Below, piece after piece: positions 1-64,000 of a DNA stretch of 64,000 bases. Origin of the DNA: an uncultured bacterium (GTDB lineage Bacteria; Krumholzibacteriota; Krumholzibacteriia; JACNKJ01). Within the stretch, counting starts at the first letter, position 1, and each line of letters opens with the position of its first letter. Location: assembly GCA_963695095.1 (NCBI GenBank), contig CAVOFT010000001.1, positions 2,496,001 to 2,560,000 of the forward strand. The letters are read 5' to 3'. A program made the position numbers and the translations under genes. Below the pieces are notes generated by a model. The model made no database searches. It had not been told where the DNA came from and worked only from the letters and a program-made list of their open reading frames with translations.

Positions 1-947
1 TCACGCTCCGCGTGCGCGAGGCGAGCCCCCTGCGCCTGGCGCCCGTGGTCACGGTGCTCGACGACGGGGAGCTCGACGGGGGGCTCGCCCTCGAGGGCGC
101 CGCGCCCCTGGGCCGGAACGAGCGCTGGCGGGGCCGGATCCTCGTCGGCCCCTACGCCGAGGGTTCGCTGCGGGTGGATGCGCTGCAGCTCGCGCCGCCG
201 CTGCCGGACCTGACGATCGAGGTCGGCGTGAGCGACTACGACGACCCCTTCCGCGCCAGCGAGGTAACGCGCTGGTGGTCGCTGGCCGGCCCCACCCTGG
301 CCCTGCCGGCGGCGGGCCGCCTGACCCTCCTGGGGGGCTGGGAGCGCGTCGACACGGCGCCGGCCCGGGGCCTCGATCCCGACGGCAGCGAAGCCCAGCC
401 GCTCTTTCGGCTCGAAGCCGCCCAGCCGCTCGCCGGCGAGGCCCTGGCGCTGGGCCTGGAGGCCGAGCTGCGCAGCCCCAGCGCGGAGCGCGGCCGCGCC
501 CGGGCCGAGGCGTGGCTCGACGGCCGCCGCCGACAGGGGCGCTGGCTCCTGGAAAGCCGCCTGGCCGGCGGCCTCGTCCAGCACCGCAGCCCCCTCACCG
601 AGATCGCCTACATGGACGCCTGGCGCTACCTGCGCGGCCATGCCAGCGGCAGCTTGCCGGCGCGAGAATTCCAGCTCCTGCGCCTGCGCGCGGACTTCCG
701 CTTGCATCAGTTCGAGGTGCGCCTCCGGCGCGGCAGCGATCCCGATCCGGTAGTCTTCGGGCCGTATTTTCTCTTGGAGGGAGCGCGCTTCCGGGAGTAT
801 CGTGCTGCCGCCTTCGACGAGGCCGGCGACTGGGGCCTCGGTCTCAGCGCCTGGCTGCCCGGCCGACCCCGCTTGCGGGCCTCTTTGGGTCTGCAGTGGA
901 ACGACGCGGGTGAACCGACCACCCTCTTCCTCCTGGAGGAACGCTGA
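1..947 (+). CDS. 5'-truncated hypothetical protein, probable outer-membrane beta-barrel (BamA/TamA surface-antigen-like C-terminus)
   Basis: Frame is open from the window edge; alternating hydrophobic/aromatic strand pattern (GPYFLLEGARF, WGLGLSAWL, LRASLGLQW) and YLRGH resembling the YLRGY/F barrel motif. Confidence 0.45.
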   Translation, partial: TLRVREASPLRLAPVVTVLDDGELDGGLALEGAAPLGRNERWRGRILVGPYAEGSLRVDALQLAPPLPDLTIEVGVSDYDDPFRASEVTRWWSLAGPTLALPAAGRLTLLGGWERVDTAPARGLDPDGSEAQPLFRLEAAQPLAGEALALGLEAELRSPSAERGRARAEAWLDGRRRQGRWLLESRLAGGLVQHRSPLTEIAYMDAWRYLRGHASGSLPAREFQLLRLRADFRLHQFEVRLRRGSDPDPVVFGPYFLLEGARFREYRAAAFDEAGDWGLGLSAWLPGRPRLRASLGLQWNDAGEPTTLFLLEER

Positions 948-949
948 TC

Positions 950-2257
950 GTGCACTATCAACGGTCGGCCCTGATGCCGGCCATCGCCACGCTTGCCCTC
1001 CTGCTCTTCGCCGGCACGGCCTGCCGCCCCTTCGGGCAGAATGAACTCGCCGCCCGCCGCGCCAGCGAGTGGAACGCGGCCGCGATCGCGGCCGCGACCC
1101 CGAACTTCGCCGACAGCTTCGACGCCTTCGGGCGCAACCAGACCCTGCAGTTCAAGCGCGGGGACACCCTCGAAGCGCTGCTGCGCCGCGCCGGTGTGCC
1201 GGCCCAGGAACGCTTCGCCCTCATCGACGCTCTGGCCGAGACCTTCGACATGAGCGACTTTCGTGCGGGCGCCGAGGTGGTCCTGCGCTGGGATCTGGCC
1301 GGGCGCCTGCTCGGCTTCGCCTACCCGCTGGACTACATCGAGGATCTCTACGCCTGGCGCCGCGGCGACGGCTTCGCGGCCGAGACCTTCCGCGCCACCC
1401 TCGACTGGCAGCCGCGCCTGGTGACGGCCGAGCTCGCGTCCTCCTTCTACGAGACCCTCGCCGCCCAGGGCGAGGACGGCGATCTCGCCGTCCGCGTGGC
1501 CGACCTCTTCGGCGGCGAGGTGGACTTCTTCCTCGACCTGCAGCCGGGCGATCGCATGGAGATCCTCCTGGAAAGCGCGCAGCGCCCGGATCGCGAGACG
1601 ATGCGCAACCGCGTCCTCGCCGCCTGGCTCGAGGTGAACGGCAAGCGCCACGCCGCCTACCTGCATCCGGCGGCGAACGGCGAGCGGCGCTACTACCACG
1701 CCGACGGCGGCAGCCTCGAGCGGCAGTTCCTCAAGGCCCCGCTGAGCTTCTCGCGCATCAGCTCGGGGTTCAGCCGCAGCCGGCTGCACCCGGTGCTCGG
1801 CGTCCACCGCCCGCACCTGGGCGTGGACTACGCCGCGCCCATCGGCACGCCGGTGCAGGCGACGGCCGACGGCAGCGTCGTCCGCCGCGGGCAGGATCGC
1901 GGCATGGGCCGCTTCATCGTGCTGCGGCATCCGGGCCGCATCGAGACCACCTACATGCACCTGTCGCGCTTCGCCGCGAGCACGAGCGTCGGCTCGCGCG
2001 TGAAGAAGGGCCAGACGATCGGCGCCGTGGGCTCCAGCGGACTCAGCACGGGGCCGCACCTGGACTACCGCATGAAGGTGAACGGCAACTTCATCGACCC
2101 GCGCAGCTTCCGCTCGGTGGCGGCCGAACCGCTGCCGGCTGCCGAGCGGGCGGCCTTCAGCGCCGCCGTGGCGCGCTACGATTCGCTCTGCGCGGCCCTG
2201 GCGCCCGCTCCCCAGCTGCCCCTGGGCCAGATCGCCAGCGCAGCGCCGACGAGGTAG
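950..2257 (+). CDS. M23 family metallopeptidase (MepM/OapA-like peptidoglycan DD-endopeptidase), probable lipoprotein
   Basis: HLGVDYAAPIGTPV (HxxxD), YMHLS and STGPHLDY (HxH-like) M23 motifs; hydrophobic N-terminus ending GTAC; start GTG 950 or ATG 974. Confidence 0.9.
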   Translation: MHYQRSALMPAIATLALLLFAGTACRPFGQNELAARRASEWNAAAIAAATPNFADSFDAFGRNQTLQFKRGDTLEALLRRAGVPAQERFALIDALAETFDMSDFRAGAEVVLRWDLAGRLLGFAYPLDYIEDLYAWRRGDGFAAETFRATLDWQPRLVTAELASSFYETLAAQGEDGDLAVRVADLFGGEVDFFLDLQPGDRMEILLESAQRPDRETMRNRVLAAWLEVNGKRHAAYLHPAANGERRYYHADGGSLERQFLKAPLSFSRISSGFSRSRLHPVLGVHRPHLGVDYAAPIGTPVQATADGSVVRRGQDRGMGRFIVLRHPGRIETTYMHLSRFAASTSVGSRVKKGQTIGAVGSSGLSTGPHLDYRMKVNGNFIDPRSFRSVAAEPLPAAERAAFSAAVARYDSLCAALAPAPQLPLGQIASAAPTR

Positions 2258-3715
2258 GCCAGCCAGGCCAAGGGCAGGGTCCATCCGCCGTGGCGGGCGT
2301 AGAAACTCGCCCGCGCCGGCGGATGGACGGCCGCCACCAGCACCCCCCGCGTATCCACGGCCAGGCGCCCCAGGCGGCGGCCGCGCGGCATCGAGAATCT
2401 CCGTCACGCCGTTGTTGCCCGCGCGCAGGACGGGCAGGCCGTTCTCGGCGGCGCGCAAGGGCGAGAGCGCAGCGTGCAGCTCCATGGCCAGGGGATCGGC
2501 GAACCAGCCGTCGTTGCTGATGTTGACGAGCAGCTCGGCGCCGGCCGCCGCAGCCTCCCGCACGCTGCCGGCGAAGCCCATCTCGTAGCAGATGAAGACG
2601 GCGGCGCGCAGCGGCCCGCCCGCCAGCACGCGCGGTCCCGGCCCCGGCGTGAAGTTCGCCTGGCCCAGATCGATGTTGAAGCCGGGCATGAGCCGCTCGA
2701 TGAGGGGGATGCGCTCGCCGAAGGGCAGCAGCTTGACCTTGCTGTAGCCGCCCTCGAAGGCACCGCCCGCGCTCACCAGGAGCGCGGCGTTGCGGTAGGC
2801 GTAGCCGCCGGAGCCCTGCGGTGAGAGGCCCTGGAAGCCCGTGATCAGGTCCACCCCCAGCGCCTGGGCGGTCTCGCGCAGGGCGCGCTCGGCGTGGCGA
2901 TCGTAGAAGAGGCTGACGGGGAAGGCCGTCTCCGGCCAGACGAGCAGCTCGGCGCCCTGGGCCACGGCCTCCTCGCCCAGCTCGCGATAGATGCGCAGGT
3001 TCTCCATGCGGAAGTGGGGCTCCCACTTGTCGGCGAGGGCGACGTTGCCCTGCAGAGCGGCCACGCGCAGGGTCTGGGGGCGCTCGCGGTGACTGGGCAG
3101 GGCGCCGAGGGCGAGCAGAAGCAGACTGGCGCCGAGGGCGAGCCCGCCCGCGCGCCGCGCGCCGCGGCCGGCGACCAGCGCCGCCGCGCCCGCCTGGGCC
3201 AGCACCATGAGGAAGCCCAGGCCCAGCCCGCCCACCCAGCCCGCCGGGGCCAGATAGCCGCCGGGCGCGGCCTGCGTCTGGGCGAGGTGGATCCAGCTGA
3301 AGGCCAGGAGCCCGCTGCCGCGCAACCACTCGAGGCCCGTCCACAGGGCCGCCGCGAGCCAGAGCGCGCGGGCGCTGCGGGCGCGCAGCGCCGCGTAGAG
3401 CCGCACGAAGAGCCAGGGGTAGAGGCTCAGATAGATCACCCAGAGCGCGAGGCCCGGCCAGAGCAGCCAGGGGACGGTCATGTCCGCGGCGGGGCTGAGG
3501 GCGATCAGCCAGCGGAAGCTGAGCAGACCGAAGGGGAGACCGAAGCCGAAGCCCAGCCAGCGCGCCGCCAGCGCCGCCGGCGGCCGGAAGCCTTCGACCG
3601 CCGCGCAGAGCGGCAGCAGGGCCAGCCAGCCCAGCCAGGGCAGGCCGTAGCGCGGCAGGGCGAAGTGGTAGAGCAGGGCCGTCAGGAGGCCGGCCGCCAG
3701 GAGCCGCAGGCGCAC
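2176..3715 (-). CDS. lnt: Apolipoprotein N-acyltransferase; one frameshift near 2388, probably an assembly error
   Basis: Multi-TM N-terminus, QGNV, VWPETA, YSKVKLLPFGE, ICYE, NISNDGWF, RAGNNG in the 707..5824 frame; C-terminus (SFYARHGGW) continues in the 2176..2391 frame; GGAG RBS before GTG. Confidence 0.9.
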
Positions 3716-3861
3716 GCGCACACTCCATCTGCGAGCCCGCCAGGCACCGGCTCGCGGTTCAGGGCGCGACAGTAGCGCCCGCGTCGCCGACCGCCAAGAG
3801 CAAAGCCGTCCCGGGTGCGGGCCGCGGTCCGCGCCGGAGCCCTGGCGCGCCGGCATCAGCC

Positions 3862-5301
<1,440 letters not shown>

Positions 5302-5355
5302 GCGGGGTGCTCCTGGAAGGCGTTGTGGCTGGCGTCTGGCTTGGGCTGTGGCCAT

Positions 5356-5371
5356 TGCAAGGGGCATTCCG
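5356..5371 (-). promoter_or_regulatory. Putative sigma-54 (-24/-12) promoter upstream of the bEBP gene
   Basis: Minus strand CGGAATGCCCCTTGCA = GG-N10-GC ending in TTGCA, resembling TGGCACG-N4-TTGCW. Confidence 0.4.
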
Positions 5372-5493
5372 CCCTGTGCCTGCGCTCGCTGCGGGACTTA
5401 GGGCTTCGCGCGCGCGCAGCGGCGGCGGCGGCGCGGACGGGGCGACGGCGCACCGTCGGGCCGAGCCCGGCTCGTGGAGAAGCGCGGGCCCGC

Positions 5494-6510
<1,017 letters not shown>

Positions 6511-6522
6511 GGGAGCCTCGCT

Positions 6523-7827
6523 CTAGTAGTCCCTGAGGGCCTCGTAGATCTCCACCGGCAGCTCGTCGCCGATGAGCTTCAGCTCGCCGCGGCTGTGCAG
6601 GCCGACGAGGGCGTCCACCACCTCGGGGTCGAACTGGGTGCCCCGGCAGCGCTGGAACTCGGCCATGGTCTCCTCGATGTCGCGCGCCTTGCGGTAGGAG
6701 CGCGTGCTGGTCATGGCGTCCAGGGTATCGCAGACGTGCAAGATCCTCGCCTCGAAGGGAATCGCCTCGCCCTTGAGGCCATCCGGGTAGCCCTTCCCGT
6801 CCGGCCGCTCGTGGTGGTACTTGACGATCTGGGCGGCCTCGTTGAGGAACTTCAGCCGCTCGATGATCTTGGCGCCGATGTCCGGGTGAGCCTTCATGGC
6901 GCTGTACTCATCATCGGTGAGCTTGCCGTCCTTGGAGATGATGTCGCCGCTGACCCCGATCTTGCCGATGTCGTGGAGCAGGGCCGCGTACTCGAGCAGC
7001 TCCATGCGCTTGCCCGAGAGCCCCAGCACCCGGCCCAGCGTGAGCGCATAGCGGCTCACGCGGTAGGAGTGCCCGTGCGTGTAGGCGTCCTTGGCGTCCA
7101 GCGCGCTGGTCAGCGCCGTCAGCGTGGCGATGTGCGTCTCCTTCATGTCGAGATAGAGGCGGTAGGCGTAGCGAAGGAGCAGCAGCGGGATGATGAAGAG
7201 CGCCAGCGTCCAGGGCGCCGCGAAGCGGTAGACGAGGATGAGGATGGCCGTCAGCGGCACGAAGGCGACCAGGTGGCGCAGATTCCAGAAGTAGTTGCTG
7301 CGCCAGATGCGCAGGGGATTGCGGCCGTCGGACAGGCCGATGATCGTGCTCACGAGGGAGGTGTTCACCAGCCAGTGCACGATGCCGCAGACGACCAGCG
7401 GGATCAGGAAGAGCGGACTCGTCAGCCCTTCGCTGAAGGGCAGCGACTGGAAGACGATGCCGGCCACGCCCGTGGAGAGGGCCAGCACCGGCACGTTGAA
7501 GAAGACCTTCTCCAGCGGCCGCCGGTTGACCAGCCCCTCGACGATGATGGCGCTGACCGCCTCCATCCAGGCCGCCGGATAGGCGCCGAAGATGACGATG
7601 GAGGCAAAGGTGATCGGCGTCGAGACGCTGATCGAGGCGCCGCCGTGGGGCAGCGTCACGTTGACCAGATCCGCGATCACGATGAGCAGGATGAAGACCG
7701 CGTACTCGAGCCAGCGCCGCGGATCCAGCTCCTGCGACCAGAAGTAGAGGGCGACGTAGCCGACGAGGCTGACCGCGAAGTAGTAGGCGATGAAGGAGCG
7801 GCTGCGGCCGCTCAGGAATGTCGCCAA
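6523..7827 (-). CDS. HD-GYP domain phosphodiesterase with a multi-TM N-terminal sensor (MASE9-like)
   Basis: About 6-7 hydrophobic segments, then DAKDAYTHGHS, LLHDIGKIG, HHERPDGKGYP, DAMTSTRSYRK, GTQFDP; TTG start after GGAG. Confidence 0.92.
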   Translation of the reverse strand: MATFLSGRSRSFIAYYFAVSLVGYVALYFWSQELDPRRWLEYAVFILLIVIADLVNVTLPHGGASISVSTPITFASIVIFGAYPAAWMEAVSAIIVEGLVNRRPLEKVFFNVPVLALSTGVAGIVFQSLPFSEGLTSPLFLIPLVVCGIVHWLVNTSLVSTIIGLSDGRNPLRIWRSNYFWNLRHLVAFVPLTAILILVYRFAAPWTLALFIIPLLLLRYAYRLYLDMKETHIATLTALTSALDAKDAYTHGHSYRVSRYALTLGRVLGLSGKRMELLEYAALLHDIGKIGVSGDIISKDGKLTDDEYSAMKAHPDIGAKIIERLKFLNEAAQIVKYHHERPDGKGYPDGLKGEAIPFEARILHVCDTLDAMTSTRSYRKARDIEETMAEFQRCRGTQFDPEVVDALVGLHSRGELKLIGDELPVEIYEALRDY

Positions 7828-7867
7828 GGCCAGCTCCCGGGTGCACGGAGCCGGTGCGATGACTCGG

Positions 7868-7930
7868 CTACCACCAGGTCTTAGTCAGGAGAAGATCGCC
7901 AAAGAACAGATCGATGATGAACTTGAACAT
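7868..7930 (-). CDS. 20-aa small peptide MFKFIIDLFFGDLLLTKTWW
   Basis: AAGGAGGT RBS 5 nt before the ATG; AT-richer codons than the flanks; lies between a promoter and the HD-GYP gene. Confidence 0.7.
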   Translation of the reverse strand: MFKFIIDLFFGDLLLTKTWW

Positions 7931-8014
7931 GGCACACCTCCTTGGCGTGAATAGGGCAGATACCCGCTTCGCTGGAAGGCATGCGCTTCGCTGCCGCCAT
8001 CGCACCGGCAGGGC

Positions 8015-8043
8015 ATGGTGGCCGGGATCCCGGGGAGTGTCAA
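8015..8043 (-). promoter_or_regulatory. Putative sigma-70 promoter for the peptide/HD-GYP unit
   Basis: TTGACA (8043-8038), 17-nt spacer, weak -10 CACCAT (8020-8015). Confidence 0.5.
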
Positions 8044-8085
8044 CGGAATGTTCCCCTGGCCAGAAGCGGACCGGGGAGGCGGAAA

Positions 8086-8946
8086 TCAGAGGATGTCGAA
8101 GTCGACCGTGTCGCGCGGATTCCAGAGCCCGGTCAGGCGGTTGGTGGCGGCCAGGGTGGCCAGCACCGCGGCCTGGCGCGGATCCTGGCGAACCACGGCC
8201 GCGCCCGTGAAGCTCGACAGCTCGCGCTCGGCCACCGCGCTCAGGTGCACGACCAGCACTTCTTCGCGACCGAAGTGCAGGCGGTCGAAGCGCGGCGTGT
8301 CGAAGTGCATGCCGGTCTCGAAGAGCAGCAGCATGGCGTCCAGCGTGGCGTGGATGACGGCGGCCAGGTGGCCGTCCGGCGTGTCGGCGGCCTCGCACTC
8401 GCCCACCGCATGCCGTTCGCCCCGGCTCAGCTCGACGGCGGCCGTCACCACGCTGCCGGCGTGGGTCACCGTGAGCTTTTCGTAGATGATCCTCGGCTCG
8501 CTGAGATCCGCGTCGCCGTCGAGCTCCAGCCCTGCCTCCGCCATGGCCGGCGGCGCGGCGGGCTCGGGCTCCGGCTCGGCTTCGGGCTCGGCTTCGGGCT
8601 CGGGTTCGATGATCAGCTCGCCCGCGGGGGGCGCCGGCGCCGCGGGCTCGATGATCAGCTCCCCGGCCGTCGGCGCGGCCGGCGCCGGCGCGGAGGCCGC
8701 CGGCGCCGCCCCCGGCTCGATGATGGCCACCTGGATGCGGCGGTGGTCGATGTCCAGGCCGCCCCGCACCTTGAGGATGGTGTCCACGTCCCGGGCGATG
8801 AGGCGGGGCGGACGAGTCGAGACGGCGGTGACGTGGACCTCCGTCACCTGGCCGGCCGGATCGCTGATGATCCGGCAGCCCGTGACCTCGCGCAACCCTG
8901 TAACCAAAGACTGTAAGTAATTGATATTGATGGAACTAGGGGTCAT
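8086..8946 (-). CDS. Hypothetical protein: two compact domains joined by a Pro/Glu/Ala-rich linker
   Basis: N-domain EVHV...PRLIARDVDT...DIDHRRIQVA; linker with GELIIEP twice and EPEA repeats; C-domain ending DPRQAAVLATLAATNR; coding-like codon bias. Confidence 0.7.
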   Translation of the reverse strand: MTPSSININYLQSLVTGLREVTGCRIISDPAGQVTEVHVTAVSTRPPRLIARDVDTILKVRGGLDIDHRRIQVAIIEPGAAPAASAPAPAAPTAGELIIEPAAPAPPAGELIIEPEPEAEPEAEPEPEPAAPPAMAEAGLELDGDADLSEPRIIYEKLTVTHAGSVVTAAVELSRGERHAVGECEAADTPDGHLAAVIHATLDAMLLLFETGMHFDTPRFDRLHFGREEVLVVHLSAVAERELSSFTGAAVVRQDPRQAAVLATLAATNRLTGLWNPRDTVDFDIL

Positions 8947-8991
8947 GTCCGTGTTGCCGATCCCGAGTTGCTCGTGCGGTTGAGGAAGTCG

Positions 8992-9957
8992 TTATCCTAG
9001 CACATCCGCGCCGGAGGCGCTAGAGCGTCCGCGCGCGGGAGCCGGCGGCGCCTTGAGCAGGGCCGCCAGGGCCCGCCGCCGCGCCGCGAGTTCGGCCGGC
9101 CGCCGGCGCGCCAGGCCCGCCAGCCCGAGGCCTTCCACGGCGAAGCTCGCCACGGCGCTGCCCGTGAGCAGCGCCCGGCGCAGGGCGCCCAGGTCCCAGC
9201 GGCCTTCGCGGGCAAGGTGGCCCATGACGCCCCCCGCGAAGGCATCGCCCGCCCCCGTGGGATCCTCGAGGGCAGCGACGGGAAAGGCCGGGCAGGGATA
9301 GACCGCGCCTTCGGCAAAGAGCAGGACCCCGTGTTCGCCCTTCTTCACGATCACGTGGCGCGGGCCCAGGGCCCGCAGCGCCTCGCCCGCCCTGACCAGC
9401 GAGCGCTCGCCGGTGAGCTGGCGCGCTTCCTCGTCGTTGATGAAGAGCAAGTCCACCCGCGCGATGACGGCCAGAAGCTCCGCGAGGGCAGCATCGATCC
9501 AGAGATTCATCGTGTCCATGGCCGCCAGGCGGCGGCCGTGCGCGGCGTCCAGCACCCGCGCCTGCAGCTCGGGCTGGATGTTGGCCAGGAAGACCAGCTC
9601 GCAGTCGGCGTGGCCGGGGCCCAGCACGGGCGCGAAATCGGCAAAGACGCCGAGCTCGGTGTAGAGCGTCTCGCGGCCCGCGCAGTCGGGGCCGTAGCGC
9701 CCGCCCCAGCGGAAGCTCTTGCCCGGCCGCCGCTCGACGCCGGAGAGGTCGGCGGGCAGACGGGCGAGCAGATCCAGGTCCTCGCTGCGGAAATCCTCGC
9801 CCACGACGGCCACGAGAGCGGGCGTGGCGCCCGCCAGCGCCGCCGCGACGCTGAAGTGCGCGAGGCTGCCGCCCAGGAGATTCTTGCCCGCGGCCGCGGG
9901 CGTCTCGATGTCATCGTAGGCCAGTGAGCCCACGGCCAGCAGTCGGCTCGCGCTCAT
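8992..9957 (-). CDS. PfkB family carbohydrate/nucleoside kinase
   Basis: VGSLAYDDIETP...LGGS, VGEDF, MDTMNLWI, INDEEA, KKGEHG, DPTGAGDAFAGG; C-terminal part of the 8992..11916 frame, with AGGAGG before ATG 9957. Confidence 0.92.
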   Translation of the reverse strand: MSASRLLAVGSLAYDDIETPAAAGKNLLGGSLAHFSVAAALAGATPALVAVVGEDFRSEDLDLLARLPADLSGVERRPGKSFRWGGRYGPDCAGRETLYTELGVFADFAPVLGPGHADCELVFLANIQPELQARVLDAAHGRRLAAMDTMNLWIDAALAELLAVIARVDLLFINDEEARQLTGERSLVRAGEALRALGPRHVIVKKGEHGVLLFAEGAVYPCPAFPVAALEDPTGAGDAFAGGVMGHLAREGRWDLGALRRALLTGSAVASFAVEGLGLAGLARRRPAELAARRRALAALLKAPPAPARGRSSASGADVLG

Positions 9958-9995
9958 CCCCCTCCTTGATCGGCCCGCGGCGCAGGCCCTCGGCT

Positions 9996-11675
9996 TCACA
10001 TCCGTTCCGGCGCCGCCACGCCCATCAGATCCAGGCCGCTGAGCAGCACCTGGCGCGTGGCCCGGCACAGGGCCAGCCGCGCGCGGCTGAGGGCCGGGTC
10101 GTCCCCCACCACCGTCCGCTCGTGATAGAAGCGGTGGAAGGCGGCGGCCACATCGCTCAGGTAGTTGAAGAGGCGGTTGGGCTCGCGCGCAGCTGCCGCT
10201 CCGCTGATCGCCACCGGAAATTCGCCGAGGATGCGGATCAGCTCCAGCTCCTCCTCGCTCGTGAGCAAGGCGAGTTCGGCTGCGGGCGGCGCCGCCGCGG
10301 CGTCGGCGAAGCCCGCCTCGGCGGCCTTGCGCAGGATGCCCGCGATGCGCGCCGTCGCGTACTGCGGGTAGAAAACGCGCGACTTGGCGCTCTGCTCGCG
10401 GGCCTGGCCGAGGTCGAACTCCAGGTGGCTGTCCCGCCGGCGGACGAGGAAGTAGGCGCGGGCCACGTCCACGCCGACGTCGTCGATCAGCTCGCCCATG
10501 GTGACGAACTCGCCCGCGCGCTTGCTCATCGTCACCTGCTCGCCATTCTCCACCAGGGTCACGAGCTGGAGGACGAGGATCTCCAGCCAGCCCTCCGGCG
10601 CGCCGATGGCCCGCGCGATGGCCTGCATGCGCGCCACGTGGCCGTGGTGGTCGGGACCCAGCACCGTGATCGCCTTGGCGAAACCGCGGCGCAGCTTGTC
10701 CAGATGGTAGGCGGCGTCGGCGAGGAAGTAGGTGGGCCGGCCGTCGCTGCGGACGACGACGCGGTCCTTGTCGTCCCCGAAGTCGCTGGAGCGGAACCAG
10801 CGCGCGCCCTCGGCCTCGTAGACGAGTCCCTGCGCCTCGAAGAGGGCCAGCACCTCGGCCACCTTGCCGCCTTCGTGCAAGCTCCGCTCGCTGAACCAGA
10901 CATCGAAGGGCGTGCGGAAGCGCTCCATCTCGGCCCGCAGGTCGGCGAGCAGCGTGGCGAGGGCGGCGTCGGCGTAGGCGTCCCGGCGGGCAGCGGCGGG
11001 CAGCGCCTCCCAGCGCTCCACCGCCGCGGCGTCCAGGGCAGCGGCGATCTCGCGCAGATAGAGGCCGTGGTAGCCGTTCTCGGGAATGGCCAGGGGCTCG
11101 CCGGCGAGTTCGCGGCGGCGGGCGCGCAGGCTCTCGCCCAGGGCCTCGACCTGCGAGCCCGCGTCGTTGACGTAGAACTCGCGAGTCACCGGGTAGCCGG
11201 CCGCCTCCAGCAGGCGCGCCAGCGTGGACCCGAAGGCTGCGGCCCGGGCGCTCACCACCACGGCCGGCCCGGTCGGATTCGCGCTCACGAACTCCAGACA
11301 GACGGGCTGGCCCCCGCCCCCCTGGCTCCGACCGAACGCGGCGCCGGCGGCGAGGATCTCGCCCACCAGGCTCTGCTGGGCGCCCGCCGGCAGGCGGAAA
11401 TTCAGGAAGCCGGGGCCGGCCACCGTGGCCGCGAGTCCCGGCAGGCGCGTCTCGCAGGAGGCGGCGAGGGCCGCGGCCAGCTCCCGCGGCGGCAGGCCGC
11501 AGGGCTTGGCGGCGAGCATGGCCACGTTCGTGCTGAGATCGCCGTGCGCGCTGTCCCTGGGCGGAATGAGGGCGATCTCCGCCGGCCCGACCGTGCCGCC
11601 GGCGAAGGCCCAGTCCGTCTCGCCGTGCCGCTCGCGGAAGTAGTCGGCGATTGCCGCGCGGATCCGCTCCTTCAC
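9996..11675 (-). CDS. argS: Arginine--tRNA ligase
   Basis: HGDLSTNVAM, GPGFLNF, EFVSANPTGP, EFYVNDAGSQ, DDKDRV, TYFLADAAYH, MSKRAGE, QYATARI. Confidence 0.97.
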   Translation of the reverse strand: MKERIRAAIADYFRERHGETDWAFAGGTVGPAEIALIPPRDSAHGDLSTNVAMLAAKPCGLPPRELAAALAASCETRLPGLAATVAGPGFLNFRLPAGAQQSLVGEILAAGAAFGRSQGGGGQPVCLEFVSANPTGPAVVVSARAAAFGSTLARLLEAAGYPVTREFYVNDAGSQVEALGESLRARRRELAGEPLAIPENGYHGLYLREIAAALDAAAVERWEALPAAARRDAYADAALATLLADLRAEMERFRTPFDVWFSERSLHEGGKVAEVLALFEAQGLVYEAEGARWFRSSDFGDDKDRVVVRSDGRPTYFLADAAYHLDKLRRGFAKAITVLGPDHHGHVARMQAIARAIGAPEGWLEILVLQLVTLVENGEQVTMSKRAGEFVTMGELIDDVGVDVARAYFLVRRRDSHLEFDLGQAREQSAKSRVFYPQYATARIAGILRKAAEAGFADAAAAPPAAELALLTSEEELELIRILGEFPVAISGAAAAREPNRLFNYLSDVAAAFHRFYHERTVVGDDPALSRARLALCRATRQVLLSGLDLMGVAAPERM

Positions 11676-12088
11676 GCGCCGCCTCCCGGCCGGTCGGGCG
11701 TGGGCTCGTCGGCGACGTCCTCGCGCGGCGCGTCGCCCCAGAAGCGCTCAAGGCCGTAGTACTCCCGCGCGCCCCGCTGAAAGACATGGACGACCACGTG
11801 GACGTAGTCGAGCAGCAACCAGCGCAGGGTGTCGTAGCCCTCCAGATGCCAGGGCTTGACCGGCGGCGTCCCCGCGAGCAGGCCGTCGCGGATGCCATCG
11901 GCGATGGCGCGGACATGGGCCTCGCCGAGCCCAGTCGCGATGACGAAGAAGTCGGCGATGGGGCTCAGGCTGCGCAGGTCGAGGATGACCAGATCCTCGC
12001 CCTTCTTGGCCAGGGCGAGCTGAGCGGCGGCGCGGGCCAGCTCCTGGCTGCCCTTGCCGCTGCGACTGCTGCTCGTGTTCGTGCTCAT
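11672..12088 (-). CDS. rsfS: Ribosome silencing factor (Iojap)
   Basis: KKGEDLVILDL, ADFFVIATG, WLLLDYVHVVVHVF, REYYGLERFW. Confidence 0.93.
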   Translation of the reverse strand: MSTNTSSSRSGKGSQELARAAAQLALAKKGEDLVILDLRSLSPIADFFVIATGLGEAHVRAIADGIRDGLLAGTPPVKPWHLEGYDTLRWLLLDYVHVVVHVFQRGAREYYGLERFWGDAPREDVADEPTPDRPGGGA

Positions 12089-12158
12089 GGCCTGGGACGC
12101 CCTCCTTCGCAGGACCGCCGGCCTCGCCTGGCCGGCCGGCGGGGGACCGGGCGCGCGG

Positions 12159-13154
12159 CTACTGCTCGCGCTCCACGACGTAATCGACGGTGGCGTCGAG
12201 CGCGCGGCGACTATCGCCGTCAGGCAGGCGGCCCAGCGCGCCGCGCGCCGCCTCGCCATAGCGCCGCGCCTCGGCGAGCGCTGCGCGGGGCCCACCCAGC
12301 CGCCGCACCAGGCCGACGATGTCGTCGCGGCCGCTCGCGCCGGCCGCCAGCAGGGCCTCGAGCTGGGCGCGCTCGCCGGGCCCGGCGGCCGCGTGCGCGA
12401 GGAGCAGGGGCAGCGTCTGCTTGCCCTCCGCCAGGTCGCTGCCCACCGGCTTGCCCAGGGTGTCGGGATCGGCCTCGTAATCGAGCACGTCGTCGACGAT
12501 CTGGAAGGCCATGCCCACGTTGCGTCCGAAGTCCGCATAGGCGGCCACGATCGCCGGCGGCGCGGCGGCCAGGATGGCCCCGCTGGCGCAGCAGGCCTCG
12601 ATGAGTCGGGCGGTCTTCTCGTAGATGACGCGGCGGTAGGCCTCCTCGCTGAGCAGGCGCTGGCTCTGCAGATCGAGCTGCATCAGCTCGCCCACGCTCA
12701 TGCGGTGGACGGTGGTGGCGAGCAGGCCGAGCACCTGGGTCAGCTCGGCCTCCACGAGCAAGGTGATCGCCCGCGAGTAGATGAAGTCCCCCATCAGGAT
12801 GGCCGCCCCGTCGCCGCTGGCGGCGTTGAGGGTGGGCCGCCCGCGGCGCTGGAGGCTGGCGTCGACGACGTCGTCGTGCAGGAGCGTGGCCGTGTGGATC
12901 ATCTCGACGACGGCGGCGGCCAGGAGCGCGGCCGGGCTCGAAGTGCCCGGCCGCTCGGCGGCCAGGAGCACCAGCGCCGGGCGCAAGCGCTTGCCGTGGG
13001 GGGCGAGCACCGTTTCCAGGAGGCCGGTGATGTAGGGCAGCTCCGAGCACAGGCGATCGCGGATCAGCGCCTCGACGCGGGCGAGGTCCGCGTCGAGGGC
13101 TTCGCGCAAGGCCCCGTTGCCCAGCTTGAGCCCCTTGAGAAAAGCCGGCTTCAT
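12159..13154 (-). CDS. Polyprenyl diphosphate synthase (IspB/HepT-like)
   Basis: GKRLRP, EMIHTATLLHDDVVD..RRG (FARM), KTA, FQIVDDVLD (SARM), GKPVGSDL. Confidence 0.93.
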   Translation of the reverse strand: MKPAFLKGLKLGNGALREALDADLARVEALIRDRLCSELPYITGLLETVLAPHGKRLRPALVLLAAERPGTSSPAALLAAAVVEMIHTATLLHDDVVDASLQRRGRPTLNAASGDGAAILMGDFIYSRAITLLVEAELTQVLGLLATTVHRMSVGELMQLDLQSQRLLSEEAYRRVIYEKTARLIEACCASGAILAAAPPAIVAAYADFGRNVGMAFQIVDDVLDYEADPDTLGKPVGSDLAEGKQTLPLLLAHAAAGPGERAQLEALLAAGASGRDDIVGLVRRLGGPRAALAEARRYGEAARGALGRLPDGDSRRALDATVDYVVEREQ

Positions 13155-13214
13155 CCGTCTCCCGGAGCGCGCGGCGCCCGCGCCCTCATTCACTGTAACT
13201 GACTGCCATGTCGC

Positions 13215-13243
13215 AAATTATCACAGAGAGGGAGGAGTGTCAA
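13215..13243 (-). promoter_or_regulatory. Putative sigma-70 promoter overlapping the tatC 3' end
   Basis: TTGACA, 17 nt, TAATTT preceded by TGn extended -10. Confidence 0.5.
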
Positions 13244-13994
13244 CGGAGCTGCCCGCCGCGGGCTTCCGTCTCCGCCTGGCCACCGTGAGGGCGAGGACGC
13301 AACTGACGAGGTACAGGAGCAGCAGGGGGGCCGCCATCAGGGTCTGGCCGACCATGTCCCCGCCCGGGGTCAGGATGGCGCTGAGGATGAGGATCACCAC
13401 GATCGCCATCTGCCACTGCCCCAGCAGCCAGCGCGGCGAGACGAGGCCGAGCAGCGAGAGCAGGAAGATGACGATGGGCAGCTGGAAGGCGATGCCGAAG
13501 GCGACGCTCATCTTGGCCACCAGCGTGAAGAGCTCGGTGATGCCCAGCGTCATCTGCATGCTGGGCGTGACGAGCCCGAAGAAGTAGTCCAGGCTCAGCG
13601 GCACGATGATCAGATAGCCGAAGACGGTGCCCGCGTAGAAGAGCAGCGCCGAGAAGAGCAGGACCAGGCGCAGGTGCAGGCGCTCGTGGCGGTAGAGGGC
13701 AGGGGCGAGGAAGGTCCAGAGCTTCCAGAGGATGATCGGAGTGCCGACGAAGAGCCCTGTCGCCGCGCTGACCTTGAGGCGGATCATGAAGGCTTCGGTC
13801 GGCGCGAAGACATGGGCGGGCGCGCCGTTGGGCAGCAGCCGGACCACGAAGTCGAGGATGCGGTCGGCGATGGCCCAGGCCGCCGCCGTGCCGACGGCGA
13901 TCACGATCACGGTCGTGATCAGCAGCGTGCGCAGGGCCTCCAGGTGCTGGAGGAAGGGCATGCTCGGCAGATCTTCGCGGCGGGGGTCGGCCAT
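13221..13994 (-). CDS. tatC: Twin-arginine translocase subunit TatC
   Basis: MPFLQHLEALR, PTEAF..RLKVS, FLAPALY..E, FGIAFQLP, six TM segments. Confidence 0.95.
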   Translation of the reverse strand: MADPRREDLPSMPFLQHLEALRTLLITTVIVIAVGTAAAWAIADRILDFVVRLLPNGAPAHVFAPTEAFMIRLKVSAATGLFVGTPIILWKLWTFLAPALYRHERLHLRLVLLFSALLFYAGTVFGYLIIVPLSLDYFFGLVTPSMQMTLGITELFTLVAKMSVAFGIAFQLPIVIFLLSLLGLVSPRWLLGQWQMAIVVILILSAILTPGGDMVGQTLMAAPLLLLYLVSCVLALTVARRRRKPAAGSSVDTPPSL

Positions 13995-14935
13995 CAGTTG
14001 CCGAGGTACTTGACCGTATAATTGAGATTCTGGACGATGCTCTGCTCGGCACCGGTGGCTTCGCCCTTCTCATTCGTCGCCCGCTGGTTGATCACGAACT
14101 TCGCCTTGCCCGCGTCCTGCAGCATGAAGCCGCGGCTCTTGTCGAAGAGGCCGCCCCCTTCGAGCTCGATGCGGCCGCTGACCCGGGCGCTGCCGCCGCC
14201 GGCGGCGCGGGGCGGCGCGCTGATCAGCCCGTCCAGCTCGAGCTTGCCCTTGTAGCGCAAACGCGCACAGCTCCGGCCCTGCCAGCTCTCATCGCCGACA
14301 TAGGTGTAGGTGACCATCGAGTCCTTCATCGCCGAGCGCATCGCCGCGAGCGCTGCCTCCTGGAGCGGCTCCTGCCAGCTCTCGCCGGGCCGCGGCGCCT
14401 GCGCGGGCACCGTGATGTCCAGGGGAGCGAGGCCGCCCTGCAGCTGATCGAAGACGGCGAGGAATTCGTCGTCCTTGCTCGGGCGGGCGACCGGCTCGAA
14501 GCCGGACTTCGTCTTGCGATAGCGGGTGCTGAAGCCCTCCAGGCGCTTGACCGCATCCTGAGGCTCGATGGCCATGCCGCCGCCGCTGCGCACGCCCGCG
14601 CTCAGCTTGCTGAAGCGCACCTCGCAGGTCCAGTCCTCGCCCTCGGGCTGCCAGTCCCGGGCCTCCCACTGATAGCGGAGGTTGCTGATATAGGAGGTGC
14701 CGCGCACTTCCGCCTCGCTGGCGATTTCGACGCTGAAGCTGAGGGGCGCCGCCGGCAACGCAAAGCCGAAGTCGAGCGGTGGGCCGGCGGGCGCCGTGCC
14801 GACGGCCAGGCCGACGCCGCTGCCGACAGCGCCGCCGCCGCAACCGGCGAGACCGAGGGCCAGGGCCATGGCGCCCAGGAGGATGGCGGCCGCCAGGCCG
14901 GCGGCAGACTGCCTGCGCATCGCTCTCATGGTCAT
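13994..14935 (-). CDS. Hypothetical lipoprotein
   Basis: Signal MRAMRRQSAAG...ALGLAGC (lipobox LAGC); ATGA overlap with the nrdR stop and 1-nt overlap with the tatC start. Confidence 0.7.
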   Translation of the reverse strand: MTMRAMRRQSAAGLAAAILLGAMALALGLAGCGGGAVGSGVGLAVGTAPAGPPLDFGFALPAAPLSFSVEIASEAEVRGTSYISNLRYQWEARDWQPEGEDWTCEVRFSKLSAGVRSGGGMAIEPQDAVKRLEGFSTRYRKTKSGFEPVARPSKDDEFLAVFDQLQGGLAPLDITVPAQAPRPGESWQEPLQEAALAAMRSAMKDSMVTYTYVGDESWQGRSCARLRYKGKLELDGLISAPPRAAGGGSARVSGRIELEGGGLFDKSRGFMLQDAGKAKFVINQRATNEKGEATGAEQSIVQNLNYTVKYLGN

Positions 14936-15405
14936 TCCTTCCTTCCTTCGCGCTGGTCGAGGAGGCGGTTCAGTTCCGCCGCGAAGTGACTCAGGTCTGC
15001 AAAGCGCCGATAGACCGAGGCGAAGCGCACGTAGGCCACCTCGTCCAGCACGCGCAGGCGCTCCATCACCGCTTCGCCGATCGCCTGCGAAGTGAGCTCG
15101 CCGCCGAGGCTGGCGTAGACGAGGTCGCGCTCCACCGAATCCACCAGGCGTTCGAGCGCGTCGCGCGAGACCGGTCGCTTCTCGCAGGCCTTGAGCAGTC
15201 CGCCCAGGATCTTCTCGCGCTCGTAGGAGACGCGGCGGCCGTCCGCCTTGACCACCGTGACGGGGCTGCGCTCCACGTGCTCGTAGGTCGTATAGCGCGC
15301 ACCGCAGCTCGTGCACTCGCGGCGGCGCCGGACGGCCTCGTCCTCGCGCGTGCTGCGCGAGTCGACCACCCGGTCTTCGTTGTGGCCACAGAAGGGGCAC
15401 TTCAC
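14932..15405 (-). CDS. nrdR: Transcriptional repressor NrdR
   Basis: (M)[33 protein letters not shown]-cone, [16 protein letters not shown] start. Confidence 0.96.
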
Positions 15406-15430
15406 CCCACGCCTCCCGGTTGCGCAGCGC

Positions 15431-16718
<1,288 letters not shown>

Positions 16719-16756
16719 CGTCAGCACCTCCCTGCGATCGATCCGCGTGCGGGCAC

Positions 16757-17215
16757 TCAGCGCTGGCTCTTGCCCGTCTCCCGCTCGTAGGCCCGGATGC
16801 GCTCCACGCGAGGGGCATGGCGCCCCCCGGCGAAAGGCGTCGCGAGCCAGAGCGCGAGCCAGGCCTGGGCGCGCGGAGCGTCCAGCCAGTTGCCGGGCAG
16901 CACGAGGATGTTCGCGTCGTTGTGTTCGCGCGACAGGCGCGCGCTCGCCTCGTCATAGACGAGGGCGGCGCGCGCACCCGCCACCTTGTTCGCGGCGATG
17001 GACATGCCGATGCCCGTGCCGCAGATGAGGATGCCCCGCTCCGCCTCGCCGGCGGCCACGCGCTCGGCCAGGTCCAGGGCGTAATCCGGATAATCGACCG
17101 CCGCCTCGTCCTGGGTGCCCAGGTCGGCGACGGCATGGCCCTCGCCGCGCAGCCAGTCGGCGAGGGCGTTCTTCAGCGCCACGCCGCGGTGATCCGTGGC
17201 GATGGCCAGGCGCAC
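16757..17215 (-). CDS. rpiB: Ribose-5-phosphate isomerase B
   Basis: [49 protein letters not shown]-terminal part of the 16757..18106 frame. Confidence 0.94.
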
Positions 17216-18156
17216 TAGCGCTTCACCGCCGCGGGCTTCACCAGCGTCAGCCAGCCGTAGCGATCCTCGTAGCTGCCGTCGAACATCCCGAAGAAGCGCT
17301 CCTGAAGCTGCTTGGCGATGGGGCCGCGGCTGCCGTTGCCGATCGGGATGCGATCGATGCTGCGGATCGGCGACACCTCGGAGGCCGAGCCGGTGAAGAA
17401 GACCTCGTCGGCGAGATAGAGCATCTCGCGCACGATGGTCGCCTCGCGCACCTCGTAGCCCATTTCCCCGAGCAGGGTGATCACCGTGGCGCGCGTGATC
17501 CCCGCCAGGATGGAGCCCGAGAGCGGCGTCGTCCAGACCACGCCGTCGCGCACGAGGAAGAGGTTCTCGCCGCTGCCCTCGCTGACGTAGCCGTGGATAT
17601 CCAGGCCGATGCCCTCGACGTAGCCGTTGATCGTGGCTTCCATGCGGATGAGCTGGCTGTTCATGTAGTTGCTGCCGGCCTTGGCCATGTTGGGCATGGT
17701 GTTCGGCGCGCAGCGCTGCCAGCTCGACACGCAGACGTCGACGCCCTGCTCGAGCGCCTCCGGGCCCAGGTACTTGCCCCACTCCCAGACGGCGATGGCG
17801 ACATCGATGGGACAGCCGGCGGGGTTCACCCCCACCTCGCCGTAGCCGCGGTAGACCAGCGGCCGGATGTAGCACTCCTCCAGGCCGTTGACAACCACGG
17901 TCTCGAGCATGGCCGCGCGCAGGGCGGCGTGGTCGTAGGGCACCTGCATGCGGTAGATCTTGGCGGACTCGAGCAGCCGGCGGACGTGCTCGTCCAGCCT
18001 GAAGACCGCCGGTCCGGCGGGGGTCTTGTAGACCCGGATGCCCTCGAAGACGCTGCTGCCGTAGTGCAGCGCATGGCTGAGGACATGGATCTTCGCCTCG
18101 TCCCACTTCACGAGCTTGCCGTTCATCCAGATGGTGTCGGCCTTCTTCACCGGCAT
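17215..18156 (-). CDS. ilvE: Branched-chain amino acid aminotransferase
   Basis: [54 protein letters not shown]. Confidence 0.96.
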
Positions 18157-18169
18157 CGCCGCCTCCCTT

Positions 18170-18652
18170 TCACGCGGTCCGCTGCGCCCCCAGGCGCGCC
18201 AGGGCCCGCTCGATGTAGCTCTCAATTTCGTCGGCCGTCTCGGCGTAGTCTGCGGCGCTGCCGCCGATGGGATCGGCGACCCCGGGTCCCATGGGCGGCT
18301 CCCCCGCCCATTCGCTGAGCAGGACCACCGACTTCGCCTTCGCTTCGGGAAACTCACGCACCGCGAGCCGGTGCTCCTCTTCCATCGCCACGATCACATC
18401 CGCCCAGGCGATCTCCGCGGCGCCCAGCCGGCGCGCGCGATGGCCGCTGATGTCGATGCCCTTGGCGCGCAGGATCTTGACACCGTGCTCGGTGGCCGGC
18501 ATGCCGTCCCTGGCGATCAGACCGACGGAGGCACAGCTCAGCGCAAGACCGCACTGGAGGGCATGATGGCGGGCCAGACCTTCGGCCATGGGACTGCGAC
18601 AGATGTTGCCCGTGCAAACGAAGAGGACGCGCAGCGGGTCCATGGCCTCCAT
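18170..18652 (-). CDS. Low-molecular-weight protein phosphatase
   Basis: P-loop [13 protein letters not shown] and downstream ADPIGG. Confidence 0.92.
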
Positions 18653-18663
18653 CCGGATTCAGC

Positions 18664-19314
18664 TCAGGGCGCCCCCGCCGTCTGCACGAAAGGGGTCCGG
18701 CCCTCCCGCAGCACCTTCGCCGGCCGGCAGGTCAGGTCCACGAGCGTCGAGGGCAGCGCCCCCTCGGCAGCGACCCGCGCCTCCAGTTCGGAGTCGGAAA
18801 CCACGAGGCCGACATTGTCGCCAAACAACTTAACAATCTCGGCCGCGTTGGCAAGAGGCGGCTCGCCGGCCAGGTTGGCGCTGGTGGACAGGAGCGGCGC
18901 GTCGAGATAGCCCAGCAGCTCGCGCAGGAAGGGCGTGTCGGGCAGGCGGAAGGCGATGCGCGGCTGGCCGTCCTCGCCCTCGCTGGTCCACGCGCCGGGA
19001 GCCTCCGGCAGGGCCCGCAGGATGAAGCTGATCGGCTGGCCCAGGTGGCGCTCGAGGACCGCCCGCTCGCCGGGTTCCAGGCGGGCAAAGCGCTCCACGC
19101 ACTGCAGATCCGGCGCAAGGAGGATGAAGGCCCGGTCGGCGCCGGCATAGCCCTTCACGCGGGCGATGCGCTCGGCCATGCCCGGGGTCGTGGCCAGGCC
19201 GTGCAGCCCGTAGAGCGTGTCCGTGGGCAGAACGGCCACGCGGCCGACGCTCAGCGTGCGCACCGCCTCCAGGCAGGCCCGTGCGTCGTGAACGGAGATC
19301 GAGTGTTCCTTCAT
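18664..19314 (-). CDS. tsaC: L-threonylcarbamoyladenylate synthase (Sua5/YrdC)
   Basis: PTDTLYGL, AFRLP, STSANLAG, PSTLVD. Confidence 0.88.
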   Translation of the reverse strand: MKEHSISVHDARACLEAVRTLSVGRVAVLPTDTLYGLHGLATTPGMAERIARVKGYAGADRAFILLAPDLQCVERFARLEPGERAVLERHLGQPISFILRALPEAPGAWTSEGEDGQPRIAFRLPDTPFLRELLGYLDAPLLSTSANLAGEPPLANAAEIVKLFGDNVGLVVSDSELEARVAAEGALPSTLVDLTCRPAKVLREGRTPFVQTAGAP

Positions 19315-19315
19315 C

Positions 19316-19777
19316 TCAGCTCCATTCCTCCCTGTAACTAGACAACTTGGCCGATACAGCCGCATCCTCGATCCCGAGGATGGCCCCGGCCAAGAGGGCG
19401 GCGTTCACGGCCCCGCCCTTGCCGATCGCCACCGTCGCCACGGGGACCCCGCGCGGCATCTGCACCATCGAAAGCAGGGCATCGATGCCGGCCAGGGGGC
19501 CGGCCGCCACGGGCACGCCGATCACGGGCAGCGTGGTGTGGGCCGCCACCACGCCGGGCAGCGCCGCACTCAGCCCGGCGATGGCGATGAGCACCTTGAG
19601 CCCGCGCCCGCGGGCCTCCTGCGCCCAGCGCGCCACCTGCTCCGGGTTGCGATGCGCGCTGGCCACGAGCTGCTCGCTGGCGATGCCGAGCTGCTCCAGG
19701 GTGGCCACGCAGGGCTCGAGCAGCTCCTTGTCCGAGGCGCTGCCCAGGATGATGCCCACGCGGACGGCAGCCTTCAT
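19316..19777 (-). CDS. purE: N5-CAIR mutase
   Basis: GSASD, SAHR.P, AGLSAALPG, PVIGVP, SMVQMPRGVPVATV. Confidence 0.96.
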   Translation of the reverse strand: MKAAVRVGIILGSASDKELLEPCVATLEQLGIASEQLVASAHRNPEQVARWAQEARGRGLKVLIAIAGLSAALPGVVAAHTTLPVIGVPVAAGPLAGIDALLSMVQMPRGVPVATVAIGKGGAVNAALLAGAILGIEDAAVSAKLSSYREEWS

Positions 19778-21072
19778 CGTCCCCCTCCTTTCGACAGGGC
19801 GCGCCAGCCGATGTCGCGGCGCAGGTAGCGGTTCGCGAAGCGGATGCTGTCCAGACGACGGTAGCAGCGCGCGGCCGCCTGGGGCAGGTCGCGGCCCAGC
19901 GCCGTCACCGCCAGCACCCGCCCGCCCGCGCTGAGCAGGCGCTCGCCCTCCCGGCGCGTGCCGGCGTGAAAGACGAACTGGGTCTCGCCGTCGCCCGGCT
20001 GGGGAGCGAGGCCGCTGATCTCGTGGCCCGCGCTGTAGTCGCCCGGGTAGCCCTCCGCGGCCAGCACGACCGCGAGGCTGGCCTCCGGCCGGATGCTGAT
20101 CGCCTCCGGCTCGAGACGCCCGTCCGCGGCGCTGGCCAGCAGGCGGCCGAAGTCGCCCGCCACGCGCGGCAGCACGGCCTGGGTCTCCGGATCGCCGAAG
20201 CGGCAGTTGAACTCGAGCAGGCGCGGCCCCTCGGCGGTGATCATCAGGCCCGCGTAGAGCAGGCCGCGGTAGTCCATGCCCTCGGCGGCCAGGCCGGCCA
20301 GGCTGCGGGCGATGAGCGGCTCGCCGAGGGCGAGAAGCTCGGCTTCGGCGATGGGCACGACGGGGCTGTAGGCGCCCATGCCGCCCGTGTTGGGACCGCT
20401 GTCGCCGGCCCCCACGCGCTTGTGGTCCTGGCTGGGCGGCAGCAGGCAGAAGCGCTCGCCGTCGCAGACGGCCAGGAGCGAGACCTCATAGCCCTCGAGG
20501 CGCTCTTCCACCAGGAGGCGGCGGCCGGCCTCGCCGAAGCTGGCTCCGGCGAGCATGGCGGCGCCCGCGGCCCTGGCCTCGGCGCGCCCGCCCGGCAGCA
20601 GCACGCCCTTGCCGCCGGCCAGTCCGTCGGCCTTGAGCACGATCCCCTCGCCCAGGGCGGCGAGGGCCGCATCCAGCTCGGCGAGGCTGCCCACCGCCCG
20701 GGCCCGGGCCGTGGGCAGGCCATGGCGCTCGCAGAAGGCCTTGGCGAAGAGCTTGGAGCCTTCCAGGCGGGCGCCGCTGGCGCCCGGTCCGAAGACGGCG
20801 ATGCCGCGGTCCCGCAGCAGGTCGGCCAGGCCCGCGACCAGGGGCGCCTCGGGGCCGATCACCACCAGGTCCGGCGCTGCGGCGGCCAGGGCCGCTGCCT
20901 GGGCCGCCGGATCGGTCGCGACTGTCGGATCGGCAGCCGGCGGTGTCCAGCCGGCAAGCTCCGTGCCGCCGTTGCCGGGCCACACGCTCAGCTCGCTGAC
21001 GGACGGAGAACTCGCCAGCCGCCAGGCCAGCGCGTGTTCCCTCCCCCCGGCGCCGATGACGATGACGCGCAT
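19774..21072 (-). CDS. purD: Phosphoribosylamine--glycine ligase
   Basis: GAGGREHAL, GPEAPL, LEGSK, KADGLAGGKGV, QDHKR, GPNTGGMGAY, EFNCRFGDPE. Confidence 0.97.
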   Translation of the reverse strand: MRVIVIGAGGREHALAWRLASSPSVSELSVWPGNGGTELAGWTPPAADPTVATDPAAQAAALAAAAPDLVVIGPEAPLVAGLADLLRDRGIAVFGPGASGARLEGSKLFAKAFCERHGLPTARARAVGSLAELDAALAALGEGIVLKADGLAGGKGVLLPGGRAEARAAGAAMLAGASFGEAGRRLLVEERLEGYEVSLLAVCDGERFCLLPPSQDHKRVGAGDSGPNTGGMGAYSPVVPIAEAELLALGEPLIARSLAGLAAEGMDYRGLLYAGLMITAEGPRLLEFNCRFGDPETQAVLPRVAGDFGRLLASAADGRLEPEAISIRPEASLAVVLAAEGYPGDYSAGHEISGLAPQPGDGETQFVFHAGTRREGERLLSAGGRVLAVTALGRDLPQAAARCYRRLDSIRFANRYLRRDIGWRALSKGGGR

Positions 21073-21140
21073 GATCCATCCTTTCTCTGCTGAGGATGGA
21101 CTCTACCCGGAAGCGGCCGACCCGACAACTGGATTTGAGA

Positions 21141-22029
21141 TCAGTCGCGGATGTAGGGGCGGCCGAGGGCCGCCGGCGGCCGGCTCTTGCCGATGACGCC
21201 GGCCAGGGCGACCATGGTGAGCAGGTAGGGCAGCATCTGCACGAAGCGCAGCGGGCAGCCAGGCGAATTGGAGCTGGCCCTGCAGCGACTCGGCGAAGCC
21301 GAAGAGCAGCGCGGCGGCGAGCAGGCCGCCCGGGCGCCAGCGGCCGAAGATCAGGGCCGCGAGGGCGATGTAGCCCCGTCCCGCGCTCATGTTCTTGACG
21401 AAGTAGCCGGCGCCCAGGCTGAGGAAGGCGCCGCCGAGACCGGCCAGGACACCGCTGAGCAGGACGGCCGCCAGGCGCAAGCGCAGCACGGACAGACCGA
21501 GGGACTCCGCGGCCTCCGGGTGCTCGCCGACCGCGCGCAGGCGCAGACCGAAGGGGGTGCGCAGCAGCAGCCAGGCGCAGATGGGCACGGCGAGCAGGGC
21601 GAGCCAGGTCAAGGGCGGCAACTCGACGGAACAGCCAGCCGAGCGAGCCGTCTCCGGGCGCGGCCAGCGCGATGCGGGGCGAGTTCGCGCCGCTGCCGTA
21701 GAGCACCCACATCAGGAACTCGGTGACGCCCATCGCCAGCATGTTGAGGGCGATGCCGCTGACGATCTGATCCACGCCGAAGCGCAGCGCGACGAGGGCG
21801 TGCAGGGCGGCGAGCGTGAGGCCGCCCAGCATGGCCGCGAGCAGGGCCAGCGGCAGCGAGCCGGTGGCGATGGCCACCGCGGCGGCGCTGAAGGCGCCCA
21901 CGAGCAGGATGCCCTCGAGGGCGATGTTCACCACGCCGCCCGCTCCGAGAACATGCCGCCGAGGCCGGCGAAGACGAGCGGCGTCGCCGTGCGCAGGGTG
22001 CCGAAGAGGAGACCGAGGAGCAGGCTCAT
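21141..22029 (-). CDS. Nucleoside/sugar ABC transporter permease 2 (about 3 frameshifts)
   Basis: TPLVFAGLGGMFSER / GVVNIALEG / TPFGLRLRAVGEHPEAA..LG, GRGYIALAALIFGRW / MLPYLLT..PAALG.PY spread across successive frames. Confidence 0.85.
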
Positions 22030-23127
22030 GCGCCGCCGCCCCTGGCGCCGGCGGCGCCGGCGCCGCCAGTTCGCCGATGCTGACCACGAGCGAGGATGAT
22101 CAGCGCCTGCAGCACCACCACCAGTTCGCGCGGCACCTCGGTGAAGATGTCGATCTCCAGCGCGCCCGGTGTTGAGGAAGCCGAACAGGAGCGCGGCCAG
22201 CAGGATGCCGCCGGGATGGTTGCGGCCCATCAGCGCCACGGCGATGCCGAGGAAGCCCAGCCCCGAGGAGAAGTTGTCCAGGAAGCGGTGCCGATAGAGC
22301 AGCACCTCGTGGACGCCGACCAGCCCGGCCAGGGCGCCGCTGACCGCCATGCGCCAGGATGGTCACGCGCCCGACATCGATGCCCGCCTGGCGCGCGGCT
22401 GCGGGCCCCTGCCCACGGCCCGCAGGCGATAGCCCGCCACGCTCCAGCGCAGCAGCGCCCAGACGACCAGCGCGGCGGCGAGGGCGAGCAGCAGGGAGGG
22501 CCCCAGCGGATTGGCGGCCGAGAGCCCAGCGCCCGGCCGGCGGCGCTGTCGGCGAAGGGGTGCAGGTGGTAGCCGGCGGCGATCCGCGGCGTGTGCGGGA
22601 TCATCTGGCCGGGCTCCTTCAGGTAGCGCTCGACGAGGTAGCCCGTCAGGCCCACGGCGATGAAGTTCAGCATGATCGTGTTGATCACCTCGTGCACGCC
22701 GAAGCGCGCGCGCAGCCAGCCGGGGATGGCGCCCCAGAGGGCGCCGCCGAGCGCGGCGGCGGCCACGGCCGCGGGCAGGGCCAGCCAGCGCGGCAGCCCG
22801 GGCAGGGCGAGCGCCAGCGCCGCCGCCGCGAAGGCGCCGATGTAGAGCTGACCCTCGGCGCCGATGTTGAAGAGCCCGGCGCGGAAGGCGTAGGCCACGC
22901 TGAGCCCGGTGAAGATGAGCGGCGTGGCGTCGAAGAGCACGCGGGCGAAGCCGTCGCCGGAGCCCAGGCCCTGGCGGAAGAGCAAGGGCAGCACGGCGGC
23001 CGGCGACTCGCCGATGGCCGCCACGATGAGGGCGCTGGCGCCCAGGCCGAGGGCGAGGGCGAGCGCCGGCGGCCAGAGCGCAGCCCAGAGTGCGCCGCAG
23101 GACGCGGTAGCGCGCGCGCTCAGGCAT
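22026..23127 (-). CDS. Nucleoside/sugar ABC transporter permease 1 (about 6 frameshifts)
   Basis: ATPLIFTGL, GLFNIGAEGQ, HEVINTIMLNF, GYRLRAVG, SGALAGL, GFLGIAVALMGRNHP across frames; ends approximate. Confidence 0.82.
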
Positions 23128-24641
23128 CCGCCGCCCCCTTGGCGCCGGTCATCCACAGGCCGAGCTCGGGCTCGTCCACCGCCGCGCTGGGGAAGACGGC
23201 GACGAGGCGGCCCTTGTAGAGCACGGCGATGCGATCGCTGAGCGAGAGCAACTCGGTGAGCTCGGCGAGATGAGCAGGATGGCCAGGCCCTGCTCCCGCA
23301 GCGCCAGGAGCCGGCGGTGGATGGCCTCGATGGCCCCCACGTCCACCCCGCGCGTGGGCTGCGCGGCCACGAGCACGCGGGGACCAGCATCCAGCTCGCG
23401 GGCGAGCACCAGCTTCTGCTGGTTGCCGCCCGACAGCTCGGCCGCCGGCTGCTCGAGGGAGTCGACCCGCAGATCGTAGGTCGCGCTGCGCCGCTGGGCC
23501 AGGGCCTGGACCGCCGCGGGGCGGAGCCAGCCGGCGCGGCTCAGCGCAGGCTCGTCCTCCTGGCCGAGGATGAGGTTTTCGCGGAGGCTCATCGCGAGCA
23601 CGAGGCCGCTCTTCTGGCGGTCCTCGGGCACCAGGCGGATGCCCGCCTCGCGCGCGCGGCGCGGCGTCAGGGGCGGCAGCAGTTCCCCGTCGAGGCTGAG
23701 CGTGCCGGCGTCGGGCTGGCGCAGGCCGGTCACCAGTTCGACCAGCTCGCGCTGGCCGTTGCCCTGCACGCCGGCCAGGCCGAGGATCTCGCCGGCGTGC
23801 AGATCCAGATCGATCGCCGTCGAGCGGCGCCACGCCCGGCCGGCGCGCGAGCGCGATGCCGCGCAGGGCCGAGGCGCAGCGGGCCCGGCGCCTGCTCGCG
23901 CTTGTCCACGCGCAGGAGCACGTCGCGGCCCACCATCAGGCGGGCGAGGCCCGCGGCATCGGCCTCGCCCCGCTCCAGGCGCCCCACGTGGCGGCCGCGG
24001 CGCATGACGTCCACCGTGTCGGCCAGGGCCAGCACCTCGTCGAGCTTGTGCGTGATGAGGACGATGGTCTTGCCCTCGGCCTTGAGACGGCCGAGCAAGT
24101 CGAAGAGGAACTCCGCCTCCTGCGGACTGAGCACGCCCGTGGGTTCGTCGAGGATCAGGAACTCGGCGCCGCGGTGGAGGACCTTCAGGATCTCCAGCAT
24201 CTGCGCCTGGCCGACGGCGAGGGCCTCGGCGGGCAGATCGGGATCGAAGCTGAGGGCCAGGCGCCCGGCGCTCTCGGCCAGGGCCTGCCGCGCCGCGGCG
24301 CGGTCCAGGCGCAGGCGACTGCCGGGCTCGACCCCGAGCACGAGGTTCTCGGCCGCGCTCAGGGTGTCCACCAGCATGAAGTGCTGGTGGACCATGCCCA
24401 GACCGCGGGCGATGGCGTCCTGGCTGCTCTTCAGGCGCACGGCTTCGCCGTCGATGAGGATGCGCCCGGCGTCGGGCCGCAGCATGCCGAACAGGAGGCG
24501 CATGAGCGTGGTCTTGCCGGCCCCGTTCTCGCCCACCAGCGCGTAGAGGCGACCCGGCGCGAAGTCCAGGGAGACGTCCGTCACGGCGGCCACGGCGCCG
24601 AAGGCGCGCGAGAGCCGCTCGAGCGCGACGCGCGGGGCCAA
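23120..24641 (-). CDS. Nucleoside/sugar ABC transporter ATP-binding protein, tandem ABC domains (about 3 frameshifts)
   Basis: GENGAGKTT, VHQHFML, LILDEPT, ITHKL; second half GVQGNGQ, VPEDR, LSGGNQQK, QPTRGVDVGA, SDRIAVLY. Confidence 0.9.
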
Positions 24642-24643
24642 GC

Positions 24644-25662
24644 CTACTCCCGCGGCACGCGCAGGCGGCCGGCGATGATCTCCGCGGCGAGCGAGTCCGC
24701 CGTCGCCCGCATCGCGGGCGTCAGTAGCGCGGCGTTGTGCTCGTCCAGGCTGTAGCCGACGCCGGCCTCGGCGAGGCCGAACTCCTGGACGCCGCCGGCG
24801 AAGCTGCCCGCCTTGAGGGCGGCGATCGTGGCGAAGACCGCCCGGTCGACGCGCTTCTCCATGCTGGTCAGCAGGGTGCCCGGCGCCATGTGGTTCTGGT
24901 TGGAATCGACGCCGATCGCATAGACGCCCTTCTCGCGCGCCGCCTCGATGACGCCGTTGCCCGTGGTGCCGGCGGCGTGGAAGATGACGTCGGCGCCGCG
25001 CCCGATCTGGGACAGGGCCAGCTCCTTGCCCCTGACCGGATCGGCGAAGGCGCTCGGGGTCACGCCGGCATAGCCGACGAGCACCCGCGCATCGGGCGCA
25101 GGGCCAGGGCGCCGGCCCGGTAGCCCGCTTCGAAGCGCTTGATCAGCGACACCTCCATGCCGCCGACGAAGCCCAGGGTGCCCGACGTCGTCGCCAGCGC
25201 CGCCAGCGCGCCGACGAGGAAGCAACCCTCTTCTTCGCGGAAGAGCAGGCTGGCGACATTGGCCTGTCCTTCGACGCGGCCGTCGACGATGGCGAAGTGG
25301 GTCTCGGGGAAATCGGCCGCCACCTTGGCGATCGAATCCGCGAAGAGGAACCCGACCCCGATGATCAGGTCGAAGCCGCGCTCGGCCAGGCGGCGCAGGC
25401 CCTGCTCCCGGTCCGAGTCCTGCCCGGGTTCGAACTCCACGGCCTTGATGCCCAGTTCGGCCTCGGCTTGCTGGAGGCCGCGGTAGGCGGAGTCGTTGAA
25501 GGAGCGATCGCCCTTGCCGCCGATGTCGAAGACCATGCCCACGCGCAGGGCGCCCGGCGCCTGCTCCTCGGCCTGCTTTTCGCCGCAGGCTGTGGGGATG
25601 AGCAGGAGCAGGCAGAGGCCACCGAAGATGATGGCGCGCGGGCGCCGCAGGCGTGTCGGCAT
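24644..25662 (-). CDS. BMP family ABC substrate-binding lipoprotein (purine nucleoside-binding type); frameshift near 25095
   Basis: Lipobox PTAC, GGKGDRSFN, FREEEG.FLVG, GFVGGM, GADVIFHAAG, AIGVDSNQ, SMEKRVD. Confidence 0.9.
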
Positions 25663-25682
25663 GTCGCCTCCCGGGCTAGGGG

Positions 25683-26639
25683 CTAGAGCACGATGCGCGT
25701 GCCGCCGGCGCCGGCCAGGGCCTCGCCCAGGTTCTCCGGCGCGCAGACCAGCACTTCCTTGCCGCCGCGCGCGAGAAAGCGCGCCGCGGCTTCCATCTTG
25801 GGACCCATGCTGCCGGCGGGGAACTCGCCCGCCGCCTGGTGGCGACGCAGCGCGGCGAGATCGATCTCGCCGAGATCGCGCTGGGCAGGCGTGCGAAAGC
25901 CGACGGCCACGCGCGCCACGCCGGTGACGAAGATGAGCACGTTGGCGCCCAGCTCGCGGGCCAGCTCGGCGGCGGCGAAGTCCTTGTCGATGACGGCGTC
26001 GATGCCCTTGAGCAGTCCCTCGCGGTTGCGCCGCACGGGGATGCCCCCGCCGCCGGCGGCGATCACGACGACGCCGCTCTCCACGAGGCGGCGGATGGAA
26101 TCGATCTCCACGATGTGCTTGGGCTCGGGGCTGGCCACCACGCGCCGGATGCCGCGGCCGGCGTCCTCCTTCATCACCCAGCCCTTCTCGGCGGCCAGGG
26201 CGGCCGCCTCCTCGGGCTCGTAGAAGGGGCCGATGGGCTTGGTCGGGTCGGCGAAGGCGGGGTCGGCGGGGTCGACTTCCACCTGCGTGACCACGGTGGC
26301 CACCGGCCGCCGGTCGCCGATCAGGTGCAGCTCGTTGCGCAGGGCATTCTGGATCATGAAGCCGATGCCGCCCTGGCTGTCGGCGCCGCAGATGAACAGC
26401 GGCATGGGCGGGATCTGGGCCTTGGCCGCCTCGTTGCGCAGGACGATGTTGCCCACCACCGGCCCGTTGCCGTGGCTGAGCACGACGCGCACGCCCGAGC
26501 GGATGAGGGCGGCCACCGGCGCCATCGAGCGGCGCGTGGTGGCGAACTGCTCGTCGATGGTGCCGGAGCTGCCCACCGGCAGGACGGCGTTGCCGCCCAG
26601 CGTGATGACGAGCAGGTCTGCCTGGCTGTAGCGACCCAT
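25683..26639 (-). CDS. arcC: Carbamate kinase
   Basis: LGGNA, HGNGPVVG, DPAFADPTKPIGPFY, RRVVASP, GGGGIPV, AVIDKD, GSMGPK. Confidence 0.95.
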   Translation of the reverse strand: MGRYSQADLLVITLGGNAVLPVGSSGTIDEQFATTRRSMAPVAALIRSGVRVVLSHGNGPVVGNIVLRNEAAKAQIPPMPLFICGADSQGGIGFMIQNALRNELHLIGDRRPVATVVTQVEVDPADPAFADPTKPIGPFYEPEEAAALAAEKGWVMKEDAGRGIRRVVASPEPKHIVEIDSIRRLVESGVVVIAAGGGGIPVRRNREGLLKGIDAVIDKDFAAAELARELGANVLIFVTGVARVAVGFRTPAQRDLGEIDLAALRRHQAAGEFPAGSMGPKMEAAARFLARGGKEVLVCAPENLGEALAGAGGTRIVL

Positions 26640-26649
26640 GCCTCCCGAC

Positions 26650-27865
26650 CTAGAGGATCCGCTCGAGGGTGGCGCGCATCTTCTCCAGGGCCAGGCGGAT
26701 GTTCTCCACCGAGTTGGCGTAGGACAGGCGGATGTAGCCCTCGCCGTAGGCGCCGAAGGCCGTGCCCGAGAGCGCGGCCACGCCGCCCTCCTCGAGCAGG
26801 GCGTCCGCCAGCGGCTTGGACTTCCAGCCCGTCTCCTTGATGTTCGGGAACACGTAGAAGGCGCCCTTGGGGCTGAGACAGCTGAAGCCCGGCAGCTGGT
26901 TGAGCCCGGCCACGATGACGTCGCGGCGCTCCTTGAAGGCGGCCACCATCTTCGTCACCTCGTCCTGCGGCCCGGTGAGGGCGGCCGCTCCCGCCTTCTG
27001 CGTGAAGGCCGCCGTGCAGCTGGCGCTGTTGGTGATCGAGCTTGGCCACGCGCTCGGCCAGGTGCGCCGGGAAGACGCCGTAGCCCAGGCGCCAGCCGGT
27101 CATCGCGTAGGTCTTGGAGTGGCCGTCCAGCAGCACCGTGCGCTCGGCCATGCCCGGCAGCGGGTAGAGGCTCTGGTGCTCGCCTTCGTAGATGATGCGG
27201 CTGTAGATCTCGTCGGCGAGGACGAGCAGGTCGTTCTCGCGGGCGATCGCCGCGATCTCCGCCAGCTCCGCTGCGCTGAGCACGCCGCCGGTCGGATTCT
27301 GCGGCGAGTTCAGGATGAGCATGCGCGTGGCGGGCGTGATCGAGTCCTTGATCCGCTGGATGTCCATGCCGAAGCCCGTGGACTCGAGCAGCGGGATGGG
27401 CACGGCCTTGGCGCCCACGAAGTTGATCATCGACTCGTAGATGGGAAAGCCCGGGTTGGGGTAGAGCACCTCGTCGCCCGGCTCCACGCAGGCCAGGATG
27501 GTGTAGAACATGATCGGCTTGGCGCCCGGGCGTGATGACGATCTGGCCCGCGTCCACCTTCACGCCGCGCGTGCGCGTGATGTAGTCGGCGATAGACCTC
27601 GCGCACCGCGGGCAGGCCGGCCGAGGGCACGTAGTGCGTGTCGCCGCCCCTGAGCGCCGCGACCGCAGCGTCGACGATGTAGCTCGGCGTCGTCGAAGTC
27701 CGGCTCGCCGATCTCGAGATGGACGATCTCCCGGCCCTGGGCCTCGAGGGCCTTGGCCTTGGCCAGCACCTCGAAGGCGGTTTCGGTGCCGAGACGGGAC
27801 ATGCTGCTGGCGTAGAAGCGGCCGCGGCGGCCGCTGCCCGGAAGAGCCTTTTCGATGGACTGCAT
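26650..27865 (-). CDS. PLP-dependent aminotransferase class I/II (AspC-like; about 4 frameshifts)
   Basis: TETAFEVLAKA..LEIGEPDF, NSPQNPTG, DEIYS, DGHSKTYAMTGWRLG, GAFYVFPN, YIRLSYA across frames. Confidence 0.88.
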
Positions 27866-27949
27866 GGCGAACCTCGACGGGCTGGATGTGAGCCGCGTCC
27901 ACCGCGGCGCGCCGGCCTCGCCGCCGGCTGAGGGCAGGACAAGAGCTTC

Positions 27950-27978
27950 AAAGTACATGCGCTGCCGGAGACTGTCAA
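27950..27978 (-). promoter_or_regulatory. Putative sigma-70 promoter of the aminotransferase-arcC-ABC-pur unit
   Basis: TTGACA, 17 nt, TACTTT. Confidence 0.55.
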
Positions 27979-27992
27979 TCCGGAGCGGCAAG

Positions 27993-28937
27993 TCAGGATC
28001 GCGGCGGCTCGGGCTCCCCGGCGCCGCCCTGCCCGGCGGCGAGCGCGGCGCGCAGGTGGCCACCAACTGCTGCCAGCCGCGCCTCCGCCGCCGTGCGCGA
28101 ACAGGCGCCGAGCTGCATCAGGAGGGCGGTCTTCACGCTGCCGCCGGCGGCCTCGAGCAGGGCGGCGGCGGCCGCGTAGTCCAGGCCCGCCAGCTCCATC
28201 AGCAGCCCGCGGCCGCGCTCGACCAGCTTGGCGCTGGTCGCCGTGAGGTCCACCATCCGGTTGCCGTAGATCTTGCCGGCCAGCACCCAGGCCGCGGTGC
28301 TGATCATGTTCAGCACCAGCTTTTGCGCCGTGCCCGCCTTCAGCCGCGTCGAACCGGCGAGGGCCTCGGGGCCCACGACGAGACGGATGGCCAGCTCGCC
28401 CGGCACGGCGACCGCGGGATTGGCGGTGATGAAGGCCGTGCGGCAGCCGCGGCGTAGCGCCTCCTCGACGGCGGCCACCGTGTAGGGCGTGCGGTGGCTG
28501 GCGCTGATGCCCACGACCGTGTCGGCCGGCCCCGGCGCGAGCGCCGCCAGATCCGCGGCGCCGGCGGCGGCATCGTCCTCCACGCCCTCGGCGCTGCGCG
28601 CGAGGCTGGGCGCGCCGCCGGCGATGATGCCGACCACCTGCCAGGGCGCGGAGCCGAAGCTGGGCGGGCATTCGGCGGCGTCGAGCACGCCCAGACGGCC
28701 GCTGGTGCCGGCGCCGACGTAGAGGAGGCGCCCGCCGGCGGCAAAGCTGGCCGCGGCCATCTCGGCCACCTGGGCCACGGCCGGCAGGACCGCGGCCACC
28801 GCGGCGGCGACCTGGGCATCTTCGGCGTTCATGGCGCGGACGATGCCCAGGGCATCCCTGCTGTCCAGATCGGCCGTCACGGGATTCGCCTGCTCGGTGA
28901 CGAGCCGGCGCAAGCTCTCCAGGAGTTCCTCGCCCAT
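27993..28937 (-). CDS. murQ: N-acetylmuramic acid 6-phosphate etherase
   Basis: TEQANP..DLD, GAGTSGRLGVLDAAECPPSFG, EGVED, VGPEALAGSTRLKAGTAQKLVLNMIST, GNRMVD; TGATG overlap with the upstream gene. Confidence 0.95.
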   Translation of the reverse strand: MGEELLESLRRLVTEQANPVTADLDSRDALGIVRAMNAEDAQVAAAVAAVLPAVAQVAEMAAASFAAGGRLLYVGAGTSGRLGVLDAAECPPSFGSAPWQVVGIIAGGAPSLARSAEGVEDDAAAGAADLAALAPGPADTVVGISASHRTPYTVAAVEEALRRGCRTAFITANPAVAVPGELAIRLVVGPEALAGSTRLKAGTAQKLVLNMISTAAWVLAGKIYGNRMVDLTATSAKLVERGRGLLMELAGLDYAAAAALLEAAGGSVKTALLMQLGACSRTAAEARLAAVGGHLRAALAAGQGGAGEPEPPRS

Positions 28938-31900
28938 CAGCGCATCCTCACGACCTTGTCCTCCCAGACGAGCTCGTCGCCGGCCAGATCGGTGAAGACC
29001 AGGCGCAGCAGGTAGACGCCATTGGCGACGAGGTCGCCCCGATCGTCGCGACCGTCCCAGCTCAGCCAGCGCGTCTCGCCTTCGCTCTGATCGCCCAGGC
29101 GCTGATGGTGGATGCGCCGTCCGCTGAGCGTGTAGATCGACAGGCTGCCCTCGCGCACGGCGCCCGTCAGGCTGTAGCGGAAGGTCGTGGCGACGCGGAA
29201 GGGATTGGGGAAGATGAGTCCCTGGAGCAGGCGGGCGCGGCCGTCCACCACCAGGCGGATGGCGTCGTAGTACTCGCCCTCGTAGCGCAACTCGAGGCTG
29301 TGTTCGCCGGCGCCCCAGGCGTAGTCGGCGTCCATGTGGAAGACGGTGGTGTCGGGGTTGTCCCCGGCGAAGACCGCGCCGACATCGGCGCGCAGGGCGC
29401 CGTCCTCCCAGAGCGCGAAGCCCTCGGGCTGGAAGGTCGGCGAGGGCACCCGAATGCGCAGGCGCAGGCGGCCGGTGCCGCGCACCCACTGGCCGTCACG
29501 CAGGCTGTCGCCGCTGGCGCTGAAGACGTCCACCCGCTTGGCCGCCAGCAGGGTGAGGCGGCCTTCGCGACCGGCCTGGTCCTGCGCCGTGAGGGCCAGG
29601 TAGTCGCGCTGGGGCGAATAGCCCGCCTTGGCCGTGAGCAGCCAGCCGCGCGTCCCCTGTCCCGCGGCGGCGAGCGTGCTGTCCAGCGGCACGGCCAGCG
29701 CGCTGAAGGTGGTGTCCGTCTCGGCGAGCAGGCTGTCCAGCAGGGCGGAGTCGGCGTGGATGGGCAGCCAGGCCGCCACGAGCTCGGCAGCGAGGGGGCC
29801 GAACTGGTCGGCGAGCCGTGGGGGCGTCTGGCGCGTCTCGTCGATGACGAGCGCCGTCAGGGCCAGCGTATCCCCCGGCACCTGAGTGGGGATGAAGTCG
29901 CCGTCCGCGAGCTCCCGGCGCCCCGCGAAGAGGCGCAGGCGCGGCGGCGAGCGATCGATGCGGGTCAGCGGGTCGCCGAGCAGGTTGTAGCGATAGCTCG
30001 AGATGTACTGGCCGTAGCGCAGCTCGCTGGCGAGCTGCAAGGTGCCCAGCCGCCAGTCGGCGGCGGCGCCCGGCGCCGGGGCGGTGGAGAAGAGGAGCCG
30101 GATCAGCTGCCGCTCCAGCTCGATGTTGGGGAAGAGGTACTCGTAGCCCTCGCTCGCGTAGCTGGCCACGGCGCCCCTGCCGCCCGGCAGGAAGAGCAGC
30201 TTCTCACCCATGCAGTCGCCTGCGGCCACGCTGCCCTCGTTGTGCGTGGCGAAGGTGTTGCCATGGCAGCCGAAGAGCGCCCAGACGAAGGGCTTGCCCG
30301 CGTTGTTCAGCCGCAAGTGGTCGTCGGCCCCGAAGTTGGTCTTGAAGTACTCCTCGTGACCGAGCTGATTGCGGTTGGCGTGGCTCTGCACGCTGATGAA
30401 TCCCCAGCCCCGGCTGAGCGAGTCGGTGAACACCGCCGAGAGGATGGGGCGAAGGTTGCTCTGCACGTAGGCGAGCTGCGCGTCCGGGTGCTCGGCGAAC
30501 CAGGGATCCGTGAGCGCCGACAGGTAGAGGGGCCGGGGGCGGAAGTCGCGGGTCAGGTTCTCGGTCTCGACATAGGCCCGCAGCTCCTCCTGGCCGATCT
30601 CGAACTGCAGTTCGTGCTGCTTGCACACGAAGGGCGCGTAGTAGTCTTCCCAGACCCAGCAATCGTCGGCGGCGTGGAGGAAGTCCCCCCGCCAGTCGCC
30701 GCTGCAAGCGCCCGGTCCGCTGTAGGTTTCGTAGCATTCGATCTTGTCGAGCAGGGTCGTCAGCTCGGTGCTGCTGCCCACGGGCAGGCGCCCCACGAGG
30801 AGGGCCGGCCAGGCGTTCGCGCTGAACTTGGCCACCCACTCCTCGATGGCGACCAGCTCGTAGGAGCCGAGCACGTCCTCCTGGCGCAGGGTGACGGGAA
30901 TGAAGTTCGGCATGGCGAAGCTGTTGACCGTGCGCGCGTCCTTGTTGCCATCCCCGACGAGCAGCAAGGCCGCCGTCCCCCACTGCTGGTAGGCGAAGCG
31001 CGCGGCGCTCCGCAGGGGCAGGTTGCCGCGGACGCCGCCGCCGAAGGCGTCCCAGACCGTTTCGCTGCCGAGGAGCCGCACGCGATAGCCCTGCGTCTCG
31101 CGCCAGTCCGCCCAGCGCTGCATGCCGGCCAGGAAGTCCTCGTGGCAGATGGCCAGGACGTCGCAGGGGCCGGTCTCATCGAGCAGGGCGAGCGGGGCCG
31201 CGGCCGCCAGCGCCGGCGCGCGCAGCACGCTCTCGTCGGCCAGGAGCCAGCGCTCGTCGCCGGCGAGCTCGTCGCGGAGGGCAAGCTGATAGTCGCCGGC
31301 ATTGCCGCTCTGATTCGCGGCCGCGAGGAGCAAGCGCACCGGCGGCGTCCCGGCGGGGCCCAGGCGCAAGAGCTGCCAGCCCGGCCAGGGGCCGGACAGG
31401 CCGCTCACCCTGAGCTCGGCCGCTCCGCTCAGACCCTCGGCGTCGAAGGCCAGCGAGTCCTGGCTGGCGACGTAGCGCGAGCGATAGCTAAGCTCCCAAT
31501 CCTGCATCACGGCCGTCCACACCGTATTGCGCCGCACGCGCAGGCTGTTGTCCCCGTCGGCGAGAGCGCCGGCAGGCACGGTGGCGCTGTAGTCGATGGC
31601 CTGCGCGAGGCTGAAGATGCACTGGGGCAGGGCAGTGCTGCCGCCGCCGTTGACGATCTCCACGTCGAAGACCCGCGCCGTGGTCGTGTTGTGCGTGCCC
31701 TGGAAGTGCAGCTTCAGCGTGGCCTCGCTGCCCGCCAGGATGCCGGGGCTGGCCAGGGGCAGGGTCAGCGTGAAGTTCTGGGCATGGGCCGGTTGCGCGA
31801 AGTAGTAGAGGTTCTCCCGCCAGGTCTCGCTGGCGCCGTCGTAGAGCAGGGAGGGCGGATTCGCTAGGAAGAAGCTCTCGCCCCAGGCGGCGCGGCGGCG

Positions 31901-33049
31901 CAGGAAGTCCGACGGCAGCGACCAGCCCCCGCCCTCGCTCCAGGCGACCTCGCTGGCCATCTCGCTGACGAGAGCCGGCGCGCGGCCGGCGAAGTAGGCC
32001 GCCGCGCGGCCGTAGGCCTCGAGGGCGTCGGGGCTGTCCTCGGCGTGGCGCAGGCGGCTGCCGATGAAGACGAGGGTGTCGTCGGCATCGAGCAAGGCAT
32101 CGCCGTCGCGGTCGAGGAAGTAGCGGGGCTCGGGAATCTGCGTGAACTCGGGCTCGCCGGCCGGACTCCAGGCGAAGCGCTGGCGCCAGATGGCGATCTC
32201 GGCCAGCGGCGTGCCCAGGCCGATGTCCCAGGCCGCGAGCGCGGCGCCGCTCACGCCGTGAAGACCATCGGTGGTGGTGAGCAGCTTCAGGCTCGGCTGC
32301 GCACTGCCTGCGCGCGGCCCGCGGGGCGATGCGGCGGGCAGGCGGCGCGCCCAGCCGCCGGCCGCCTCGGCATTGAGCAAGGCGCTCGCATAGACGGGCG
32401 CGAAGAGCGGATCCGGCGTTCGCAGGGCCTCGCCGGCTGCGGCGCGTTCGGCCTCCCCGACACCCGGCCGAAAGCTGAGCGTGACGCGCAAGGCGCTGGC
32501 CAGGCGCAAGCCGCGCGCGGGATCCCAGCCCACCGGCTCGACGATGAGCTCCTGCACCCAGAGATCGCGGAGCTGGCGCCGGGCGCCGAGGCGAACCCCC
32601 AGCGGATAGCTCTCGCCAAAGGCGGCCGGATCGCGCAGGAGCTGCTCCAGGGGCGGCGCGCCGTCGGCGGGGCCCGCAGTCAGGGTCGGGAAGGGCAGCG
32701 GCTCGCCGGCCAGGGCCTCGCTCCCCAGGAGCTGCCAGCTGAGCCGCGCCACGCTACCCGGCGGCAGGGCCACCTGACCGCGCCAGCGCGGGAGCAGGGG
32801 CGCCCCCGAGGCGCTCGGTGTCTCGGCGATGGCGCTCTCGAGGCCGCAGCCGGGCAAGGCGAGCAGGAGCCCCTCATCGGTGGCCCGGATTTCATCCGCC
32901 GTGAAGCGGAACTCCAGGCTGAGGCCGGCGGCATCGCTGGCCAGCAGCCGGCTCGCCGGCGGCAGGCCGCCTTGAGCGCCGGCGACAGCGGGCAGGACCA
33001 GCGCCAGGCCGGCCGCGGCGCAGGCAATGAGCAGTGTGCGAAGCTGCAC
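28937..33049 (-). CDS. Large secreted C25 family (gingipain/PorU-like) cysteine peptidase with C-terminal FlgD-Ig/T9SS-like domain
   Basis: Signal peptide after GTG 33049 (GGAGG RBS); propeptide-like GAPLLP; C25 hallmarks LLLVGDG, VGRLPV, SHAN (His), FGC (Cys), YNLLGDP; tail FPNPF..TTFRYSL..IYTLSGR..WDGRDDRGDLVANGVYL. Confidence 0.85.
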   Translation of the reverse strand: MQLRTLLIACAAAGLALVLPAVAGAQGGLPPASRLLASDAAGLSLEFRFTADEIRATDEGLLLALPGCGLESAIAETPSASGAPLLPRWRGQVALPPGSVARLSWQLLGSEALAGEPLPFPTLTAGPADGAPPLEQLLRDPAAFGESYPLGVRLGARRQLRDLWVQELIVEPVGWDPARGLRLASALRVTLSFRPGVGEAERAAAGEALRTPDPLFAPVYASALLNAEAAGGWARRLPAASPRGPRAGSAQPSLKLLTTTDGLHGVSGAALAAWDIGLGTPLAEIAIWRQRFAWSPAGEPEFTQIPEPRYFLDRDGDALLDADDTLVFIGSRLRHAEDSPDALEAYGRAAAYFAGRAPALVSEMASEVAWSEGGGWSLPSDFLRRRAAWGESFFLANPPSLLYDGASETWRENLYYFAQPAHAQNFTLTLPLASPGILAGSEATLKLHFQGTHNTTTARVFDVEIVNGGGSTALPQCIFSLAQAIDYSATVPAGALADGDNSLRVRRNTVWTAVMQDWELSYRSRYVASQDSLAFDAEGLSGAAELRVSGLSGPWPGWQLLRLGPAGTPPVRLLLAAANQSGNAGDYQLALRDELAGDERWLLADESVLRAPALAAAAPLALLDETGPCDVLAICHEDFLAGMQRWADWRETQGYRVRLLGSETVWDAFGGGVRGNLPLRSAARFAYQQWGTAALLLVGDGNKDARTVNSFAMPNFIPVTLRQEDVLGSYELVAIEEWVAKFSANAWPALLVGRLPVGSSTELTTLLDKIECYETYSGPGACSGDWRGDFLHAADDCWVWEDYYAPFVCKQHELQFEIGQEELRAYVETENLTRDFRPRPLYLSALTDPWFAEHPDAQLAYVQSNLRPILSAVFTDSLSRGWGFISVQSHANRNQLGHEEYFKTNFGADDHLRLNNAGKPFVWALFGCHGNTFATHNEGSVAAGDCMGEKLLFLPGGRGAVASYASEGYEYLFPNIELERQLIRLLFSTAPAPGAAADWRLGTLQLASELRYGQYISSYRYNLLGDPLTRIDRSPPRLRLFAGRRELADGDFIPTQVPGDTLALTALVIDETRQTPPRLADQFGPLAAELVAAWLPIHADSALLDSLLAETDTTFSALAVPLDSTLAAAGQGTRGWLLTAKAGYSPQRDYLALTAQDQAGREGRLTLLAAKRVDVFSASGDSLRDGQWVRGTGRLRLRIRVPSPTFQPEGFALWEDGALRADVGAVFAGDNPDTTVFHMDADYAWGAGEHSLELRYEGEYYDAIRLVVDGRARLLQGLIFPNPFRVATTFRYSLTGAVREGSLSIYTLSGRRIHHQRLGDQSEGETRWLSWDGRDDRGDLVANGVYLLRLVFTDLAGDELVWEDKVVRMR

Positions 33050-33255
33050 GGATCCCTCCGGTCGGGGTGCGGCTGAAGGATCGCATCCAGCAGGGATGGC
33101 AGGCCGTGGGCGCCCAGGGATGCCGAAAGCTAGCATCGCGGCCGGGCGCTGTCCAGGCGCGGCGGTCGCCTGGAGAGAAGAAACGGCCCTCCCCGGCCCG
33201 CAGCAGCGGGGCAGGGAAGGCCATTGAGGTGATCCCGCAGTCGTCAGGAACGAAG

Positions 33256-33825
33256 CTAGTACAGGGCCTTGATCGAACCCCAGTTGCTCGCTTCGACACT
33301 CGTCTCGCAGGGACAATCGCCCGTGCAGTTGAAGGTGAAGTTCCAGCCATCGACGATATGCTCATCGAAAGTCGTCGCATCGACGATGATCACACCCAGG
33401 AGATTCGGCGGGTCGCCCTTGGCGATCGTCATCGTGTAGTCGCTACCTACCCAGGCGCCCAGAGGCAAGAACTCCACGTAGCCGAGCTGGAACACGCCGC
33501 TCGCCAGGTAGGGAGTCCAGGCGAGAGCCAGGTCGACCGTGATGTCGCCGATGGCCAGGGTGGTGGTCCAGTGCGGGGTGATGATGCCTCCTGCGGCCGG
33601 CCAGTTCGTCACCTTGAATTCCACGGCACTCACGCCGAGAATCTCCGCAGGATCCGCATAGCCCACGAAGTAGACGCTCACCGACACGTAGGGCGTGCTC
33701 ATGTCCGCGACGCAGTCGGTCATCGCCTGATCGTTGAACATGCCGATGTAGCTGGAAGCCTGGGCGGACGTGCCCGCGGCAACGAGCGCCAGAAGTGCAA
33801 GTAAGATGCGCATTTTCTTCATCAT
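33256..33825 (-). CDS. Secreted ~190-aa beta-rich protein, paralog 3, C-terminal WGSIKALY
   Basis: Sec signal ending AQA; motifs shared with the neighbours (IGxF, AxEF, TPxWxTTLxIG, LALAF/W, FNC..CxC); AGGAGG RBS. Confidence 0.85.
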   Translation of the reverse strand: MMKKMRILLALLALVAAGTSAQASSYIGMFNDQAMTDCVADMSTPYVSVSVYFVGYADPAEILGVSAVEFKVTNWPAAGGIITPHWTTTLAIGDITVDLALAWTPYLASGVFQLGYVEFLPLGAWVGSDYTMTIAKGDPPNLLGVIIVDATTFDEHIVDGWNFTFNCTGDCPCETSVEASNWGSIKALY

Positions 33826-33889
33826 GACCCTCCTGCGGGTACCTCGGATAGATGGACAGTCATCACCGGAGTGCGGCCTTAGCGCGGGT

Positions 33890-33919
33890 AAACTAACACC
33901 CGGTTTTTCTGAGTGTCAA
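33890..33919 (-). promoter_or_regulatory. Putative sigma-70 promoter for 33256..33825
   Basis: TTGACA, 18 nt, TAGTTT with TGn extension. Confidence 0.55.
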
Positions 33920-33983
33920 CAGAAAGGGGAGCGCGGCCTCGCGGAAATCGGCGGCCGCGCAGCGGTAAGCCGCCGCAAATGAA

Positions 33984-34011
33984 GCGACCGCCGGCCGAAG
34001 CCGGCGGTCGC
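33984..34011 (-). terminator. Intrinsic terminator after 34039..34614
   Basis: Perfect 12-bp stem GCGACCGCCGGC, TTCG loop, then TTCATTT on the minus strand. Confidence 0.75.
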
Positions 34012-34038
34012 AATCGAAGACCCAGTTAACGATGCAGC

Positions 34039-34614
34039 CTAGTACAGAGCCTTGATCTGGCCCCAGGTGGCATCCTCGGTCGCGATGGTCGGCTGGCAAT
34101 TGCAGCCATACTCCAGGGCGCCCGTGCAGTTGAAGGTGAAGAAGTGGTCGGGCTCGCAGTCCCACTCGATGTAGTCCGTGTCGACCACGACCAGGCAGTT
34201 GCAATCGTTGCCGGGCATGATCGTCATGCGGAAGTCCGCACCCAGGTCGGCCAGCGCCAGGAACTGGAGCGTGCCCAGCAAGGCGACGGGGCCGGGGAGG
34301 GGCGGCGTGAAGGCCAGCGCCAGATCATGACCCATGGTACCGATCACGAGCGTCGTGTTCCACGTGGGGGTGATGATCGCGGCCGCGGGGCCGGGGAGGT
34401 TGTCGATGCGGAACTCGGCAGCCGTGATCGCAGGAATGTCGGTCTCCGGCAGGACCGCGAAGACATAGACATTCATCGGCACGAACGGCGTCAGGTCCGC
34501 CTCGCACAGCACGGCCGTGTCATCGGCGTACAGGCCGATGAAGGGCTGGCTCTGCGCGGCGGCAACACTGCTCATGGCGACCAGGAGCAGAAGAGCGGCC
34601 ATCAATTTCTTCAT
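34039..34614 (-). CDS. Secreted ~190-aa beta-rich protein, paralog 2, C-terminal WGQIKALY
   Basis: Signal MKKLMAALLLLVAMSSVAAA; AAGGAG RBS; clear similarity to both neighbours. Confidence 0.87.
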   Translation of the reverse strand: MKKLMAALLLLVAMSSVAAAQSQPFIGLYADDTAVLCEADLTPFVPMNVYVFAVLPETDIPAITAAEFRIDNLPGPAAAIITPTWNTTLVIGTMGHDLALAFTPPLPGPVALLGTLQFLALADLGADFRMTIMPGNDCNCLVVVDTDYIEWDCEPDHFFTFNCTGALEYGCNCQPTIATEDATWGQIKALY

Positions 34615-34828
34615 GTTGCAACTCCTTGAGATGTTTTAGAGAGTGGTGACAAGCCGAAGCTTGGTACCCATTGCCCAGTCTAGAGCCTGAGCCGCGCTCT
34701 CCGAACCCTGCTTGCCAGCCGGAGACGTCTCCAAGTACTCGGCCGGCATTCTGGGCGGGGTCGCCGGTAGGCCGACGACCCCTTTCAACCGCAAGTCGAA
34801 ACTAGTACAGAGCCTTGATCTGGCCCCA
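34039..34828. repeat. 27-nt identical direct repeat at 34039-34065 and 34802-34828 encoding WGQIKALY*; variant copy at 33256-33282
   Basis: ctagtacagagccttgatctggcccca occurs twice; ctagtacagggccttgatcgaacccca occurs in the third paralog. Confidence 0.9.
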
Positions 34829-35392
34829 AGCAGCCTCCTCGGCCGCGATGGTGGCCTCGCACTGGCAGGCACCATTGGGACCACCCACAACACAGTTGAT
34901 GATCATGCGCCAACCCTCGGCCGGAACCTCGGACGCGGTCTCGGCATCCACGACCACCAGGTTGCCGGCGCCCGAGGGCACGACTTCCATCACGAAGTCG
35001 GCGGCAGGAGGCACCTGACCACCGATGTAGGCGATGCTGCCCAGGTAGGCCAGGGGCGCCTCCAGGGGCGTCGTGAAGGCCAGCGCCACGCCGTCGGGCG
35101 TCATGATGTTGCCGATGACCAGGGTGGTGTTCCAGGCCGGGGTCGCGGCGAGAGCGCCGGTAGCCGCCTGGGTGACACCCGTGGCACCGAACTCGCAGGC
35201 GCTCATCGTGGGCACGCTGGGCTCGAGCAGGGCGACGAAGTACACGGTGACGGAGGCGTAGGGCGTGGTCCAGGCCTTCGAGCAGGTAAGCGCACCCTGC
35301 TCACCGAAGATCCCGATCACGTTGGCGGCACTCGCAGCACTGGCCATCAGGACCAGGCTCAGCGCCAAAGCAGCGATCACACTCTTCTTCAT
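34802..35392 (-). CDS. Secreted ~195-aa beta-rich protein, paralog 1, C-terminal WGQIKALY
   Basis: Signal MKKSVIAALALSLVLMASAASA; GAGGAG RBS; shared motifs. Confidence 0.87.
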   Translation of the reverse strand: MKKSVIAALALSLVLMASAASAANVIGIFGEQGALTCSKAWTTPYASVTVYFVALLEPSVPTMSACEFGATGVTQAATGALAATPAWNTTLVIGNIMTPDGVALAFTTPLEAPLAYLGSIAYIGGQVPPAADFVMEVVPSGAGNLVVVDAETASEVPAEGWRMIINCVVGGPNGACQCEATIAAEEAAWGQIKALY

Positions 35393-35507
35393 TTGGCGAA
35401 CTCCTCTACGTTGTTGATGCCGACTGGTGAAAAAGCTGTAACGCCAATTGAATTCGTTCGCAGCTCACACTCTGTTGAGCCCGAGTCCAGCATTCGCTGG
35501 GCCCGGT

Positions 35508-35532
35508 GTGCCCCGCGGCATCCGCGGGGCAC
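35508..35532 (-). terminator. Stem-loop downstream of the dockerin-like gene (terminator or mRNA-stabilising hairpin)
   Basis: GTGCCCCGCGG-3 nt-CCGCGGGGCAC perfect 11-bp inverted repeat; no clear U-tract. Confidence 0.45.
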
Positions 35533-35551
35533 GATCTGGACCAACGTGCGC

Positions 35552-36158
35552 CTAGGGGCAGCTGCTCACGTTGAAGAACCCAGCGAAGATACCGAAGTCC
35601 GCAACGGTCACGTTCGGCGAGCCGACGCTCTCGTTGTAGTTCGCGCAGTTGCCATCGCCCTGGAAGAAGCCGGCGAAGAGACCGAAGTCAGCGACGGTCA
35701 CGGTGCCGCTACCGTTCAGGTCGGGGCTGTTGACGCTCAGGGTCAGGTCGGCGATGACGTTGCCCACCGCAACCACGTTCATGCTGATGTTCGCGCACTG
35801 GGCGCCATTCACCACACCGCCGCGGGGCGTGCCCGTGAAGGTCGTGTGACCGGGGTCGGGCGCGAAGGTCGAGCTATCGGCGATGACGCCGCCCGCGCAC
35901 CAGACGACGAGGGGATCCTCGAGCCAGATGTCGGAGGCGATGATCTCGACGGGGTTGTTGCCCGAGTCGTTCACACTACACATCGATCGTGCGGTTGACA
36001 GGAACCACGAAGCTGTCCGCGCCGCCGGGCGCGATCGTCATGATACCGGGCGTGGCGATCGTCGCGGAGCTATTCGCGGGATCGACGATGCCGGCATTGG
36101 CGTTGGTGACCAGAAGGGCCAGCGCGGCCATCAGCACGAGAATCTTTCTGCTAGTCAT
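35552..36158 (-). CDS. Secreted ~200-aa protein with C-terminal dockerin-like duplicated repeat; one frameshift near 35976
   Basis: Signal MTSRKILVLMAALALLVTNANA; removing one G from GTGTAGTGTGAAC restores DVYVNDSG and joins ORFs 35976..36170 and 35552..35983; repeats DLNGSGTVTVADFGLFAGFF and NYNESVGSPNVTVADFGIFAGFF. Confidence 0.75.
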
Positions 36159-36366
36159 CGGCAGAAGCACCTCCTACAAAGGGTAGCATTGAGCGACAGT
36201 CCCGACTGGCAAGGACAAGAGCGATCGCTCGGTTGTATGTAAGCAAGGGCACTACTTGCAGGGGCTTTAAGGATACCACCTCCGTCCCCAGTTACACAAG
36301 CCACAGTTGCGTTGCCACTCAGGAGCGGCTCCACCTCTGTGGGGAATCTTCCTGCGGTGGCTTGTG

Positions 36367-36396
36367 AGTATATCAGAGCTGGAAAATCGCTGTCAA
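36367..36396 (-). promoter_or_regulatory. Near-consensus sigma-70 promoter for the secreted-protein cluster
   Basis: TTGACA, 18 nt, TATACT with TGn extended -10. Confidence 0.7.
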
Positions 36397-36508
36397 TCGG
36401 CATCCGCGCCTGACGCGAAATACTAACGGCATCTTCCCGAACCACTTACATGCCCCTTGCGGAAGGATCCGCTCGCAGGGACCGCGGCTGGGAAGGTGGG
36501 GAGGGGGG

Positions 36509-36581
36509 TGGGCGAAACAGGGCTCGAACCTGTGACCCCCTGCGTGTAAGGCAGATGCTCTCCCAACTGAGCTATTCGCCC
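36509..36581 (-). tRNA. tRNA-Val(TAC), CCA not encoded
   Basis: GGGCGAATAGCTCAGTTGGGAGAGCATCTGCCTTACACGCAGGGGGTCACAGGTTCGAGCCCTGTTTCGCCCA: 7-bp acceptor stem, D-arm, anticodon loop CTTACAC, TTCGA T-loop; followed by CCC. Confidence 0.97.
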
Positions 36582-36781
36582 CGGGACGGTCGGCCCCCTC
36601 CTGACTCGGAGTGGCCGAGCCTGAAGAGCGCCGCCGGAATGAGCAGGCAGTAGCCGGCCACGAGGAGAAGGGGCGCCAGGGTCATGCTGCCCATGCCCAG
36701 GGCGACATAGCCCAGGGCGATGGCGATCACGCCCGCCGCGAAGAGCCCCTTGAAACCCGCTAGACGAAGGCTGGCAGCCAC
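36572..36781 (-). CDS. Small two-TM membrane protein (DUF3098-like)
   Basis: AGGAGG RBS, GTG start; GVIAIALGYVAL and SMTLAPLLLVAGYCLLIP helices; stop lies inside the tRNA. Confidence 0.7.
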   Translation of the reverse strand: MAASLRLAGFKGLFAAGVIAIALGYVALGMGSMTLAPLLLVAGYCLLIPAALFRLGHSESGGGRPSRGE

Positions 36782-36830
36782 GGTCCCCTCCTGATTGCAG
36801 TCGCCACCGAGTCCCGCTCGGACGAGGAAG

Positions 36831-37688
36831 CTACGGATTCGAGTCCGGCTCTGTCAAGCTGCTGCGGCTGAGCCGGCTCAAGCTCCCCGAGTGGAAGGGC
36901 CGCAAGTCCAGGGACACCGAGCCGAAGCCCAGCGCCCGCAGCCCCTCGTCGACGGAGGCGGCCAGGCCGGGGGCCGCCAGGCGCCCCCACTCCTCGCCCC
37001 CCAGCTCGATGCGGGCGAGCAGGCCGTGATGGCGCACGCGATAGTCGCGGAAGCCGAGATCGCGCAGGAGCTTTTCGGCCTGGCCCAGCTGGTCGAGCTT
37101 CTCGGCCGTCACTTCGCTGAAATGGGGAATGCGGCTGGCCAGACAGGCCCGCGCCGGCCGGTCCCAGATCGACAGGCCGCGCTCCCGGGCGAGGCGACGG
37201 ATGTCGGCCTTCTCCAGGCCGGCCTCGGCCAGCGGCGCTCGCACCCGGTAGCGGCGGGCCGCGTCGGCCCCCGGTCGCTCCTCGCCGAGGTCGCTGCGAT
37301 TGCCCCCGTAGACGAGGGTCTGGAAAGCCTCGGCCGCGGCCAGGGCCTCCATCTGCTGGAAGAGCTCCTGCTTGCAGAAGAAGCAGCGATCGGGGGCGTT
37401 CGCGCGGTAGTCGGCGTTCTCGAGTTCGCGGGTGGCCAGCACGCGCACGGGCACGCCCCACTCGGCCGCGAAGACGAGGGCCTCGTCCCGCTCCCAGTCG
37501 GCCAGGGAGGCCGAATCGGCCAGCACGGCCGTCAAGTCCCCGCCCAGGACTTCGTGAGCGAGGACGGCCAGGTAGCCGGAGTCCACGCCACCCGAGTAGG
37601 CGAGCAGGGTGCGGCCGCCATCGGCCAGGATGCTCCGCAAGCGGGCTTCCTTGGCGCGCAGCGTGTCGTCGAGGGCAGGCAGTTCCAT
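36831..37688 (-). CDS. larE: ATP-dependent sulfur transferase, LarE family (PP-loop)
   Basis: AYSGGVDS, DRCFFCK, RPG, KADIR, PARACLASRIP, RVRHHG..ARIE, SGSL. Confidence 0.88.
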   Translation of the reverse strand: MELPALDDTLRAKEARLRSILADGGRTLLAYSGGVDSGYLAVLAHEVLGGDLTAVLADSASLADWERDEALVFAAEWGVPVRVLATRELENADYRANAPDRCFFCKQELFQQMEALAAAEAFQTLVYGGNRSDLGEERPGADAARRYRVRAPLAEAGLEKADIRRLARERGLSIWDRPARACLASRIPHFSEVTAEKLDQLGQAEKLLRDLGFRDYRVRHHGLLARIELGGEEWGRLAAPGLAASVDEGLRALGFGSVSLDLRPFHSGSLSRLSRSSLTEPDSNP

Positions 37689-37731
37689 GCCCCTAGACTA
37701 GCAAGAAGCGCGCGCGCCCGCCAGCACCGGC

Positions 37732-38754
37732 CTAGGAGCCGCCGCGCAGACGGCGCAGCGTCGCCACATTGCGCTTGTGCTCGGCGAAGGTGGCCGCGAA
37801 ACGGTGGCCGCCGCTGCCGTCGGCGACGAAGAAGAGGCTGCGGTCCTCGGGATCGGCGGCCAGGGACGCCGCCAGGCTGGCCCGGCCGGGGCTGCAGATG
37901 GGCCCCGGCGGCAGGCCCTTGTAGCGATAGGTGTTGTAGGGCGAGTCCACGCGCAGGTCGCGGTAGTAGACGCGCAGGCGCCGCTCGCCGAGGGCATAGA
38001 GGACCGTGGGGTCGGCTTCCAGGCGCATGCCCCGAGCGAGGCGGTTCAGGTAGACCCGCGCGATGCGCGGCCGGTCCTCGTCGAGATAGGCCTCGGCTTC
38101 CACGATGGAGGCCAGGGTGGTCCACTGCAGGGCATCCAGGGACCAGCCGGGTGGGGCCGCCTTGCGCAGTTCATCCAGCGTGCCGGCGAAGGCGTCGAGC
38201 AGGGTGGCGATCACCTCGCCGGCGCTCGTCGGGTACTCGAAGGCATAGGTGTCCGGCATCAGGAAGCCCTCGAGGTCCGGCCGCCCGGCGAGGAAGTCGT
38301 GAGCGGGCCAGCGCTGGGGATCGCGCACGCGCTGCGCCAGCTCGAGGGAATCGAGCTCGAGCTGGCCGGCGATGGCCGCCACCGCCTCGTCCAGCCAGAG
38401 CCCTTCGCGCAGGGTGAGGCGCAGCTTCTCGGTGCGGCCCAGGCGCAGTTGCTCGGCCAGGGCCGCCGGGCTGCTCGGCCGGCGAAAGCGGTAGCGGCCG
38501 GCGCGCAGCTCGTCCGCCTCGCCACGCCGGCGCAAGCCCCAGAGAAAGGCGCGCGGCGACTTGAGAACCCCGGCCGCGGCGAGCTGGGTGGCGATGGCCC
38601 GAGAGCTCGTTCCCGGCGCGATGATCACGAGAGTGTCGGCCGCCGCCTGCGGCGGCTCGCGCCGCCAGGCCCGCTCCAGGCCGGCGCCGAGGCCCAGGAG
38701 CAGCGCGAGGCCCACGAAGACAAAGGTCGCAAGCCCGAAGCGAAGCCGAATCAT
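37732..38754 (-). CDS. mltG: Endolytic murein transglycosylase
   Basis: N-terminal TM, LEGFLMPDTY, LASIVEAE, NRL..GMRLEADPTVLY, SPYNTY..GLPPGPICSPG. Confidence 0.95.
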   Translation of the reverse strand: MIRLRFGLATFVFVGLALLLGLGAGLERAWRREPPQAAADTLVIIAPGTSSRAIATQLAAAGVLKSPRAFLWGLRRRGEADELRAGRYRFRRPSSPAALAEQLRLGRTEKLRLTLREGLWLDEAVAAIAGQLELDSLELAQRVRDPQRWPAHDFLAGRPDLEGFLMPDTYAFEYPTSAGEVIATLLDAFAGTLDELRKAAPPGWSLDALQWTTLASIVEAEAYLDEDRPRIARVYLNRLARGMRLEADPTVLYALGERRLRVYYRDLRVDSPYNTYRYKGLPPGPICSPGRASLAASLAADPEDRSLFFVADGSGGHRFAATFAEHKRNVATLRRLRGGS

Positions 38755-39206
38755 GGTGCACTGTCCCCGCTGGCAGTCCCGGAGCCGCGCTGGGCGTCCA
38801 ACCAGGACTGCAGGATGAAGACCGCCGCGAGGCGATCCCAGTCGTGGCGCTCGCCGGCGGGAAAGGCCCGCCGGGCCGCCTTGGTCGTGAGCCGCTCGTC
38901 CCAGAGGGTGACGGGCAGGCCGAACTCCTCGCCGAGCCGCGCGGCGAGGCGGCGGGCGAGGGCGGCGGCCTCGCCTTCGCTGCCATCGAGATGGCGCGGC
39001 AGGCCCACGACGAGCTGCGCCACGGCGTAGTCCGCAATCAGTCGGCGCAGCAGGGCGAAGAAGCCGCCTCGCCCGCGCCGGAAGCTCTCCAGGCCCTGGG
39101 CCGTCAGGCCGAGCGCATCGCTGACGGCGAGCCCCACGCGCACAGTGCCCGGATCGATGCCCAAGACGCGCGGCCGCTCGGCGAGCGGCGCCGGTTCAGT
39201 GGGCAT
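38751..39206 (-). CDS. ruvX: Holliday junction resolvase-like / pre-16S rRNA nuclease (YqgF)
   Basis: LGIDPG..RVGLAVSD, VVGLP, WDERLTT, AAVFILQSWLD. Confidence 0.93.
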   Translation of the reverse strand: MPTEPAPLAERPRVLGIDPGTVRVGLAVSDALGLTAQGLESFRRGRGGFFALLRRLIADYAVAQLVVGLPRHLDGSEGEAAALARRLAARLGEEFGLPVTLWDERLTTKAARRAFPAGERHDWDRLAAVFILQSWLDAQRGSGTASGDSAP

Positions 39207-41439
39207 GGCCGCTCGCGCCCGCGGCGGGCAGGGGAGCGTCTTCCGCCGGACAGCCCTGCAGCACCAGCAGGGTGCAGTCGTCGTCGGGTTCGCCGGTGGC
39301 GCTGAAGCGGGCGAGATCCGCCAGCAGGTCCGCGATCACCGTCTCCGGCTCACCGTTCGAACGGCTGAGCGACTCGGCCAGACGGCTATCGGAATACTGC
39401 TCGCCGCGGCCGTTCTCGGTCTCGCTGACGCCATCGGTGAAGCAGACCAGGCGATCGCCGTCCCCGAAGGGGATGCTGTAGGTGGCAAAGGGCAAGCCGG
39501 GAAAGGCTCCCAGGACGAGGCCGCCCTCCTGCAGCGGCACGGTATGGCCGTTGGCGCGCGTGAGCAGGGGCGCCGGATGACCCGCGGAGGCGTAGTCCAG
39601 CACGCCCTCTGCGCAGTGCAGGCGACCCAGCCAGAGCGTGATGAAGCGATCGCGGGGGGTGTTCTCGTACATGATCTGATTGAGCTCCCGCAAGACCTCG
39701 CCCGGCGGCTGCGCGCGCCGGATGATGCTGCGGAAGGAAGCCTGCAGGGCCGCCATCAGCATGGCGGCGGGCATGCCCTTGCCCGAGACGTCGGCGATGA
39801 CGAAGTAGAGCTCGCGCTCGGTCTCGTGCCAGTCGTAGTAGTCGCCCCCCACCTGCCGGCTCGGGCGGCTGTGGCCGTGCAGGCGCAGGCCGGGCAGGCT
39901 CGGCTTCACCGTGGGCAGGAGCCCCAGCTGGATGCGATAGGCCAGCTGCATCTCCTCCTCGAGCAGGCGCTTGTCCAGGAGTTCGCTGAGCAGGGCCAGG
40001 TTGCGCAGGGTCGAGGTGAGCTGGCCGCCCAGCAGGATCAGGTGCTCGCGCTCCGCGCCGCGCAGGGCGCCGCCGGCCTCGCGGGGACCCAGGAGCAGGA
40101 GCCCCCGACAGCCGCCCTCGTCCACCAGCGCGAGCACCTGCTCCCAGGCCGGCGCTGCGGGCGGCTCCGGCAGGCTGTTGCGGTGGCACCAGGCGCGGAA
40201 CTCCCGCCATCTCAGCGGTTCGGTCAGCAGGCGCAGCAGCTCCTGCTGGCCGCCGAGGTCGAGAAACCACTCGGGGTCGGGCTCGGCGTCCTCGGCCCGC
40301 GGGCACTGCCAGACGAGCAGGCGGCTGCGGTCGACATGGAAGATGTCCCGCAGCACCGGCGCCAGGGCCGCCTCCACTTCCTCGCGCTCGCTGACGTCGC
40401 CCAGGCGGGCGCCCAGCCGGCGCAGGGCGTCGCGGCGGGGATCGCCGCTGTGGCCGAAGAAGAGGCGATCGAGCAGCTCTTCCACCCGGGTGAGCAGAGG
40501 TTGGAACAGGATGATCGCGAAGACGGTGAGGCCCGCTTCGAACAGCGCCCCCAGATTGCCCAGGTAGGCCGTGAAGAGGGCCTGGAAGCGGCCGAGCAGG
40601 AACAGGTACAGCAGCGCCAGCAGGAGCGAGACCGCCACGTCCATCACGCCGCGGCGGGCGAGCAGGCGGATGCGCAGGAAGCGGTGCCGAATGGCCGCAT
40701 AGGCCACCACGGCGCTGGAGAGGATCATCGAGGCGGCCAGCAGGTGAGGCTTCAGCGTGGCCGAGGGCGCGCCGCCCAGGAAGACCGGCAGCGCCTCGGC
40801 GATCAGATAGCCCGTCAGCGGCAGCGCGAAACCCAGGGTGAGAAAGAGCCGCTGCCGGCGGAGGTTGATGCCCCGGCGCAGTTCCTCGCTGCGGGCGAGC
40901 AGCACGAGCGCAGTGAGCCCCATGAGCAGGTTGACGCCGGGAAAGAGCAGCGCATGCACCGAGACACCGAGCGACCAGATGGTGTCCAGCGCCGACAGCC
41001 GCCCGCCCAGGCGCGTGGCGGTCTCCTGCACCGGCCCCAGGAAGGCCGAGGGCTCCACCCGCCGCACGGAGAGGATGAGCAGCAGGTGCACGACGTGAGG
41101 CAGGTAGAGCAGGGCAGGCAGCACGCGCAAGCGATCGAGGATGGCGCGGCGGCGAGGAAAGACGAGGCTGAAGAGCAGCAGGGTGGGGAAGAAGAATTCC
41201 CAGGTGTAGGAGAAGCGATCCAGGAAACCGCCGAGCAGGAGGATCTGCCCCTCGTCGCTCTTGGGCTGCACCAGGCCGACGCCGGCCAGGATCGGGGCGA
41301 TGCCCCCGAAGAAGAGCATGAAGGCGACGACGCGATGGAGCTGCTCGCTGCCGAAACGCCGCAGGAGCCCCAGGCCCCAGACGAGCATCAAGGACCCAGC
41401 TACAAAGTAGATGAGCGGCAGGAAGCTGTCAGGAGCCAT
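39196..41439 (-). CDS. Membrane-bound SpoIIE/RsbU-type PP2C phosphatase
   Basis: Multi-TM N-terminus; IQLGLLP, VGGDYYD, IADVSGKGMPAA, FITL, SAGH, FTDGVSE, DDCTLL. Confidence 0.92.
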   Translation of the reverse strand: MAPDSFLPLIYFVAGSLMLVWGLGLLRRFGSEQLHRVVAFMLFFGGIAPILAGVGLVQPKSDEGQILLLGGFLDRFSYTWEFFFPTLLLFSLVFPRRRAILDRLRVLPALLYLPHVVHLLLILSVRRVEPSAFLGPVQETATRLGGRLSALDTIWSLGVSVHALLFPGVNLLMGLTALVLLARSEELRRGINLRRQRLFLTLGFALPLTGYLIAEALPVFLGGAPSATLKPHLLAASMILSSAVVAYAAIRHRFLRIRLLARRGVMDVAVSLLLALLYLFLLGRFQALFTAYLGNLGALFEAGLTVFAIILFQPLLTRVEELLDRLFFGHSGDPRRDALRRLGARLGDVSEREEVEAALAPVLRDIFHVDRSRLLVWQCPRAEDAEPDPEWFLDLGGQQELLRLLTEPLRWREFRAWCHRNSLPEPPAAPAWEQVLALVDEGGCRGLLLLGPREAGGALRGAEREHLILLGGQLTSTLRNLALLSELLDKRLLEEEMQLAYRIQLGLLPTVKPSLPGLRLHGHSRPSRQVGGDYYDWHETERELYFVIADVSGKGMPAAMLMAALQASFRSIIRRAQPPGEVLRELNQIMYENTPRDRFITLWLGRLHCAEGVLDYASAGHPAPLLTRANGHTVPLQEGGLVLGAFPGLPFATYSIPFGDGDRLVCFTDGVSETENGRGEQYSDSRLAESLSRSNGEPETVIADLLADLARFSATGEPDDDCTLLVLQGCPAEDAPLPAAGASGHAH

Positions 41440-41462
41440 CCCTGTCTCCCCGGCCGGCTGCT

Positions 41463-41924
41463 CTAGTCAGAGGGCGCGCCTGGGCCCACCGACTTCTCCA
41501 ACTCGATGACAAACCGCCCGGCCTCATCCCGCCTGACGCGCACGTCGTCCATGATCTCCCGCATGATGAAGATGCCCCGCCCACGCGCACCCAGGAAGGA
41601 GGGATCGTCCGGCGCCGGCGCCGGCAGGCGCAGGCGCTCTTCCGTGAAGCCGGGGCCGCCGTCCGTCACCGCGATGCGGAAGCTAGAGTCGCTGAGGCCG
41701 AGTTCCACCGCCACGCGCAGGGCAGGGCTGAAGCGATTGCCGTGTTCGATGGCATTGCTGACGGCCTCGATGCTGGCGATGGAGATCTGATCGAGCTCCG
41801 CATCGCTCCACTCCAGCGCCTGGCCGATTTCCTGCAAGGCAGCGTTGATCACACCCAGCCAGCGGAAATCGCTGGGCAAGTCCCAGCGCAGGACGTCGAC
41901 GCTGCCGTTCGTGCTCGCGCTCAT
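41463..41924 (-). CDS. RsbW/SpoIIAB-like anti-sigma factor serine kinase (HATPase)
   Basis: EAVSNAIEHGN, DGGPGF, GRGIFIM..MD. Confidence 0.9.
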   Translation of the reverse strand: MSASTNGSVDVLRWDLPSDFRWLGVINAALQEIGQALEWSDAELDQISIASIEAVSNAIEHGNRFSPALRVAVELGLSDSSFRIAVTDGGPGFTEERLRLPAPAPDDPSFLGARGRGIFIMREIMDDVRVRRDEAGRFVIELEKSVGPGAPSD

Positions 41925-41970
41925 GCGGTTGCTCCTGGCGCTCGGGTCCGCGCGCCGGCCACGGTCGTCC

Positions 41971-42312
41971 TCAGGAAACGAAGCTCGCCAGAGCCTCTTC
42001 CTCGCTCTCGTAGCTCTCGAAGATGCCGGCCAGCTTGGTGACCATCAGGATCGACTCGATGCGGCCGGAGATGTTGGCCAGCTTGAACTGCCCACCGGCG
42101 TCCTGCACCGAGGTGTAGCCGGCGATCAGGATGCCCAAGCCCGTGCTGTTGATCCAGCTCACCTTGCCCAGGTTGACGAGGATCTGCTTCTTCCCCTGAC
42201 CGATGTGGTTCTTCACCAGCTCATGGAAGGTGTCGGCGTCCGGGCCGCCCATCACCTGACCGCTGATGTCGAAGACCACCACCTGCCCCGCCTCGCGCGT
42301 CTTGACCTTCAT
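41971..42312 (-). CDS. STAS-domain anti-sigma factor antagonist (RsbV-like)
   Basis: VNLGKVSWINSTGLGIL phosphoacceptor motif; EEEALASF end; ATGA overlap with rluD. Confidence 0.92.
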   Translation of the reverse strand: MKVKTREAGQVVVFDISGQVMGGPDADTFHELVKNHIGQGKKQILVNLGKVSWINSTGLGILIAGYTSVQDAGGQFKLANISGRIESILMVTKLAGIFESYESEEEALASFVS

Positions 42313-43316
42313 CCAGCCACTCCTTGTTCGTCTGGCGTCGGGCGCGCGCACCCCAGGAGCTCCAGGGCGGCGCGCATGTCGGGCGGCAGCGCGGCCGTGA
42401 AGACCTGCGGCTCGCCACTGAACGGGTGAACGAAGCTGAGCCGCCAGGCGTGCAAGGCCTGGCGGGCGAGCAAAGCCAGCAGCCTGCGCAATCGCTCGCG
42501 CTCGTCGCGGCTCTCCCCCTCGGCGCGGCCGCGCCGGCCGCCGTAGAGGGGATCGCCCAGCACCGGATGGCCGCCATGCGCCAAGTGGACCCGGATCTGG
42601 TGCGTGCGCCCCGTCTCAAGCTCCAAGCGAATATACTCGAAGCCCGCAAGACTGTCTATGCGCCAGTAGCGCGTGCGGGCCGGCCGGCCCCCCGCCGGCA
42701 GCACGGCCATTCGCTTGCGGTTGCGCGGGTCGCGGCCGATGGCCCCGCCCAGTTCGCCCGCGGCGGCCGGCAGCTGTCCCCAGACCAGCGCGAGGTACTC
42801 GCGCTTCACTTCCCGCGCCGCGATCATCGCCGTCAGCCGCCGATGCGCGCCATCGGTCTTGGCGACGAGCAGCAGGCCGCTGGTGTCCTTGTCCAGCCGG
42901 TGCACGATGCCCGGCCGCAGGCGATCGCCGATGCCGGCCAGGCCCTCGAGATGGTAGAGGAGCGCATGCACCAGCGTGCCCTCGCGGTGGCCGGGCGCCG
43001 GGTGCACGACGAGCCCGGCCGGCTTGTCGATCACCGCGAGATGCTCGTCCTGGTAGAGAAGCTTGAGGGGAATCGGCTCCGGGGCGAGGTCCAGGGGCAG
43101 CGGAGCCGGCAGGCGCAGGCAGAGGCGCTCGCCGCCCTTCAGGATCTCGCCTGGACGGCCGAGCCGGTCGCCCAGGCTGACGGCCCCTTCGCGCACCAGG
43201 CGCGCCAGGGCGCTGCGGCTGCGCTCGGGCACCGCGGCCGCCAGGAAGCGATCCAGGCGCTGGCCCGCCGCCGCCGCCGGGACCGTGAAGCGCCGCTCCT
43301 CGCCGCCGGCGCCCAT
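42309..43316 (-). CDS. rluD: RluA/RluD family 23S rRNA pseudouridine synthase with S4 domain
   Basis: RLDRFL..SRS S4, KPAGLVVHP, VHRLDKDTSG, LETGRTHQIRVH, GDPLYG, RQALHA. Confidence 0.9.
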   Translation of the reverse strand: MGAGGEERRFTVPAAAAGQRLDRFLAAAVPERSRSALARLVREGAVSLGDRLGRPGEILKGGERLCLRLPAPLPLDLAPEPIPLKLLYQDEHLAVIDKPAGLVVHPAPGHREGTLVHALLYHLEGLAGIGDRLRPGIVHRLDKDTSGLLLVAKTDGAHRRLTAMIAAREVKREYLALVWGQLPAAAGELGGAIGRDPRNRKRMAVLPAGGRPARTRYWRIDSLAGFEYIRLELETGRTHQIRVHLAHGGHPVLGDPLYGGRRGRAEGESRDERERLRRLLALLARQALHAWRLSFVHPFSGEPQVFTAALPPDMRAALELLGCARPTPDEQGVAG

Positions 43317-43323
43317 CGCGGCC

Positions 43324-43818
43324 CTAGCCGCCGTCGGCCGGCAGCGCCGCGACGGGCGGGTCGGTCCGCATCAGCGTGAAGACGATGAGCAGGGCGCCGA
43401 TGCTGATCGCCGCGTCCGCCACGTTGAAGACGTACCAGTGCCTGCCCGCCAGGCTGAGGTCGATGAAGTCGATGACCTGGCCGCTGCCGCGCAGGCGGTC
43501 GATGAGATTGCCCATCGCGCCGCCGAAGACGAGAGCCAGGGGCAGCACGAGCCGCGCGGGCTGGCCGCGGCCGAGCAGACCGAGAATGACGACGAGCGCC
43601 GCCAGCTTGATGGCGATGAAGGCTCCCCGCGCCCCCGCGAAGAGACCGAAGGCCGCCCCCGGGTTGTCCACCCGCGTGATGCGCAGCATGCCCCCCAGAT
43701 AGTGGGCCTGCCAGAGGCCGGCCGTCACCAGGTACTTGGTGAGCAGATCGGCGGCGAGCACCGCCAGGACGGCGGCCAGGAAGAGCCCCCAGTCGGTGCT
43801 AGGCCTTGTCGAGCTCAA
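43324..43818 (-). CDS. lspA: Lipoprotein signal peptidase II
   Basis: DLLTK, NPGAAFG, GGAMGNLIDR, VIDF, VFNVAD; start uncertain. Confidence 0.94.
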   Translation of the reverse strand: MSSTRPSTDWGLFLAAVLAVLAADLLTKYLVTAGLWQAHYLGGMLRITRVDNPGAAFGLFAGARGAFIAIKLAALVVILGLLGRGQPARLVLPLALVFGGAMGNLIDRLRGSGQVIDFIDLSLAGRHWYVFNVADAAISIGALLIVFTLMRTDPPVAALPADGG

Positions 43819-46800
43819 CCGTCACCTCCTCGTCGCCGAGCTGGTAGCTCTCGCGGTGGCCGCCGCCGCTAAGGCCCTCGGCGACGGAAAGGGCCAGCAG
43901 GTCCTCGGCCAGGCGCTCGCCGTGCTCAGCGAGCGTGGCGCGCGTCAGCTCCCCGCCGGCCCAGCGCAGGTGGATGCGGTCGGAAACCACGAGCCCGGCG
44001 CTCTTGCGCAGGTTCTGCAGGCGGTTGATCAGCTCGCGCAGGTGGCCCTCCCGGGCCAGCGCGGGGTCGATCGTGAGGGCGAGCGCGCCGGCCAGGGGCC
44101 CCTCCATGCCGACGGCGAAGTCCCCCAGCGGCTCGACGAGAAAGTCCAGCTCCTCGCGGGCGAGCGTGAAGCCCTGGCCCTGGGCGCTGACCGTCAGGTT
44201 CCCCTCGCGGTAGCCGGCGAGCACCGCCGCGGGCGGCAGGGCCGCCAGCGCCGCGGCAACGGCCTTCATCGCCCCACCCAGGCGCGGCCCGAGCACCTTG
44301 AAGCGCGGCTTGACGACGAAGCGCATGCGCTCGCCCGGGTCGGCGAGCAGGGACACCGCCTTGACGTTCAGCTCGTCGAGAATCAAGTCCTCGAGCTGCG
44401 GATCGGCCAGCACGCGCTCGAGCCCGGCACCGCCGCCCGCGACGGCGAAGCTCGCCAGGGGCTGCCGCGTGCGCTGCCCCGAGAGGTTGCGCAGGGTGCG
44501 GCCCAGGCCCACCACGGCGAGCACGCTGGCCATCGCCTCCTCGAGCGCCGGGTCCCGCCGCTCGCTCTGCGCGCGCGGGAAGGCCGCCAGGTGCACGCTC
44601 GCCGGCTCATCGCCCCCCAGCTCCAGCCCGTGGAGGCCGCGGTAGATCGCCTCGCTGAGGAAGGGCACGAAGGGCGCAGCCAGGCGGCTGACGCCCTCGA
44701 GCACTCCCCAGAGCGTCTCGTAAGCGCCCGCCTTGTCGGCCGTCATCGCGCCCTTCCAGAAGCGGCGGCGGCTGCGGCGCACGTACCAGTTGCTCAGCTC
44801 CTCGTTGACGAACTCGCAGAGCGCCTTGGCGGCGCGCGTCAGATCGAGGGCGTCGAGGGCCGCCCGCATCTCGGCGACCAGGGCCTCGTAGCGCGAGCGC
44901 AGCCAGCGGTCGAGCAGGTTGAAGGCCGGCTCGCTGCTGCCCGGGGTCCAGCCGTCGAGCGTCGCGTAGCCCGTCAGGAAGGCGTAGGTGTTGCGCAGGG
45001 TGCCCAGCGTCTTCGCGTTCATCTCGCGCGGGCCGCCGGTGTCGAACTTGAGCGCCGTCCACAGGGGCCCGGCCGTGACCATGTACAGGCGGATGGCGTC
45101 CGCCCCCTCGCTGTCGAGCAGAGCGAAGGGATCGACGCGATTGCCGAGGGACTTGCTCATCTTCTTGCCCTGCAGGTCCACCACGTGGCCGCTGACCAGC
45201 ACGCGCTTGTAGGGCGCCTGGCCGCGCAGGAAGACGCCGAGGGCCAGCAGGCTGTAGAACCAGCCGCGCGACTGGTCGACGGCCTCGCAGATGAAGTCCG
45301 CCGGGAACTGGCCCTCGAAGCGCTCCTTGTTCTCGAAAGGATAGTGCCACTGGGCATAGGGCATGGCCCCCGAATCGAACCAGGCGTCGATGACGTCGGG
45401 CACGCGGCGCAGGCGGACGCCGGTCTCGGGGTGGATGAGCTCGATGTCGTCCACGAAGGGCTTGTGGGGATCGATGCGCTCCGGTAGTGGCTCCGCCGCC
45501 AGCGCGCGCAGCTCGGCGAAGCTGCCCACGCAGAGGCTCTGCCGGCCGTCCTCGCTCTGCCAGACGGGCAAGGGCGTGCCCCAGTAGCGGCTGCGCGAGA
45601 GCGCCCAGTCGATGTTGCCCTTGAGCCAGTCGCCGAAGCGCTTCTCGCCCATCTCGGGCGGCACCCAGTCGACGGCGGCGTTGGCGGCCAGGAAGCGATC
45701 GCGCAGCGCCGTGGTGCGGATGAACCAGGCCGGCTGCGCATAGTAGATGAGCGGCCCGTGGTCGCGCCAGCAGTGCGGGTAGCTGTGCCGCACCGTGGCG
45801 CGGGCGAAGACCAGGCCGCGCGCCGTCAGGTCCTTGATGATGGGCGGGTCGGCGGCCTTGAAGTCGAGGCCGGCGAAGGGCGTCGCGGCCGGGCGCACCT
45901 TGCCGTCGGGGCCGACGAGGTCGATCATCGCGAGCTTGTGCACGCGGGCGGCCTCGTAGTCGTCGGCGCCGTAGGCCGGGGCGATGTGCACGAGGCCCGT
46001 GCCGTCCTCGGCGCTGACGAACTCCGCGAGGATCACCTGGGCGATCACCGTGCCCGGCGCCGCGGGCGCATGGTCGTAGAGGCGCTGGTAGCGCCAGCCG
46101 GCCATCTCGGCGCCCTTCATGCGCCACAGCTCGTAGGCGGGACGATCGCCGATCACGGCGGCCACGCGGTCGGCGGCCAGGATCACCGACTCCGCCTCGG
46201 CCCTGTCGGTGCCGGCCAGGCGCAGCTTGACGTAGGTCAGCTCCGGGTGCACGGCGACGGCCACGTTGGACAGCAGGGTCCAGGGCGTCGTCGTCCAGAC
46301 GAGCAAGCTGCCGTCCTCGTGCTCGAGCGGGAAGCGCAGGGTGAGCGAGGGATCCTCGACCTCGGCGTAGCCCTGGGCCACCTCATGGCTCGAGTACACG
46401 GTGCCCAGGCGCGGATTGTAGGGCATCACCTTGTGCCCGCTATAGATGAGCCCCGCATCCCAGAGCTGCTTGAGCGCCCACCAGACGGACTCCACGTACT
46501 CGTCGCTGCAGGTGATGTAGGGCTCATCGAGATCCAGCCAGTAGCCGATGCGCCGGGTCAGCTCTCGCCACTCGCGCTCGTAGCGGAAGACGCTCTCGCG
46601 GCAGGCCGCATTGAAGGCCTCGATGCCGTAGGCCTCGATGTCGGCCTTGGTCGAGAGGCCGAGCGCCTTCTGCACCTCGAGCTCGACGGCGAGCCCGTGC
46701 GTGTCCCAGCCCGCCTTGCGCAGGACGAAGTGGCCGTCCATCGCCTTGTAGCGGCAGACGGCGTCCTTCGCCAGGCGCGTGATGATGTGGTGCACGCCCG

Positions 46801-46984
46801 GATGGCCGTTGGCCGTCGGCGGCCCCTCGTAGAAGATGAAGTGCGGCTTCGCCTGCTCTTCGGCCTGGCTCTGGGTGCGCGCGAAGAGCTGGGCCGCCTC
46901 CCAGTAGGCGCTCACCGCGCGCTCGAGGTCGGCGGGGGCCTTGGCCAGCACCGGATAGCGCGGACGGGTACCTTGCTCGCTCAT
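43799..46984 (-). CDS. ileS: Isoleucine--tRNA ligase (type 2-like)
   Basis: EGPPTANGHPGVHH, GWDTHGL, WTTTPWTL, GTGLVH.AP, DWALSRSRYWGTP, EAVDQSRGWFYSL, KMSKS, SNWYVRRSRRRFW. Confidence 0.97.
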   Translation of the reverse strand: MSEQGTRPRYPVLAKAPADLERAVSAYWEAAQLFARTQSQAEEQAKPHFIFYEGPPTANGHPGVHHIITRLAKDAVCRYKAMDGHFVLRKAGWDTHGLAVELEVQKALGLSTKADIEAYGIEAFNAACRESVFRYEREWRELTRRIGYWLDLDEPYITCSDEYVESVWWALKQLWDAGLIYSGHKVMPYNPRLGTVYSSHEVAQGYAEVEDPSLTLRFPLEHEDGSLLVWTTTPWTLLSNVAVAVHPELTYVKLRLAGTDRAEAESVILAADRVAAVIGDRPAYELWRMKGAEMAGWRYQRLYDHAPAAPGTVIAQVILAEFVSAEDGTGLVHIAPAYGADDYEAARVHKLAMIDLVGPDGKVRPAATPFAGLDFKAADPPIIKDLTARGLVFARATVRHSYPHCWRDHGPLIYYAQPAWFIRTTALRDRFLAANAAVDWVPPEMGEKRFGDWLKGNIDWALSRSRYWGTPLPVWQSEDGRQSLCVGSFAELRALAAEPLPERIDPHKPFVDDIELIHPETGVRLRRVPDVIDAWFDSGAMPYAQWHYPFENKERFEGQFPADFICEAVDQSRGWFYSLLALGVFLRGQAPYKRVLVSGHVVDLQGKKMSKSLGNRVDPFALLDSEGADAIRLYMVTAGPLWTALKFDTGGPREMNAKTLGTLRNTYAFLTGYATLDGWTPGSSEPAFNLLDRWLRSRYEALVAEMRAALDALDLTRAAKALCEFVNEELSNWYVRRSRRRFWKGAMTADKAGAYETLWGVLEGVSRLAAPFVPFLSEAIYRGLHGLELGGDEPASVHLAAFPRAQSERRDPALEEAMASVLAVVGLGRTLRNLSGQRTRQPLASFAVAGGGAGLERVLADPQLEDLILDELNVKAVSLLADPGERMRFVVKPRFKVLGPRLGGAMKAVAAALAALPPAAVLAGYREGNLTVSAQGQGFTLAREELDFLVEPLGDFAVGMEGPLAGALALTIDPALAREGHLRELINRLQNLRKSAGLVVSDRIHLRWAGGELTRATLAEHGERLAEDLLALSVAEGLSGGGHRESYQLGDEEVTVELDKA

Positions 46985-47826
46985 GGGTCCATTCCTTGGG
47001 ATCGGGGCAAGCGCTCGAGAAAGGCCATGATGAGCGCCTCGAGCTGGGGCCGCGCGGCGCCCGCAGCGGCGAGGATGGCCGGCACGTCCACCGGCTCCAG
47101 CGCCTCGGGGTCGCAGAGGTCCGTCACCACGGCCAGGCCCAGCACGCGCATGCCCATGTGCACGGCGGCCAGGGTCTCGGGCACCATGCTCATGCCGACG
47201 AGATCGGCGCCGATCCGCCGCAGGAAGCGGTACTCGGCCGCCGTCTCCAGGTTGGGCCCCGCCACCGCGGCCAGCACGCCTTCGCTCAGGGGGATGCCGA
47301 GGCCGGTCGCCGCCTCGGCGGCGAGCCGCCGCCAGGCCGGCGTGTAGGGCGCCGAGAAATCGGGAAAGCGCGGGCCGAGGCGCTCGTCGTTGGGGCCGAT
47401 GAGGGGGTTGTCCCCCATCAGGTTGATGTGGTCGCTGACGGCCACGATCGCCGAGCGCGCCAGATCCGGCGCCAGGCCCCCCACCGCGCTGGTGACGACG
47501 AGCCCCCGAGCGCCCAGCAGGCGCAGGGTGCGCAAGGGGTGCACCACCTGGCCCATGCTGTGGCCCTCATAGTAGTGCAAGCGTCCGGCGAGGACGGCCA
47601 GGCGCAGACCGGCGAGGCGCCCGAAAGTCAGGGTGCCGGCATGGAAATCCACGGTGGAGGCCGCGAAGCCCGGGACCTCGGCGAAGGGGATGCTGAAGCC
47701 GCCTTCCAGGCGCTCCGTTAGGCCGTCGAGCCCCGAGCCCAGGATGACGACCAGCTCGGGATCGGGCGCGCCGGCCCGCCGCAGGAAGTCGGCGGAGGCC
47801 TGGAGGGAGACGTACAGATCGCTCAT
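46981..47826 (-). CDS. Purine-nucleoside phosphorylase (trimeric family)
   Basis: ILGSGL, GRLHYYEG, DHINL..NPLIGPN, GPRFPD, GPNLETAAE, VGMS..PE. Confidence 0.93.
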   Translation of the reverse strand: MSDLYVSLQASADFLRRAGAPDPELVVILGSGLDGLTERLEGGFSIPFAEVPGFAASTVDFHAGTLTFGRLAGLRLAVLAGRLHYYEGHSMGQVVHPLRTLRLLGARGLVVTSAVGGLAPDLARSAIVAVSDHINLMGDNPLIGPNDERLGPRFPDFSAPYTPAWRRLAAEAATGLGIPLSEGVLAAVAGPNLETAAEYRFLRRIGADLVGMSMVPETLAAVHMGMRVLGLAVVTDLCDPEALEPVDVPAILAAAGAARPQLEALIMAFLERLPRSQGMDP

Positions 47827-47939
47827 GTCGCGCTCGTGTTCGGGGCGTGGGGTTGGGTCCGCTGCCGGGAGGCGCTCGGGAGCGCGGCCGCCGCGGTGGC
47901 CGACTAAGGCCCGGAATCTAGACCACTTGGCGGGTGGAT

Positions 47940-48659
47940 TCAAGCATCCATCGGGCCGAAGAGGGCCCGGCCGATGCGCAGCAGCGTGGCCCCCTCTTCG
48001 ATGGCGATCTCGAAGTCCCCGCTCATGCCCATCGACAGCTCCCCCAGCGGCAGCCGGGGCAGGTCGCGCGCCACGAGGCGCGCCCGCAGCGCTGCGAGCA
48101 TGCGAAAGCTCTCGCGGGCGCCGGCCTCGCCGCCGGCCAGGGGCGCCATCGTCATCAGCCCGCGCACGAGCAGGCCGTCCAGGCTCCCCAGGGAGAGGAC
48201 GAAGTCCTCGGCCGGCGCCAGGGCCAGGCCCGACTTGCTGGCCTCGCCCGAGCAGTTCACCTGTACCAGCACCTGGCAGACCAGCTCGCGCGCGCGCGCC
48301 TTCTCGGCCAGGCGCTGGGCGAGCTCCCAGCTGTCGACGGAGTGGATCAGGTCGAAGCGGCCGAGCACCTTGTTCACCTTGTTGCTCTGCAGGTGGCCGA
48401 CGAGGTGCCAGACGACGTCGGCGGGCAAGGCCTCCAGCTTGGGCAGGGCGTCCTGCACGCGGTTCTCGCCGAACTCGCGCAGGCCGGCCGCGTAGGCGGC
48501 CTCGAGCTGCGCCGGCGTGGCGCTCTTCGTGACGGCGACGAGACGCAGGCCGGCCGGATCCCGCCCCGCGCGGGCGGCGGCCGCCGCGATGCGCGCGCGC
48601 AGGCGGGCCAGGCGCGCGGCCAGCTCCTCGCCGGGAGACGCCTCGCGGGCCTCGCTCAC
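47940..48659 (-). CDS. yggS: PLP homeostasis protein (YggS/PROSC)
   Basis: LVAVTK, FGENRVQ, WHLVGHLQSNK, IHSVDS, KSG, GLMTM, LSMGMSGDF..AIEEGAT..RIG. Confidence 0.95.
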   Translation of the reverse strand: MSEAREASPGEELAARLARLRARIAAAAARAGRDPAGLRLVAVTKSATPAQLEAAYAAGLREFGENRVQDALPKLEALPADVVWHLVGHLQSNKVNKVLGRFDLIHSVDSWELAQRLAEKARARELVCQVLVQVNCSGEASKSGLALAPAEDFVLSLGSLDGLLVRGLMTMAPLAGGEAGARESFRMLAALRARLVARDLPRLPLGELSMGMSGDFEIAIEEGATLLRIGRALFGPMDA

Positions 48660-49249
48660 GGCTCGACCGGGACCGGCGCCGGTTGCTCGAAGCAGTCGCG
48701 GCAGCGCGGCTCGTAGGCCTCCCCGGCCCCGACCAGCACCCGGCCGGCGCCGGCCGCGATGCGCTGGCTGTGCGAGGCGGGCGCGCCGCAGACCAGGCAG
48801 ACGGCGTGCGTCTTGGTGACCTCCTCCGCCACGGCCATCAGCTGGGGGATGGGCTCGAAGGGTTCGCCGCGATAGTCCATGTCCAGGCCGGCGATGATCA
48901 CGCGCTTGCCCCGGCGCGCCAGCTCGACGGCGAGGGGCACCAGCTCGAGGCCGAGGAACTGGGCCTCGTCGATGCCGATCACCTGGGTTTCCGGCGCGAG
49001 GGCGCGGCGCAGGGCGGCCACGTCGGCCACGGGCGTCGAGGCGACGCGGCGCTCATCGTGGGAGACGATGGCGTCGGCGTCGTAGCGATCGTCGAGGCTG
49101 GGCTTGAAGGCCTGCACCGCCTGGCGGGCGATGGCCGCCCGCCGCAGGCGGCGGATCAGCTCCTCGGACTTGCCGCTGAACATGCCGCCGGCGATGACCT
49201 CGATCCAGCCGGCGTGAAGCGAGCGCAAGCGGGGATGGGCAGGATTCAT
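48656..49249 (-). CDS. tdk: Thymidine kinase
   Basis: GGMFSGKSEEL, IDEAQF, AGLDMDYRGEPF, CLVC, YEPRCRDC; GGAGG RBS before ATG 49249. Confidence 0.96.
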   Translation of the reverse strand: MNPAHPRLRSLHAGWIEVIAGGMFSGKSEELIRRLRRAAIARQAVQAFKPSLDDRYDADAIVSHDERRVASTPVADVAALRRALAPETQVIGIDEAQFLGLELVPLAVELARRGKRVIIAGLDMDYRGEPFEPIPQLMAVAEEVTKTHAVCLVCGAPASHSQRIAAGAGRVLVGAGEAYEPRCRDCFEQPAPVPVEP

Positions 49250-49437
49250 CGGCACCTCCGTCACCAGCACTAGCACCGGCGCGGCGGGGATGCAAGGGGC
49301 GGCGGGGGGCCGCAGCCCAGCCTGTTCGCGCCCCCCCGGCATTGCGCTCGCGCCCGCGAGGCCCCATTCTGGAGGAGTCGCCGCCGGCCGCCCTCGGCCC
49401 GCGGGCGCAGCCCGTCCCTTCCACGCTGGAGATGCTC

Positions 49438-51096
49438 ATGTTGCCTCGCTTCGCCGCCGCCTGCCTCGTCCTCGCCTCCCTCGCCGCCGCTCGGCCCGCC
49501 GCCGCGGATGACCCGCCCGAGGAGTACTACGACCTCTACCAGGGGGGCCGCGGTTTCGGCACGGAGCAGTTCCGCACGGAGACGCGCGGGGACACCCTCG
49601 AGCTGCTCGGCACCCTGATCCTGAAGAGTCCGGCCCCGCGCCGCTTCGAGTCGCGCACCCGCCTCGTCGGCGCCGATGAGCGGGTCCTCGACTACCTGCT
49701 CGCCTCCACCGAGGGCGACAGCATCGGCCTCCGCGCCGAGGCCGACTCCCTGCGCCTCTTCGTGGTGAGCGGCGGCTCTCGCCGCGAGAACGCCTTCGCC
49801 CACGATGGGCGCCGGCTGCAGGTGCTGGACAACGTCGTGCCCTCGCACCTGTGGCTGCTGGCGCGCCAGCTCGCGCGCGACCCGGAGGCGGCCGCGCCGC
49901 TCACCGTTGCGGTGCCGCAGCAGCTCTGGACGGGCGAGCTCGAGCGCGAGGCCCCCACGCCGACGACCGGCGAGCTCGACGGCGAGCCGATCGCGGTCCA
50001 GCGGCACCGCGTCACCCTTGCCGGCGTGCTCATGTTCATGGACATCGACGCCCAGGGGCGGCTGCTCGGCCTCAGCGTGCCCATCCAGAAGTTCGGCTTG
50101 CGCCGGCCGGGCTTCGTCGGCGCTCCCCTGAGCGCTCCGGCCGACTCGACGCGCCCGGTCTTCCCGACCGAGGCCCTGAGCATCGAGGGCGGCGGCCCGC
50201 CCCTGCCGGCGCAGCTCACCCTGCCCGCCGCCGCGGGCGGCCCCTGGCCGGCCTGCGTCTTCCTGCACGGCTCCGGCCCGGTGGACATGGACATGACCAT
50301 CGGGCCCAATCGCATCTTCGCCCAGCTGGCCGCCGGCCTGGCCGAACGCGGCATCGCCAGCCTGCGCTACGACAAGCGCACCTACGTCATCAGCCAGGGC
50401 CGGCCGGAGTACCGGCACTTCGGCGCGGAGATCGTCACCGTGCAGGAGGAGGTGCTCGACGATGCACTCGCCGCCTGGCAGCTCCTGGCCGGCGACGCCC
50501 GTCTCGATCCCCGGCGGCTCTTCATCCTCGGTCACAGCCTGGGCGCAGGCGCAGCTCCGATCCTGGCCGAGCAGATCGACGAGGCGAGCGCCCCGCGGCC
50601 GGCCGGCCTGCTCCTGCTCGCCCCGCCGGGGCGGGACCTGCTGAGCATCATCCTCGACCAGCACCGCTACCTGAACGCCCAGGGCGCGCTGGGCGCCGTG
50701 CAGCTGGCGGAGGCCGAGAAGCAGGCCCAGCGCCTGCGCGAAGGCAGCGTGGGCGAGGACGAGACCGTGTTCTTCGCCACGCCCAGGTACTGGGCCTCGG
50801 TGAACGACTGGCAGTCCTGGCGGGTCTATGCCGAGCAGACGGCGCCGGCCCTCGTCCTGTTCGGCGAGCGCGACTACCAGATCACGGCTCCGGATCGGGC
50901 CACCTGGCAGGCTAGCCTGGACGCGACGCCGCGGGAGGGCGCAGCGCTCGCGCTGCTGCCGGGGCTCAACCACCTCTTCCTGCGCGGGGAGGGCCCGCCC
51001 GGCCCGGCCGAGTTCGGCCTGCCCGGCGAGCTGGAGCCGGCCTTCCTGGACCGGCTCGCCGACTGGATCCGGCAGACGGCGCCGGCCGCCGACTAG
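49438..51096 (+). CDS. Secreted alpha/beta hydrolase with N-terminal beta-rich domain
   Basis: Signal peptide ending PAAA; HGSGPVDMD, LRYDKR, GHSLG nucleophile elbow, GERDYQI, LNHLF. Confidence 0.88.
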   Translation: MLPRFAAACLVLASLAAARPAAADDPPEEYYDLYQGGRGFGTEQFRTETRGDTLELLGTLILKSPAPRRFESRTRLVGADERVLDYLLASTEGDSIGLRAEADSLRLFVVSGGSRRENAFAHDGRRLQVLDNVVPSHLWLLARQLARDPEAAAPLTVAVPQQLWTGELEREAPTPTTGELDGEPIAVQRHRVTLAGVLMFMDIDAQGRLLGLSVPIQKFGLRRPGFVGAPLSAPADSTRPVFPTEALSIEGGGPPLPAQLTLPAAAGGPWPACVFLHGSGPVDMDMTIGPNRIFAQLAAGLAERGIASLRYDKRTYVISQGRPEYRHFGAEIVTVQEEVLDDALAAWQLLAGDARLDPRRLFILGHSLGAGAAPILAEQIDEASAPRPAGLLLLAPPGRDLLSIILDQHRYLNAQGALGAVQLAEAEKQAQRLREGSVGEDETVFFATPRYWASVNDWQSWRVYAEQTAPALVLFGERDYQITAPDRATWQASLDATPREGAALALLPGLNHLFLRGEGPPGPAEFGLPGELEPAFLDRLADWIRQTAPAAD

Positions 51097-51113
51097 AAAA
51101 GCGGCCGCGGCCC

Positions 51114-51142
51114 TGGACAAGCTGGACGCAAGCGCCTATTCT
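51114..51142 (+). promoter_or_regulatory. Putative sigma-70 promoter for rplC
   Basis: TGGACA, 17 nt, TATTCT. Confidence 0.5.
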
Positions 51143-51144
51143 GT

Positions 51145-51171
51145 AGCGGCTTCCGATCGGGAGCCGCTTTT
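51145..51171 (+). terminator. Terminator-like hairpin between the hydrolase gene and rplC
   Basis: AGCGGCTTCC-GATC-GGGAGCCGCT followed by TTT. Confidence 0.55.
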
Positions 51172-51261
51172 CACTGTCAGCTCGCCGCCGCCCCTGGGGC
51201 CGGACGCGGGCGCAACCCGCTGCGGTCGTCTCAGCCGCATGGTTGTCACGAGGAGGTACCG

Positions 51262-51909
51262 ATGGCCATGAGACTCCTGGGCAAGAAGCTCGGCATGACG
51301 CAGATCTTCGAGGAGGGTGGGCAGCTCACCCCCGTCACCGTCATCGAGCTGGGCCCCAACTACGTCGTGCAGAAGAAGGAAGAGCCCACCGACGGCTACT
51401 GCGCCCTGCAGCTCGGCTTCGATCCCGTGCGCGCCAAGCGCCTGACGAAGCCGCGTCTGGGCCACCTCGCCAAGGCGGGGCTCGAGGGCCTGCGCTTCCT
51501 GCGCGAGAGCCGCGTGCCCCGCGCCGAGGCCGAACCCTACAAGCCGGGCGACGCGATCACGGTGGAGTACTTCGCCGTCGGCGACAGCGTGGACGTCACC
51601 GGCCGCAGCAAGGGCCGCGGCATGGCGGGCGTCGTCAAGCGCCACGGCATGCACGGGCCCCTCAGCCTGACCCACGGCGCCCACGAAGCCATGCGCCATG
51701 GCGGCTCGATCGGCTCCAGCGCCACGCCGGCGCGCGTCTTCAAGGGCAAGCACATGCCGGGCCGCATGGGCAACGACCAGCGCACCCTGCAGAACCTGCG
51801 CGTGGTGGCGATCCGGCCGGAGGAGAACCTGCTGTTGGTCAAGGGCGCCGTCCCGGGGGCCAACGGCCGGCTGGTCACCGTCGCCAAGAGCGTCAAGCGC
51901 AAGGGCTAG
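51262..51909 (+). CDS. rplC: 50S ribosomal protein L3 (stand-alone copy)
   Basis: LLGKKLGMTQIF, PVTVIE, DGY.ALQLGF, VDVTGRSKGRG.AGVVKRH, GSIG, RVFKGK.MPGRMG, LLLVKGAVPG; AGGAGG RBS. Confidence 0.96.
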   Translation: MAMRLLGKKLGMTQIFEEGGQLTPVTVIELGPNYVVQKKEEPTDGYCALQLGFDPVRAKRLTKPRLGHLAKAGLEGLRFLRESRVPRAEAEPYKPGDAITVEYFAVGDSVDVTGRSKGRGMAGVVKRHGMHGPLSLTHGAHEAMRHGGSIGSSATPARVFKGKHMPGRMGNDQRTLQNLRVVAIRPEENLLLVKGAVPGANGRLVTVAKSVKRKG

Positions 51910-51950
51910 TGGCGCGCAGGCAAGGATCACCACGGGACTCGACAGCACCG

Positions 51951-51977
51951 GCGGCCGCCTCCCACGGGGGCGGCCGC
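51951..51977. terminator. Hairpin between convergent rplC and FGE-domain genes
   Basis: GCGGCCGCCTCC-CAC-GGGGGCGGCCGC inverted repeat. Confidence 0.5.
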
Positions 51978-51988
51978 GGCGCATTCGC

Positions 51989-53269
51989 TCAGGGCTCGCC
52001 GCGCAGGGGCCTGAAGCCGATGGCGAAGCTGCCCGCCGCGGGCGATGCGCTGCGCCGGGTTCCCGACTGGCAGTGCTGGGCGCTATCGAAGAAGACGCCG
52101 CCCCTGCGCAGGCGGTCCAGCCCCGTGGCGGGGCCGGGCGGATCCTGGGCCGGGCTGGTCTCGTAGTAGTCGCTCGCGTACCAGTCCCCGCACCACTCGG
52201 CCAGATTGCCGTGCATGTCGGCGAGCCCCCAGGCGTTCGCCTGCTTCTGCGCCACCGGGTGGCTGTTCCCGCCGGCATTGGCGCAGTACCAGCCCATCGC
52301 CGCCAGCACGGGGTCGGGCGGGGAGCAGGTCGGCTGGGTGATCATCCCGCCGGCGAAGGAAGTCTGCGTGCCCGCGCGGCAGGCGTACTCCCACTCGGCC
52401 TCCGTGGGCAGGCGGTAGCCGGCGGCGGCGTAGGGCTCGCCGTCCCCGCAGCTCCAATCGGCGTGGTCGTAGGCCCGCGGCAGGTGCTCCCGCAGGCTCA
52501 GCCAGTCGCAGTAGGCGGCCGCGCCGTACCAGCTCACGGCGCGCACGGGGTAGCTGGGCTTGGCGGTCGCCAGCTCGAGGCCGTTGTCCGCGATCTCGCA
52601 GTAGGGGGAGTCCATGTCCAGCAGCTCGACGGTGGAGCCGTCGAGGGCATCGCGCAGGGCGCTCGCGCCGAGGGTGGCATGGCCATGGGCGATGGCCCAC
52701 TGCATCATCTCCAGGTACTGGGCGTTGGTGACCTCGGTGCTCTGGATGCGGAAGCCGCGGCTCAGCGTGACCTCGTGGCGGGGATACTCGGCGCTGATCG
52801 TGCCCGGCGCGCCGTCGAGGGAGCCCATCATGAAGCTGCCCGCCGGCACCGCGATGAAGGTGCCGGGCGGAGGAACGTGGGCCGCCACGGAGAGCTCCAG
52901 GGTATCCCGATCCTCGCCGGCGAGGCTGTCCACGACCCGCAGCACCACCCGGTGCTGGCCGGCGGCGAAGCGATGCTCGACGAGCGGCTCGCCGAGCAGG
53001 CTCGAATCGGCCGCGCCATCGCCCTGCCAGTCCCACTCGAAGCGCAACTCGGCCAGCTCGTCCTCGGCGTCCGCGCTGCAGGCGGCGTCGAGGACGAAGA
53101 GGGTCTCGCTGTCGCCCTGCGCCGGATCGACCGCGAAGCAGGCCTGGGGCGCGTCGTTCGCCGGCTCGGCAGGATCATCCGCGCAGGCGGCCAGCAGAGT
53201 GCCGAGCAGCAGGGCGACGGCGCGCCGCGCCGGCATCCGCCCGAATCCGCCACCCGCCGAGCGGTGCAT
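51989..53269 (-). CDS. Lipoprotein with PKD-like domain and FGE-sulfatase (SUMF1) domain
   Basis: Lipobox LLAAC; DAACSAD..FEWDW..VVLRVVD PKD-like; FMMGS, PRHEVTL, TEVTNAQY, YRLPTEAEWEYACRAG, NAWGLADMHGNLAEW, GFR; start may be 53236. Confidence 0.88.
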   Translation of the reverse strand: MHRSAGGGFGRMPARRAVALLLGTLLAACADDPAEPANDAPQACFAVDPAQGDSETLFVLDAACSADAEDELAELRFEWDWQGDGAADSSLLGEPLVEHRFAAGQHRVVLRVVDSLAGEDRDTLELSVAAHVPPPGTFIAVPAGSFMMGSLDGAPGTISAEYPRHEVTLSRGFRIQSTEVTNAQYLEMMQWAIAHGHATLGASALRDALDGSTVELLDMDSPYCEIADNGLELATAKPSYPVRAVSWYGAAAYCDWLSLREHLPRAYDHADWSCGDGEPYAAAGYRLPTEAEWEYACRAGTQTSFAGGMITQPTCSPPDPVLAAMGWYCANAGGNSHPVAQKQANAWGLADMHGNLAEWCGDWYASDYYETSPAQDPPGPATGLDRLRRGGVFFDSAQHCQSGTRRSASPAAGSFAIGFRPLRGEP

Positions 53270-53270
53270 G

Positions 53271-54428
53271 CTAGCCGCGGTCCTTCAGCGGCACGTAGGC
53301 CGAACCCAGCGACCGGCCCGTCCAGATCAGGCGCGGCCGGTAGATGCGGTTGTTTTCCACTTGCTCGAAGTGGTGCCCCACCCAGCCGACGACGCGGGCG
53401 ATGGCGAAGACCGCGGTGAACATGTCCTTGGGCAGACCGAGGGACTTGTAGACGACGCCCGAGAAGAAGTCGACGTTGGGCCAGATCTGCGTCTTGCCCA
53501 GCTCGTCGAGCTTGGTCCGCGTCACCTCCATGAAGCGGACGGCCTTGATCAGGTCGTGATCGTCGTGCCGGTCGCGGGCGAGATCCTCGGCCATCTTGCG
53601 CAGGATGGTCGCCCGCGGGTCCAGCGTCTTGTAGACGCGGTGGCCGAAACCCATGATCTTCTTGCCCTGGGTGATCATGTCCGTCACGTAGGGCTCGATG
53701 TCCTCCAGATTCTCGATGCTCTCGAGCATCTCGATGACGCGTTCGTTGGCGCCGCCGTGCAGAGGGCCCGAGAGCGAGCCGATGGCTGCGACCACCGCGG
53801 TGTAGATGTCCGCCTCGGTGGAGCTGACGACCCGGCAGGTGAAGGTGGAGTTGTTGCAGCCGTGATCCATGTGAAGGAGGAGGGCGACGTCGAAGATGCG
53901 CTCCTCTTCGGGCGTCGGCACCTTGCCGGTCAGCATGTAGAGCATGTTGGCGGCGTGGGAGAGGTCGTCGCGGCGCACCACCGTGCGCTCGCGTCCGCGC
54001 AAGTTGTCGAAGTAGGTGACGACCAGGGGCATCTTGGCGATGATGCGCATCGCCTTGCGGCGCTTGGCCTCGATCGACTTGTCCGCCAGCTCGGGGTCGT
54101 GCATGGCCAGCTGGGCGACCAGGGCCTGCAGGACGGCCATCGGGTGCCCGTGGCGGGGCGTCAACACGATGATGGCCTTCAGGTGCGGGTCGAGATAGCG
54201 CTCGCGGATCAGGTCATCCTTGAACTTCGCGAGCTGCTTGCGCGTGGGCAACTCGTTATGGAGCAGCAGATAGGCCACGTGCTCGAAGTTGCAGTGGGCT
54301 GCCAGATCCTCGATCGTGTAGCCGCGGTAATAGAGCTTTCCGCCCACGCCATCGACCGAGCTCATGCCGCTCTCGTTGATGTAGACACCCTCGAGTCCGG
54401 GGAAGTAGTTCTGCATCGCTTCGGCCAT
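53271..54428 (-). CDS. Citrate synthase family protein (citrate or 2-methylcitrate synthase)
   Basis: PGLEGV, LYYRGY, DHGCNNST, GPLHGGANE, MGFGHRVYK..DPR, PNVDFFSG. Confidence 0.93.
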   Translation of the reverse strand: MAEAMQNYFPGLEGVYINESGMSSVDGVGGKLYYRGYTIEDLAAHCNFEHVAYLLLHNELPTRKQLAKFKDDLIRERYLDPHLKAIIVLTPRHGHPMAVLQALVAQLAMHDPELADKSIEAKRRKAMRIIAKMPLVVTYFDNLRGRERTVVRRDDLSHAANMLYMLTGKVPTPEEERIFDVALLLHMDHGCNNSTFTCRVVSSTEADIYTAVVAAIGSLSGPLHGGANERVIEMLESIENLEDIEPYVTDMITQGKKIMGFGHRVYKTLDPRATILRKMAEDLARDRHDDHDLIKAVRFMEVTRTKLDELGKTQIWPNVDFFSGVVYKSLGLPKDMFTAVFAIARVVGWVGHHFEQVENNRIYRPRLIWTGRSLGSAYVPLKDRG

Positions 54429-54466
54429 GCTCGGCTCCTTGGCGCCTGGGTAAACGGTGCTCGAGC

Positions 54467-54495
54467 ACCATAGCAGGCCCGCGGCTCCGGTTCAA
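54467..54495 (-). promoter_or_regulatory. Putative sigma-70 promoter for citrate synthase
   Basis: TTGAAC, 17 nt, TATGGT with TGn extension. Confidence 0.45.
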
Positions 54496-54601
54496 CTCAG
54501 TGAACAGCGCTAACTGACTATCGGCCCGGCGCCACTTGGTGCCGGGCGCTCCATGCGCTAGACTTTGAGCCTGCTACCCTCAGTCCCAGGAGGACCCGAC
54601 C

Positions 54602-56293
54602 ATGCTCCGCCCCCTGTCCCGACTCGCCGCGGCGGCGCTCCTCGCCGCCCTCGCCCTGCCGGCGGCCGCCGAACTGGCCACTGCCGCCCGCTGCCTGACA
54701 CCCACCCTGCCCAGGCCAGGAGCGCCCGCAGAGCTGACGCGCGCCCGCCTCGAGGCCGAGGGCCGCTGGGTCGCCAGCGGGGACCCCGACCGCAGCCCCC
54801 CCGCCGACCCCCAGGTGGGCGACACCTGGCTCTGGTACATCTGGGACCTGGGCGGCTTTCCCACGGCCACGCTCAAGCCCTGCACGGTGCGCGGCATGGG
54901 CGACAACTGCTATGTCGTGGTCGATGACGACGAGTGGGGAGTCGGCATGGACCAGGCCGACGTGGACCGCATCGTCGAGAATTTCGAGAACAGCAGCCCG
55001 GGCAACTGGCCCGATCAGGGCATCTGGGATCTGAACACCGGGCACTTCGGCAGCCCGCCCAACCCCTTGGACGGCCTGGACCGCGTGTTCCTGCTCTACT
55101 ATCGCTTCGACATCTCGGCGGACGGCTACTTCTGGGTCTTCGACCAGTACCCCGACGGCACCCAGTCCTTCGCCAGCAACGAGGCCGACGTGGTCTACCT
55201 GGCCGTGGACAACGGCGACCCCGGCGGCGACTACATGCTGGCCGTGGCCGCCCACGAGTTCGAGCACCTCATCCACTATGCCCGCGACACGAACGAGGAG
55301 TCCTGGCTGGACGAGGGCTTCGGCGAGCTGGCGATGTGGCTCTTCGGCCATCCCGACACGATCTCGAGCTTCAACGCGAATCCGGACAACAACCTCATCG
55401 ATTTCGCCGGCAACTGGGCCGACTACATCCAGACCTACCTGTGGAGCCTCTACGTCTACGAGCAGTTCGGCGGCCAGCCCTTCATCTGGGACGTCGCGCA
55501 CAGCGCGCTCAACGGCATGGCCTCCTACAACGCGGTGCTGGCCGCCCACGGCGCCGGCATCGCCACCGACACCGTGTTCCGCAACTGGGCCGTGGCCAAC
55601 TTCCTGGACGATCCCGCCGTGCCGAACGGCGAGTTCGGCTATCTCGGCGAGACCCTGCCCGCCTTCATCCCCTGGCGGACGATTGCCGGCTACCCGGCGG
55701 GAGGCACTGGCGGCCTCCAGGCCTGGGCCGCCGAGTACATGCGCTGCACGGGGGTGGACGGCGTCCTGCACCTGGACTTCAACGGCCAGGATGTCCGCAA
55801 CTTCCGCGTGGCCCTGCTCGGGCTGGACGCCACCCTGCCCACCCTGGTCGAGTTCCTCACCTTGGACGCCCTCCAGGACGGCAGTGTCGACTTCACCGAC
55901 GCCCAGGGCTATGACGAGGTGATCGTCGCCGTGGCCAACGTCGCGAGCGCGAGCGCCAGCTACACCTACAACTTGAGCGTTCTGGCCACGCCCGCCGGCG
56001 AGAGTGCGCCGGCGGCGACCGCCCTGGCCGGCGCCCAGCCCAATCCCTTCAATCCGGCCACGCGCATCCACTTCACGAGCGCGGGCGAGGAGCGGCTGCG
56101 CCTGGAGGTCTTCGCCGCCAGCGGCCGCAGCCTGCGCCTGCTCGCCGACGAGGTCTTCCCGGCCGGGGCCCATGTTCGCGACTGGGACGGCCGTGACGAG
56201 GCCGGTCGCGCCCTGCCGGCCGGCATCTACCTCGCACGCCTGTCCGGCGATACCGGGCAGCTGGGTGCCGCCAAGCTGGTCCTGCTGAAATGA
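54602..56293 (+). CDS. Secreted zinc metallopeptidase (M30/immune-inhibitor-like) with C-terminal FlgD-Ig/T9SS-like domain
   Basis: Signal peptide; AHEFEHLIH plus WLDEG third ligand; tail PNPFNPATRI..WDGRDEAGRALPAGIYLARL..KLVLLK. Confidence 0.85.
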   Translation: MLRPLSRLAAAALLAALALPAAAELATAARCLTPTLPRPGAPAELTRARLEAEGRWVASGDPDRSPPADPQVGDTWLWYIWDLGGFPTATLKPCTVRGMGDNCYVVVDDDEWGVGMDQADVDRIVENFENSSPGNWPDQGIWDLNTGHFGSPPNPLDGLDRVFLLYYRFDISADGYFWVFDQYPDGTQSFASNEADVVYLAVDNGDPGGDYMLAVAAHEFEHLIHYARDTNEESWLDEGFGELAMWLFGHPDTISSFNANPDNNLIDFAGNWADYIQTYLWSLYVYEQFGGQPFIWDVAHSALNGMASYNAVLAAHGAGIATDTVFRNWAVANFLDDPAVPNGEFGYLGETLPAFIPWRTIAGYPAGGTGGLQAWAAEYMRCTGVDGVLHLDFNGQDVRNFRVALLGLDATLPTLVEFLTLDALQDGSVDFTDAQGYDEVIVAVANVASASASYTYNLSVLATPAGESAPAATALAGAQPNPFNPATRIHFTSAGEERLRLEVFAASGRSLRLLADEVFPAGAHVRDWDGRDEAGRALPAGIYLARLSGDTGQLGAAKLVLLK

Positions 56294-56372
56294 GCGGCGG
56301 CGCTCGCGTCCCTCCCTCTCGTGCCCCTTGTTTCGGGCGCGAAGGGAGGGGCGCAGGTGCCGACTGCCTGCC

Positions 56373-59300
56373 TCAGGGTTCGATGGGAAAGCCGGCCGCA
56401 TCCAGCAACTCGGCGAGCGTCCTGGGGTCTTCTGGGTCGGGGCCCTCGCCGGGCGCGCTGCCATCCGGGTCCTCGAAGGCGACGACCTCGTCCAGAGCAA
56501 TGACGCCCCACTCGTCGGCCGACAGGTCGGCGGCGACCAGGTAGACCCAGGTCCCGCGCAAGCTCTCCGCGTCCCAGACCCGGGGTGAGAGGACATGGCT
56601 GTCCTCGCCGGTCGCCCGGAAGAGCACGAGCTCGTTGTCTGCCCGGACGAGGGCGACGAACTCGCTGTCCAGCGCGTCACCGCCCCCCACCTTGAGCCGC
56701 AGCCGGTTGTGACGCAGGCGGAAGGGCGCGCTGCGGATCCAGCCGACGCGGCTGCAGTCCTCGTAGTGCGTGCCGGGCTCGCCCGTGTCGGGCCGGGGGT
56801 GGCGCTCGTAGGTCGCCAGGTAGCTGTTGCCGGTCATGCCGCTGGAGTAGCCGCGCTCGAGGTCGAACAGCGGATTGTCGCCCCAGGTCGGCTGGTGCTC
56901 GAAGGCGTGGCCGAGGGGCGCGCCCATCAGCTCCCAGACGAGCGCCGGGGCGAGGCGGTCCGCGTCGGTGCCCTGAATGCCGGCGACGCCGCCCGCCGGG
57001 ATCAGGCAGGGCCGGCCGTCCCCCGTTGCCTCGAAGTCGAGGCCGGCGAAGCGCAGCAGGTAGCGGTTCTCCGAGGCATCCTGGAAATGCTGGCTGAAGA
57101 CCCAGCGGCCCTCGAGCGGGTTCAGCTCGGCGGCGGTGTAGCCGAGGGAGCCCAGGTAGTCGCCGGCGTTCGCAGCGCCGGACCAGCCCTGCGGCCCCCC
57201 CCAGGGATCCGCCGCCATCTGGTGCCAGGTGCCGTTCGCCTGCGAGTAGAAGAGGTGCCAGCGGCGCTGGCCGTCGGCATGCAGGACCGGCACCAGCTGT
57301 GGCGACTCGGGCTGCTCGAGCGTCTCGCGCAGCAGTAGCGGCGCCTCGGCGTCGAGGCCCAGGAAGGCGAAGCTGTCTGGCGCCGCCTCGGCCAGGAGGA
57401 TCAGTCCGCTGCGGTCCGGCGCCTTGCCCGTGGCCAGGAGCCGCCAGATGCCCCCTTCCTGGAAGACGAAGGGATCGCGGCAGGGCGCGGCCCAGTCCGG
57501 CGCGCCCTCGTCGTCCGTCCAGGAGGCCCAGGCGGCCGTGGGATGGTAGAAGGGATTGAGCTGCTCGTGGGCGGCGTCGGCGCGCCACCAGGAATGGAGA
57601 TCATCGCTGAAGGCGAGACCGATCTGCTGCGGCCTGCCTTCGCCCTGGACGCCGGTGTAGAGCATGAGCCAGGCCGGGCCGGGGAGCGGGTTCGCGATCA
57701 CCTGCGGCGCCCAGATGCTCCAGGCCTCCCAGGGCTCGCCCTCGGCGACGGGAAGGATGTCCGGCTCGCGAGTCCAGCGGCGCAGATCGGGGCTGCTGAT
57801 GTGCCCGAGCTGCGCGGCCTCGCCGCCCGCACGCTTGTAAGTGTGGAAGCAGTGGTAGCGGCCCTCGGCGAAGACGAGACAGTGGTCGGCGAGCTGCTCG
57901 CCCGGCTCGCTGGCGAAGTAGGGCTGATCGAAGTCGAAGCGCAGGCCCTCGCCCATGGGCGGCGACCAGACCTCGAAGGTCCACAGGGGGCCCCACTGCT
58001 CCAGGCCGCCCACGTCGCGTGCGAGCACCTGCCAGCTCAGCACGCTGTCGGGAACGAGTCCTTCGAGCAGGTAGCTGGGCTGGGCGAGATCGGCCGCGAC
58101 GAGCGCGCCGCCCACGTAGAGATCGTAGCTGAGCGCGCCGCCGTCCGGGTCGCTGGCCGTCCAGGCCAGCTGGGCCTCCGTGGCGATCAGGATGGCCCCC
58201 GCTGCCGGCGAGGGCGCGCTCGGCGGGCGGGGAAAGGAGTTCGCGGCGCTGCGCGCCACGCGCAGCCCCGTCGTCGGCGAGGCTTGGCTCGGCAGCAGGG
58301 ACCCGCGGGCGGTGGCCTTGAGCGCGGCGACGCCGCTCACGAAGTCGCCGCCCCGCACGATCCGCGTGAAGCCCGTGGTCGGCCCCTTGGGATTCGTGAA
58401 CTGCCCGCCGCCCAGCGAACCCCACCAGTCGTTGCAGAACTCGCCGACATTGCCGGCGAGGTCCGCAAGCCCGAGCAGGCTCGCTCCGGCGGCCAGGGCG
58501 CCGCCGGGCGTGCTCCAGCCCAGGCAGGCCGTGGCGCCCGGCTGGCCGTTGCAGCGCTCGCAGTCCGGCGGGGCATTGCCCCAGGGATAGAGGCGGCCAT
58601 CGGCGAGACGGGCCGCGTATTCCCACTCGGCTTCGGTGGGCAGCCGATAGCCCGCGGCGGTATAGGGATCGCCGCCGCCGCAGATCCAGCTGCTGGTGGA
58701 GTAGGCGAGGGGGAGCCCCGCGCGCTGGCTCAACCAGTTGCAGATGATGGCCGCGGCTCGCCAGCTCAGGTTCTTGACCGGATGCGGCCCAGGATCGTAG
58801 CCCGCGGGGTAGGCGGCGGCCGCGGCGGGCGCCTGGCGAAGGCTGTAGTTGCCCGTCGGCGCGCTGTAGCTGAGCTCGGAGATCGCCGAGCCGAGATCGA
58901 GGATGAGGATGCCGCTGGGCTCGGCGACGACCAGGTTGCCGTGCATCGACAGCAGGCCCGCGCCCTTCGCCCACGCGAGCAGATCCAGCATCTCGGCGTT
59001 GCTGAACTCCTCGCGATCCAGCCAGAAATCGCGCGTGAGCGTCACCAGGCGCGTGCCGGTCTCGCCCATCAGGAAGCTGCCGCCAGGCAGGCGCTGCGCG
59101 TCGCGCGCAGCGGCCTCGTCGCTGGCCAGCACGCGCAGCCTGAGGGCGGCGAGTTCGACGCCCGGCAGATCGAGGCCCGCGTTCCATACTGCGTGGCGCC
59201 CCGCCAGGGCCGGGACGCCCGCACCCACGTCGCCGCTGAGGCGGTAGCAGGGCGCGAGCCAGCTCAGGCCGCCGTCCGCGCTGGCCTCCACGCTCACGAA

Positions 59301-59510
59301 GAGCGTGCCGCCGTCGGCGTCGTCGAGATCGAAGTGGATGTCCACGAGGCCGCTGCCGTCCGCGCGCTGGCTGAAGCCGAGACCGCCGACGCTGGGCTCG
59401 GCGGCGCGCAAGAGCGCCGGCAGCAGGGCTGCGGCCAGCGCCAGCCCCAGCGCCTGCGAGACCGGCGCCCAGAGCCGGCGGCCGGTGGCGCGCTGCGGTG
59501 AGCGGCTCAT
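56373..59510 (-). CDS. Secreted multidomain protein: FGE-sulfatase domain + Fn3-like module + five-bladed beta-propeller glycoside hydrolase (GH32/43-like)
   Basis: YRLPTEAEWEYAA, DLAGNVGEF; WTASDPDG..LSYDLY; ADH..GRYHCF, GHISSPDL..W, WAPQV, MLYTG, RDPFV, PESPQ. Confidence 0.75.
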   Translation of the reverse strand: MSRSPQRATGRRLWAPVSQALGLALAAALLPALLRAAEPSVGGLGFSQRADGSGLVDIHFDLDDADGGTLFVSVEASADGGLSWLAPCYRLSGDVGAGVPALAGRHAVWNAGLDLPGVELAALRLRVLASDEAAARDAQRLPGGSFLMGETGTRLVTLTRDFWLDREEFSNAEMLDLLAWAKGAGLLSMHGNLVVAEPSGILILDLGSAISELSYSAPTGNYSLRQAPAAAAAYPAGYDPGPHPVKNLSWRAAAIICNWLSQRAGLPLAYSTSSWICGGGDPYTAAGYRLPTEAEWEYAARLADGRLYPWGNAPPDCERCNGQPGATACLGWSTPGGALAAGASLLGLADLAGNVGEFCNDWWGSLGGGQFTNPKGPTTGFTRIVRGGDFVSGVAALKATARGSLLPSQASPTTGLRVARSAANSFPRPPSAPSPAAGAILIATEAQLAWTASDPDGGALSYDLYVGGALVAADLAQPSYLLEGLVPDSVLSWQVLARDVGGLEQWGPLWTFEVWSPPMGEGLRFDFDQPYFASEPGEQLADHCLVFAEGRYHCFHTYKRAGGEAAQLGHISSPDLRRWTREPDILPVAEGEPWEAWSIWAPQVIANPLPGPAWLMLYTGVQGEGRPQQIGLAFSDDLHSWWRADAAHEQLNPFYHPTAAWASWTDDEGAPDWAAPCRDPFVFQEGGIWRLLATGKAPDRSGLILLAEAAPDSFAFLGLDAEAPLLLRETLEQPESPQLVPVLHADGQRRWHLFYSQANGTWHQMAADPWGGPQGWSGAANAGDYLGSLGYTAAELNPLEGRWVFSQHFQDASENRYLLRFAGLDFEATGDGRPCLIPAGGVAGIQGTDADRLAPALVWELMGAPLGHAFEHQPTWGDNPLFDLERGYSSGMTGNSYLATYERHPRPDTGEPGTHYEDCSRVGWIRSAPFRLRHNRLRLKVGGGDALDSEFVALVRADNELVLFRATGEDSHVLSPRVWDAESLRGTWVYLVAADLSADEWGVIALDEVVAFEDPDGSAPGEGPDPEDPRTLAELLDAAGFPIEP

Positions 59511-60253
59511 TTGAGGAGCACCAGCTTGCGTGCGAGCTGCGTCCCGCCGGCGCTCAGCCGCGCGAAGTAGATGCCGCTGGCCAGGCCCCGCGGCTGCCAG
59601 TCGAGTTCCAGCCAGCCGGGCTCCCGGTGGCCGTCCCAGAGTCGCGCCACCTCGCGCCCGCGCACGTCGTGGATGCTCAGGCGCACCCGGCCCGCTTGCG
59701 GCAGGCCGAAACGCAGGCGCGTCGAGGGATTGAAGGGATTGGGCCAGTTGGGCGCGAGGGTGAGCAGCGCGGGCGGCAGCGCATCTGCCGGGCTATCCGG
59801 AGTGGCGATGCGATGGGCTTCGCTGGCGATCTGACCCAGGTTGCCGTAGGCGTCGGCCAGGGCGAGCGTCCAGCGGCAGTCGAAGCTGGGCGTTTCGGGC
59901 ACCAACCAGGCGTAGGCGAAGCTCGGCGGCTCGCCGAGGCCGGCGGCGAGGGAGAGCGAATCCTCGTGCACGGCGAGGCCGTCCACGCGGATCGTGAGCG
60001 CCAGCGGCCGCGCCGTGTCGGGCAGGGCCGGCAGGTTGGCCTCCGTCACGGACCAGCCGATCTCGACGAGCTCGCCGCCCAGCAGGATCGCCCCCGGCTC
60101 TGGCGCCAGCAGCGTGAAACGCGGAGCCAGGGTGTCCAGGGTGCCGGCGGCGCTCAGCCCCAAGGCCGTCCCCGCGCGCGCGCCGAGGGCCGGCAGCGCG
60201 AGCAGGGCGAGGGTCGGCAGCAGCGCCGAGCGCAGCGAAGGGCAGAGGGGCAT
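59507..60253 (-). CDS. Secreted protein with Ig-like domain and T9SS-like C-terminal domain
   Basis: Signal peptide; NWPNPFNPSTRLRFGL..IHDVRGREV..LASGIYFARL..RKLVLLK; ATGA overlap with the downstream gene. Confidence 0.8.
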   Translation of the reverse strand: MPLCPSLRSALLPTLALLALPALGARAGTALGLSAAGTLDTLAPRFTLLAPEPGAILLGGELVEIGWSVTEANLPALPDTARPLALTIRVDGLAVHEDSLSLAAGLGEPPSFAYAWLVPETPSFDCRWTLALADAYGNLGQIASEAHRIATPDSPADALPPALLTLAPNWPNPFNPSTRLRFGLPQAGRVRLSIHDVRGREVARLWDGHREPGWLELDWQPRGLASGIYFARLSAGGTQLARKLVLLK

Positions 60254-60337
60254 GGTGGCTCCGGGCAGGGCCGGCGCGGGCCGGCCGTCAATCCATCGAG
60301 TATACGGCATTGGGGCCGCCCAGAGAAGCGGGGCCGC

Positions 60338-61240
60338 TCAGCGCGGGCGGCCCCAGCGGTCCAGCCAGAGGCCATGGCGCAGCGCTCGGGCGCTGAGCTG
60401 AAGGCGTTCGGCGCCGCGGCGGCGCATCAGGGCGAGGACGATGGCCGCCCCGGCGAGGATGACCGGCGCCCGCTCGGGCATCAGGCCGGGCAGGGCGGCC
60501 CGCTCGGCCACCCTCAAGCGCCGGTAGCGTTCGACCTGGCATTCGATGTCGGCGAGCGTCAGGGCCAGGCCCTCGACGCGCTGCGGGCGCCAGTCGGCCT
60601 CGCCCAGGGCGACGGTGCCCAGGCTGGTCGCCGTGCCGCCGATGCCCACCAGCGCTCCGCTTCCCGGCGCGAGCGGCGCGAGACGCTCGGCGCAGGCGGC
60701 CAGCATGGCGCTGAGGGCGGCCGGCGGCACGGGGTCCTCGCGCTGGAATTCCTCGCTGAGGCGCAGGCAGCCCAGCTCGAGACTGAAGCGCTCCCCCATC
60801 CGGTCGCCCTCGCCGGCGATGCACTCGGTGCTGCCGCCCCCGATGTCGACGACGAGGCAGGAACCCGGCGGCGCTCCGGCGCCCGAGCGGGCGGCGAGGA
60901 AGGACAGGCGGGCTTCCTCTTCGCCGGGAATCACCGCAATGGCGAGCCCGCAGCGCTCGCGCGCGCGGGCCAGGAAGTCCTCGGCGTTCGCCGCGGCGCG
61001 GAGAGCCGCCGTGCCCACGGCCGCGAACTCCGTGGCGCCTTGCGCCCGCGCGGCGCCGACCAGCGCCGCCAGCGCGTCAAGCGTGCGCGCCATCGCCGCC
61101 TCGCCGAGACGCCCCGAGCGGCCGAGTCCCTCGCCGAGGCCGGTCACGGCCAGGGTGTCCAGGATGGGCGCGGCCAGCTCCTCGGCGAGCACCAGCTTCA
61201 CCGAGTTGCTGCCGACATCGAGGGCGGCGGCGCGCGGCAC
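60338..61240 (-). CDS. ppx: Ppx/GppA family exopolyphosphatase
   Basis: ALDVGSNSVKL, GTAALR.A.N, GEEEARLSF, DIGGGSTE, GIGGTAT, LRHG; C-terminal part of the 60338..63403 frame, GTG start. Confidence 0.88.
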   Translation of the reverse strand: MPRAAALDVGSNSVKLVLAEELAAPILDTLAVTGLGEGLGRSGRLGEAAMARTLDALAALVGAARAQGATEFAAVGTAALRAAANAEDFLARARERCGLAIAVIPGEEEARLSFLAARSGAGAPPGSCLVVDIGGGSTECIAGEGDRMGERFSLELGCLRLSEEFQREDPVPPAALSAMLAACAERLAPLAPGSGALVGIGGTATSLGTVALGEADWRPQRVEGLALTLADIECQVERYRRLRVAERAALPGLMPERAPVILAGAAIVLALMRRRGAERLQLSARALRHGLWLDRWGRPR

Positions 61241-63342
61241 TACCCGGAGCCCTCGGCGGGCGGCGCCGCGGGCGACCGCTCCTCGCGGTAGCGGGTGAGC
61301 ATGGCGCGGGCGATGTCGGTCGAATGGCTGTTGAGCTTGCGCAGGGCGTCCATGACGGCAATGTGGATCTGGCTGCTCGCGACGGCGTCCGTGACCTCGT
61401 GGGTCACGCGCTCGAAATGGGCGCGGCGATAGCTCTCCTCGAGGGCGACGTACTTGGCCTGCTTGCGCGTCATGTGCTCGGCCTGGGTCAGGCTGCCCTC
61501 GCGGAAGGCCTCCAGGCCGCGCGCGAGCTGCTTGACCACCTTGAGATGGTAGGCGCGGACCTGCGCCTCGCCGGCGGCCGAGAAGGCGAGGCCGGTCTCG
61601 AGCTTGTGCCGCGCCAGCGGCCGCAGCTCGCGGTAGATGACGTCCGAGCTCAGCTCGAGGAGCTTCGTGACGTGCAGCATCAGGTAGACCTCTTCGGTCT
61701 GCTCGGGGCTGAGATTGCGGCGGCCGATCTCGAGCAGATAGGCCGTGATCTGCTCGTCGAGGGCGTCGACGCGGTGCTCCTCCTCGTCGAGGGCTTCGAG
61801 CAAGTCCAGGCGGCGCCCGCAGAGGGGATCGATCACCGCCTCGGTCATGTGCTTGACCAGGCCGCCCAGGCTGAGGATCTCCACCTTGGCCAGACTGAGG
61901 GCGAGGGCCGGCGTGCTCAGCACGCTGGCTTCCAGGTGCCGGGCGCGCAGGCGCTCGGGCAATTGCTCGACCCGATCCGGAAGGATGCGCGTGAGGGCGC
62001 GGGCGGCCAGCCCGGTGAAGGGCAGGAAGAGCAGCGCGAGGCCGACGTTGAACACGCTGTGCGCGTTGGCGATCTGGCGGGGGATGTCCGGCGGCATGCC
62101 CGCGGCGAGATCGGCGCTGCTGAGCTGCGGCGAGAGCGCGCGCACGAGATCGGCGAAGGCCGGAATCCAGCCGACGAAGATCGCCACGCCGAGCACCTTG
62201 AAGGCCGTGTGGGCGAAGGCCACCCGCTTGGCCGCCCGGCCGGTCTTGAGGCTGGCCAGGTAGGCCGTCACGCAGGTGCCGATGTTGGCGCCGAACATGA
62301 GCGGGATGCCGGCCTCGAGGCCGATCAGGCCCTGCTGGGCGAGCACGATGATGAGACCGAGGAAGGCGGCGCTGCTCTGGATGAGCGCCGTGAGCAGCGT
62401 GCCGACGAGGATGCCGGCCACCGGGTCCTCCAGGGTGCGCAGCACGGCGAGAAAGGCCTGGTGATCGCGCAGGGGCCCCATCGATTCGGCCATCACGTGC
62501 ATGCCGAAGAAGAGCAGGCCGGCGCCCAGCAGCACCTCGCCCGTGTGCCGCCAGGCGGCGCGGCGGCCCAGCGTGCGCAGGCCGAAGCCGATGGCGATCA
62601 TCAGGAGCGCGTAGTGCGTGAGCCGGAAGGCGATGAGCTGCGCCGTCAGCGTGGTGCCGATGTCGGCGCCGAGGATGACGCCCAGCGATTGCGCGAAGCT
62701 GATCAGGCCGGCCTGGACGAAGCTGACGAGCAGGACCGTCGTCGCGCTGGAGCTCTGCACGAGCACGGTGACGAAGGCGCCCGCGGCCAGGCCCAGCACG
62801 CGGTTCCGGGTGAGCGCGCCGAGCACGGCCCGCAGGCGACGGCCCGCCGAGCGCTGGAGGGAGGCGCTCATCAGATCCATGCCGAAGAGGAAGAGGCCGA
62901 GCCCGCCGGCCAGGCCGAAGAGCAGGATCCACAGCCAGCCGCGCTCGCGGACGCTGATCTGGTAGACGAGGCGCGCGCCGCTGCCGGCCGCCCCCGGAAT
63001 CTGGGCGACGACGACGTGGCGACCGGGCGGCGCGCCGGGCCGATAGCCGAGGGCGGCCCGACCCGTGGAGTCCGTCAGCGCTTCGCCCAGCTCGCTGTAG
63101 ACCGGCGCCACGAGCGTGAAGACGATGCGCTGGCCCGGCAGCGGCGCTCCGGAGTCGTCGAGAGCGCGAGCCACCAGGCGCGTGGAGCCGCCCGCCAGCA
63201 GACTGAGTGGCGCGGGCTCTCGCTGCTGGCCATCGGCGGTGAGGGGCGGGAGGAGCCGCGGCCCGGCCGCCGCGGCAGCGCCGGGGCCGAGCAGGAGGGC
63301 GAGAGCGAGCAGGCGCAGGGCAAGGCGCGGCATCGAGTCCAC
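61240..63342 (-). CDS. Na/Pi cotransporter (PNaS family) with N-terminal Ig-like extension and C-terminal PhoU-like domain
   Basis: GGLGLFLFGM, QSSSATT, ILGADIGTT, IQSSAA, GANIGT, IANAH..FN; helical C-terminus; signal peptide plus TDSTGRA beta domain. Confidence 0.92.
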   Translation of the reverse strand: MDSMPRLALRLLALALLLGPGAAAAAGPRLLPPLTADGQQREPAPLSLLAGGSTRLVARALDDSGAPLPGQRIVFTLVAPVYSELGEALTDSTGRAALGYRPGAPPGRHVVVAQIPGAAGSGARLVYQISVRERGWLWILLFGLAGGLGLFLFGMDLMSASLQRSAGRRLRAVLGALTRNRVLGLAAGAFVTVLVQSSSATTVLLVSFVQAGLISFAQSLGVILGADIGTTLTAQLIAFRLTHYALLMIAIGFGLRTLGRRAAWRHTGEVLLGAGLLFFGMHVMAESMGPLRDHQAFLAVLRTLEDPVAGILVGTLLTALIQSSAAFLGLIIVLAQQGLIGLEAGIPLMFGANIGTCVTAYLASLKTGRAAKRVAFAHTAFKVLGVAIFVGWIPAFADLVRALSPQLSSADLAAGMPPDIPRQIANAHSVFNVGLALLFLPFTGLAARALTRILPDRVEQLPERLRARHLEASVLSTPALALSLAKVEILSLGGLVKHMTEAVIDPLCGRRLDLLEALDEEEHRVDALDEQITAYLLEIGRRNLSPEQTEEVYLMLHVTKLLELSSDVIYRELRPLARHKLETGLAFSAAGEAQVRAYHLKVVKQLARGLEAFREGSLTQAEHMTRKQAKYVALEESYRRAHFERVTHEVTDAVASSQIHIAVMDALRKLNSHSTDIARAMLTRYREERSPAAPPAEGSG

Positions 63343-63446
63343 CTCGGCATGCGGATGAGGGCCCGCCTAGCCTTAGCCCATCGATTTCGGCTTGGCAAGA
63401 CAATGCGCCCGGCCGGCGATCGCGGGCGCAGCGCGGGCGGGCGGTC

Positions 63447-63455
63447 TGCTATACT
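63447..63455 (+). promoter_or_regulatory. Putative extended -10 element
   Basis: TGCTATACT about 30 nt upstream of the ATG at 63485, with an AGGAG RBS between. Confidence 0.4.
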
Positions 63456-63484
63456 GGCTGCGTCCCCGGTCAGGAGTGTTCCCC

Positions 63485-64000
63485 ATGCGTCGCCTCCGCC
63501 CCGCCTCGCTCTTCGCCCTGGCCGTCCCTGCCGGCCTCGCCCTCGCCCTGAGCTGGCAGCTGGCGCTCATCGCGGCGCCGGCGCCCTCGCCGGCGCTGCG
63601 CCTGCCGCCCAGGCCCACCGAGCATCGGCTCGACGAGGACGCCGAACGGCTGAATCGCAAGGGCCGCCGCGCCTGGATGGAGGAGATGCACCGGGCGGCG
63701 CCGGGCACGGATTGGCGTGCCCTGGAGCGCGCCAACGGGCTGGCCCGCGAGGCCCTGCACGCCGCCGCCGGCACGCGCGCGACGGCCTGGACGGAGATCG
63801 GCAGTCGCAACCTGGCGGGCCGCATGCACTGCGCGGCCGTCTCGGTGGCCGGCGACAGTCTCTATGCCGGCTCGGACCTGGGCGGCCTCTGGAAGGGCGA
63901 CCTGGCCGGAGGCGGCTGGCATCCCCTCTCGGACAACCTCTACGGCGGCGTGCGCGGCGGCGTGGCCGTGGCGGGCGTGGATCCCGAGCTGATCACCGTG
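63485..64000 (+). CDS. 3'-truncated secreted protein, probable BNR/VPS10-type beta-propeller
   Basis: Not in the ORF track (no stop in window); AGGAG RBS; MRRLRPASLFALAV signal; WTEIGSRNLAGR, LYAGSDLGGLWK, WHPLSD. Confidence 0.7.
   Translation, partial: MRRLRPASLFALAVPAGLALALSWQLALIAAPAPSPALRLPPRPTEHRLDEDAERLNRKGRRAWMEEMHRAAPGTDWRALERANGLAREALHAAAGTRATAWTEIGSRNLAGRMHCAAVSVAGDSLYAGSDLGGLWKGDLAGGGWHPLSDNLYGGVRGGVAVAGVDPELITV

Follow-up and report, generated by a model that had tools for sequence, protein, structure and literature searches.

The five-gene cluster A to E, found in a 64,000-nucleotide stretch of genomic DNA (hereafter, the window) of an uncultured sediment bacterium, is a core, vertically inherited operon of the candidate phylum Krumholzibacteriota and suggests that envelope proteins are sorted or anchored there by a route not yet described. 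The best reading, which we hold tentatively from sequence comparison, combines a lineage-wide C-terminal sorting tag with an operon that would supply the machinery for its processing or attachment, the link between tag and operon being a putative one. Pairs of a C-terminal sorting signal and its enzyme (sortase, exosortase, rhombosortase, PorU) organise the surface of bacteria. To our knowledge, each of these signal-enzyme pairs was first seen as a pattern like the one described here. In the present case, dozens of secreted proteins in each genome carry the tag, throughout a candidate phylum.

All five genes lie on the minus strand in the ORF reading of the window, in agreement with the co-orientation that had been claimed for them. 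The locus contains the following features:

36367..36396, minus strand: sigma-70-type promoter TTGACA-18-TATACT with TG extension (11 of 12 positions match)
35976..36158, minus strand: gene A, piece 1, 60 aa, signal peptide and first Ig-like strands (TAG stop, one-base frameshift)
35552..35974, minus strand: gene A, piece 2, 140 aa in the +1 frame, remaining Ig-like domain and dockerin, ends in CP (ORF reading, family alignment)
34802..35392, minus strand: gene B, 196 aa, signal peptide, cohesin-fold domain, tail ...EEAAWGQIKALY (ORF and sequence comparison)
34039..34614, minus strand: gene C, 191 aa, signal peptide, cohesin-fold domain (residues 25-165), flexible tail ...EDATWGQIKALY (Foldseek, VIA-align)
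33984..34011, minus strand: 12-bp GC-rich hairpin 3' of gene C, terminator-like or attenuating (hairpin search)
33256..33825, minus strand: gene D, 189 aa, signal peptide, cohesin-fold paralogue, tail ...EASNWGSIKALY (ORF and sequence comparison)
28937..33049, minus strand: gene E, 1370-aa C25 cysteine peptidase with FlgD_ig-type type IX C-terminal domain (Pfam, alignments)

The promoter, which had been called near-consensus, is the only promoter-like site in 28700-36700 (8 kb; shuffled sequences gave a mean of 0.5). AGGAGG-type ribosome sites were recognised by eye upstream of 5 of 5 starts, matching the strong ribosome-binding sites that had been reported, and the signal peptides of A to E were also recognised by eye. 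The intergenic hairpins comprise the strong one after gene C (34011-33984) and GC-rich inverted repeats seen by eye 3' of genes A and B. The lower GC content ascribed to the four small genes was likewise found (0.59-0.66 across 33000-36499, while the C25 gene and the flanks have 0.67-0.77). A mobile island, as low GC beside a tRNA might indicate, was ruled out, since the locus and its flanks are kept across families. Wherever inspected, the flank was constant, with the same tRNA, mltG-like and ruvX-like genes.

The original prediction had noted the same C-terminal tag on three paralogs, and B, C and D indeed end in WGQIKALY or WGSIKALY. The tail did not hold up as a mark of these paralogs, being both genome-wide and lineage-wide. 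Its consensus, TTA[TV]E[ED]SS[WF][SG]x[IV]K[SA]LY, covers about 16 residues, and in other lineages 0-6 further residues come after it. In its placement, the tag acts like a positional signal. Among six-frame ORFs of at least 60 aa in this genome, the motif stands at the exact C-terminus in 35 of 46 occurrences and no more than 5 residues away from it in 42; across all species genomes scanned, a stop follows within 6 codons for 128 of the 133 matches listed. In the AF2 model of gene C, the tail has low confidence and is detached from the fold, with a short predicted helix at its end. The carriers are unrelated secreted proteins of beta-helix, cupredoxin, cohesin-like and unknown families. About 42 such proteins carry the tail, and therefore the locus cannot be read as a scaffold with a private tag of its own, as had been suggested. 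From these sequence patterns we infer that the lineage uses the tag as a general signal for sorting or anchoring proteins by their C-terminus.

The core motif was found in 190 of 201 phylum genomes, against 2 of 201 for a reversed control. Patterns that demanded Tyr followed by a stop gave 41/201 and 45/201 genomes, a wrongly patchy picture caused by missed trailing and variant residues; the trailing residues, and even the W-G pair, vary between genera. The idea that ...LY-COOH is a beta-signal of the outer membrane or a strict PDZ ligand is weakened, as up to six further residues can come after the motif in other lineages. The tag is covered by no model of Pfam or NCBIfam, and neither B, C and D nor 10 further tagged proteins gave a match to Por_Secre_tail or FlgD_ig, domains that have 148 matches in this genome. 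The tag resembles the type IX type A C-terminal domain in its C-terminal position and in that the two form alternative endings on paralogues of the same family: regular expressions applied to 28 ORFs of beta-helix paralogues placed the tag at the end of 8 and a type IX-type ending on another 8, a few extra of each were seen by eye, and none carries both. It differs from that domain in length (about 16 versus about 80 residues) and in having no predicted fold and no model match.

Other tagged genes (11 with neighbours scanned) lie among unrelated housekeeping genes, and no recurrent neighbour was found among these 11. Short C-terminal sorting signals with dedicated enzymes are known as LPXTG/sortase, PEP-CTERM/exosortase and GlyGly-CTERM/rhombosortase. 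As in these systems, a lineage-restricted tag sits on dozens of unrelated secreted proteins, and the candidate enzyme gene adjoins a few presumed substrates while others are scattered. Unlike their signals, the tag is not followed by a transmembrane helix or basic stretch and ends the protein or nearly so, and the candidate enzyme would be a C25 peptidase outside the cell rather than a membrane enzyme.

In the window's family, all 5 loci have an A-like gene followed by one to three tagged small genes and a C25 gene. In family f4, the A-like gene, tagged genes and C25 gene follow in this order at 2 of 5 loci picked by tandem tags and 4 of 4 picked by the C25 orthologue, as they do at 7 of the 8 loci from families f3, f5, f7 and f8; the exception, L039, has no A-like or cohesin-like match. 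The neighbourhood survey that had been suggested for C25 homologs thus recovered the linkage of dockerin protein, tagged cohesin-like genes and C25 in six families. The C25 orthologue is single per genome in 11/11 genomes of f1 and 88/91 of f4. With the N-terminal region of gene E as query, 64/201 phylum genomes were matched, strongly in f1 only, a low number that is due to query sensitivity, as the family-matched query gave 88/91 in f4. Profiling of the tag against the C25 clade, also proposed earlier, showed both to be nearly universal in the phylum. The same is true of the operon, and co-occurrence therefore cannot discriminate.

Five tag-bearing genomes outside the sampled set have a C25 protein closer to gene E (163-278 bits) than to own PorU (51-100 bits), the match to PorU in one of the five (L188) covering the C-terminal domain only. 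The tag is also present in genomes titled Eisenbacteria. Three of these, with 5-28 tag matches each, contain a C25 homologue without tagged genes upstream and at most one weak match to the cohesin-like profile; in one of the three, about 20 kb separate the C25 gene from an A-like gene and two tagged genes.

The paralogs B, C and D had been described as beta-rich, which is correct as far as the beta fold goes and underspecified, as Foldseek and VIA-align identify the cohesin fold, a nine-stranded jelly roll. The best 10 Foldseek matches of the gene C model are all cohesins, as are the 17 best of 48,161 chains in VIA-align (Z 12.9 down to 8.4), the closest being 2vo8_A (Z 12.9, rmsd 2.6 over 123 residues). 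PDB 2vo8 and 2xdh are non-cellulosomal cohesins. None of B, C and D matches Pfam Cohesin (PF00963) at E up to 0.1, and 0 of 33 cohesin-like family members do so at E up to 1. By their predicted fold, on which the assignment rests, B, C and D each have a single cohesin-fold module. Type V (FimA/Mfa-type) pilins, whose maturation depends on a C25 protease, were ruled out for the three proteins: they have no lipobox (no Cys was seen by eye at the signal-peptide cleavage region), and cohesins outrank pilin chains in the comparison with gene C (Z 10-13 against 6-7). A nearby Atlas cluster has PF00963 on 16% of its members, which is one lead only. The whole genome contains about 14 cohesin-like modules. 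Large proteins ending in FlgD_ig domains also contain such modules; ORFs at C1:3378326-3387298 alternate cohesin-like and LDFG-type domains, with FlgD_ig domains at the end.

Gene A encodes a small secreted protein that combines an Ig-like domain with a dockerin module. It is not one open frame here: an extra base splits the gene in this assembly, with TAG at 35976 closing the 60-aa piece and the remainder running on in the +1 frame. Gene A is a single frame in 4/4 relatives, and one base fewer at 35976-35978 was found in 3/3 public-run contigs crossing the site (each 95-97% alike), the contigs compared with the window being assembled from relatives 90-99% alike. The dockerin-like nature claimed for this protein was borne out by repeats and fold. 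The window copy has two Ca-loop/helix repeats (DLNGSG.VTVADFG.FA and NYNES...VTVADFGIFA), and the tandem Ca-binding loop and helix segments (~22 residues each) are conserved over 32 sequences. A structure model of a same-genus orthologue (pLDDT 91.8) has two helices in the dockerin part, which aligns with 2ozn_B (Z 5.0, rmsd 1.6 over 51 residues). Pfam Dockerin_1 (PF00404) matches 11/32 A-family members at E up to 1 (best E 3.4e-6), and one member has a precomputed PF00404 match; the window copy gave no PF00404 match at E up to 0.1, and no Dockerin_1 match was found over the whole genome at E up to 0.01. Only two dockerin-like modules were identified in the whole genome.

Because B, C and D show the cohesin fold, the cohesin-dockerin idea of the original prediction fits better than could be known at the time, and A may bind B, C or D. 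When B, C and D were modelled together with piece 2 of gene A (truncated Ig-like domain), the complex scored 0.02 versus a mark of 0.32, in a four-chain design unlike the tool's calibration; this score speaks neither for nor against binding. Cohesin-dockerin systems include single-cohesin anchoring proteins with a cell-wall sorting signal, the sortase-anchored scaffoldins of ruminococci. The locus is similar to these systems in the cohesin fold of B to D (Z 10-13 over the whole domain), in a dockerin with two repeats in the same operon, and in that each cohesin module of B to D is followed by a C-terminal sorting-type signal. It differs in lacking a Pfam Cohesin match for B to D, in its diderm host with two dockerins in the genome, and in that the locus has no glycoside hydrolases, the partner enzyme being a protease.

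Gene E, whose likely start is the GTG at 33049, consists of a signal peptide, an N-terminal region of about 630 aa, the catalytic domain and the type IX C-terminal domain. A C25 peptidase of ~1370 aa with a T9SS-like tail had been predicted, and matches to Peptidase_C25 (PF01364; E 1.8e-43, 149.6 bits, cut-off 23) and FlgD_ig (E 4.1e-9) confirm this. The catalytic His (in SVQSHANRN) and Cys (in FGCHGN) are kept in gene E and 13/13 aligned orthologues, and both align with those of PorU. PorU 6za2 was the only PDB sequence match of gene E, with the C-terminal domain aligning, and the PorU of the same genome aligns with gene E over the catalytic region and the C-terminal domain. In the PDB search, gene E was closer to PorU than to any gingipain; its catalytic domain alone gave chance matches only (phmmer against PDB). 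Gene E is a paralogue of the type IX sortase PorU and itself type IX cargo.

The original prediction, taken literally, made gene E PorU and the tail a type IX-like signal cleaved by it. The architecture of a C25 domain with a type IX C-terminal domain agrees with this, as do weak matches to PorU models, and gene E shares with PorU (NF033707; 6za2) a size of about 1400 aa, a signal peptide, a long N-terminal region, the aligned catalytic His and Cys and a retained C-terminal domain of type IX type. Nevertheless, we consider this reading highly improbable. Gene E reached 85.7 bits against NF033707 (47.9 in the genome scan) with a cut-off of 420, which refutes its membership in the PorU family, and the PorU2-type model NF052324 (PorU_rel_Nterm) gave 39.1 bits / 31.4 bits, short of its cut-off of 450. 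The true PorU is the gene at C1:2160338-2163721, outside this locus, which scores 438.4 bits and adjoins the best PorV-like match (112.3 bits). PorU is usually encoded beside the outer-membrane shuttle PorV; gene E forms a separate clade, coexists with the true PorU and lies beside dockerin and cohesin-like genes rather than a PorV-like gene, none of the seven PorV-like matches in the genome being within the window. Furthermore, the presumed substrates of gene E carry a tail of about 16 residues, which matches no type IX domain model, and not an Ig-like domain of ~80 residues.

One alternative, rather unlikely in our view, is that the operon encodes a surface protease complex of the cohesin-dockerin kind that is complete in itself, much like protease-adhesin complexes. 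B, C and D would then be mere clients, among many, of an unrelated tag machinery encoded elsewhere; a periplasmic protease that recognises the tail, a component of a secretion system or a receptor in the outer membrane could play this part, for example. The majority of tagged genes show no linkage to a C25 gene, and C25 peptidases are ordinary cargo here, because the genome has 13 of them, most with type IX domains. Adjacency to C25 is also lost in the three Eisenbacteria-titled genomes, while the pairing of A-like and tagged genes persists in one. However, a mere protease complex sits poorly with the finding that only the C25 clade of gene E combines single-copy conservation with fixed synteny with tagged genes in six families, and with the closer relationship of gene E to PorU, a transpeptidase, than to any gingipain. 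Another reading would make the tag a miniature docking peptide, bound non-covalently by cohesin-fold modules and not an enzyme substrate; tagged enzymes and the adaptors B, C and D would assemble on type IX-anchored multi-cohesin proteins, with the C25 peptidase as one member of the surface assembly. The genome has about 14 cohesin-like modules for such docking, including those of the large FlgD_ig-ended ORFs described above, and most of them are without a dockerin partner, since there are only two dockerin-like modules and no Dockerin_1 match. The 42 tags and a flexible tail ending in a short predicted helix would suit this arrangement as well. We regard it as unlikely all the same: two Eisenbacteria-titled genomes with 25 and 28 tag matches have 0 or 1 weak cohesin-like match, the tagged proteins would still need an exit from the periplasm, and the interface between tag and cohesin-fold module is hypothetical.

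According to the preferred reading, a lineage-wide sorting tag served by the operon, tagged proteins would be exported by Sec, and the tag, placed on a flexible linker behind the conserved Cys-rich end of the folded domain, would be recognised at the envelope. Genes A to E would provide the machinery for the tagged proteins. The candidate enzyme E, anchored at the cell surface via its own C-terminal domain, may act on the tag and process or attach tagged proteins, as PorU does with C-terminal-domain cargo, and A together with B, C and D would form an accompanying attachment complex via cohesin-dockerin contacts. Against this reading stands that the tagged proteins have no type IX C-terminal domain to take them across the outer membrane to a surface-held enzyme. 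We also counted against it the unlinked tagged genes, the Eisenbacteria-titled loci, the varying trailing residues and W-G pair, the broken gene A and the absence of a Pfam Cohesin match.

The more specific proposal, that a second PorU-type transpeptidase and an attachment complex of A to D fix cargo without the type IX C-terminal domain at the surface through an undescribed pathway, is possible, if doubtful. If true, it would add a second cargo class and a second sortase to type IX-style surface attachment. Should the PorU paralogue E be the enzyme of the tag, type IX-style attachment would gain a second branch that does without the C-terminal domain, and cohesin-dockerin modules would, if the reading is true, gain an envelope role in diderm bacteria outside cellulosomes. 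A full-text literature search listed no paper that links Krumholzibacteriota to C25, type IX secretion, cohesin or dockerin terms, and it gave no description of the tag or the system. The earlier statement that no described equivalent is known in such a lineage is in line with this search and with Pfam and NCBIfam. The system is directly testable, having a short tag, a clear catalytic dyad and close relatives that are present in sediment metatranscriptome libraries.

The five genes are located on the minus strand, 3' of a tRNA-Val gene and a promoter.

36507-39206, upstream flank: tRNA-Val, a small membrane protein gene, mltG-like and ruvX-like genes
36507-36581, tRNA-Val, upstream of the operon
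36396-36367, minus strand, promoter, 11/12 consensus positions matched
36158-35552, minus strand, gene A (Ig-like and dockerin), frame broken by a one-base frameshift at 35976
35392-34802, minus strand, gene B (cohesin fold, tagged), 196 aa
34614-34039, minus strand, gene C (cohesin fold, tagged), 191 aa
33825-33256, minus strand, gene D (cohesin fold, tagged), 189 aa
33049-28937, minus strand, gene E (C25 peptidase), 1370 aa, GTG start preceded by a GGAGGG site

The length of gene E is the same in a public gene call. The small genes have a GC content of 0.59-0.66, compared to 0.67-0.77 in the surroundings, and a 12-bp hairpin lies 3' of gene C. The upstream flank (36507-39206) was found again in distant families of the phylum Krumholzibacteriota and, in part, in one genome titled Eisenbacteria.

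The gene-neighborhood survey of C25 homologs suggested by the original prediction showed that the linkage is kept. The order of an A-like gene, tagged small genes and C25 was found in 5/5 loci of the window's own family, f1 (C25 identity 44-72%), and in seven of eight loci from families f3, f5, f7 and f8. For family f4, it was present in 2/5 loci chosen by tandem tags and in 4/4 chosen by the C25 ortholog; the small tagged proteins of this family form a divergent branch (hhalign probability 96.6%, for an alignment with signal peptides included). The gene E ortholog is present in all 11 f1 genomes, some of which, including the window's own (G000, contig C1), carry a second paralog, and it is single-copy in 88 of 91 f4 genomes.

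Gene A had been described as dockerin-like, which is supported here. The structure model of a same-genus ortholog (pLDDT 91.8) is bipartite, combining an Ig-like domain of invasin type (Z about 7) with a C-terminal module that can be superposed on the dockerin of NagH (2ozn_B; Z 5.0, rmsd 1.6, 51 residues). The family comprises 65 homologs. Both Ca-loop/helix repeats are conserved, and 11 of 32 members have a Pfam Dockerin_1 match at E up to 1, the best at 3.4e-6. Relatives of gene A form one unbroken frame of 204-210 aa in 4/4 syntenic loci, and 3/3 public-run contigs crossing the break, which derive from two RNA libraries plus one DNA run and are 95-97% alike, have one base fewer at 35976-35978. 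The window's broken frame therefore reflects either an error in the assembly or a mutation of recent origin. Besides gene A, a second C25 paralog and two tagged beta-helix fragments are split or truncated in G000 by apparent single-base frame changes (G000:C1:1280339-1283432, C1:2961889-2962176 and C1:3169264-3169704), which suggests indel errors of the assembly rather than many pseudogenes. A second Ig-plus-dockerin paralog, about 40% identical to gene A, is located at G000:C1:1551241-1551930 among unrelated metabolic genes, without a cohesin-like neighbor.

Neither the tag nor B, C and D (36-40% pairwise identity) matched any Pfam or NCBIfam model. The AF2 model of C (pLDDT 87.9) comprises a confident core (residues 25-165) and a low-confidence tail. 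Its top Foldseek ranks are exclusively cohesins, as are the first 17 matches of an independent all-against-all structural search (best 2vo8_A, Z 12.9, rmsd 2.6, 123 residues). The "beta-rich paralogs" of the original prediction do share a tag and can now be described more specifically as cohesin-fold proteins. The few members with organism names among their 70 homologs are labeled Krumholzibacteriota or Latescibacteria, and Atlas clusters indicate the same phylum. G000 encodes about 14 cohesin-like modules, several inside large proteins ending in type IX C-terminal domains. Large minus-strand ORFs at G000:C1:3378326-3387298, broken into several frames in the assembly, have a scaffoldin-like appearance, with cohesin-like modules alternating with LDFG-type beta-sandwich domains and FlgD_ig type IX ends.

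Gene E matches Pfam Peptidase_C25 (E 1.8e-43) and also contains a FlgD_ig domain, the type IX C-terminal domain form used 148 times in G000. The predicted likeness to PorU, the C25-family sortase of type IX secretion, holds: PorU is the sole PDB sequence match, and both catalytic residues, His and Cys, align with their PorU counterparts and are kept in 13/13 orthologs aligned. Gene E is not PorU itself, scoring 85.7 bits with the PorU model (47.9 in the genome scan), far under the cut-off of 420, while G000:C1:2160338-2163721 reaches 438.4 bits and adjoins the best match to PorV, the outer-membrane shuttle. There are seven PorV-like matches in G000, each under the family cut-off, and a SprA homolog. 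With 13 C25 genes, gene E among them, and the FlgD_ig matches, the type IX cargo set is very large for a genome of 3.6 Mb.

In G000 the tag consensus is TTA[TV]E[ED]SS[WF][SG]x[IV]K[SA]LY. A loose motif forms the exact C-terminus in 35 of 46 occurrences and lies within five residues of it in 42. Besides B, C and D, as proposed, the tag marks unrelated proteins, among them beta-helix proteins, a cupredoxin and others of unknown family; signal peptides were recognized by eye at 11 of 14 N-termini (13 tagged ORFs and the untagged dockerin paralog). Beta-helix paralogs end in either the tag or a type IX-type domain, none in both. Two further cohesin-like proteins of G000 end in FSAIKACY and FSSVKALY (C1:231075-232010, C1:2329009-2329578), so the W-G pair is not obligatory even inside one genome; in other genera this pair is replaced or the final Tyr is followed by an extra R, Q, E or K. 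A Mutator-family transposase gene adjoins a tagged beta-helix gene (L031:8555-9766; G000:C1:2297555-2298766).

Within the phylum, 190 of 201 genomes contain the core motif (maximum 45 occurrences in one genome), compared to 2/201, with one occurrence in each, for the reversed motif. Profiling of the tag against the C25 clade within the phylum, as had been proposed, does not discriminate. A scan of all species genomes gave at least 133 matching stretches; among the matches listed, a stop follows within six codons in 128/133, and titles (the submitters' own labels) are Krumholzibacteriia, Eisenbacteria, Latescibacterota, Fibrobacteraceae and UBP1. The complete operon, between the flanks usual in the phylum, is present in one genome titled Fibrobacteraceae.

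Several features of the tag are those of a sorting signal: a C-terminal position, a flexible linker before it, carriers that are secreted but unrelated, alternation with the type IX domain among paralogs, and restriction to a lineage. A PorU-type enzyme is encoded in the single gene cluster that always occurs with tagged genes, and sortase-like systems have been recognized by such a pattern of a tag set and an accompanying enzyme cluster. On these grounds we tentatively favor the operon as the possible processing or attachment machinery of the tag. This reading would require a route for tagged proteins across the outer membrane, which counts against it. A full-text literature search found no paper linking Krumholzibacteriota with these components.

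Each of five tag-bearing genomes from the wide scan has a C25 protein nearer to gene E than to PorU, and in two of the five, tagged genes lie directly upstream of it. Such genes were not found directly upstream of C25 in the other three, titled Eisenbacteria; in one of these an A-like gene lies 20 kb from C25, together with two tagged genes. This arrangement speaks for an ordinary surface protease complex with the tag handled elsewhere, which we nevertheless consider rather unlikely. The same three tag-bearing genomes give at most one weak cohesin-like profile match, which argues against the tag as a docking peptide for cohesin-fold modules, a reading that we likewise consider rather unlikely. 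Our preferred reading remains the processing or attachment machinery.

In another genome, locus L016 (G093:C53:3075-11696) holds a tandem array of thirteen genes (each about 210 aa, at intervals of about 650 bp), all ending in the tag; no C25 homolog was detected at E 1e-5 in this 16-kb locus, whose contig ends about 3 kb downstream of the array.

Transcription of A-D is no more than weakly suggested, since the contigs concerned belong to relatives and DNA may be present in libraries of this kind. Contigs from two sediment metatranscriptome libraries, 90-99% alike, match portions of A, B and C, with D included in one run; a single contig of 1204 nt spans A into B.
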